Source: Nanopusillaceae archaeon
Lineage (GTDB): Archaea > Nanobdellota > Nanobdellia > Nanobdellales > Nanobdellaceae
Assembly: GCA_049973735.1 (NCBI GenBank)
Contig: JBMFJL010000003.1
Location: 1 to 28,936, forward strand
Direction of reading: 5' to 3'
Length of the DNA stretch: 28,936 nt
Shown here: one piece after another, positions 1-28,936 of the stretch
Numbering within the stretch: the stretch's first letter is position 1
How the letters are laid out: the number at the start of each line of letters is the position of its first letter
Notes under the pieces: generated by a model
The model's input: the letters and a program-made list of their open reading frames with translations, nothing else
The model's database searches: none
Told to the model about the DNA's origin: nothing
Made by a program: the position numbers and the translations under genes

Positions 1-869
1 TATGCTTTCTGCACACCATATACTATATGTATTATATCCGAAATAGAATCCAAGAACAGTAAATCATGATCTATGATCACTATTGAATCGTTTTCTTTTA
101 AATCATTTAAACTATCAAGTATTCTTAATCTTTCATATATATCAAGGTAATTTGTTATTTCATCTATTAACAAAAGATTGTGCTCTTTATTTATTGTATA
201 AATATATATTACCTTTTGTAATTCTCCACCTGACAAATTTTCAATTTTTCTATCCAAAATATTTTTTATTTCAAATTTTTCAGATGTTTCATCCAGATTT
301 TTTACAACTTTTGATAAAAAGTCCCTAACTGTCATATCCTTAAACATTTTTCTTATTTGAAGTATATTTTGTGGTTTATATGATATCTTCACTTCATTAC
401 TATATAATTTTTCAAAATATTTTTGTAGTTCTGATCCTCTAAAAAATCTAATTATTTCTTTATCTTCAAATTTTTTATTAAATTCTCCGAAATTTGGTCT
501 TAATAATCCTGCTAATATGTTTATCGCTGTACTTTTTCCCATTCCATTTCTACCAATTATTCCAACAACACCCTTTTCCTTTATAATTGGCAGTTTATAC
601 AATCTAAATGTATTTGGTCCATATTGAAATACTGGCTTTTCATCAGGTTCTTTTACAAGATTTATAATTATTATAGCATTGAAAGGACATTTTTTAACAC
701 AAATACCACAACCAATGCAATAACCCTCATCTATAGCAGGTTTTTTATCTTGTAAAATGCTGAATATCTTTATATTATTTTTTTGTATTGGACAGACTTT
801 CATACATATATAATCACATTTTTCAGGAGCCTTACATCTATCCCTATCAATTACTGCAATTCTTTTCAT
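1..869 (-). CDS. ABCE1 / RNase L inhibitor-type ABC ATPase (ribosome recycling factor), N-terminal part. The CDS starts at 869 and runs off the window at 1.
   Basis: My own minus-strand translation from the ATG at 869-867 gives MKRIAVIDRDRCKAPEKCDYICMKVCP...CIGCGICVKKCP (two 4Fe-4S cysteine clusters). It continues with Walker A GIIGRNGMGKST, signature LSGGELQK and Walker B LLLIDE. It is absent from the ORF track because it has no stop in the window. Its ATG overlaps the upstream gene's TGA stop (ATGA, 866-869). Confidence 0.9.
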   Translation of the reverse strand, partial: MKRIAVIDRDRCKAPEKCDYICMKVCPIQKNNIKIFSILQDKKPAIDEGYCIGCGICVKKCPFNAIIIINLVKEPDEKPVFQYGPNTFRLYKLPIIKEKGVVGIIGRNGMGKSTAINILAGLLRPNFGEFNKKFEDKEIIRFFRGSELQKYFEKLYSNEVKISYKPQNILQIRKMFKDMTVRDFLSKVVKNLDETSEKFEIKNILDRKIENLSGGELQKVIYIYTINKEHNLLLIDEITNYLDIYERLRILDSLNDLKENDSIVIIDHDLLFLDSISDIIHIVYGVQKA

Positions 870-2671
870 TCTAATTTTATTTCTATTTTCTTATTTGTAT
901 TTATTGCATCCTCTATAATTTTACCTATATCGCTATCTCTGTCAAAAACAACATTTCCCTTTTTATTTGTTTTAAATTTCCCTATTAATTTACCTCCAAC
1001 AAAAATATTAACTGTTCTCTTTTTAAATAAGCTATTCAATTTGATAACAATATTTTTATCCATTATTTCATATTCATATGGTATAGAACCTTCAGTAACA
1101 CTTTCCAATGGTTTTATATCAATTCTTATTCCATATTTATCTCTTAAACTCAGCAAGTAAGATCTTTCATATCTTACAAATTTCTTTTTCATATTTCTAG
1201 GAACATAAAATGTTATCTTATCCAACTCAACATCTACAATAATATCATTATATCTTCTCCTAAAATCACTATTCAATATATCTTCCAAGTATTTTTGTAT
1301 ACCTATTTTCCTTGATACTTTTTTAACCGGTATTACCATTATTTCCTCACCAAATGTATATATTTCATATTCTATCTGGTTTGTATAAAAATCTCTAACT
1401 TCAACAACTGGTCTAGCTAGATCTTCCTCCTTTAATCCATGTGGTGTTTTAACTGTCAAATTCAAATAATAAACTTTCTCTACATTTCCCTTATCAATAT
1501 ATATTATCGTATCTATTATTTGTGGAATCAAACCAAGATCTGTTCTAGATAAGAATCTATGTATTATATCTATTGGTCTTTCAGCATGAGCTACACCAAC
1601 CATACCAATACCGGCAAGTCTAAGATCTATATATATTTTGAAGTCATCTGTATTTCTCATTTCATCAAAAATAACATAATCTGGTCTTGATAATAATAAA
1701 ATATCGTGTAATTCGTTCTTATCAGAAGCATTTTTAGAATATTGGATTATATCTTTTGGTAATAATAAATCTCTTGGTGCTTCTATTGTTTTTACTATCT
1801 TATTTTGGGATAGATAAAATTCTGCTAATGCTTGTGCAAATGTTGTTTTTCCAGAACCTGGTTTTCCAACAATAATTATACCCTCTGCCTTTTCCTTCAA
1901 TCTATTTAATAATTTTTCCGGTAATTTGTAATCTTCTATTCTTAATACTTTCGTTGGCCTTACTATAGTTATTTCATAACTATCTGATAAAGGTGGCTTT
2001 ACAATTACAATCCTTAATAAACCAATTTGTACTATAATACTGTCTCTTCTTTCCTTTTCTATGAAAGAGTCTGTCCTATTTCTTGAAATATACAATATTT
2101 CATCTATAAGATTTTCTATTTTTTCTCTATCATATATTATGTCGATTTCTTCTAAAAACCATTCTCCTGGTTTTCCTCTCTTTCTTTTTACTCGAACTCC
2201 CTCTATAATATGGACTGATATTGTATCATCTGTAAATAAATTTAAAAATGAAGGATTTTCTACAGAGAAATTTTGTTTTTCTATATAAATACATTTTACA
2301 TTATATGCTTTTGCAGTTTCATATAATATTCTATCTGATGTTATCAGAACAGCATTATTTTCTATTGCTATCTTCATAATTAGATAATCTATATATCCTG
2401 ATTTAGCTAGTTTTATTTGCTCTAAAGTTGGCTTTTCACCATAAATATGTACTTTAAAGCCATAAATTTCTGATAATTCTCTTATTTTTTGCACCTCCTT
2501 TAGCCCAATAATCCCTTTTTCTAAACCTTTATTAGCCTGAGCTTGTAATTCATCCAAAGCTGGCAAAGGAATTATAACCTCTTTTACAGATATTTTATTA
2601 TTTTGTAAAGATTCTGATAAAAATCTATCTATTAATATTGAAGTATCTAAAACTACTTTATCTAAGTTCAT
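866..2671 (-). CDS. PIN-domain / PilT-family ATPase with a C-terminal KH-like region (archaeal COG1855-type). Probably RNA-related, not a pilus motor.
   Basis: 601 aa. The N-terminal VLDTSILIDR... is PIN-like. Walker A is GKPGSGKTT, followed by a FDEMR Walker B-like motif. Domain order matches the conserved archaeal PIN-ATPase-KH protein, recognised from memory. Confidence 0.7.
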   Translation of the reverse strand: MNLDKVVLDTSILIDRFLSESLQNNKISVKEVIIPLPALDELQAQANKGLEKGIIGLKEVQKIRELSEIYGFKVHIYGEKPTLEQIKLAKSGYIDYLIMKIAIENNAVLITSDRILYETAKAYNVKCIYIEKQNFSVENPSFLNLFTDDTISVHIIEGVRVKRKRGKPGEWFLEEIDIIYDREKIENLIDEILYISRNRTDSFIEKERRDSIIVQIGLLRIVIVKPPLSDSYEITIVRPTKVLRIEDYKLPEKLLNRLKEKAEGIIIVGKPGSGKTTFAQALAEFYLSQNKIVKTIEAPRDLLLPKDIIQYSKNASDKNELHDILLLSRPDYVIFDEMRNTDDFKIYIDLRLAGIGMVGVAHAERPIDIIHRFLSRTDLGLIPQIIDTIIYIDKGNVEKVYYLNLTVKTPHGLKEEDLARPVVEVRDFYTNQIEYEIYTFGEEIMVIPVKKVSRKIGIQKYLEDILNSDFRRRYNDIIVDVELDKITFYVPRNMKKKFVRYERSYLLSLRDKYGIRIDIKPLESVTEGSIPYEYEIMDKNIVIKLNSLFKKRTVNIFVGGKLIGKFKTNKKGNVVFDRDSDIGKIIEDAINTNKKIEIKLE

Positions 2672-2939
2672 TAATTATTTTACTATATTCTTTTTTAAAT
2701 TCTTTTATTCTTTCTAAAGCCCTTTTTGAAGCTTCTATAAATGCTTCTCTAGCCTTTTCTTTGCCATTTGTCCTTATGTAAAAATATATATTTTTTAATA
2801 AAGGATGGTCTTCTTTCCACGCTGAAATTAATACATTCTTATCCTTATCTAATTCCTCTTTTATAAGCATAAATACTGTTGGCTTTTCATTTTCAAATAC
2901 TATTTCCAATTCATCATCAGATTCCTTTATTATTTTCAT
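2658..2939 (-). CDS. rpoL: DNA-directed RNA polymerase subunit L (Rpo11)
   Basis: 93 aa. The pattern ELEIVFENEKPTVFMLIKEEL...ISAWKEDHPLL...IRTNGKEKAREAFIEA aligns with archaeal RpoL (LELEIEGEDHTLGNLL...Y..HPL...I.T.G). It overlaps the downstream gene by 14 nt. Confidence 0.75.
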   Translation of the reverse strand: MKIIKESDDELEIVFENEKPTVFMLIKEELDKDKNVLISAWKEDHPLLKNIYFYIRTNGKEKAREAFIEASKRALERIKEFKKEYSKIINELR

Positions 2940-2965
2940 ACAAAAATATTATTTAGATGAAATTT

Positions 2966-4600
2966 TTATATTACTTTATCTCTTATTTTATGAAGTGAAT
3001 AATCAAATAAGTTAAGTGCTAAGACAGAACCATCCTTTATATTTCTCAAAAATAAAATTCCAGGTATGGGTTTATGTCCTATCTCTATCTGATATGGAGT
3101 TATATCTTGAAATGTAGATGAATTAACTAAATCTATTCCTTTATATTCATTATATGTTGCTCTATGAATATGTCCTGTATGAAATATATCTGGTACTTCA
3201 TCAATAACTAAAGGATCTTCATTGAAATATGGAACATATGCTGTAGATCCATGAGAAGGATTCAATAATCTTAACATTAATAAAAATTTCATCAATTCAC
3301 CAGGATTTTCATATCCTCCCTTTTCTCTAAGTATTTGTATTTGAGATACTAACCAGTCCAATACATAACCATGATACATTAAAACAGTTAAAGAATCATG
3401 AACTTTTATATAGGATGGATTTGACAAAAAGAAAATATTTTTCATTTTGTATGCTTCCTCCAATAAACTCTTTGGTAAGGGTGGTTGTGGCTCTGCCAAT
3501 CTTGGTATATCATGATTTCCTGGGATTAATGCAACTTTTATTTCTTCAGGAATCTTTAATAAATATTCTTCGAATTTTTTATACTGTTCTTCATATGTTT
3601 TTAAAACTAACTCAGATTCTTGTGACGGATATATTCCTACGCCATCAACATTATCTCCTATAATTAATACATAGCCAATTTTCCTTGATAAATTATCTAA
3701 ATTACTATTTCCTGTTTTAGCATTGAGGAATCTTATAAATCTGTCAAAGAGTATATCTATTGTATGTCTATTTCCAACTTGCCAATCACCAGTAAATAAT
3801 ATATATACATCTTCTTCACCGTATGTTTTTATTTTCTTTATTGGTACATCTGGATAAATAACCTTAGTTGCAAAGAAAAGATCTTTATCTTTATTGTATC
3901 TTCCATAGAAGCCTATTACAGAATCTAAAGGTATATCTTTAACTAATTTGAAATCTATTTCTTCTGAGTTTTTGTCTACAAAAACTTTTAACTTTTTATT
4001 ACCATCTTCTATTATAAATATAATTCCTTTGTCTGTTAATCTTTTATCATATATTATTCCAGCAATTCCAACATCCTCTTTCTCCGGAATTTTATCTAAA
4101 GGATATATTGTTTTTAATTCATTATGTTCTTTTAAGATTTTTTTAATTTTATTTAATCTTGCTTTATAATACGAAACCCATGTTGTAATATCTATTTTAT
4201 TTTTCTGTACATCAAATTTCTTTAATACATTTATTTTTCTATTTATTTTTTCAACCTCTTCTATTTTTGTTTCAATTTCTTCACCAATTCTTCTCTTCTT
4301 TTCTTCATGTATTTCGACTATTTCTTTGTTTATCTGAACCAAAACCTCTTTTTTACTTGATATAAATGACAATATTCCTCTTTTTTCTTCTTTTTTTTCT
4401 ATTTTTATTTCTTCTTTTTTATTTCCTAATATTTCATTTAAAAAATTCTCATCTAATATTTTGATATTTTTTTGAATTGCAATATCCCTTATTTTATATA
4501 TCAAAGATTCGTCTAACTCTTCTAATTTTTTTATTATATTTGGAGTAATAAAAATATCATGTTGAATTGTCAATATTTCTATTATTTTTTCTCTTTTCAT
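2966..4600 (-). CDS. DNA polymerase II (PolD) small subunit DP1
   Basis: 544 aa. Calcineurin-type phosphoesterase motifs are present: GDWQVG, IIGDNVDGVGIYP, GNHD, HTGHIH. The N-terminal region is K/E-rich. It sits immediately downstream of cdc6 with an ATGA overlap, as in euryarchaeal oriC-cdc6-dp1 loci. Confidence 0.9.
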   Translation of the reverse strand: MKREKIIEILTIQHDIFITPNIIKKLEELDESLIYKIRDIAIQKNIKILDENFLNEILGNKKEEIKIEKKEEKRGILSFISSKKEVLVQINKEIVEIHEEKKRRIGEEIETKIEEVEKINRKINVLKKFDVQKNKIDITTWVSYYKARLNKIKKILKEHNELKTIYPLDKIPEKEDVGIAGIIYDKRLTDKGIIFIIEDGNKKLKVFVDKNSEEIDFKLVKDIPLDSVIGFYGRYNKDKDLFFATKVIYPDVPIKKIKTYGEEDVYILFTGDWQVGNRHTIDILFDRFIRFLNAKTGNSNLDNLSRKIGYVLIIGDNVDGVGIYPSQESELVLKTYEEQYKKFEEYLLKIPEEIKVALIPGNHDIPRLAEPQPPLPKSLLEEAYKMKNIFFLSNPSYIKVHDSLTVLMYHGYVLDWLVSQIQILREKGGYENPGELMKFLLMLRLLNPSHGSTAYVPYFNEDPLVIDEVPDIFHTGHIHRATYNEYKGIDLVNSSTFQDITPYQIEIGHKPIPGILFLRNIKDGSVLALNLFDYSLHKIRDKVI

Positions 4601-5817
4601 ATATTCTTTTTTATTTCTTCATACATTTTTAAAAGATTCTCTTGATCTAACAACAATCTCATTATTTTTTTATATCCTTTTCTGCCTTCAGATACGTTGT
4701 GTTGCTCAAATAAATTTCCAAGAACTAATTCAATGGTTTTCAAATTTTTATATACTGTAGTTCTATCTAATGGTTCCAGACCTAACTTCTCCATATTTTT
4801 TACATATTCTTCATATAGTTCTGAAAATGTAACATAATCATTATCAGATTTTAATTGTCTACTTATAAGGCTAAATAATATTATTTTCTGATTTCTATTC
4901 AGTTGATAAACTACAGATTTTATTATATCTAAATCTATATTTTCAAAAGCCTCTTTTATATCTTCTATCTCTATTTTTTCTTTTCCTTTAGCAGATACAA
5001 TCATTGCAGACAATTTTAATATATTTATTGCAACTCTAGCATCGCCTGATGTCTTTGCAACCCTTGCAGCAATAAAGTTTATTCCCTCCTCAGAAATAGA
5101 GCCTGGAACTAATGCTTTTTCTGCCCTGTCTTTTAATATTTCTTTCAGTTGATAATAGTCGTATGGTGGGAAGTTGACAAAATACATTGAAGAAAGAGAA
5201 GATCTTACTCTTGGATCAATACTATTTACAAATGTTATGTTATTTGAAACAAAAATTAATTTAATGTTGTTATCACTATTCCTTAATAAAATGTATAGCA
5301 ATTCTGATATATTTTCTTTATTTAAAATATGATCTGCTTCATCTAATATTATCAATAGTTTGTTATCATTTTCAGATACAAATCTAAAGACTCTTTCTAT
5401 TAGTTCTTGTTTCCTTTCTCCTGTTTTTACAAATGTATTGGTTATACTCTCATATATTCTTTTAAATAAGTAATAATCTGTATCTTTTGATGATATAAAT
5501 TTACAATTTACATAAGCTACTTTTAACTTTATTTTATTTCTAATACTGATTGTATTTAATCCATTATTCAATATTTTTACAAGAGTTGTTTTTCCAGTAC
5601 CAGTGCTACCATATAAAAACATATTAGAACCCATTCCAAATTTTATAAACTGTCCGATATTGAAAAAAATCATTTCTTTTTGTGTATCTCTAAATTTTAT
5701 ATCTTCCGGAATATATTCTTCGTTAAAATACCTTGAATCTTTTATAATTTTGCTTTTTTTATCTATATATTTATTAAAGTCTGATAAAAAATAGTCTATT
5801 ATAGAATTTGTTGTCAT
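4597..5817 (-). CDS. cdc6: Orc1/Cdc6 replication initiator
   Basis: 406 aa. AAA+ Walker A is GSTGTGKTT and Walker B is ILDEADHI. SGDARVAINILK is the sensor-2 region. The C-terminal part is winged-helix-like. Confidence 0.9.
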   Translation of the reverse strand: MTTNSIIDYFLSDFNKYIDKKSKIIKDSRYFNEEYIPEDIKFRDTQKEMIFFNIGQFIKFGMGSNMFLYGSTGTGKTTLVKILNNGLNTISIRNKIKLKVAYVNCKFISSKDTDYYLFKRIYESITNTFVKTGERKQELIERVFRFVSENDNKLLIILDEADHILNKENISELLYILLRNSDNNIKLIFVSNNITFVNSIDPRVRSSLSSMYFVNFPPYDYYQLKEILKDRAEKALVPGSISEEGINFIAARVAKTSGDARVAINILKLSAMIVSAKGKEKIEIEDIKEAFENIDLDIIKSVVYQLNRNQKIILFSLISRQLKSDNDYVTFSELYEEYVKNMEKLGLEPLDRTTVYKNLKTIELVLGNLFEQHNVSEGRKGYKKIMRLLLDQENLLKMYEEIKKNI

Positions 5818-6154
5818 AATATCTTATTTTTCAAAAAATTTTTAAAGAAAACCCTTTAAAGCGTTTAAAAATAAATATAAATTTCTTTTTTTGGTCAAAT
5901 CCATTTATTTTAAATAAAAACATACTAATTCCCTTGCAAAATATCCTAAACTGCTTGCTATCTTATAATAATAATATCTTTCATTGTGTTTAAAAATATT
6001 GATTATCAATAATTTTTATATATCGGATATATAAATTTTTCGGTACACCCTATTCAAACTGAAACATCTTATCTTATATTTGTCATAATTATAATACCAC
6101 TAAAAAGTAGTAATATATATTTTTCAGATTTGCTATAGAAAAGATTTCCACTTA
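5818..6154. other. Candidate replication origin (oriC): non-coding AT-rich region upstream of cdc6
   Basis: This is the longest non-coding stretch in the window (337 bp) and lies directly 5' of cdc6-dp1. It contains the inverted repeat TATATC-g-GATATA (6018-6030) and TTTAAA-gcg-TTTAAA (about 5856-5870). Two same-orientation copies of an AGTGG-containing motif occur: rc of 6144-6152 is AGTGGAAAT and rc of 6095-6101 is AGTGGTA. These resemble the AGTGGAAA core of archaeal ORB elements. Confidence 0.35.
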
Positions 6155-7174
6155 TCATAAGGTGTCTCTTCTATATTTTTCACCAATATTTTCTTTAACT
6201 ATTCTTTTTAATTTTTCTAATAATTCTTTTTCATCCATTTTTTTGACAATGTTTTCATATTTTTCAAAAGATTTTACTATTACGAAATTTTTTAAATCTA
6301 AAAAATCTGTAACAATATATATATTAGAGGAATAATTTTTTATAAATTCTAAATCTTCTCTTTTTACAAAAAAGATGGTTTTACTAGAAATATATCTTTT
6401 AATATATTCTTCATTTTTTTCATCTAAAAATATTCTTTTTCCATTTAGGTTATTTAAATATAAGAAAGATATCTTTGGTACTATTATGTCATTTTCTTTT
6501 AATCTGTTAAAAAGTTCTATTGATAATTTATTATAATTTTCTAATAATTCTATATATTTTTTGTTTAATTCTTCAATTTTCTTTTTTTCTTCTTGCTCTA
6601 TTTTATTTCTCACAATTATTTCTATCCTTTCCACAAGCTTCTTTTTATTTATTTTCTTTTTTCTTTTTCTTTTAATTTCTTCTCTTCTATAATTATCTTT
6701 TTCTAAAATGTTTTTTGCTGCAAAAGGTTCTATATTTCTATTTTTTAGTGTGATTTTCAATATATTTATATATTCATTTTGATCTTTGGCAATTTTTTTA
6801 GCCTTGTTAAATATTTCTTTTAAATTTTTTAATGCTTCTGAAGCAGAAATATATGCATCAAATTCATGATTATTTTCTAATATATTCTTTAAATTTGGAT
6901 TTTCGTAATATTCTTTCTTAGTTATTATATCTATATCTTCCTTAGGATAATAAATCCCAATATTCAACTTAGATGAAATTTCCATAACTTTTTTTGGTAT
7001 CTTATTCTTATCTGTTGCGATTAGAACAACATTATTTAATTCTTTTAAAAACTTTATAATTTCTTTTTCTTCTATATTTTTTCCACTAAGTTTCTTAACT
7101 ATATTATAATTTTCATCTATAACTACCAAAGCAAAATTTGTTCCTGGATCTATACCTGCGATGTACGCTTCCAA
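6155..7174 (-). CDS. DUF460/COG2433-like archaeal protein: RNase H-fold N-terminus plus K/E-rich coiled coil
   Basis: 339 aa. The N-terminal IAGIDPGTNFALVVIDENYNIV...VLIATDKNKIPKKV...NHEFDAYISASEA matches the conserved DUF460 pattern (GIDPG...A.D...P..V...N.HERDA) as I remember it. The middle region is lysine/glutamate-rich. Confidence 0.5.
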   Translation of the reverse strand: MEAYIAGIDPGTNFALVVIDENYNIVKKLSGKNIEEKEIIKFLKELNNVVLIATDKNKIPKKVMEISSKLNIGIYYPKEDIDIITKKEYYENPNLKNILENNHEFDAYISASEALKNLKEIFNKAKKIAKDQNEYINILKITLKNRNIEPFAAKNILEKDNYRREEIKRKRKKKINKKKLVERIEIIVRNKIEQEEKKKIEELNKKYIELLENYNKLSIELFNRLKENDIIVPKISFLYLNNLNGKRIFLDEKNEEYIKRYISSKTIFFVKREDLEFIKNYSSNIYIVTDFLDLKNFVIVKSFEKYENIVKKMDEKELLEKLKRIVKENIGEKYRRDTL

Positions 7175-7227
7175 TAATATAATGTATGTTAATAATTTTA
7201 TAAAAATATTATGAATAAAATATATTC

Positions 7228-7590
7228 ATGCCAAACGATTGGTCATATTTAGTAGAATTACAAAAGAACAAACCAGGTACTTTAGCAAAAATATTAAAAC
7301 ACAATGCACCAAAATATGTAAAAGAAGAAGTAAACAGACTAATAAAGGAAGGAAAAATTAAGAATATTCAGGAATTAATAGATAAAGCTGTTTCTGAGGG
7401 TAAAGATTTAATATCTGTATTAGAAGAGTATGGAATACAAAATAAAGAGAGAAGATTTGGAAAAGGAGCAATTAGATGTATAATATGTGGATCACATGAT
7501 AGAGTAATAAGAAGATATAATCTAAATATATGTGGAAGATGCTTTAGAGAAATGGCAAAAACAATGGGTTTCTCTGTATTAGGAGAATAA
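7228..7590 (+). CDS. rps14: Ribosomal protein uS14 (zinc-binding type) with a non-canonical N-terminal extension of about 70 aa
   Basis: The C-terminal 49 aa, NKERRFGKGAIRCIICGSHDRVIRRYNLNICGRCFREMAKTMGFSVLGE, is a typical archaeal S14 (CxxC...CxxC). No in-frame ATG/GTG/TTG lies between 7228 and the S14 domain. It abuts rps8 (TAATG). Confidence 0.85.
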   Translation: MPNDWSYLVELQKNKPGTLAKILKHNAPKYVKEEVNRLIKEGKIKNIQELIDKAVSEGKDLISVLEEYGIQNKERRFGKGAIRCIICGSHDRVIRRYNLNICGRCFREMAKTMGFSVLGE

Positions 7591-7964
7591 TGGTTGATAT
7601 AATAAACGATTTCTTATCCCATTTAACAAACAGCATTAATGTAGGAAAAAAAGAGGTAGTATTTAATTATTATAGTAAACTATTGCTAAATGTTTTAGAA
7701 AAAATGAAAGAAAAAGGTTATATTGAGAGTTATGAAGTTGTTGGAAGGAATATAAAAGTAAAAGTATCTGATAGCTTTAACTTTGCAAAAGCGATAAAAC
7801 CAAGATTTCCTGTATCATATAGGGAATTGGAAAAATATGAAAAAAGATATTTGCCAGCAAGAGGTATGGGTATTTTATTAGTATCTACTAGTAAAGGTAT
7901 AAAGACAAATGATGAATGTAAGAAAGAAAAAATAGGCGGCGTTTTAGTAGCAGTAGTTTATTAA
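7590..7964 (+). CDS. rps8: Ribosomal protein uS8
   Basis: 124 aa. The N-terminal DFLSHLTNSINVGKKEV and the C-terminal GILLVSTSKGIKTNDECKKEKIGGVLVAVVY are typical of S8. It follows S14 in the canonical order. Confidence 0.9.
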   Translation: MVDIINDFLSHLTNSINVGKKEVVFNYYSKLLLNVLEKMKEKGYIESYEVVGRNIKVKVSDSFNFAKAIKPRFPVSYRELEKYEKRYLPARGMGILLVSTSKGIKTNDECKKEKIGGVLVAVVY

Positions 7965-7965
7965 T

Positions 7966-8211
7966 TTAAAACTTCTTTAAATATTCTTCTAATTTTTCCT
8001 TTATCTCTTTGTCGTTCAGTAGATTATGAATTTCACTAATTTTTGAGTCTACAGAAAGTATTTTTCTATATAATATTGCTAAAGCGATCCATATTTGTGC
8101 TCTAGCCGGATCATCAGAGTTCATATATACGTCCTTGTATTTTTTAACTTCTTCTAGTAGAGATTTCAAAAAATCTCTTAGTACGGGATCTAGATTATCT
8201 TTCCAGTCCAT
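7966..8211 (-). CDS. Hypothetical small helical protein
   Basis: 81-aa ORF that overlaps the 3' end of rpl18 by 17 nt, so co-transcription is likely. I recognise no family. Confidence 0.4.
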
Positions 8212-8797
8212 ATTCTTTTAATATTTTCTTTTTAACTTCTTCAAAATGCTCAACAATTTTTTCCGGTTCTAATCCCACTTTTAGATACCTAGAGAATTGT
8301 TTTTTGTATTTTTCCGGATTCTTCTCCTTTAATAATAAAGCATAATTTTTTATATGTTCTCCCCTTATCCTTTCTTCTGATGGCAATATTTCTTCACCAT
8401 GTGGAATTTCTAATCCAGCATCTAATGCTCCTTTTAGTACAGCAAATAAAGAATTTCCTTTTGTTTTTGAATATCTGCCAATATCCAATATTGCTTCATT
8501 AATTCCTCTCTTTTTTGCTTCTAAACCAATGAGTAAACCTACTAAATATGCTGTTGGTAAATTTCCTCTATGACCTTTCCAACCATATTTCTTTTCCAAT
8601 GTTTTAGAATGTACTGTAATCAAGGTTTTATCTCCTCTTTCATCATATTGTATAATTTGTGCTATAAAATTGTTTAAATGTCTCCTTACTACTAATCTTA
8701 GTTTACCAGATTTCAATAACTTTAATCTCTTTCTATAGTCTGTAATATTTTCTCTTCTCCTTCTATATTTTACTACATATCTGGGACCATGAGCCAT
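8195..8797 (-). CDS. rpl18: Ribosomal protein uL18 (L5e family)
   Basis: 200 aa. [49 protein letters not shown] is a typical archaeal L18 N-terminus. Confidence 0.9.
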
Positions 8798-8832
8798 TTA
8801 ATTATTATAAATGAAAATAATTTAAAAATAAG

Positions 8833-8916
8833 CGCCGCGGGTGGGATTTGAACCCACGCCCCCTTTCGGGGAATGGATTAGCAATCCATCCCCTTGGGCC
8901 ACTCGGGCACCGCGGC
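8833..8916 (-). tRNA. tRNA-Ser (anticodon GCU), class II with a long variable arm, no intron, no encoded CCA
   Basis: The reverse complement reads GCCGCGG-UG-CCCGAGUGGCCCAAGGGG-AUGGA-UUGCUAA-UCCAU-UCCCCGAAAGGGGGC-GUGGG-UUCAAAU-CCCAC-CCGCGGC-G. The cloverleaf was folded by hand and the anticodon loop is UU-GCU-AA. Confidence 0.9.
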
Positions 8917-8919
8917 ATC

Positions 8920-8977
8920 TGTTCCCCGCCCATCGTTACCAATACTCATGCTTTCATATTGGTTCTTCGAAGCGGGG
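8920..8977 (-). ncRNA. Candidate single-hairpin H/ACA-type guide sRNA placed as a 5' leader of tRNA-Ser
   Basis: The minus strand reads CCCCGCUU/CGAAGA/ACCAAUA/UGAAAGCAUGAG/UAUUGGU/AACGAU/GGGCGGGG/A/ACA/GAU, followed by tRNA G1. This gives an 8-bp lower stem, a 6+6 nt internal loop and a 7-bp upper stem. The apical loop is closed by U-G plus tandem G-A/A-G (K-loop-like). There are 15 nt from the upper-stem base to ACA. A TTTAAAAA element (rc of 9001-9008) is centred about 27 nt upstream of the hairpin base. Confidence 0.45.
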
Positions 8978-9000
8978 TTATATATATGTTTATTCTTGAT

Positions 9001-9012
9001 TTTTTTAAATAC
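9001..9012. promoter_or_regulatory. Shared or bidirectional TATA-like element between the hairpin/tRNA-Ser unit (minus) and the NurA-like gene (plus)
   Basis: TTTTTTAAATAC lies about 19-30 nt upstream of the ATG at 9031. Its reverse complement lies about 27 nt upstream of position 8977. The AT-rich background makes this weak evidence. Confidence 0.25.
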
Positions 9013-9030
9013 TTGTAGTAATAAAATATA

Positions 9031-9975
9031 ATGATTAATAAAGAATTACTAAATATTTTAATTAAAAAAATTGAAAATATTAGAAGAGAAAATATTGAAG
9101 TTTCAAAATTTAAAGAAAAAATAAAAACTATTAATATTGACAATGTTGCTATAAGGGAAAAAAGAGAATTCGCTTTTATAGATTCTTCTTATATAAACGG
9201 TATAATAGGCCCTTATGCGTATATATATGCTAAAGCAGTGATTACTGGAGAAAAAGTATATGAAGAAATTAGAGATATAGAAGTTATTCCAAGTATATTT
9301 ATTTCTTCTAAAGAAGCAAATCATGATTTATCCCAAATTTCTTCACTTGTTGCAAAAAATCTAGAATATATTCTCGCTAAAAAATATAGTAACAAATATA
9401 TTTTTATAGATGGTTCAATAATTTCTGACGGAGTACTATTGTCTCAATTTAGCTATGAATTAGATGAAGAAAATATAGAAAGAATAAGAAAGAATTTTGC
9501 TGAAAATTTTGTTTACATGATAGAAAAAGGTAAATTATTAGCAATAGCAAAGAGGATATTAAATCTGAAAATATTTGATCATGAAAATAAAAGAATTTCA
9601 GATTTTCAAATATTGTTGAATATTTTCCCAAAAGAAGTATTTTACACAGAAATAATTGAAAAAAATTTAGGTGAAATAATTAAAATAAAAAAGGAAGAAG
9701 GAAAAATTATTTTTTATAATAAAAACATATACTTTATATATTTTAGAACTAGACCAGAAGATCATATATATAGGATAGAAGCTATAGATAACATAAGTAA
9801 AGAAGAATTTTTAGAAATTGTAAAAGAAAATATATATTTAAATGCCTCTTATCCAAGATATTTAAAATTGTCTCATAATCTATGTAAAATAACAAATAAA
9901 GAAAAAACCGCAATAGAAAGATTTATGAAAAAGTATTTGGGATATTCATATACCTCTGGTTGGGAAACTCATTAG
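9031..9975 (+). CDS. nurA: NurA-like nuclease (putative)
   Basis: 314 aa. Two aspartate-containing motifs, FAFIDSSY near the N-terminus and NKYIFIDGSIISDG, are spaced as in NurA (VDGS ... LLDGSL). An acidic NLEYILA segment lies between them. The assignment is from memory of the family, not a search. Confidence 0.45.
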   Translation: MINKELLNILIKKIENIRRENIEVSKFKEKIKTINIDNVAIREKREFAFIDSSYINGIIGPYAYIYAKAVITGEKVYEEIRDIEVIPSIFISSKEANHDLSQISSLVAKNLEYILAKKYSNKYIFIDGSIISDGVLLSQFSYELDEENIERIRKNFAENFVYMIEKGKLLAIAKRILNLKIFDHENKRISDFQILLNIFPKEVFYTEIIEKNLGEIIKIKKEEGKIIFYNKNIYFIYFRTRPEDHIYRIEAIDNISKEEFLEIVKENIYLNASYPRYLKLSHNLCKITNKEKTAIERFMKKYLGYSYTSGWETH

Positions 9976-10048
<73 letters not shown>

Positions 10049-10077
10049 ATTTAAAAATAGTTTTTTATTGAAAATTT

Positions 10078-11727
10078 TTAACCTATATATATCTGCGGCA
10101 TAACTCCATTTGGTGGATATGCTCTAGCAACTACCCATTGTATATATTGAGTAGAACTATGTGCACCATCAGATGCACTTATTTGTAATGTAGGATATCT
10201 GAATGGATTATAATTAATTGTTGAATTAATTGACATATATAGTGGCAAATTTCTATACATATTTAGTAAAGTTAAAGGTGTCCATACGTTACTAGAACTA
10301 TAGAAATAATAACCTGTTTCTGTATATGTACTATTTAAAATAAAATATGCGTAGATTGTTTGACTAACAACATTTCTAGCAGTACTAGAATATACCTTAC
10401 TTGCTAATGTTTGGTTAGTAACAACAGATTTTATCATAGAATACCATCCCCAGTAATAATAATATCCATTTTCTGCAACAGTAGAATAATTTGGTATTGT
10501 CTCAAAATCTGGTGAACCAGATCCTACAGAACTAGAAGCAACCTGTTGGCTTGTATTTCCAAATAAAGATATAGCATTTATTTCATTAGTATAATAAACA
10601 TAAAATGCTTCTTCAACTATCATAGGAATCATTGGTATATTCCAATTATTATATGGTAAAATATATGTTGCTTCTCCCCATACACCATTTGTCATCTGTA
10701 TACCACTTGAAGTGGCTACAGGAGTGAATGAATTTACTGCAGTAGGGGATTGATAACCTATCCATCCATCAAATGTATTATTAAAGTATCCATAAACTAT
10801 AAATACATATTTTCCATTATCATATTTTCTCGAAGGATCTATTTGTGGAGACAAACCTACATATGGATAATATTGTTGATAATAGTTTGTAGAAATATTA
10901 TCTATACACATATAAATTGTAAAATTGCTATTTGCAGGAATTCCTTGAGAAATATTTATCCACCAGATTTTACAACTAGTAGAACCACTAGTATAAATAC
11001 CTTCATACCATGAATAAATATTTGGTGTTCCATATGTTGTAAAATAAACATTTGATCCATTTAATGTTATTAAATTAAACAATGTAGCATTATTTATGTA
11101 AGCAAAATTGCTTCCTAAACTTACTGTTCCATTACATATTGCAATTTGTTGTTGAAATGGTGCAGGAGTTGGAATATTTTGCGTATTATACAATTTTAAT
11201 GGTATTGTGTAAGTTGATAGACAGCTTTTACCTACATTATTATCGGACAAATTAATCTGAAATACTGTAGGTGGTTTAAAATAATCTATAAAAGGATTAG
11301 AGATATAATTTATGTCGAATTCCGCAATTATATTGTTAGATAATCCTATTAGTATGCTATATTTTCCTTCTTGATTTAAAGGTATTTGTGATAGATTTGC
11401 AACAATTAATAGTAATTGATTTTTTGACGGATCTACAATTACACTATTTGAATTATATGGTATAACATTAACCAATCTATTATTAACTATTGCGAATACT
11501 TGAGATGCATTAACAGGCTCAGATGGTTTTACATATACAAACAAAGTATTATTTTGTATAAAATAATCTAGTATCTGAAAGTTCAATGATAAAGATTTTG
11601 AAACTCCATATGCTGTAGGAACCGGCGTATTTGTATTTTTTATTACAATATTTGTCAATAACAATAATAAGATAGTACCAGTAGCTATTAACATTAATGT
11701 AGCAAATAAAGCATTTTGTAGTTTCAT
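10078..11727 (-). CDS. Large membrane-anchored or secreted N/Y/S/T-rich surface protein. Has a pilin-like N-terminal helix and a possible DUF2341/LamG-type lectin-like region.
   Basis: 549 aa. The N-terminus is MKLQNA-LFATLMLIATGTILLLLL. I counted about 16 N-x-S/T sequons by hand. The segment CKIWWINISQGIPANSNFTIYMCI...GKYVFIVYGYFNNTFDGW recalls DUF2341/concanavalin-like domains (from memory). It is the last gene of a three-gene operon. Confidence 0.5.
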   Translation of the reverse strand: MKLQNALFATLMLIATGTILLLLLTNIVIKNTNTPVPTAYGVSKSLSLNFQILDYFIQNNTLFVYVKPSEPVNASQVFAIVNNRLVNVIPYNSNSVIVDPSKNQLLLIVANLSQIPLNQEGKYSILIGLSNNIIAEFDINYISNPFIDYFKPPTVFQINLSDNNVGKSCLSTYTIPLKLYNTQNIPTPAPFQQQIAICNGTVSLGSNFAYINNATLFNLITLNGSNVYFTTYGTPNIYSWYEGIYTSGSTSCKIWWINISQGIPANSNFTIYMCIDNISTNYYQQYYPYVGLSPQIDPSRKYDNGKYVFIVYGYFNNTFDGWIGYQSPTAVNSFTPVATSSGIQMTNGVWGEATYILPYNNWNIPMIPMIVEEAFYVYYTNEINAISLFGNTSQQVASSSVGSGSPDFETIPNYSTVAENGYYYYWGWYSMIKSVVTNQTLASKVYSSTARNVVSQTIYAYFILNSTYTETGYYFYSSSNVWTPLTLLNMYRNLPLYMSINSTINYNPFRYPTLQISASDGAHSSTQYIQWVVARAYPPNGVMPQIYIG

Positions 11728-11739
11728 ATTATATTTAAA

Positions 11740-12186
11740 CTAACTTACATATATTAAAGTTTGAAACCTATTTCCATAACAACTTAATAGCACTATATAA
11801 TTCCAAGAAGCATTCTTTAAATATATATTAGGAAAAGTTATGTTTGCATCTTCTCCAGGTAATAGCAAATTAGAAGGATATAATTGATTTACAGAATAAT
11901 TAAAATTTACAATAAATCCATTTACATATAATCTAAAGCAAGATAAATCCAAAACTTTATTTCCATTATTCAATATACTTATATTTGGAGATAAATAGCT
12001 TGTTTGGTTATTCAAAAATTTTATGTTTTCTCCAACCGTGTTTCTAACTCCATTAATAATTGCATAAGCAGTATTATTAAAATTGCTATACATATTTGTT
12101 AATATTGTATATAAAACATACATAGAGACAATAAAAACAAAGAAACTTGCTATAGCTCCAACTAAAGATCCTGTATCAGATCTCAT
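11740..12186 (-). CDS. Pilin/ArlF-ArlG(FlaF/FlaG)-like small surface protein
   Basis: 148 aa. The N-terminus is MRSDTG-SLVGAIASFFVFIVSMYVLY. The body, ISILNNGNKVLDLSCFRLYVNGFIV...LLPGEDANITF, resembles the beta-sandwich of FlaF/FlaG-type proteins. It has multiple N-x-S/T sequons and an ATGA overlap with the upstream gene. Confidence 0.5.
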   Translation of the reverse strand: MRSDTGSLVGAIASFFVFIVSMYVLYTILTNMYSNFNNTAYAIINGVRNTVGENIKFLNNQTSYLSPNISILNNGNKVLDLSCFRLYVNGFIVNFNYSVNQLYPSNLLLPGEDANITFPNIYLKNASWNYIVLLSCYGNRFQTLIYVS

Positions 12187-12662
12187 TTTACAATACAGGT
12201 ATTAGCAGTAGTATTTACATAAATAATATTTTGAGCAAATGCACCACTATCTGCTACAACCTTTATTTGATAAAAATCTGTTCCTAAACTAATGTTTGAA
12301 ATTATTACAATGGTATCATAAGGTCCCCAAACTTGTGTACCAGTATAACTATATGCAATCCTGACAGTTTTATTATTTACTAATACTCCATTAACAAAAA
12401 ATTGCGTTAAGTTTTGATTTAATATATTATTTCCTCTATTTGTGACATATACATATAATAAATTTGTGGTACTATTGTATGCACATGAATCAATTGTAAT
12501 ATAAGTTTGTAGCATATTTTGTAATGATTCTGCATTTGCATATGCGGCATTACTTATTTTATTTAAACTATTATATGCAGAAGATATTAATATGTACGAA
12601 GCAACAGCAGCAACTATAAATAGTATAACCTCAACTATTATTGTACCAAACTGACTTTTCAT
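12183..12662 (-). CDS. Pilin/ArlF-ArlG(FlaF/FlaG)-like small surface protein
   Basis: 159 aa. The N-terminus MKSQFG-TIIVEVILFIVAAVASYILI has a Glu at +5 after the putative Gly cleavage site. The body contains LLYVYVTNRGNNILNQNLTQFFVNGVLV. Sequon-rich. Confidence 0.5.
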   Translation of the reverse strand: MKSQFGTIIVEVILFIVAAVASYILISSAYNSLNKISNAAYANAESLQNMLQTYITIDSCAYNSTTNLLYVYVTNRGNNILNQNLTQFFVNGVLVNNKTVRIAYSYTGTQVWGPYDTIVIISNISLGTDFYQIKVVADSGAFAQNIIYVNTTANTCIVK

Positions 12663-12693
12663 TATAAATTAGAGTTTATTAAAAAATATAAAA

Positions 12694-13509
12694 TTATTCT
12701 TCTAACTCGTATCCATCAATTCCTCTTTCTCTTACAATTTTTCCCCATTCCAAGATTTTTTCTTGTCTTTTAATTTCGTTTTCAACAATTTTATCCATTA
12801 TTTTTAAATTTTGAACACCCTTTATTTCTACTTTTTCTCCACCTTCTATCGATATATTAAGATCTTGTCTGATTGTACCCAAACCTCTCTTTACCTTACC
12901 AGTTAATCTAAGTATTAATCCTATATATTCAGCTATTTCTTTTACTTCTTGAGGATTTGTCATATCAGGGCCTGTAGATATTTCAATTAGTGGTATTCCC
13001 AGCCTATCTAATCTATAAATAATATATTTTTCACCTTCTTCTATTTTTCTTGCGGCATCCTCTTCAATACATATTGTTTGTATCGTTATTTCTTTATTTT
13101 TATACTTTATTTTTCCGTCTAAAGCTAATAGTAATGTTCTTTGAAATCCAGAAGTATTAGATCCGTCTACTACAATTTTTCTCATAACTTGTAATACTTT
13201 TGGAACATACATGTTAAAGTATGTAGAAATTAGTAGTCCAAATTTTAATGCTTCTAAGTTTATTAGATGTGGTGGTTCTTCATCAAGTTCTACCAAACAA
13301 GAATATTCATTAGAATACTCATATATGTATAGTTTATCTTTCATTGTTTCATATTCTGCAGCTACATCTTTTTTTCCAATTTCACTCTGTGTTACCCTTA
13401 GTTTTCTTTCTATTCTATGAGTATAATTATCGAAAAGCTCTGTTGGACATGAACAGAACAACTTTTCTTTGGTATTTAGTTGTTGATGTATCTCTAAACC
13501 AGCTTTCAT
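12694..13509 (-). CDS. gatE: Glu-tRNA(Gln) amidotransferase subunit E, N-terminal catalytic (cradle) domain only: a split or truncated gatE
   Basis: 271 aa. GLEIHQQLNTKEKLFCSCPTE, RKLRVTQSEIGKKDVAA, VELDEEPPH, VDGSNTSGFQRT, IEEDAARK, RLGIPLIEISTGPDM and KRGLGTIRQDLNISI all match GatE. Full-length GatE is about 600+ aa. The ORF stops where the AspRS-like insertion domain would begin. Confidence 0.85.
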   Translation of the reverse strand: MKAGLEIHQQLNTKEKLFCSCPTELFDNYTHRIERKLRVTQSEIGKKDVAAEYETMKDKLYIYEYSNEYSCLVELDEEPPHLINLEALKFGLLISTYFNMYVPKVLQVMRKIVVDGSNTSGFQRTLLLALDGKIKYKNKEITIQTICIEEDAARKIEEGEKYIIYRLDRLGIPLIEISTGPDMTNPQEVKEIAEYIGLILRLTGKVKRGLGTIRQDLNISIEGGEKVEIKGVQNLKIMDKIVENEIKRQEKILEWGKIVRERGIDGYELEE

Positions 13510-13548
13510 AACCTTCTTTTTTATAAAAATTTATATAAATTATATATT
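13510..13548. promoter_or_regulatory. 39-bp divergent promoter region (gatE fragment / hsp20) with TATA-like boxes
   Basis: TTTATAAAAA (13520-13529) is centred about 25 nt upstream of the hsp20 ATG. This suggests a leaderless or short-leader mRNA. The near-palindromic TTTATATAAA (13530-13539) could serve the minus-strand gene. Confidence 0.3.
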
Positions 13549-13998
13549 ATGGCAGGTGATATAGATGACATCATGGATTATATAAGAAAAGAATGGAAAA
13601 GACAAATGAGATTAATGAGAAAATTGCAATCAAAAATAAATAAATTAGTAAATCTTGGATTTATTCCCTTTGAGTATGAAGAACCTTTAGCAGATATTGT
13701 AGATGAAGGAGATAAATATTTAATAGAGTTAGATTTACCAGGAGTGGATAAAAAAGATATAAACATAACAGTAAAAGACAGGTTTTTGAAAGTAAGTGCT
13801 AAAAGGAAATTAGAGAGTAAGGAAAAAGGAGAAAATTACATAAGAATGGAAAGATTATTTACAGGATACCAAAGAATATTTGAATTACCAGAAGATGCAG
13901 ATGTAAATAATATAAAGGCAAAATATGAAAATGGTGTATTAAGAATTGAAATAAAAAAGAAACCTGGTTTGGAAGGAAAAAGGATAGATGTCGAATAA
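13549..13998 (+). CDS. hsp20: Small heat-shock protein, Hsp20/alpha-crystallin family
   Basis: 149 aa. DEGDKYLIELDLPGVDKKDINITVKDRFLKVSAKRK...ERLFTGYQRIFELPEDADVNNIKAKYENGVLRIEIKK is a typical alpha-crystallin domain. Confidence 0.9.
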   Translation: MAGDIDDIMDYIRKEWKRQMRLMRKLQSKINKLVNLGFIPFEYEEPLADIVDEGDKYLIELDLPGVDKKDINITVKDRFLKVSAKRKLESKEKGENYIRMERLFTGYQRIFELPEDADVNNIKAKYENGVLRIEIKKKPGLEGKRIDVE

Positions 13999-14938
13999 TT
14001 TTTTTGAAGAAATTATTAATAATGCATTTAAAAAGGCAAAGATAAATACCAAAGGTATATCTGATTTTAAAGAAAAAAATCTCAAAAAATTAGATATTAT
14101 TTACAATTATGTATATTCAAAAATAGATAAAATGTATAATGATATTTCGTTACCATCTAATAAATTTTATGAGGAGTTATATGAATTACTTTTGCCAGAT
14201 GTGAATATAAAAGATCTGAAGATAAGGGTAAAGAGATTAAAGGAAAACATAAGAAAAATATATGTAAAAAGTAAAAACAATATGAAGATATTAAAGTATA
14301 AAGAAGACATAATAAAATCTAGGAAAGAATTTTACGGAAGAATAGCATCTATTTTAAGGAGAAATAGAGATATACTAGAAGATTATAAAAAGTATATTAA
14401 AGCAAGATCTAGAATACCAGAAATAAAAAATTATCCGACAATAGTTATAGCAGGATTACCAAATGTAGGGAAAAGTACCTTATTAAAAAAGTTAACTGGC
14501 TCTAATGTTGAAATCAAACCATATCCATTTACAACAAAGGATTTAAATTTAGGATATATAGAAACTCCATACTTTAAATTACAAATAGTAGATACCCCTG
14601 GTATGCTAGATAGACCTTTCGAGGAATTAAATTTTATTGAAAAGAAAGCGCTATTGGCTTTAAGATATCTAGCAAATCTGGTTGTATATGTTATAGATTT
14701 GACTGGAACATCCGGTTATACTTTAGAGCAACAAATAAATCTTTTAAAAAATATAGAAAGAGAGTTTAGTAGAGAAATAGTTATATACTTTTCAAAATAT
14801 GATCTTTTTACTGAAAAAGAAAAGAAAGAGATGGAAGATATAGCAAAAACCCTAAATTATCCATATTTCCATGATAGCGAGTCTTTAAAAAATTACTTGA
14901 TAGAATATATAAAAAGAAAACCAGAATTATACATATAA
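13988..14938 (+). CDS. NOG1-type GTP-binding protein (ribosome-biogenesis GTPase family)
   Basis: 316 aa. A helical N-terminal domain is followed by G1 GLPNVGKST, G2 PFTT, G3 DTPG and a SKYD G4-like motif. It overlaps hsp20 by 11 nt. Confidence 0.75.
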   Translation: MSNNFFEEIINNAFKKAKINTKGISDFKEKNLKKLDIIYNYVYSKIDKMYNDISLPSNKFYEELYELLLPDVNIKDLKIRVKRLKENIRKIYVKSKNNMKILKYKEDIIKSRKEFYGRIASILRRNRDILEDYKKYIKARSRIPEIKNYPTIVIAGLPNVGKSTLLKKLTGSNVEIKPYPFTTKDLNLGYIETPYFKLQIVDTPGMLDRPFEELNFIEKKALLALRYLANLVVYVIDLTGTSGYTLEQQINLLKNIEREFSREIVIYFSKYDLFTEKEKKEMEDIAKTLNYPYFHDSESLKNYLIEYIKRKPELYI

Positions 14939-15567
14939 TGAAAATCATAGTATCCTCCGATATACATAACGATTTTGGATTAATATATAAAATAATAGAA
15001 CTTTACAAAAACCAGGGTGCAGATTATGTAATAATTTTGGGAGATATATCTGATTATGGAAAGATTAAAAGAGGATTGATAAAGAAATTAGTAGAAAATA
15101 TAAATCCAGACAAAATAATATTTGTACCAGGCAATAATGAGACACCAGAGATTCCATACACACTCTATTCACTGTATAAAATAAAAAGTTTGCATGGAAA
15201 GTACATTATAAAGGACAATATTGTTTTTGTTGGAATCGGAGGAGCAGATGTTCCTTTATTTATGATTACAGAAGATGAAATAAAGAAAATTCTAGAAAAG
15301 GTGGAGAAAAAGTTTACAGATAAATATATAATATTGTTAACCCATCAACCTCCTAAAGGATCATTAACTTCAATAGATACTGCTGGCAGCGAAGAATTAA
15401 CAAAATTTTTACATAGAAATAATAGGGCAATATTGAATTTGCATGGTCATATACATGAGACAGGGAGCTTGGAAGATATAATAAATAAAGCTAGGGTAAT
15501 TAATGTAGCTGGAACAGTAAAGTTATTTGAAATAAATGGTAAGGATATAAAAGTATTGGAAGAATAA
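14938..15567 (+). CDS. Calcineurin-like metallophosphoesterase
   Basis: 209 aa. Motifs SDIHND, LGDISDYG, GNNE, THQPP and HGHIHE are present. Its start abuts the upstream stop (TAATG). Confidence 0.75.
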   Translation: MKIIVSSDIHNDFGLIYKIIELYKNQGADYVIILGDISDYGKIKRGLIKKLVENINPDKIIFVPGNNETPEIPYTLYSLYKIKSLHGKYIIKDNIVFVGIGGADVPLFMITEDEIKKILEKVEKKFTDKYIILLTHQPPKGSLTSIDTAGSEELTKFLHRNNRAILNLHGHIHETGSLEDIINKARVINVAGTVKLFEINGKDIKVLEE

Positions 15568-15742
15568 TCTTACAAAAGTTTTCTTTTATTTTAGAGAACA
15601 ATCAATCAAAATAACAAATTTTATGTATCATATAGCAATAATTGTCTATATTTTATACTTTATAGTAGCAAATATATTTTAAATGTTCCTTTGAATATCA
15701 ATAAAAGATAAATATATAAATTTTGAAAGATTAATATATAAA

Positions 15743-18580
15743 TTGTCAAATTATGAATATAATAACATAATTTTTAAATCTATTTTTCATAAGTTTTTTA
15801 TGGAAACAAATTCTTTTATAAATAAACAAAATGATTTTTTAAATAAAGAATATAAAATTAAAAAAGTTAGAAAAAGAGACGGGAGAATTGTTGATTTTGA
15901 TCCAAATAGGATTTCTTATGCTATTGAAAGAGCTATGAAAAGCGCTAATCAATATAATAAAGAATTATTAAAAGAAATTGTAAATTATGTGATAAGAGTA
16001 TTAGAAGAAAAATATGGAGAAAATAATATCCCTTCTGTTGAAGAAATTCAAGATATAGTAGAACTAACCTTATTAAAATTCAATTTATATGAAGTAGCGA
16101 AAAAATATATAACTTATAGAAAAGAAAAAGAACAAATAAGACAAGAAAAGATCAACTTATTGGGAAAATTTTATGAGGAAGAAATAGCAAAAAGATTTTC
16201 AATAAATTCTATAAGGTTAATGGTAAATAGGTACCTATTAAAAGATGAGAAATTACAATTATTGGAAGGACCAAAGCAAATGTTTGAAAGAGTAGCAGCT
16301 CTAATAGTTATTCCAGATATATTATATGATGAAAGAATATATGACAAGGATGCAAAGCAGAAAGTTCATGAAAAGGAAGAATTTAATGAAGTAGAATATG
16401 AAAATAAGTTAGGTTTACCAGTAAAAAATCCCTTATTCAAATGGAACAGATATCATCTAGAAAGAATGAAATATCTATATGATTATTTAAATGAAAGGAG
16501 TCATATGAAGGTTAGCTGGTCAAAATTTTTAGAAATGTTGAAAAATGGAGAATTTGATAAATATGTAGAAAATTATCAGAAATATTTTGATTTAATGGCA
16601 TCTAAAAAATTTATGCCAAATTCTCCAACTTTGTTCAATGCTGGTGCAAGGTTAGGACAACTATCAGCATGTTTCGTACTTGATATAGATGATGATATGT
16701 TATCTATTATGAAATCTGCTACAGATGCTTCATTAATATTTAAATCCGGTGGGGGTGTTGGAATAAATTATTCAAAATTAAGGCCCGAAGGAGATGTTGT
16801 AGCCTCTACTGGTGGTGTTGCATCCGGACCTGTCTCATTCATGAAAATCATAGATACAATTACAGATGTAGTAAAACAAGGGGGAAAAAGGAGAGGAGCA
16901 AATATGGGTATATTGGAAAGCTGGCATCCAGATATATTGAAATTTGTACATGCAAAGGAAAAAGAAGGGGTTCTTGAAAATTTCAATATTTCTGTAATGT
17001 TTGAGCCATCTTTTTGGAAATATTATGAAGAAAACAAACCATATCCTTTATTAAATCCAAGAATATTAAGAAAAGAAGGATCTCCTTTCCCAGGAGATAT
17101 AAATTATGATCCAAATAAAGTGCCAAAAGAGGCAATAACTGGTTATATAGATCCAAAGCAATTATTGTCAGAAATTGCTTATGTTGCATGGGAAAAGGCA
17201 GATCCAGGATGTTTATTTATGGACAATATAAATAGGAGAAATGTACAATATAAATATAGAGGACCAATTAGGGCTACAAATCCTTGTGGAGAACAACCTT
17301 TATATCCTTATGAATCATGTAATTTAGGATCAATAAATCTATATGCAATGATAGATTTTGTAGATGGAAAAGCTATATTTAATTGGGAAAGATATATAGA
17401 AACAATAAGATGGTCTTATAGGTTCTTAGATAATGTAATAGATGTAAATAAGTATCCAATAAAAGAAATAGAAGAAGCTTCTAAGGCAGTTAGAAGGGTC
17501 GGTTTAGGATATATGGGTCTTGCAGATGCAATGTTTGCCTTAGGAATACCTTATTCTTCAGAAGAAGGATTTAAATTTATCATGAAAGTAACAGAATATT
17601 TAACATATTATTCAATGTTAGAATCTGTTGAAAGGGCAAAGACCAGGGGTATATTTGAAAAATATAATCAGACTTCATATAAGGACGGAGAATTGCCTGT
17701 GGAGGGATATTATCATAGAGAACTATGGAATCTTGATTGGGATTATCTAAAAGAACAAATACTAAAATACGGTATAAGGAATGTAGAGGTAACCTCTATA
17801 GCACCAACTGGTTCAATTTCTATGTTGGTAGATGTCTCTTCAGGAATTGAGCCACAATATTCATTAGTATATGAGAAAAGAGTTACTGCAGGTACATATT
17901 ATTATGTAGATATAGAATTTGAAAGACAGTTAAGGGAGAGAGGACTGTATAAAGAAGAAATATTGAAGAAAATATCTGATAATGGTGGAAGTTTACTTGG
18001 AATAAAAGAAATACCAGATGATTTGAAGAGAGTATTTCTAACAGCTTTAGATATTCCATGGTGGGATCATGTTAGGGCTCAGGCAGTAGCACAGATCTGG
18101 ATTACAACATCAATTTCTAAGACAATAAATATGCCAAACTGGGTAACGCCAGAAGATGTATTAAGTGCATATTTGTTTGCATATAAGACAGGATGCAAAG
18201 GAATAACAATATATAGAGATGGATCGAAATCTGTGCAAGTATACTATGCACCTGCTGAAGCATCAAAAGCCAGGGTGGCAGAATATTTAAGGTTGGTAAG
18301 GGAAGGAAAAATAGAAAATAAAACTATAGAAATATTAAAGGAGTTGGGTATAAAAATACCGGAGTGGTATTATGAATTAACAGAAAAAAAGGAGGAAAAG
18401 AATGTTAATCACAAAATAAAGCTAGATATAAATATCACTCAACCACGAATAACACCAGAGAATATAGATGATAATCATAAAGTAAAGAAATGTCCTGTAT
18501 GTGGTTCTACAAGATTAAAACATGAAGGTGGATGTGTAACATGTTTAGATTGTGGCTGGTCAGAATGTATAATCTCATAA
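15743..18580 (+). CDS. nrdJ: Class II (adenosylcobalamin-dependent) ribonucleoside-triphosphate/diphosphate reductase with an N-terminal ATP-cone and a C-terminal zinc ribbon
   Basis: The ATP-cone is [25 protein letters not shown]. The catalytic motifs are [31 protein letters not shown] and [12 protein letters not shown]. The C-terminus is CPVCGS...CVTCLDCG. The track start is a TTG. The ATG at 15800 (METNSF...) is a plausible alternative start. Confidence 0.9.
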
Positions 18581-19990
18581 ATGGTAAATAAAGATATTTT
18601 AGTGATAAATGAAAAAAGCAATATTGCAATATCCACTTTATGGAGTAGAAAAGAAAGTATATTATTAAAGTTACCAGAAGATGTAAAGAATAAGATATGT
18701 GTTATAGGGACAACATATACATCATATGGTGTCAATTTTGTAATTGAAACGCTTGCTAAATATCCTAGTATAGATACTTTAATACTTTATGGAGCAGATT
18801 TGTCTACTTCTGGAAGTGCTTTATATGAAATCTTTCATAATAAAAATCTAGAGGGTCAAAAAATAGTTTTACCGAAAGATAAAATAATAGAAATAATAAA
18901 AACTGTTAAATTGATAGATTTGAGGGAAGAATTCAAGAAAGGCAATATAGAAAAATTAATAGAGGAAATAAACAAAAATTATAAGGAGGGAGTTAAAGTT
19001 AGAGAATTAGTAGATGTAAAAATTGAAGAAAAAGCAGAGTTAAATAGTTGGCCAATACCAATTTCTGGCTACTTTGTATATGAAACTTCTCCATTTAGAG
19101 CCTGGATAAAAATACTAGATAATATAATGAAATTTGGATATATAAAATATTCTGAATATGATGAACCACAGAAGGAATATTTGAACATCATGGTAACAAT
19201 AGGTCTATATGGTAGAGAATATAAAATAGAAGAACAGTTTTTTGAATTTATTGATGCAAAGGAATTTGAAAAACATATAGAAGAGGTTTTATCTCCATAT
19301 AAACCAGAGGGTGTAGAATATACTTATGGTAGTAGACTTTTTTCACATGAAGTTATTGGAAACCAGATTGAATTTATAATAGACAAACTGGCTAAATCTC
19401 CATATACTAGGAGAGCTGTAGCAATTACTTGGAATCATATAGAAGATACAAAATCAACTAATCCCCCATGTATTGTTTCTGTTCAGGGAATAATCAGTGG
19501 AGATTATTATAATCATACAGTTTGGATTAGAAGTAATGATATGGTAAAAGGATGGCCTGTAAATATAGTAGGTCAAATAGAGCTTGCAAAATATATTGTG
19601 AATAGAATTAATGAGAAGACAAAAACAGAATTTAAAGTCGGTACAGTAACTACCATATCAACCTCTGCACATATATATAAACATGATTGGGATTTAGTAA
19701 AAGAAATATTAACAAAATATTCTTATAGGATGAAGGAATTTGTTGAAGATCCAAAAGGAAACTTCTTAGTATATCATGATGAAGATAAAGTAACATTAGA
19801 GCATAGAACGCCAGATATGTCTATAGTAGATTACAAAATATCTTCAAGGAATTTCTGGGAAATATATAATTCCTTAAAAGGTGGTTCTTTCTTTACATTG
19901 TATGACCATGCATTATATCTTGGAAAAGAGATAAAAGCAGCATTTGAAAAATTGAAAAGAGGAGAAAAATATGTACAAGATGAAGCTTAG
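18581..19990 (+). CDS. thyA: ThyA-family thymidylate synthase-like enzyme fused to an N-terminal MtrA/DUF4346-like domain of about 150 aa
   Basis: The C-terminal half has the ThyA active-site set: YTRRAVAITWN, NPPC (catalytic Cys), IRSNDMVKGWPVNI and SAHIY. N-terminal residues about 15-85 (IAISTLWS...ICVIGTTYTSYGVNFVIETLAKYPSIDTLILYGADLSTSGSAL) resemble the MtrA-like motif ([42 protein letters not shown]). The ATG follows the nrdJ stop directly. Confidence 0.7.
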   Translation: MVNKDILVINEKSNIAISTLWSRKESILLKLPEDVKNKICVIGTTYTSYGVNFVIETLAKYPSIDTLILYGADLSTSGSALYEIFHNKNLEGQKIVLPKDKIIEIIKTVKLIDLREEFKKGNIEKLIEEINKNYKEGVKVRELVDVKIEEKAELNSWPIPISGYFVYETSPFRAWIKILDNIMKFGYIKYSEYDEPQKEYLNIMVTIGLYGREYKIEEQFFEFIDAKEFEKHIEEVLSPYKPEGVEYTYGSRLFSHEVIGNQIEFIIDKLAKSPYTRRAVAITWNHIEDTKSTNPPCIVSVQGIISGDYYNHTVWIRSNDMVKGWPVNIVGQIELAKYIVNRINEKTKTEFKVGTVTTISTSAHIYKHDWDLVKEILTKYSYRMKEFVEDPKGNFLVYHDEDKVTLEHRTPDMSIVDYKISSRNFWEIYNSLKGGSFFTLYDHALYLGKEIKAAFEKLKRGEKYVQDEA

Positions 19991-20023
19991 AATTATTTGT
20001 AAAGCAAAAATGCTATATATTAA

Positions 20024-20095
20024 TGGACCCGCCGGGATTCGAACCCGGGATCTCCGGCTTGCAAGGCCGGCATCCTACCACTAGACTACGGGCCC
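20024..20095 (-). tRNA. tRNA-Ala (anticodon UGC) with a G3-U70 identity pair
   Basis: The reverse complement reads GGGCCCG-UA-GUCU-AGUGGUA-GGAU-G-CCGGC-CUUGCAA-GCCGG-AGAUC-CCGGG-UUCGAAU-CCCGG-CGGGUCC-A. Confidence 0.9.
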
Positions 20096-20283
20096 AATAA
20101 TAATATTAAGGTTGGAAAATTATTTTAAATTCTTTTTGGATGACAACAAATAATTGTATTCTATTGTTCTAATTATTTTTTGTTTATACATACAGAAAGT
20201 TTAAAAGATCGCAAAAACTTGTGGAAAAAACAGTAAACAGAAAATAATTTGATAGAATTACATTGTGAAAATACTAATCAAAG

Positions 20284-20368
20284 TGCGGCGGGTGGGATTT
20301 GAACCCACGACGGATCTGCTCCATCGGGTCTTGAGCCCGACCCCTTTGTCCAGCTCGGGCACCGCCGC
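20284..20368 (-). tRNA. tRNA-Leu (anticodon CAA), class II, discriminator A73
   Basis: The reverse complement reads GCGGCGG-UG-CCCGAGCUGGACAAAGGGG-UCGGG-CUCAAGA-CCCGA-UGGAGCAGAUCCGUC-GUGGG-UUCAAAU-CCCAC-CCGCCGC-A. A TTTATTTTTA element is centred about 27 nt upstream of +1. Confidence 0.9.
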
Positions 20369-20476
20369 GCCGATAAAATATAATAAACAATAAAAATAAA
20401 TAAATTTATTGTTTGCAATTCCTCATTTAACCTATTTAAATCATGATTTATAAGTAAAGAAAAGTTAAAATAAAAT

Positions 20477-21715
20477 ATGAAAAAAGGTCTATTTATAATA
20501 TTAGATGGTTTGGGAGATCATGTAAATAAAGAATTGGGAAATAAAACACCATTAGAAGCAGCTAAAAAAGAAAATATAGACAAAATGGTTAGATTATCTG
20601 AAAATGGGATTGTAGATGTAGTAGGAACTGGTTTAGTGCCTGGAAGTGATACTGGTCATTTGTCTTTATTTGGATACAATGTTAAAAAATATTATAGAGG
20701 TAGAGGTATATTTGAAGCACTCGGAAATGATATAGAATTGGATGAAGGAGATATAGCATTTAGATTAAATTTCGGAACTGTAAATGAGGAAGGTATAATA
20801 GTAGATAGAAGGATTGGAAGAAATGATTATGGGTTAGAAGAATTATTGAACGAATTCGAACCTATAAAAGAAAAAATAGAGAAAGAATATGGAATAAAGA
20901 TAATAATAAAGCATGGTGTAGAACATAGAGGCGTATTAGTATTAAAAGGTTTGGAATCTGAAAAAGTTACAGAAAATGATTTACACGAAGAAAATATAAA
21001 AATTCCAGAAATAAAATACAAAGAAGAGAAAGCAAAGATTACAGCAGAGGTATTAAATAAATTAATAAAAGAATTTTATGAATTTTCAAAAAGAAATAAA
21101 ATAAATAAAGAAAGAAAGGAAAAAAATTTACCAGAAATAAATTATATGCTAATAAGATCTCCATCTAAATATAAAAAACTAAATAAAAAAGATTTATTTA
21201 ACAATAGATATAAAATTAAGTCAATATTTTTAGCGGCAGCACCAATGTATCTAGGAGTCGCAAAATATGTTGGTATGGATATATATAAACCACTTGGAAC
21301 TAATGGTACAGCAAATGAAAATTTATTTTCATTTGCAGAAACAGCAATAAGTTATAGAGATAAATACGATCTAGTATTTATACATATAAAGGGTACAGAT
21401 TCTTTATCTCATGATAAAAAACCAAAAGAAAAGAAAAAATTTATAGAAAGGATAGATAAGGAATTGATAGCAAGAGTAAAAGATGAATTTGACGTAATTG
21501 TATTAACTGGAGATCATTCGACTTCATCAATACTTGGAAGACATGTTTCAGATCCAGTTCCAATAATGATTTATTCGGAAAATAGCAGATATGGATTTGT
21601 AAAAAATTTCTCTGAAAGAAAATGTGTAAAAGGTACGCTTGGTAGAATAAAGGGAACAGATGTTATAAAAATAGTGCTAGATAAATTGGACAAATATATT
21701 ATGTTTGGCTCTTAG
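20477..21715 (+). CDS. apgM: 2,3-bisphosphoglycerate-independent phosphoglycerate mutase, archaeal type
   Basis: 412 aa. FIILDGLGD, TPLEAAKKENIDKM, PGSDTGHLSLFGY, FIHIKGTDSLSHD and LTGDHSTS are typical ApgM/alkaline-phosphatase-superfamily motifs. Its 3' end overlaps the convergent rps3 by 17 nt. Confidence 0.85.
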   Translation: MKKGLFIILDGLGDHVNKELGNKTPLEAAKKENIDKMVRLSENGIVDVVGTGLVPGSDTGHLSLFGYNVKKYYRGRGIFEALGNDIELDEGDIAFRLNFGTVNEEGIIVDRRIGRNDYGLEELLNEFEPIKEKIEKEYGIKIIIKHGVEHRGVLVLKGLESEKVTENDLHEENIKIPEIKYKEEKAKITAEVLNKLIKEFYEFSKRNKINKERKEKNLPEINYMLIRSPSKYKKLNKKDLFNNRYKIKSIFLAAAPMYLGVAKYVGMDIYKPLGTNGTANENLFSFAETAISYRDKYDLVFIHIKGTDSLSHDKKPKEKKKFIERIDKELIARVKDEFDVIVLTGDHSTSSILGRHVSDPVPIMIYSENSRYGFVKNFSERKCVKGTLGRIKGTDVIKIVLDKLDKYIMFGS

Positions 21716-22373
21716 TCAATTTTTCCAATAGAGAAGGATCTATTTTTTCTAATTGTTCTGGATTTATCTCTGATAAATCCTTTACTTTTATTCTATCTGG
21801 TAACTTATCTACTGGTCTAAGTATCCTAACTTGAATACCTAGAACACCAGAAGGCAATTTTGCATGTCTTATACTTACACCGATCATCTTATTTAGTTCA
21901 CCAGACTTTTTTATGTATCCTCTTTGTTCTCTTATTGTTGAAGATCTTTCTCCAATGACCTTGCCAGTTATCCTTACTTCTATACCTAGTGCACCAGCTT
22001 TCATTACCTCCTCAATTACTCTATGCATTATTGCTCTCACTTTACCATTTTGTCTTTCAATTTGTGATGCAATTAAATCGGCAACAATCTCAGAATCTAA
22101 TAAAGGATTTTCTACAGCAACAGCTTCGATTATAGGATCTTTTACTTTTGCTACTTTTTCAACTATTTTCTTTATTTTTTCTACATTTTCGTTTGCAGCA
22201 CCTAAAACTAATCTTGGTCTAGCGCAATAAATTACTACTTTTGTTCCCATTGAAACTTTTAAAAATTCTACTCTACTGATTAATTTTCCTTTAAATTGAT
22301 TTTTTATTATTCTGTCTAATGTAGCTTCTATTTTTCTTTCTTTTATAACTTCCTCTATATTCTTTGAAGCCAT
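21699..22373 (-). CDS. rps3: Ribosomal protein uS3
   Basis: 224 aa. A KH domain region (VVIYCARPRLVLGAANENVEKIKKIVE) is followed by LIASQIERQNGKVRAIMHRVIEEVMKAGALGIEVRITGKV. It lies downstream of rpl22 in the canonical order. Confidence 0.9.
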   Translation of the reverse strand: MASKNIEEVIKERKIEATLDRIIKNQFKGKLISRVEFLKVSMGTKVVIYCARPRLVLGAANENVEKIKKIVEKVAKVKDPIIEAVAVENPLLDSEIVADLIASQIERQNGKVRAIMHRVIEEVMKAGALGIEVRITGKVIGERSSTIREQRGYIKKSGELNKMIGVSIRHAKLPSGVLGIQVRILRPVDKLPDRIKVKDLSEINPEQLEKIDPSLLEKLTKSQT

Positions 22374-22927
22374 TCTTTTATTATATTTTTAGATATTTCT
22401 TTTAAGGCCTTTCTTTTTAACTTTTTACTGGTATCTAATGTTTCTATATATAAACCATATATTTTTATATTTGTTGATTTTTTCCTTACCATAGCCAATT
22501 CTTTTCTAATTCCACCAGGGCCAGTTTTTACTTTAATTTTTTTAACTTTTTTTAGTCTAAATCCTTTTGAAGCATCTACAGAAACTATTACTACTTTGTT
22601 TGGATCTAGACCCAAATTTTTTGCATTATTCTCCAAAGAATTCAGCAATTTCAAATAATATTTTGAAGCTTTGGTAGGATATCTTCCATATGGTACTTTA
22701 CCTGCTACATTTCCATGATGAGCCTGCTTTTTATTGTATTTATAGTATGGTACTGCTATTTTTTGTTTTATTACCAATTCTAAATATTTTTTCGCCATCG
22801 GTATTGTCAAATATTTTATAAATCTACCAACCATCTCCGAATCTTTTCTAGATATTGGTAAATTTGACGCACTTACTGTAACCATTTTTTTATTTTCTTT
22901 CAGTAATGATACTAGTTTAGAGATCAT
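22355..22927 (-). CDS. rpl22: Ribosomal protein uL22
   Basis: 190 aa. ASNLPISRKDSEMVGRFIKYLTIPMAKKYLELVIKQKIAVPYYKYNKKQAHHG...GRYPTKASKYYLKLLNSLENNAKNLGLD is typical L22/L17e. The internal Met at residue 15 (MVTVSAS) is a possible true start. Confidence 0.85.
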   Translation of the reverse strand: MISKLVSLLKENKKMVTVSASNLPISRKDSEMVGRFIKYLTIPMAKKYLELVIKQKIAVPYYKYNKKQAHHGNVAGKVPYGRYPTKASKYYLKLLNSLENNAKNLGLDPNKVVIVSVDASKGFRLKKVKKIKVKTGPGGIRKELAMVRKKSTNIKIYGLYIETLDTSKKLKRKALKEISKNIIKEWLQRI

Positions 22928-22968
22928 AAAGTCATTGTATATAAAAATATTTATAAGATATTATATAA

Positions 22969-23364
22969 ATGTCAGACAGGTTTTTTGAAGCATTAATAAT
23001 TATAGTAGTATCTTTCATAGTCACTATATTATTATTAGAAAAAATAGCTTATTCATACTCTATAAATTACCAATATGCTGATTCTTTCGAAAGATTTATA
23101 GAAGGTAGAATGATAATTAGAATTTTAACAGAAAAAATATCAAATAACATTTGTAATCTAACCATAAACAATTTTAATTATGATATAATAAATCAAACTA
23201 TAGCAAGTTATGGTATAAATAGACCATATAGTATATTATATAAAAATTTGGAGACTGGAGAAGAAATAAGTTTGGGTTTAAATATAACTGGTGAATTTAT
23301 TTCTTTTAGCAGAGTTTGCAACTATAATGGCCAATTATATTTAGTCAGGGTAATGATAACATGA
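22969..23364 (+). CDS. Hypothetical small protein with an N-terminal hydrophobic helix (pilin-like or membrane-anchored)
   Basis: 131 aa. The N-terminus is MSDRFFEALIIIVVSFIVTILLL and the body has several N-x-S/T sequons. It is first of three overlapping ORFs. Confidence 0.45.
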   Translation: MSDRFFEALIIIVVSFIVTILLLEKIAYSYSINYQYADSFERFIEGRMIIRILTEKISNNICNLTINNFNYDIINQTIASYGINRPYSILYKNLETGEEISLGLNITGEFISFSRVCNYNGQLYLVRVMIT

Positions 23365-23705
23365 GATCTTTCAGTATTACAATACTTTTTGAAATAGTAG
23401 TTGTAATTATAGTTTTATTTTTTATATTAACAAGTAACATATACCCAAATATGTATTTTAAAGGATATGAAAAAGAGGATTTGTATGCTTCCTTAATTTC
23501 AATAAACTATCTAAATTTATCTGATGTAAATCAATTAAACAGATCAATATACATGGTAGTTACTAATATTCTTCCATATTATTATGTTTTAATAAATGGA
23601 GAGCTATACTTTAATAATACAGATTTTAATGATGTAAAACAAGGTATAAGAACATTTTATATAGTAAATGGCTCAATATATTATGTAGATATATATTGGA
23701 AATGA
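23361..23705 (+). CDS. Hypothetical small protein with an N-terminal hydrophobic helix (pilin-like or membrane-anchored)
   Basis: 114 aa. The N-terminus is MRSFSITILFEIVVVIIVLFFIL. The body is N/Y-rich with sequons (NLS, NRS, NNT, NGS). It has an ATGA overlap with the upstream ORF. Confidence 0.45.
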   Translation: MRSFSITILFEIVVVIIVLFFILTSNIYPNMYFKGYEKEDLYASLISINYLNLSDVNQLNRSIYMVVTNILPYYYVLINGELYFNNTDFNDVKQGIRTFYIVNGSIYYVDIYWK

Positions 23706-23983
23706 AATCACAATTCATATTATTATACTTAGTATTAATTCTTTTCATATCTTTGAACTTCTTATATTATAATTTCTCTAATAATTATTATTATCAACCA
23801 GATTTAGGACAATATGTGGCAGAAGACTTTTATACAAAATTATTATTGTACCCAGATTATTTCTCATTAATAAATAATACTTATTACAGTATATGTTTAA
23901 ACGAAAGTATGTTATGTTATAACAATGGAACAAACATTATAATTATAACTACTAATAGTGAATATATTTTATTGAATCCATAG
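23696..23983 (+). CDS. Hypothetical small protein with an N-terminal hydrophobic helix (pilin-like or membrane-anchored)
   Basis: 95 aa. The N-terminus MEMKSQFILLYLVLILFISL shares MKSQF with the 159-aa protein at 12183-12662. The body is N/Y-rich. The last base of its stop codon is base 1 of tRNA-Glu. Confidence 0.4.
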   Translation: MEMKSQFILLYLVLILFISLNFLYYNFSNNYYYQPDLGQYVAEDFYTKLLLYPDYFSLINNTYYSICLNESMLCYNNGTNIIIITTNSEYILLNP

Positions 23984-24057
23984 CCCCCGTCGTCTAGCCA
24001 GGTCTAGGATACGGGGTCCTCACCCCCGAGACCCGGGTTCAAATCCCGGCGGGGGCA
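23983..24057 (+). tRNA. tRNA-Glu (anticodon CUC), 75 nt, 4-nt variable loop, no intron
   Basis: GCCCCCG-UC-GUCU-AGCCAGGUCUA-GGAU-A-CGGGG-UCCUCAC-CCCCG-AGAC-CCGGG-UUCAAAU-CCCGG-CGGGGGC-A. In my hand fold the anticodon loop reads U32 C33 C34 U35 C36 A37 C38, so position 33 is C rather than the near-universal U. Confidence 0.85.
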
Positions 24058-24151
24058 TAAATTTTAATTAAAAATTTAGTTTTTCTGTAAATTAGTTTAA
24101 AAAAGGACAATTTTGATGAATAAAAATATTTTTATAAGGTTAAAAAATATT

Positions 24152-24355
24152 TTATTGGCCTGCCCAAACTAATTTTCCGCCACTTTCTTTTATGTATCCT
24201 TTATTCATGTATCTTGTTACTAATGCTTTAACAACAGATGGTTTTTTGCCTAATTTGTTTGCTATTTCTTGTACTACTTGGTCAAGTTTCTCTTTTGGTA
24301 CTCCGTTTTTAAATTTATTTACTAATTCCTCTTTTAATTTAGATGTAGTAGCCAT
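24152..24355 (-). CDS. Hypothetical small basic protein, possibly a winged-helix nucleic-acid binder
   Basis: 67 aa and K-rich. The C-terminal KPSVVKALVTRYMNKGYIKESGGKLVWAG looks like a recognition helix plus wing. No family was recognised. Confidence 0.4.
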   Translation of the reverse strand: MATTSKLKEELVNKFKNGVPKEKLDQVVQEIANKLGKKPSVVKALVTRYMNKGYIKESGGKLVWAGQ

Positions 24356-24441
24356 AATAATAAATTAGCGAATAGTGATATAAACTTTACTCAAAAAAGT
24401 TATAAAATGTTTATTTAGTTACCGAAAAGGTATAAATGGAC

Positions 24442-24891
24442 TTATTCTTTTATAATTCCCCTTTCCTTTAGATATAACAGTACGTGTCTCTTATTTCTTA
24501 GCTGACCGGCCTTTGCCCTAATATATAATTCCCTATAAGTATGTCTATCAATTTTCTTTTCGTTTAACAATTGTCTTAGTAATCTTCTTATAGCTCTTAT
24601 CCTTATCATCCATAATCTCTTCTTGTCGTTTCTAGCTTTCTTAGTCCCTTTTCTAGAACCATGTCCTCTTCTTCTTCCTTTTTGTTTCTGTCTCCTTATA
24701 TAATTTGCCCAGGTTCTAGACTGCCCTTTTACCTCTTTTTTTCTTATAATTCCTTTATCAATTAAATCCTTTATATCCTGTCTACTTAATGCTTTGCTTA
24801 CTTCTTCAATTTTATTTGGATCTATCCATACTCTATCTTCTCCCACACCCAATATATCTGCTGCCAATCTTTTTTGTAAAGATAAGTCCAT
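24442..24891 (-). CDS. rpl19e: Ribosomal protein eL19
   Basis: 149 aa. LQKRLAADILGVGEDRVWIDPNKIEEV...GRRRGHGSRKGTKKAR...WMIRIRAIRRLLRQL is typical L19e. Confidence 0.9.
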   Translation of the reverse strand: MDLSLQKRLAADILGVGEDRVWIDPNKIEEVSKALSRQDIKDLIDKGIIRKKEVKGQSRTWANYIRRQKQKGRRRGHGSRKGTKKARNDKKRLWMIRIRAIRRLLRQLLNEKKIDRHTYRELYIRAKAGQLRNKRHVLLYLKERGIIKE

Positions 24892-25337
24892 TATTTTATT
24901 ATTATTTCTCCACCAATACTTTTAACCTTTTCTATTGCCTTTTTTGAAGCTTCTCTAACATATATCTTCATTTTTTTATCTATATTTCCTTCACCCAATA
25001 ATTTATCTACTCCCAATTCATCTAAATCTATTATATAATAATCTCCCTCCTTTTTTATTATATTTTCTTCTAATAAATAATCAAAATACTCATTTAGGTC
25101 ATTTAAATTTATTATTTCCTTTATTTTATTATATTTGGGACTCGTAAATCCTTTTTTATCTTCAAATTTTTCTGGAAATTCCTTAATCAATTTAATATAT
25201 TTTTGTTTTTTAAATCTCCATCCAGATAATCCAGATCCTCCCTTATTTCCCTTTCCTCTATTTCTATCGTTATATCCTCTTCTAGCATATCTAGTCCCAA
25301 CATACTTCCTATATTTTTTCTTTCTATGAACAACCAT
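24891..25337 (-). CDS. rpl15: Ribosomal protein uL15
   Basis: 148 aa. A basic N-terminus (HRKKKYRKYVGTRYARRGYNDRNRGKGNKGGSGLSG) is followed by the C-terminal KKAIEKVKSIGGEIII. Its stop abuts the rpl19e start (1-nt overlap). Confidence 0.85.
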   Translation of the reverse strand: MVVHRKKKYRKYVGTRYARRGYNDRNRGKGNKGGSGLSGWRFKKQKYIKLIKEFPEKFEDKKGFTSPKYNKIKEIINLNDLNEYFDYLLEENIIKKEGDYYIIDLDELGVDKLLGEGNIDKKMKIYVREASKKAIEKVKSIGGEIIIK

Positions 25338-25378
25338 GATAGTAATAGATTTATTAAAAGAATTTTTTTAAATATATT

Positions 25379-26692
25379 ATGAATTTAGAACCTCCCTCTG
25401 GATTAAGAGATTTTAGACCAGAGGAGAAGATATTAAGGCAAAAGATATTTGAAAGAATAGAAAAAATATTCAGAAGATTTGGTTATGATCCTATAGAAAC
25501 ACCTACTATAGAATATTGGGAAATATTAAAAGGAAAATATGGAGAAGAAGCTGAAAATAAATTAATATGGAGATTCAAGTTGCCTTATTCAGATAAAGAA
25601 TATGCTTTAAGATATGATCAAACAGTTCCATTGGCAAGATTCTATTCTAGATTTCAATTTCCTTTACCATTTAAAAGATATGTAATAGAAAAATCTTACA
25701 GATACGATAATCCACAAAAAGGTAGGTATAGGGAATTTTATCAGGCAGATTTCGATATAATAGGTTCTAAAGAACCAGAAGCAGATGCAGAAATAATCAA
25801 TGTAGTATATTATATATTTAAAGAGTTTAATTTTAGCAATTTTAAGATATTAATAAATGATAGAGAATTTTTGAGATTTATATTTGAAAAGAGCTTAAAT
25901 ATAACTATAGAAAAGATAAATAAGGTTTATAATATCATAGATAAGTTGGATAAAATAGGATTAGAAGGTGTAAAAAAAGAATTGGATGTTTTAGTTGGTG
26001 AAAAATTATCAAATAAAATAATAGAGATAATATCTATGAAAAATGATGAAATATTAGATTATCTGTCAAAATTCAATGAAATAAATAAAGAATTGGAATA
26101 TTTTAATAATATATTAAGTTTGCTGGAAAATAGAAAATTTGTAGAAATAAATTTATCTCTAGTTAGAGGGCTAGATTATTATACTGGTATGATATTTGAA
26201 GCAATAGTAGATGAGCCAAAAATTGGATCTTTGGCAGGAGGTGGCAGATACGATAATTTGATAAAATTGTTTGCAAATAGAGATATACCAGCAGTTGGTG
26301 GAAGTATTGGTGTAGAAAGATTAATAGATGCGGGTTTAGAATTAGGTATATTTAAATTAGATAAAAAAACATATACAGAGCTATGTGTTATTTACTTTGA
26401 AGATACATTTAATGATGCTTGGAATATATGTAATAGATTAAGAGATCTGGGAATAAATTGCTACATAGATCTAATGAAAAGAGATTTTGAAAAACAAATA
26501 AAATATGCGGTAGATAAGGACATAAGATTTTTACTCATAGTAGGTAAAAAGGAATTGTCTAGAAATAAAGTTTTGTTACAAGATAGATATAAAAAGGAAA
26601 AAATAGAGATTGATAAAGATAATTTGGGAGAAGTAGTTAAAATAATAAGTGAGAGACAGAATGTATCAACTGACAAACAATACATTATATAA
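25379..26692 (+). CDS. hisS: Histidyl-tRNA synthetase
   Basis: 437 aa. Class II motifs are present: GLRDFRPEE, RYDQTVPLARFY, FKRYVIEKSYRYDNPQKGRYREFYQADFDIIG, GGGRYDNL and GGSIGVERL. The C-terminus is an anticodon-binding domain. Confidence 0.9.
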   Translation: MNLEPPSGLRDFRPEEKILRQKIFERIEKIFRRFGYDPIETPTIEYWEILKGKYGEEAENKLIWRFKLPYSDKEYALRYDQTVPLARFYSRFQFPLPFKRYVIEKSYRYDNPQKGRYREFYQADFDIIGSKEPEADAEIINVVYYIFKEFNFSNFKILINDREFLRFIFEKSLNITIEKINKVYNIIDKLDKIGLEGVKKELDVLVGEKLSNKIIEIISMKNDEILDYLSKFNEINKELEYFNNILSLLENRKFVEINLSLVRGLDYYTGMIFEAIVDEPKIGSLAGGGRYDNLIKLFANRDIPAVGGSIGVERLIDAGLELGIFKLDKKTYTELCVIYFEDTFNDAWNICNRLRDLGINCYIDLMKRDFEKQIKYAVDKDIRFLLIVGKKELSRNKVLLQDRYKKEKIEIDKDNLGEVVKIISERQNVSTDKQYII

Positions 26693-26695
26693 ATA

Positions 26696-26702
26696 TTTTT
26701 TG
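26696..26702 (+). terminator. Oligo-T tract (T7) 4 nt after the hisS stop; candidate archaeal intrinsic terminator
   Basis: The sequence is TAA-ata-TTTTTTT-g. Archaeal RNAP terminates at oligo-T runs. Such runs are common in this AT-rich DNA, so this is weak evidence. Confidence 0.3.
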
Positions 26703-26801
26703 TTAATTCAATCAATCTGTTTATAAACCTTGTATATAAAATTTTCTTTCAAAAAATACGGCCATAATCATATAAGCTTTTGGAATTTATAAGATTTGTT
26801 G

Positions 26802-27851
26802 TCAGTTGTAGACAACACCCTTCGTATATACCCAATTAATCATTGCTGCAAAGAATATAGCCAGTAACTGGGATAATATATAGTTTAGATTTAATACATA
26901 GAAAAAGAATAGGGCGGAAAAATATTGGAATGGCTGAGATATAATACCTCTTCCAATTATAAATAATAAAAATCTTTGTACAAATGGTTTTCTTTTTTCT
27001 TTGAATACTAAAAAATCATTTAGCATAAAATTCCATATAATTGAAGCAATTATGGATAATAATGATGAAATATAAAATGGTAAAAATTGGTATAGTATAT
27101 ATAATGATCCGATGTTGACAAAAATACCAGAAATACCAACTATATTAAATTTTATAAATTGCCAAAAATCAAATAATTTTATAATTTGTACTATATAAGA
27201 TATCATTACCTTACCTTTTAATTTGGATTCTCCATATTTTCTTTCTTTGAAAGTATATGGAATTTCTAATATTTTTTTAGGCCTAATTTTAACTAAAATA
27301 TCTAGTAGAACTTTGTAACTAAAAGGATCACTTACTTCAAAATCATTCAACAATTCTTTTCTTATCATAAAGTAACCCGAAGTTACATCTTTAATTTTTA
27401 ATGTTTCTGGTAGAAGAATATGTGATAAAAGTATTGCGATTCTTGACATTAATTTTCTTTTAAAGCTCCATCCTTCAGTTTTTCCACCTTCTACATATCT
27501 GGAAGCAATAATTAGATCATATCCTTCTCGAATTTTATCATACATTTTCTTCAATAATTCTGGAGGATGTTGCAAATCAGCATCCATCAATACAATATAG
27601 TCTCCAGATGCTAGTTTCAATCCATCTACAAAAGCTGAAGCCAATCCTTTTTTACTTCCTCTCTCTAATAATTTTATTTTCTTGTTTTTATTTATTAAAT
27701 TATTTATTATATCTATTGTACCATCATCAGATCCGTCATCTACAAATATTATCTCATATTCAACATCTTTTAGTGTTTTATCTATTCTATCGACTAATTC
27801 TTCAATATTTTCTTTTTCATTGAGTACAGGAACAATTATCGAAACAACCAT
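26802..27851 (-). CDS. Dolichyl-phosphate mannose/glucose synthase-type GT2 glycosyltransferase with a C-terminal GtrA-like 4-TM domain
   Basis: 349 aa. The sequence has IIVPVLNEKENI, IIFVDDGSDDGT and DADLQHPPE (the DxD and catalytic region of Dpm1-like GT2). About 120 aa of hydrophobic helices follow (FNIVGISGIFVNIG...). Confidence 0.8.
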   Translation of the reverse strand: MVVSIIVPVLNEKENIEELVDRIDKTLKDVEYEIIFVDDGSDDGTIDIINNLINKNKKIKLLERGSKKGLASAFVDGLKLASGDYIVLMDADLQHPPELLKKMYDKIREGYDLIIASRYVEGGKTEGWSFKRKLMSRIAILLSHILLPETLKIKDVTSGYFMIRKELLNDFEVSDPFSYKVLLDILVKIRPKKILEIPYTFKERKYGESKLKGKVMISYIVQIIKLFDFWQFIKFNIVGISGIFVNIGSLYILYQFLPFYISSLLSIIASIIWNFMLNDFLVFKEKRKPFVQRFLLFIIGRGIISQPFQYFSALFFFYVLNLNYILSQLLAIFFAAMINWVYTKGVVYN

Positions 27852-27908
27852 TTATAATTTTTTCTGAATATACTTGTTTTATAAAATTTATCTTATATAA
27901 AAAATTAA

Positions 27909-28073
27909 ATGCCTGCAATAGGTAATGTAAAAAAAATAAATCATATTATATGTAGAAGGTGTGGTAGACAAACATTCAATCCTAGAAAAGGATATTGCTC
28001 GCATTGTGGGTTTGGTAGAAGTAAAAAATTAAGGGCCTATGCTTGGAGTTATAAATTAAAAAGAAAATGGTAG
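27909..28073 (+). CDS. rpl37e: Ribosomal protein eL37 (zinc ribbon), below the ORF-track size cutoff
   Basis: My own translation gives [54 protein letters not shown] (54 aa). It matches the L37e pattern CRRCGR...C..CGFG.S.K.R.Y.W. It overlaps the rps5 start by 7 nt. Confidence 0.85.
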
Positions 28074-28831
28074 AAAATAAAGTAAAAGAAGAAATAAGCC
28101 AAGAAGAAAAGGAAAAAGAAGCGTTAAAGAGAATAGAAGAACAAAAATTTGATATTGACTCTTGGAATCCAAAGACAAAATTAGGAAAATTAGTAAAAGA
28201 AGGAAAAATTGTATCTATAGAACAAATATTTGCTCAGGGATATAAAATACTTGAGCCAGAGATTGTAGATGCTTTATTACCAAATTTAAAACATGATTTC
28301 ATAAGGTTATCTTTATCTAAAGGAAAATATAGAAGACCAAAAATTATAAAGATGGTTCAAAGAAAGACTGCAGAAGGTAATAAAACTTCTTTTGTTGCTT
28401 TGGCAGTAGTTGGAAATGAAAATGGTTATATTGGTGTTGGATTGGGAAAATCTGTAGATTATTCTATAGCAATGCAAAAAGCATTAAGGAATGCTAAGCT
28501 AAATATAATACCAATAGCCAGAGGTTGTGGATCTTGGGAATGTTCATGTGGAACACCACACTCTTTACCATATAAAGTAGTTGGAAAACATGGTTCTGTA
28601 GAAGTAATATTATTACCTGCCCCAAGAGGAGTTGGATTGGTTGCACCAGATGAAGTTAAGAAAGTACTGAGACTAGCAGGTATAAGAGATATATGGATGA
28701 AATCATTTGGACAAACTAGGAAGAGAATAAACTTTATAATGGCAGTATATGATGCATTGAGAAAAACGACTAGGTATAAAATAAGGCCAGAATATGTAAA
28801 ATTGTCTGGAATAAAAATAGGATTTGCATAA
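28067..28831 (+). CDS. rps5: Ribosomal protein uS5
   Basis: 254 aa. The sequence has [42 protein letters not shown] and [29 protein letters not shown], typical of S5/S2e. The N-terminal extension is K/E-rich. Confidence 0.9.
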
Positions 28832-28832
28832 A

Positions 28833-28936
28833 ATGGAGAGAATTGCTGTAATAAGAATAAAAGGAGTTGTAAAAGCTAGAAAAGAAATAAAAGATACATT
28901 ATATTTATTAAGATTAAGAAGAAATAATTATGCTAT
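28833..28936 (+). CDS. rpl30: Ribosomal protein uL30, 5' part (runs off the window)
   Basis: My own translation gives MERIAVIRIKGVVKARKEIKDTLYLLRLRRNNYA... It matches the archaeal L30 N-terminus (AV.R.RG......I..TL..LRL.R.N.) and follows rps5 in the canonical order. Confidence 0.8.
   Translation, partial: MERIAVIRIKGVVKARKEIKDTLYLLRLRRNNYA

Follow-up and report, generated by a model that had tools for sequence, protein, structure and literature searches.

In the genome of a Nanopusillaceae archaeon (Nanoarchaeota), a GC-rich hairpin lies directly upstream of a tRNA-Ser gene, and the question is whether this hairpin is a guide RNA gene or a leader of the tRNA. The whole analysed stretch, 28,936 nucleotides in length, is called the window here. 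Judged from its sequence, the element is a candidate new H/ACA sRNA, and its arrangement upstream of a tRNA also appears to be new. The preferred reading, with a probability of about 0.6, is a single-hairpin box H/ACA sRNA gene that is placed head-to-tail with tRNA-Ser in one transcription unit and guides pseudouridylation.

The first-pass annotation had placed the hairpin at 8920-8977 on the minus strand, and a base-by-base check of the sequence confirmed it there. The parts of the element and its flanks, from the 5' to the 3' end of the hairpin, then the tRNA and the flanking signals, are as follows.

8970-8977, minus strand: lower stem, 5' strand CCCCGCUU; pairs with 8924-8931 through six G-C and two U.G pairs
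8964-8969, minus strand: pocket 5' strand CGAAGA, putative 5' guide; unpaired internal loop in the consensus structure
8957-8963, minus strand: upper stem, 5' strand ACCAAUA; seven Watson-Crick pairs with 8938-8944
8945-8956, minus strand: 12-nt K-loop UGAAAGCAUGAG, i.e., U-GA-AAG-CAU-GA-G; GA/GA invariant
8938-8944, minus strand: upper stem, 3' strand UAUUGGU; from the fold and the consensus structure
8932-8937, minus strand: pocket 3' strand AACGAU, putative 3' guide; invariant in four of seven copies
8924-8931, minus strand: lower stem, 3' strand GGGCGGGG, followed by a single A; from the fold and the consensus structure
8920-8922, minus strand: ACA box, at 15 nt from the upper stem on its 3' side; unchanged in 7/7 copies
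8917-8919, minus strand: 3-nt spacer GAU before tRNA +1; would form the 3' tail of the sRNA once RNase P has cut
8833-8916, minus strand: tRNA-Ser(GCU), presumed co-transcribed, with G1 at 8916 right after GAU (ARAGORN; Rfam RF00005, 59.3 bits)
9002-9009, minus strand: TATA-like box A TTTAAAAA, presumed promoter of the unit; consensus match, at -32 to -25 when counted from the C that begins the stem
8824-8831, minus strand: T-rich run UUAUUUUU directly 3' of the tRNA; presumed terminator of the unit, read from the sequence

Folding of the hairpin gave the predicted stem-loop with a minimum free energy of -22.7 kcal/mol. Shuffled sequences gave -10.6 +/- 2.5 kcal/mol (z = -4.9), and none of 200 shuffles was as stable. 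In a 155-nt precursor, the hairpin and the tRNA were folded as two separate domains. A strict descriptor was also searched, i.e., 8-bp lower stem, 5-9/5-6 nt pocket, 7-bp upper stem, N-GA...GA-N loop, and ACA at 14-16 nt. It matched the window element and its homologues only in 1.6 Mb of fetched loci, and nothing in 4.8 Mb of block-shuffled sequence, so that the hairpin stands far above chance. The claim that it is the sole GC-rich non-coding element besides the tRNAs also held, as it was the only non-coding stretch in the window with at least 50% G+C (50-nt window) and no other G+C-rich non-coding island was found there. C/D-box sRNAs were not found in the window by a strict pattern.

The geometry of productive archaeal H/ACA guides has been described in Pyrococcus, where a 10-layer GA stem is found in 14 of 15 guides and ACA follows at 14-15 nt (PMC4652768). 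The first-pass annotation had claimed the archaeal H/ACA architecture with an 8-bp lower stem of six G-C and two G-U pairs, a 6+6 nt pocket, a 7-bp upper stem, and ACA at 15 nt; each of these features was found, and the element agrees with every structural rule tested. For the lower stem, 7-9 bp with an ACA/ANA box after 0-1 nt was looked for. It has 8 bp in the window, 9 bp in L002, L015, and L109, and 9 bp with a 1-nt bulge in L001 (these loci are from relatives and are introduced below). For the pocket, a 3' strand of 5-6 nt and a distance of 14-16 nt from the closing pair of the upper stem to ACA were applied (PMC4652768). The pocket is 6+6 nt and the distance is 15 nt in the window, 15 nt in L002, L015, and L109, 16 nt in L001, and 14 nt in L126. 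The GA stem is composed of seven Watson-Crick pairs, a U.G pair (3n.3b), and G.A and A.G pairs, i.e., 10 layers, and the same count was obtained in six of the seven copies. This 10-layer rule is an additional measure, which was absent from the first-pass annotation.

In the K-loop, the 3n.3b pair is accompanied by tandem sheared G.A/A.G pairs, and a bulge of 3 nt (L1-L3) lies 3'. At the sequence level the loop follows N-GA-N3-N3-GA-N, with the 3-nt bulge 3' as in the HgcG consensus (AUGA), and by this pattern it may be able to bind L7Ae. Overall, the fold is of the '10/6/9' type, i.e., 10-layer GA stem, 6-nt 3' guide, 8-9 bp lower stem, and 15 nt to ACA. The lower stem, the 3' guide, the GA stem with its K-loop, and the ACA distance are the same in archaeal H/ACA sRNAs such as Pyrococcus Pab40/HgcG (RF00064) and Pf9 (Toffano-Nioche et al. 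2015, PMC4652768). The differences are that the element is a single hairpin with an AU-rich upper stem and that it abuts a tRNA rather than being a free-standing gene.

In Rfam, no H/ACA match was obtained for the element at gathering thresholds. Below them, HgcG/Pab40 (RF00064), an archaeal H/ACA family, was the best and the sole snoRNA-type match, found in three genomes (E = 3e-4 to 2e-6 in 501-nt searches). However, the scores of 22.2, 23.1, and 29.3 bits are under the gathering score of 77, and the element is not a member of this family at the sequence level. In the window copy, the alignment spans the stems, AUGA, and ACA, and covers only the last hairpin of the three-hairpin model.

Conservation upstream of tRNA-Ser was the next point that the first-pass annotation had raised, and six relatives were found to carry the element, with compensatory changes. 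The hairpin-ACA-tRNA-Ser unit is thus present in seven genomes, i.e., the window, L001, L002 (YN1 complete genome), L015, L109, L110, and L126, and the fusion of the leader to the tRNA is a conserved arrangement. In YN1 (AP031373.1), the element is located at about 288.3 kb. The carriers form one subclade of tiny hot-spring archaea; the element was absent at the same locus in Nanobdella, in N. acidilobi-type genomes, and in others. A covariance model (R1) found no paralogues in the window or in 31 nanoarchaeal and related loci.

Five full-length, well-formed copies were used for the analysis of pairing. Two pairs showed double compensatory changes: C-G to U-A in the lower stem of L002 and L109, and A-U to G-C in the upper stem of L001. 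Paired cells amounted to 97.5%, vs 40-49% when the partner columns were slid. The observed covariation score was reached by 10-12 of 500 shuffles. Because the five sequences are close (mean column identity 91%), the support from covariation is thin. In the K-loop, both GA dinucleotides are invariant in 7/7 copies and the bases between them vary; the closing pair is U.G, U.U, U-A, or C-G. The homologous hairpins folded with z = -2.8 to -7.1, apart from L126 (dG -12.4, z = -1.7), which has uncompensated mismatches in both stems. These mismatches suggest weak constraint on the element in at least one lineage.

The two guide strands vary in different ways. The 5' strand is CGAAGA in the window, AGACGA in L001, L002, L015, and L109, and AGAAGA in L126; L110 is truncated 5' of this strand. 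These differences are transversions, so a fixed single target would be mismatched. The 3' strand is AGCGAU in L109 and L110 and AAUGAU in L126, and these are A>G and C>U transitions only, which still pair with a fixed 5'-AUCGUU-3' by G.U. A link between the unusual 5' guide of the window and its unusual anticodon was considered and rejected. There is no clean guide-anticodon correlation, because L126 has AGAAGA together with anticodon GGA.

By the preferred reading, pseudouridylation would be guided at a 5'-AUCGUU-U-N-UC(G/U)UC(U/G)-3' site. No site pairing at 9 or more of the 12 positions turned up in the N. equitans rRNA covered (complete 16S and about 2.1 kb of 23S) or in a second nanoarchaeal 23S rRNA, of which the 5' 1.8 kb was covered. 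The latter fragment (L119/L120) adjoins proS and was recognized through spurious ORFs of the N. equitans 23S gene; no further rRNA was found next to proS. RUYGUUU was absent from eight aligned rRNAs. Complementary targets were not found in six further rRNAs from other archaea and E. coli, and no bipartite site was found in the tRNAs of the window. In a control with 3.8 kb of rRNA, 10/12 pairs were reached by only 1% of the shuffled guides, and 11/12 by none. As no complementary target was found in the reachable nanoarchaeal rRNA, and the carriers' own rRNA was outside the scan, guide function is treated here as putative.

Several candidate sites were tried and rejected. A 23S site near E. coli 570-585 (approximately), archaeal UUUCGUCUUGAAACACGG, reads CCACCGUGCGUAUGGAAGAACGUG in the nanoarchaeal sequence and is not complementary. 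A second partial lead in 23S, GCAAAUCGUUCCCAUGACC, has the nanoarchaeal version AAAAUUCCCUCUCAUGACC. In the PTC region (U2504 context) and 16S h34 (CCAUCGUCAGCUCGU), the register was off by one or the target base was not U, as inspected by eye. A metagenome scan with RTYGTTTNTCGTCTNGNANCACG gave 26 loci, all of them chance matches in non-rRNA contexts. In the D-arm of tRNA-Glu (U8-G15, UCGUCUAG), 8 nt pair with the 5' guide of the relatives, but C6 occupies the target position. No bipartite site was seen in the body, anticodon arm, or T-loop of tRNA-Ser (partly by eye). Hairpin matches in viral contigs were two identical phage coding sequences that matched by chance.

These results bear on an alternative that is possible but rather unlikely, i.e., an orphan or decaying H/ACA-derived leader, which guides nothing, may bind L7Ae or Cbf5, and is removed by RNase P. 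The target lacking from every rRNA scanned, the transversions in the 5' guide, the uncompensated mismatches of L126, and the restriction to one subclade with absence from the locus in the other genomes compared would all be in line with it. However, six of the seven copies retain a perfect 10-layer GA stem, GA/GA, ACA, and 14-16 nt spacing, the stem changes are compensated, the 3' guide changes are wobble-compatible transitions only, and the scanned rRNAs exclude those of the lineage itself.

The relation of the hairpin to the tRNA was considered next. The first-pass annotation had ACA exactly 3 nt from the tRNA, which is true in this genome, whereas the homologues have 1, 1, 1, 4, 4, and 5 nt. 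An exact ACA-NNN 3' end is not a conserved feature, the spacing being 1-5 nt. With this spacing there is no space for a promoter or a terminator between ACA and the tRNA. Runs of at least five T were not found there either, no TATA-like box stands at -25 to -30 from the tRNA, and the spacers hold at most three U. The TATA-like box claimed about 27 nt upstream of the hairpin was confirmed as TTTAAAAA at 9009-9002. The box of the relatives, TTTTATAA or TTTATAA, is at the same distance, and these boxes end 23-25 nt upstream of the hairpin as consensus-level matches. With no signal between the two genes, a box upstream, and the UUAUUUUU T-run after the tRNA, the locus has the signals of a dicistronic unit at the consensus level. 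In N. equitans, promoters of tRNA and H/ACA genes have TTTAAA about 26 nt upstream of the start, and polypyrimidine terminators have been described after tRNA genes (PMC3491384).

A single transcript cut by RNase P is the most likely route of expression that these signals suggest. Transcription would start 0-3 nt upstream of the hairpin, with the TATA box about 27 nt further up, pass the hairpin, the 1-5 nt spacer, and the tRNA, and end at the T-run past the tRNA. RNase P would cut at tRNA +1, and one cut would give both the mature 5' end of the tRNA and the 3' end of the sRNA (ACA + 1-5 nt). Given the short spacing, excision of the tRNA would therefore also finish the guide RNA. In the freed RNA of about 60 nt, L7Ae would bind the K-loop, and Cbf5-Nop10-Gar1 would bind the lower stem and ACA.

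The enzymes of this route are partly documented in the phylum. In the terrestrial nanoarchaeon Nst1, RNase P with three protein subunits and a short RNA was reported (PMC3655853). The first-pass annotation had presented a tRNA 5'-leader endonuclease, in contrast to N. equitans, as a new implication; this does not stand as new, since RNase P was already known from Nst1 (PMC3655853). N. equitans itself has no RNase P, unlike Nst1. N. equitans is reported to have a Cbf5-type gene (NEQ454) and an H/ACA sRNA (PMC3491384), and for Nst1 the literature describes shared RNA-modification genes (PMC3655853). Genes for Cbf5, Nop10, Gar1, L7Ae, or RNase P were not found in the 29-kb window, and no RNase P RNA match was obtained in the window or the loci.

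Two independent genes would be another arrangement, in which the sRNA terminates past ACA and a leaderless tRNA has its own promoter inside the hairpin. In N. equitans, tRNAs are transcribed without a leader, and a separate promoter and terminator serve the H/ACA sRNA (PMC3491384); the U-rich spacers of L015 and L126 (UUUAU and UUUA) could give some termination. This arrangement is nevertheless improbable, because no TATA-like box occurs 22-33 nt upstream of tRNA +1, where the sequence GAGUAUUGGUAA belongs to the upper stem and guide and contains G/C, a single nucleotide separates ACA from the tRNA in three genomes, no spacer has more than three U, and RNase P was reported for terrestrial nanoarchaea (PMC3655853).

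Still less probable is a plain structured tRNA leader, i.e., a hairpin for stability or processing, with a coincidental likeness to H/ACA. The Rfam scores far under the family threshold and the missing target match among the scanned rRNAs would fit it, whereas the joint descriptor never matched in the shuffled sequence, and the pocket, ACA, and GA bases are kept while the loop drifts, which is not required of a stability hairpin. The least probable proposal, hardly to be favoured, is that the leader RNP is a cis-acting maturation device for tRNA-Ser and not, or not only, a trans guide for rRNA, in which L7Ae and Cbf5 would sit on the K-loop and ACA, only 1-5 nt away from where the tRNA begins. 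They would either recruit the strongly reduced nanoarchaeal RNase P (in other archaea, L7Ae is one of the RNase P subunits) or bring Cbf5 to the nascent tRNA so that U55 is modified independently of a guide, and would thus couple assembly of the modification machinery to tRNA processing. The lacking rRNA target and the 5' guide transversions are compatible with such a role.

Returning to the guide RNA in one unit with tRNA-Ser, one of the closest known systems, from the same phylum, is the single H/ACA sRNA of N. equitans, 159 nt in length and located between NEQ389 and NEQ392 (PMC3491384). It shares K-turn-type GA/GA bulges, ACA boxes, and a TTTAAA box A promoter with the element. However, it is a double hairpin, has its own terminator, and is not linked to a tRNA, and its guides, e.g., GAGAGU / UGUUAG in hairpin 2, are unrelated (PMC3491384).

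Guide RNAs joined to tRNAs are known as tRNA-C/D dicistrons, i.e., tRNA-Val-sRNA8 in N. equitans, tRNA-Ser in I. hospitalis, and tRNA-Pro in T. tenax (PMC3491384), and tRNA-Gly-snoR43 in plants (PMC7994747). As in the proposed unit, guide RNA and tRNA share one precursor that is split by a tRNA-processing endonuclease. In those dicistrons, the C/D guide follows the tRNA and receives its 5' end from RNase Z, whereas in the window the H/ACA RNA precedes the tRNA and would receive its 3' end from RNase P. No published report of the H/ACA-upstream-of-tRNA order was found in literature searches. In mammalian MALAT1/MEN-beta-mascRNA, cleavage by RNase P 5' of a tRNA(-like) fold makes the 3' end of the upstream ncRNA. 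This mode of 3'-end formation is the same as proposed for the window sRNA, but MALAT1/MEN-beta are eukaryotic long ncRNAs with no guide function, their tRNA-like element is not a genuine tRNA, and they are evolutionarily unrelated.

Provided that processing follows the proposed route, the unit would be the first example found of an H/ACA 3' end made by RNase P at a downstream tRNA, and a mirror image of the RNase Z-cut tRNA-C/D sRNA dicistrons. The element would be the second H/ACA sRNA family of Nanoarchaeota, in which only one such RNA has been described so far. It would also present the unusually short terrestrial-nanoarchaeal RNase P with a natural substrate for study, in which a bulky hairpin that forms an RNP lies 4-8 nt away from the cut. 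The locus would be an example of very compact genomes that share promoters and processing enzymes among non-coding RNAs, and the unit is amenable to direct testing in cultivated relatives, e.g., strain YN1.

On the other side of the tRNA, the UUAUUUUU T-run was found to overlap the TATA-like region that belongs to the L18 gene, whose ATG is at 8797.

An element at 8920-8977 (minus strand), directly 5' of the tRNA-Ser gene (8833-8916, minus strand), was judged, with a probability of roughly 85%, to be a real RNA of the H/ACA type or to have derived from one very recently. In the rules that Toffano-Nioche et al. give for productive archaeal H/ACA guides, the lower stem is 7-9 bp long, the 3' guide strand measures 5-6 nt, and ACA follows the pocket-closing pair of the upper stem at 14-15 nt (range 14-16) (PMC4652768). 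The most discriminating rule is a "GA stem" of exactly 10 stacked layers, the first being the pocket-closing pair and the last the second sheared G.A in the K-turn or K-loop (PMC4652768). In the element, the lower stem has 8 bp (9 in relatives), the 3' guide 6 nt, and ACA lies at 15 nt. The GA stem is composed of seven Watson-Crick pairs (ACCAAUA/UAUUGGU), one U.G, G.A, and A.G, and therefore has 10 layers. The fold type is '10/6/9', with a 5' guide of 6 nt. The 12-nt loop, U-GA-AAG-CAU-GA-G, is a predicted K-loop with a 3-nt bulge on its 3' side, which is common to the element and the HgcG consensus (AUGA before the stem).

The element sequence in the first-pass annotation was exact on re-reading, and its two-stem hairpin was returned as the minimum free energy (MFE) fold, at -22.7 kcal/mol. 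Shuffled sequences gave -10.6 ± 2.5 kcal/mol (z = -4.9), and 0 of 200 were as stable. The claimed archaeal H/ACA architecture agrees with the published rules for stem, guide, GA stem, and ACA distance. The element is also, as had been stated, the only GC-rich non-coding one, in that no other stretch of the window reaches 50% G+C outside tRNAs and coding sequence. When a 155-nt putative precursor was folded, hairpin and tRNA formed two separate domains.

A descriptor of the H/ACA rules was run on 1.6 Mb of fetched archaeal loci, where only this element and its homologs matched, and on 4.8 Mb of block-shuffled copies, where zero matches were obtained. In Rfam at permissive thresholds, the archaeal H/ACA family HgcG/Pab40 was the sole snoRNA-type match, with 22.2 bits in the window, 23.1 in relative L015, and 29.3 in L002, the complete genome of Nanoarchaeota archaeon YN1. 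The window's two stems, together with its AUGA and ACA, corresponded to the last hairpin of the model. Because the scores were far under the gathering score of 77, this is resemblance to HgcG/Pab40, not family membership.

At 8965-8972 (minus strand), the top of the lower stem and the 5' pocket strand make up CUUCGAAG, a perfect 8-nt palindrome confined to the window's variant of the element. It permits self-closure of the pocket (UCG/CGA) in the MFE fold and could allow dimerisation.

The ORF immediately 3' of the tRNA (8195-8797, minus strand, 200 aa) encodes ribosomal protein L18, with 87% identity to L001 (a Nanopusillaceae MAG), 85% to L002, and 79-84% to Nanobsidianus and Nanopusillus proteins. 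In the AT-rich window, five tRNAs and archaeal replication genes occur together with dispersed genes for ribosomal proteins. From the L18 relatives and this gene content, the source is a terrestrial, hot-spring-type nanoarchaeon. Another ORF (12694-13509, minus strand, 271 aa) has only the GatB/GatE N-terminal catalytic domain and could represent half of an amidotransferase gene that has been split; such splits are common in Nanoarchaeota.

The hairpin-ACA-tRNA-Ser unit was found 5' of L18 in L001, L002, and L015, and in two ENA contigs, L109 and L110, the latter copy being truncated. Five full-length, well-formed copies (16 pairs) were used for covariation. Standard pairs occupied 97.5% of cells, versus 40-49% with partner columns slid. 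The compensatory changes in related loci proposed earlier as a check were found in two doubly compensated pairs, one per stem (lower, C-G to U-A; upper, A-U to G-C). Both GA dinucleotides and ACA were invariant, the remaining loop bases varied, and the K-loop closing pair was U.G, U.U, U-A, or C-G depending on the copy. The observed values were attained by 10-12 of 500 shuffles. Since the copies are close (91% mean column identity), the covariation is suggestive, not statistically strong.

A degenerate unit was present in L126 (ENA ERZ27246779 k141_11365), with the hairpin at 770-827, 5' of tRNA-Ser(GGA). The upper stem is interrupted by a C.A mismatch, and the lower stem contains a G.U pair plus an A that is mismatched or bulged; K-loop L3 is C, and the guides are AGAAGA / AAUGAU. 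The fold is weak (-12.4 kcal/mol, z = -1.7), and the element may be decaying in this lineage. At the L18 locus, Nanobdella aerobiophila (L112) carries tRNA-Ser(GCU) without the hairpin, L111 carries tRNA-Glu without the element, and the element is absent from N. acidilobi and Nanobsidianus-type genomes. No second copy was found by covariance model in the window and all fetched loci. In Nanopusillus sp. contigs L121-L125 (1-1127), an AAA_14/DUF4143 ATPase gene lies immediately 5' of L18, at the site of the tRNA or hairpin in other genomes, which points to local rearrangement or insertion.

The distance between ACA and tRNA G+1 was compared among the copies.

Spacer from ACA to tRNA G+1
Window: 3 nt
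L001: 4 nt; ACAACAU gives two overlapping candidate ACA boxes
L002, L109, and L110: 1 nt each
L015: 5 nt
L126: 4 nt

Because the spacers differ between genomes (1-5 nt), the canonical ACA-NNN end proposed in the first-pass annotation is not a conserved feature; the tail is short in every copy. The spacers contain three U at most. No TATA-like box was found 22-33 nt 5' of tRNA +1, where stem and guide sequence lie. The box proposed upstream of the hairpin was recovered as TATA-like TTTAAAAA in the window, with the counterpart TTTTATAA in L001, L002, and L109, ending 23-25 nt 5' of the first stem base (a consensus-level match). A T-run lies directly 3' of the tRNA. The simplest reading of these signals would be one transcript of ~150 nt starting at the hairpin, in which an RNase P cut at the tRNA 5' side would form the sRNA 3' end. 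Co-transcription with tRNA-Ser and release by RNase P are considered likely. The earlier contrast between a leader-removing endonuclease and N. equitans stands, but the enzyme is not a new inference, since RNase P is on record for terrestrial nanoarchaea (PMC3655853). In Nst1, Podar et al. found genes for three RNase P proteins, an RNase P RNA that is unusually short, and no split tRNA genes (PMC3655853). No RNase P match was found in the window or fetched loci.

At 8798-8832 (minus strand), the T-run UUAUUUUU, the presumed unit terminator, overlaps TATA-like UUUUUAAAU, ~25-30 nt 5' of the L18 ATG. From this overlap, the L18 mRNA is probably leaderless, with one stretch serving as both its promoter and the tRNA terminator.

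Archaeal H/ACA sRNAs are well known, and the one of N. equitans differs from the element: its 159 nt form two hairpins, it carries a promoter and a terminator of its own, and its guides are unrelated (PMC3491384). Dicistrons of tRNA and C/D box sRNA are known in N. equitans, I. hospitalis, and T. tenax (PMC3491384) and in plants (PMC7994747). In all of these, the sRNA is 3' of the tRNA and its 5' end is made by RNase Z (PMC3491384, PMC7994747), whereas here an H/ACA RNA is 5' of the tRNA and its 3' end is proposed to be made by RNase P. No report of such an arrangement was found in the literature searched. By these comparisons, the element is classed as a new family of H/ACA sRNA, with a gene arrangement and a proposed processing route that are also new. 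The nearest known functional analogue is MALAT1/mascRNA, where MALAT1 3'-end formation depends on RNase P.

Four genomes have AACGAU as the 3' pocket strand, two have AGCGAU, and one has AAUGAU. Both substitutions are transitions (A>G, C>U), and through G.U wobble the strand can still pair with an unchanged 5'-AUCGUU-3', the pattern expected for a guide. On the 5' side, the window has CGAAGA, L126 AGAAGA, and four genomes AGACGA; these variants differ by transversions. Either the target differs between genomes or not all of these positions are paired. The target is predicted to be 5'-AUCGUU-U-N-UCGUCU-3' in most relatives and 5'-AUCGUU-U-N-UCUUCG-3' in the window. The search covered aligned 16S and 23S from seven archaea, N. 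equitans among them, as given in the supplement of Dennis et al. 2015 (PMC4644070). RUYGUUU was absent from these sets and from the E. coli reference rows, and neither N. equitans 16S (complete) nor ~2.1 kb of its 23S offered a site of 9/12 pairs or better. With shuffled guides on 3.8 kb of rRNA, 9/12 pairs were reached in 15%, 10/12 in 1%, and 11/12 in none. The target predicted in the first-pass annotation was thus not found in the rRNAs searched, all from outside element-carrying genomes. An active trans-acting pseudouridylation guide is still somewhat favored. An H/ACA-derived leader that is orphaned or decaying is the chief competing explanation. A cis-acting role, in which L7Ae/Cbf5 loaded beside the cleavage site would aid a reduced RNase P or tRNA modification, is speculative and received no positive support from the evidence gathered here.

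A guessed 23S domain II target gave 26 chance matches in a metagenome scan, 0 in rRNA. Nanoarchaeal 23S was reached by protein search with spurious ORFs translated from N. equitans 23S, giving L119 and L120 (Logan SRR31758307, SRR28178319), which hold the first ~1.8 kb of the gene (79% identity to N. equitans over the first ~700 nt). This 1.8 kb 5' fragment contained no candidate target site, and both partial 23S target leads were refuted by it. The 23S start is ~150 nt from a divergent prolyl-tRNA synthetase gene (proS), in DNA of 27% G+C; by this adjacency, the 23S gene appears unlinked to 16S in the group. In a Nanopusillus MAG, ProRS was found only as a partial N-terminal fragment (P0208), possibly because the contig breaks at the proS/23S locus.

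The tRNA-Ser genes of L001, L002, L015, L109, L110, and L112 were compared with that of the window. The window anticodon is GCU, as in L112 (Nanobdella), whereas the syntenic tRNA is GGA in six relatives. Differences between GCU and GGA tRNAs are almost confined to the anticodon arm, positions 28-44 (8873-8889, minus strand); outside it they occur at most at 16 and 19, and there are none versus L002. The window shares its arm, base for base, with Nanobdella tRNA-Ser(GCU), at the same locus, where there is no hairpin. From these alignments, tRNA-Ser paralogues seem to have exchanged the anticodon arm or undergone gene conversion.

Follow-up and report, generated by a model that had tools for sequence, protein, structure and literature searches.

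What do three consecutive minus-strand genes encode in a member of the Nanopusillaceae (Nanoarchaeota), where a reading of the sequence alone had proposed them as a host-attachment structure and had not recognized the set as a described system? We analyzed the whole 28,936-nucleotide stretch of DNA that carries them (the window). The three open reading frames are listed exactly as that reading had them, with products of 159, 148 and 549 aa, and the spacing is also as claimed: genes 1 and 2 share 4 nt (ATGA), and 12 nt separate the stop codon of gene 2 from the ATG of gene 3 (Table 1). Because all three have conserved orthologues in related genomes, at 50-99% identity, we regard them as real genes. 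As stated earlier, the window is devoid of filament assembly genes: no ArlH/I/J, PilB/C or prepilin peptidase was found in it, nor any other arl gene that would make the three genes members of an arl cluster. The sole T2SSE-type match in the window, at 866-2671, was rejected as an assembly ATPase; it belongs to a PINA-like Holliday-junction ATPase.

Table 1. Features of the three-gene locus, in positions of the window.
Feature	Positions	Strand	Basis
Gene 1, 159 aa, ArlF/ArlG-family: N-terminal hydrophobic helix and archaellin-type beta-sandwich; G6 and E11 conserved	12183..12662	-	PF01917, NCBIfam
Gene 2, 148 aa, divergent ArlF/ArlG-family paralogue, ATGA overlap with gene 1	11740..12186	-	NCBIfam ArlF, hhalign
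Gene 3, 549 aa, third ArlF/G-like paralogue with fused lectin-like domain	10078..11727	-	orthologues, gene order
Gene 3 N-module (aa 1-142): predicted membrane helix aa 2-31 and 7-strand Ig-like sandwich aa 50-140	11302..11727	-	AlphaFold, hhalign
Gene 3 linker (aa 143-170): low model confidence, S/T/N-rich, length variable among orthologues	11218..11301	-	pLDDT, alignment
Gene 3 lectin-like domain (aa 171-549): divergent DUF2341-class, predicted L-type-lectin/concanavalin-like jelly roll	10081..11217	-	Foldseek, hhalign
Variable C-terminal half of lectin-like domain (aa ~326-525)	10153-10752	-	orthologue alignment
Intergenic stretch upstream of gene 1, 31 nt, TATA-like TTTATATT ~23-30 nt before ATG	12663..12693	-	read from sequence

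The TATA-like string TTTATATT could be gene 1's own promoter, for a leaderless transcript. A/T strings of this kind are common in this genome of 25% G+C.

We compared the two small proteins with the ArlF/ArlG profiles PF01917, NF052590 and NF052591, the NCBIfam equivalog cut-off being 110 bits. The earlier assignment of both proteins to the ArlF/ArlG (FlaF/FlaG) archaellin-domain family is borne out by Pfam, NCBIfam and hhalign. Gene 1 scores 38.6 bits against PF01917 (gathering cut-off 29.5), and its top NCBIfam matches are ArlF at 57.6 bits and then ArlG at 36 bits, both below the equivalog cut-off; the same ranking recurs in Nanoclepta and other gene 1 orthologues. Gene 2 reaches 19.2 bits against NCBIfam ArlF, far below 110, and 6 of 6 members of its family match this profile weakly (best E 7.7e-5). 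Weak matches to UpsA, BasA and GspG accompany those to ArlF/ArlG (for gene 1 against GspG, E 0.09). Aligned with each other by hhalign, the gene 1 and gene 2 families gave 83%, a value that rose to 95.7% (E 8.7e-9) once the alignments were more diverse. Gene 1 carries the motif N.GN..L......F.VNG (NRGNNILNQNLTQFFVNG), and gene 2 comes close to it (NNGNKVLDLSCFRLYVNG ... LLPGED); both lengths lie within the ~130-170 aa of the ArlF/ArlG layout of one helix and a single beta-sandwich. Neither the individual proteins nor the family profiles found the FlaF/FlaG entries in sequence searches of the PDB; the other PDB matches, a weak archaellin N-helix for gene 1 and a chance haemagglutinin for gene 2, were set aside.

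The appropriate reference is the stator pair of S. acidocaldarius, ArlF (PDB 4P94) and ArlG (5TUH), with the ArlF/G complex (5TUG); in the solved FlaF/FlaG chains this helix, at the N terminus, is missing. Like this pair, genes 1 and 2 are adjacent and encode small monotopic proteins with an N-terminal hydrophobic helix, an archaellin-type beta-sandwich and N-glycosylation sequons. Unlike it, the triad lies outside an arl cluster, in genomes where arl genes are scattered, scores far below the equivalog cut-offs, and has a third paralogue attached that is absent from model archaella. Databases disagree about which protein is which: NCBIfam and JGI favor F, JGI naming gene 1 orthologues 'archaellum component FlaF' and one gene 2 orthologue FlaF, while arCOG favors G: Wurch et al. 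2016 (PMC4935971) list the gene 1 orthologue in their supplement as 'flagellar protein G', arCOG01822. With annotations as archaellum FlaF/FlaG already in IMG and in that supplement, the claim that the set is not a described system does not hold for genes 1 and 2, which are known archaellum components and not a new system, because published tables already give the gene 1 orthologue as FlaG/FlaF. It does hold for gene 3.

The large protein had been said to repeat the module of the small ones, and it does so at its N terminus, where the AlphaFold model shows a helix followed by a seven-strand sandwich. The hhalign comparison of this N-module with the gene 1 family gave 96.1% (E 3.7e-9, 119 columns); with the first, shallow alignments the value was 43%, and the link became convincing only once distant orthologues were added. 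A direct comparison of gene 2 with the N-module was weak (24%), and the N-module had no direct match to the ArlF/ArlG family profiles. Foldseek placed S. acidocaldarius FlaF (4p94) at ranks 5 and 8 (E ~1e-2), in the company of generic Ig domains; the predicted structure by itself would thus not assign the family, FlaF doing no better than generic Ig domains. Gene 2 and the gene 3 N-module are, through these profile comparisons, paralogues of gene 1. The N-module is the best-conserved part of gene 3 (pairwise identity 0.8-0.9), and its family is tiny and lineage-specific, with 11 matches in an exhaustive profile search of 1.84 billion representative proteins; none was traced to the non-archaellated N. 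equitans. Judged from sequence, gene 3 is a previously undescribed third paralogue of the ArlF/ArlG family, specific to Nanoarchaeota.

Behind the N-module, a linker with pLDDT < 50, in which orthologues differ by indels of 0 to ~40 residues, leads to the C-terminal domain. Its likeness to concanavalin and DUF2341 folds had been recognized from sequence, and Foldseek and hhalign point the same way, to an L-type-lectin-like jelly roll related to DUF2341. Most of aa 310-480 is modelled by AlphaFold at pLDDT 85-95, and almost all of the best 50 Foldseek matches of the model are L-type lectins; against the PDB these include ERGIC-53 (3whu), VIP36 (2dur) and the pea and peanut lectins (E 4e-6 to 1e-4, target TM 0.5-0.65). 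The likeness to such lectins (ERGIC-53/LMAN1, VIP36, pea, peanut), with a target TM of about 0.6, is in predicted fold only: identity is 8-13%, and the domain has ~380 aa with long insertions, against ~230 aa in L-type lectins. In a comparison that took in the DUF2341 region of the Nanoclepta orthologue, the Nanopusillaceae lectin-domain alignment matched the DUF2341 regions of proteins P0144 and P0142 at 92.2% (hhalign, E 5.8e-7) over 139 columns that cover the 'WV.vP.IPAN.n.tIY.YyGN' core, and the DUF2341 core of the Nanoclepta protein aligns with the very segment singled out earlier, CKIWWINISQGIPANSNFTIYMCI. Window gene 3 itself has no Pfam match, and none to PF10102 at E <= 1. For its orthologue P0036 the score, confined to a short stretch, is 30.2 bits (cut-off 23.4); the Nanoclepta orthologue reaches 86.7 bits and P0142 129.9 bits. 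The model thus predicts a lectin fold, with putative carbohydrate binding.

The hand count of about 16 sequons in gene 3 was accurate: there are exactly 16 N-x-S/T, a modest enrichment over the 10.4 +/- 2.9 in shuffles of the same composition. The lectin-like domain ends in a conserved RAYPPNGVMPxIYIG, and its C-terminal half shows strong, mosaic variation between close relatives. Related lectin domains occur in several other surface-protein architectures, pilin-type ones included, scattered among housekeeping genes; the domain is a general surface module. The context of the pilin-type lectin paralogue P0064, a lone gene amid housekeeping genes, was uninformative.

Does gene 3 belong functionally with genes 1 and 2? 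Twelve Nanopusillaceae loci/genomes retain the order 1-2-3, the genes overlapping or abutting. Full-length gene 3 orthologues are 54-80% identical. In the 12 loci the surrounding HSP20/GatE/.../NurA block is itself syntenic, so that adjacency within the Nanopusillaceae proves little, and gene 3 might be one more nanoarchaeal surface lectin, functionally unrelated and adjoining arlF/arlG by inherited order; the occurrence of the lectin domain in other architectures among housekeeping genes would fit. Nanoclepta minutus, however, keeps 1-2-3 between completely different flanks, SecY/L34e/L14e on one side and glycogen phosphorylase/ProRS on the other. Metagenome contigs L019 and L020 have this order as well, and genes 2 and 3 overlap as a pair on the short contigs L022-L024. 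Where the flanks differ completely, gene 3 still follows gene 2 with overlapping or near-abutting frames, even in the several lineages whose gene 3 has no lectin domain. Our pattern-based genome scan reached the Nanopusillaceae only; it was the exhaustive profile search that brought in the distant lineages. HMMs built from Nanopusillaceae sequences only recover each orthologue in its expected position. Gene order is thus conserved across lineages with unrelated flanks, and the N-module is itself an ArlF/G-family paralogue, which makes an unrelated gene 3, already disfavored, highly unlikely. The lectin is an add-on, because some lineages have a gene 3 that lacks it.

The N-termini, quoted correctly as MKSQFGTIIVEVILFIVAAV, MRSDTGSLVGAIASFFVFIV and MKLQNALFATLMLIATG, had been interpreted as class III (prepilin) signal peptides, and here the sequence-only reading was not supported. 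The FlaFind-type motif is [KRDE][GA][ALIFQMVED][ILMVTAS]x3. It matched 0 of 3 window proteins: at the sites MKSQFG/T, MRSDTG/S and MKLQNA/L, position -2 is F, T and N, and there is therefore no match. Among family members the motif occurs in 1 of 12 for gene 1, 1 of 8 for gene 2 and 0 of 15 for gene 3. The Nanoclepta gene 1 start, MRGFSTII, is a canonical class III site, and gene 2 of L019 starts with MKGQSII. The glutamate reported at +5 after Gly-6 of gene 1 is real, invariant in nine Nanopusillaceae homologues and present in gene 1 of the distant lineage L019 ('MRSQFGLIVLE'); this invariant G6/E11 leaves room for atypical processing. ArlF and ArlG have been described as having no class III signal peptides (PMC10117864), and in the Nanobdella orthologues a signal peptide was not detected by Kato et al. 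(bioRxiv 10.1101/2023.10.27.564410). The missing motif is as expected if the three window proteins are uncleaved anchors of ArlF/G type.

These N-termini bear directly on the earlier host-attachment idea, which in essence makes the triad a priming or tip complex: like bacterial minor pilins with PilY1, or GspI-J-K, genes 1-3 would start filament assembly and place a terminal adhesin at the tip of the archaellum or along its filament, showing the lectin to host glycans. Two small pilin-like proteins with a large DUF2341 protein are the layout in which Makarova et al. saw a pilus-tip adhesin of archaeal clade-1 type IV pili, and the triad shares with archaeal DUF2341 (PF10102, arCOG03508) and bacterial PilY1-type tip adhesins a large DUF2341/concanavalin-like domain adjoining small pilin-like proteins, the Nanoclepta orthologue being a clear DUF2341 protein. 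Unlike in those systems, the domain is fused behind an ArlF/G-like module, neither standing alone nor following a class III pilin N terminus; the window protein does not match PF10102, and its partner is ArlF/G rather than a pilus ATPase/TadC locus. By analogy, the triad also resembles the T2SS pseudopilus tip GspI-GspJ-GspK and type IV minor pilins, as three consecutive pilin-fold proteins of which the last is enlarged by an extra domain, and ArlF/ArlG may be comparable in that they too are needed to start filament assembly, a need that a pure stator role does not require; the only sequence link, however, is the weak GspG match of gene 1, and the window has no prepilin cleavage motif. The pilin-like Gly ... 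Glu(+5) that gene 1 retains, unlike the reference pair, and the class III-like starts in Nanoclepta and L019 agree with a tip complex, as do the hypervariable, mosaic lectin half, the excess of non-synonymous SNPs in Nanoarchaeota surface proteins (PMC6142677) and the thorn-like decorations on N. aerobiophila archaella. Against it, [KRDE][GA] is missing from the window N-termini, none of 15 gene 3 homologues has a Gly or Ala cleavage site, ArlF/ArlG of model organisms are periplasmic and uncleaved, and several lineages have a gene 3 without the adhesin domain. We consider a tip complex somewhat unlikely.

Is the filament in question an archaellum at all? ArlF and ArlG are essential for archaellation wherever tested, and loss of either abolishes filament assembly; in model archaea they are pseudo-periplasmic, interact with one another and with the S-layer, and are regarded as the likely stator or anchor (PMC10117864). 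Free cells of N. aerobiophila swim and bear archaella (PMC11104419). In the genome of this organism Kato et al. identified by homology only ArlB/H/I/J, and noted that the modelled structures of MJ1_0772/0773, which are the orthologues of genes 1-2, are archaellin-like. Makarova et al. counted one FlaF and one FlaG in the nanoarchaeote Nst1, and terrestrial Nanoarchaeota have arl genes outside a traditional cluster. In related genomes the remaining archaellum (ArlB, D/E, H, I, J) is encoded elsewhere. In Nanoclepta, the nearest FlaI-like ATPase and a short ArlJ/UpsF-like protein lie 5.5 kb from the triad, with scores below cut-offs.

Two type IV filament systems besides the archaellum have been reported in Nanoarchaeota, and N. 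aerobiophila has a second, rough 15-nm appendage; the triad might belong to such a system or form an independent short surface fibre, its ArlF/G scores reflecting only the shared archaellin/pilin fold. Every ArlF/ArlG score is below its curated cut-off, PF01917 takes in archaellins and related pilins as well, the name of arCOG03871 ('Pilin, FlaG/FlaF/PilA family') illustrates how blurred the line is, the weak UpsA, BasA and GspG matches lie alongside, and the ATPase/platform pair close to the Nanoclepta triad could be of either ArlJ or UpsF type. Yet ArlF is the top match for every member of both small families, published censuses put the gene 1 orthologue into arCOG01822, which is archaellum-specific, and archaellated relatives would be left without an essential ArlF/G pair. 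A non-archaellar filament is on this evidence quite unlikely.

The reading that we prefer, and to which we give about even chances of being right, is that the triad is a conserved operon encoding that portion of the nanoarchaeal archaellum which lies outside the cytoplasm and is anchored in the membrane: a stator or anchor made of ArlF and ArlG, with a lineage-specific, lectin-bearing third subunit. Genes 1 and 2 would be this lineage's ArlF and ArlG, and the gene 3 N-module would join their assembly at the archaellum base. From there, in the Nanopusillaceae and Nanoclepta, the flexible linker would lead to the glycosylated lectin-like domain, which may reach outward and grip glycans on the heavily N-glycosylated S-layer or envelope of the cell itself. 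Such a grip would give the motor a fixed anchor, either in place of the S-layer contact made by ArlF in Sulfolobus or as a reinforcement of it. We infer the archaellum association, location and ligand of gene 3. The archaellum reading is favored because archaellated relatives would otherwise be without ArlF/G and because ArlF-S-layer binding is a published precedent. It is weakened by the NCBIfam scores of 57.6 and 19.2 against 110, by the absence of any other arl gene from the window, by the low-scoring archaellum-type genes 5.5 kb off in Nanoclepta, by the disagreement of databases over F and G, by a structural likeness of the N-module that is no closer to FlaF than to generic Ig domains, by the recurrence of the lectin domain in other surface-protein architectures, by the lineages whose gene 3 has no lectin, and because the three proteins were not detected in the N. 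acidilobi proteome (supplement of PMC4935971). Contact with the cell's own S-layer is also weakened because mosaic lectin variation fits an exposed surface facing host or virus better.

A bolder possibility starts from cryo-ET of N. aerobiophila archaella, which bear unexplained thorn-like decorations and a 76-nm 'corrugated tube' at the base. Gene 3 might polymerise via its ArlG-like module, lectins outward, to form the tube or the thorns, with the hypervariable lectin face as a first sensor of host glycans; we regard this as a long shot. If true, such a structure would be unique among archaella, and an obligate ectosymbiont would have linked its motility organelle physically to the recognition of its host.

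There is no settled account of what holds the archaellum in place against the torque it produces, ArlF/ArlG having the status of a 'potential stator' only; a third paralogue, whose lectin domain was gained in two lineages (Nanopusillaceae and Nanoclepta), is a testable candidate for contact with the envelope. The triad would fill the ArlF/G gap in the published annotation of N. aerobiophila, and MJ1_0772-0774 of this cultivated organism become candidate genes for the proximal corrugated segment and the thorns. The analysis also defines a DUF2341-type lectin module that has been expanded in the Nanopusillaceae to surface proteins of several kinds, with mosaic variation, and that may be relevant to the host specificity of these symbionts.

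Three successive minus-strand ORFs (gene 1, gene 2 and gene 3; see table) were recovered by ORF listing with the ATGA overlap and 12-nt gap that the sequence-only reading had described, and all three proteins do carry, as it stated, a short polar stretch followed by a hydrophobic helix at the N-terminus. Upstream of gene 1, an A/T-rich spacer of 31 nt that includes a TATA-like box can be read from the sequence, and a tRNA-His gene follows gene 3. Housekeeping genes are dispersed over the window as well (G+C 25%), among them those for ribosomal proteins, Cdc6, PolD small subunit, RNR, NurA and a GatE consisting of GatB_N only. Proteins nearly identical to those of the window are found in a 'Nanopusillaceae archaeon' MAG, which identifies the source as a terrestrial nanoarchaeote. 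This GatE, which retains only the catalytic domain, may be split or truncated; its size is likewise 269-271 aa in all relatives. Immediately after the ribonucleotide reductase gene comes an ORF that combines a partial thymidylate-synthase domain with a PterinBD-DUF4346 domain. Neither an ATPase of an archaellum or pilus nor a platform protein or prepilin peptidase was found within the window; its sole T2SSE-type match was rejected as a filament assembly ATPase, being a PINA-like protein.

Coordinates of the features discussed; positions refer to the sequence in the second column.
Feature	Sequence	Position	Strand	Length	Remarks
PIN + T2SSE-type ATPase	window	866-2671	minus	601 aa	NCBIfam PRK13764, 662 bits; T2SSE Pfam match; PINA-like (Holliday-junction branch-migration ATPase)
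tRNA-His	window	9975-10047	minus		same strand, 30 nt past gene-3 stop codon, after short oligo-T tracts
Gene 3	window	10078-11727	minus	549 aa	start 12 nt past gene 2
Variable half of lectin domain	window	10153-10752			gene-3 aa ~326-525
Gene 2	window	11740-12186	minus	148 aa	ATGA overlap with gene 1
Gene 1	window	12183-12662	minus	159 aa	
Gene-1 Gly-6/Glu-11 pattern	window	12632-12647			codons 6-11
Gene-1 orthologue with Gly-6/Glu-11 pattern	L019 (metagenome contig)	180-653			
Gene-1 orthologue starting MRGFSTII	L017 (Nanoclepta minutus)	7103-7564			
GatE	window	12694-13509	minus	271 aa	
Thymidylate-synthase/PterinBD-DUF4346 protein	window	18581-19990	plus	469 aa	
Helix	gene-3 protein	aa 2-31			AlphaFold model
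Sandwich	gene-3 protein	aa 50-140			AlphaFold model; seven strands
Disordered linker	gene-3 protein	aa 143-170			AlphaFold model
Large beta domain	gene-3 protein	aa 173-536			AlphaFold model
Split gene-1/gene-2 orthologues	N. acidilobi 7A (L015, CP010514.1)	8001-8920			
MJ1_0776	N. aerobiophila (L001)	14086-18048		1320 aa	surface protein

Gene 1 passes the cut-off of Pfam PF01917 (38.6 bits against 29.5), and in NCBIfam it scores best with ArlF (57.6 bits), then with ArlG (36 bits), neither of which reaches the equivalog cut-off of 110 bits. Gene 2 matches only ArlF, and weakly, but the same match recurs in 6/6 members of its family, which aligns to the gene-1 family with an hhalign probability of 95.7%. 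Relatives are archaellated: N. aerobiophila cells swim in the free-living state (PMC11104419), and YN1 bears archaellum-like filaments and FlaBDEHIJF genes (PMC11420986). In N. aerobiophila, homology gave Kato et al. only ArlB/H/I/J; they described the predicted structures of MJ1_0772/0773, orthologous to genes 1 and 2, as archaellin-like, with no detectable signal peptide. ArlF and ArlG have been required for archaellation in every tested case, and class III signal peptides are characteristically absent from both (PMC10117864). Together, these observations make genes 1 and 2 the natural candidates for ArlF/ArlG in this lineage; an origin of the triad in some non-archaellar filament is improbable. 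Sources disagree on which of the two is F: NCBIfam and the JGI name for gene-1 homologues ('archaellum component FlaF') favor F for gene 1, while the Wurch et al. supplement (PMC4935971) enters its N. acidilobi orthologue, Nps_03420, as 'putative archaeal flagellar protein G' in arCOG01822, the archaellum-specific FlaG group.

The sequence-only reading had also assigned class III (prepilin) signal peptides to all three proteins. This finds no support, because a FlaFind-type motif is absent from the window proteins (0/3) and nearly absent across the families (1/12, 1/8 and 0/15 members). Gene 1 may still undergo atypical processing, judging from its sequence: Gly-6 and Glu-11 (a Glu at +5, as in bacterial pilins) do not vary among Nanopusillaceae and recur in the distant lineage L019, and the Nanoclepta orthologue starts instead with MRGFSTII, a canonical class III site.

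The AlphaFold model of gene 3 (pLDDT 76) has four parts (see table). Foldseek places its C-terminal domain among L-type lectins (ERGIC-53, VIP36 and legume lectins; E 4e-6 to 1e-4, target TM 0.5-0.65). A Pfam search of the window protein gave no match; some orthologues match DUF2341, and in profile alignment the C-terminal domain scores 92% against the region of the Nanoclepta orthologue that is bona fide DUF2341. The N-module (aa 1-142), modelled alone, gives only weak Foldseek matches, in which S. acidocaldarius FlaF (4p94) comes fifth and eighth amid generic Ig domains; with distant orthologues added, it aligns to the gene-1 family over 119 columns (96.1%, E 3.7e-9). Gene 3 thus joins a third paralogue of the ArlF/G family to a lectin-type domain. 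It contains 16 N-x-S/T sequons, compared with 10.4 +/- 2.9 in shuffles.

Is the association of the three genes more than inherited order? Twelve loci of Nanopusillus, Nanobsidianus, Nanobdella and YN1 share the arrangement HSP20, GatE-N, gene 1, gene 2, gene 3, NurA, which by itself is weak evidence because synteny in the family extends over the entire block. When 1.84 billion representative proteins were searched exhaustively with the N-module profile, no more than 11 matched; one of these, 463 aa long and from Nanoclepta minutus, is named 'DUF2341 domain-containing protein'. Two proteins, of 153 aa (PF01917) and 146 aa, precede it in overlapping reading frames, between flanks (SecY/L34e/L14e and glycogen phosphorylase/ProRS) wholly unlike those of the window. 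The same triad occurs on metagenome contig L020, with a 763-aa gene 3 bearing a double DUF2341. In three further lineages (L019, L022/L023 and L024), gene 3 stands alone as a protein of 134-138 aa that lacks the lectin domain and directly overlaps the gene-2 orthologue. HMMs built from Nanopusillaceae sequences alone find each orthologue at the expected place. Thus the triad is an old conserved unit of Nanoarchaeota to which the lectin domain was added later, and it is very unlikely that gene 3 adjoins genes 1 and 2 solely through inherited gene order. In the complete genome of the cultivated N. acidilobi 7A, the gene-1 and gene-2 orthologues are split across reading frames by three apparent frameshifts in 1 kb, leaving Nps_03420 annotated as a 90-aa fragment; these reflect either sequence errors or gene decay in culture. 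None of the three triad proteins was detected in the N. acidilobi 7A proteome.

The lectin module is widespread in Nanopusillaceae (290 matches); in some proteins it follows a pilin-type N-terminus (MKSISPII...) or a Sec-type signal, and further architectures contain it as well. Two genes downstream of the Nanobdella triad, the pectin-lyase-like MJ1_0776 carries the domain's conserved N-terminal part (tblastn to domain aa 7-139). Among gene-3 orthologues, identity is 80-90% in the N-module versus 30-60% in the C-terminal half of the lectin domain, and some have wholly different C-terminal halves although their first 320 aa are nearly the same, a pattern suggestive of cassette-like recombination or diversifying selection. 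This variability, like the model of Makarova et al. for DUF2341 proteins in archaeal pili, favors the main rival explanation, in which the triad would form a priming or tip complex resembling minor pilins and would use a DUF2341 adhesin for host contact; we regard this as possible but rather doubtful.

The annotation of genes 1 and 2 is already public and is not new. We found no description of the third paralogue, the lectin fusion or the conserved triad; Kato et al. leave MJ1_0774 unmentioned, and the sole mention of DUF2341 found in archaellum-related literature concerns pilus loci. We consider it a long shot that gene 3 forms the corrugated proximal tube of the N. aerobiophila archaellum, or its thorns. 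The best-supported reading, which we hold with middling confidence, is that the triad would serve as a stator or anchor module in which ArlF and ArlG are joined by a third, lineage-specific subunit. The lectin domain of this subunit would bind and hold the glycosylated envelope, by analogy with the contact of ArlF with the S-layer in Sulfolobus.
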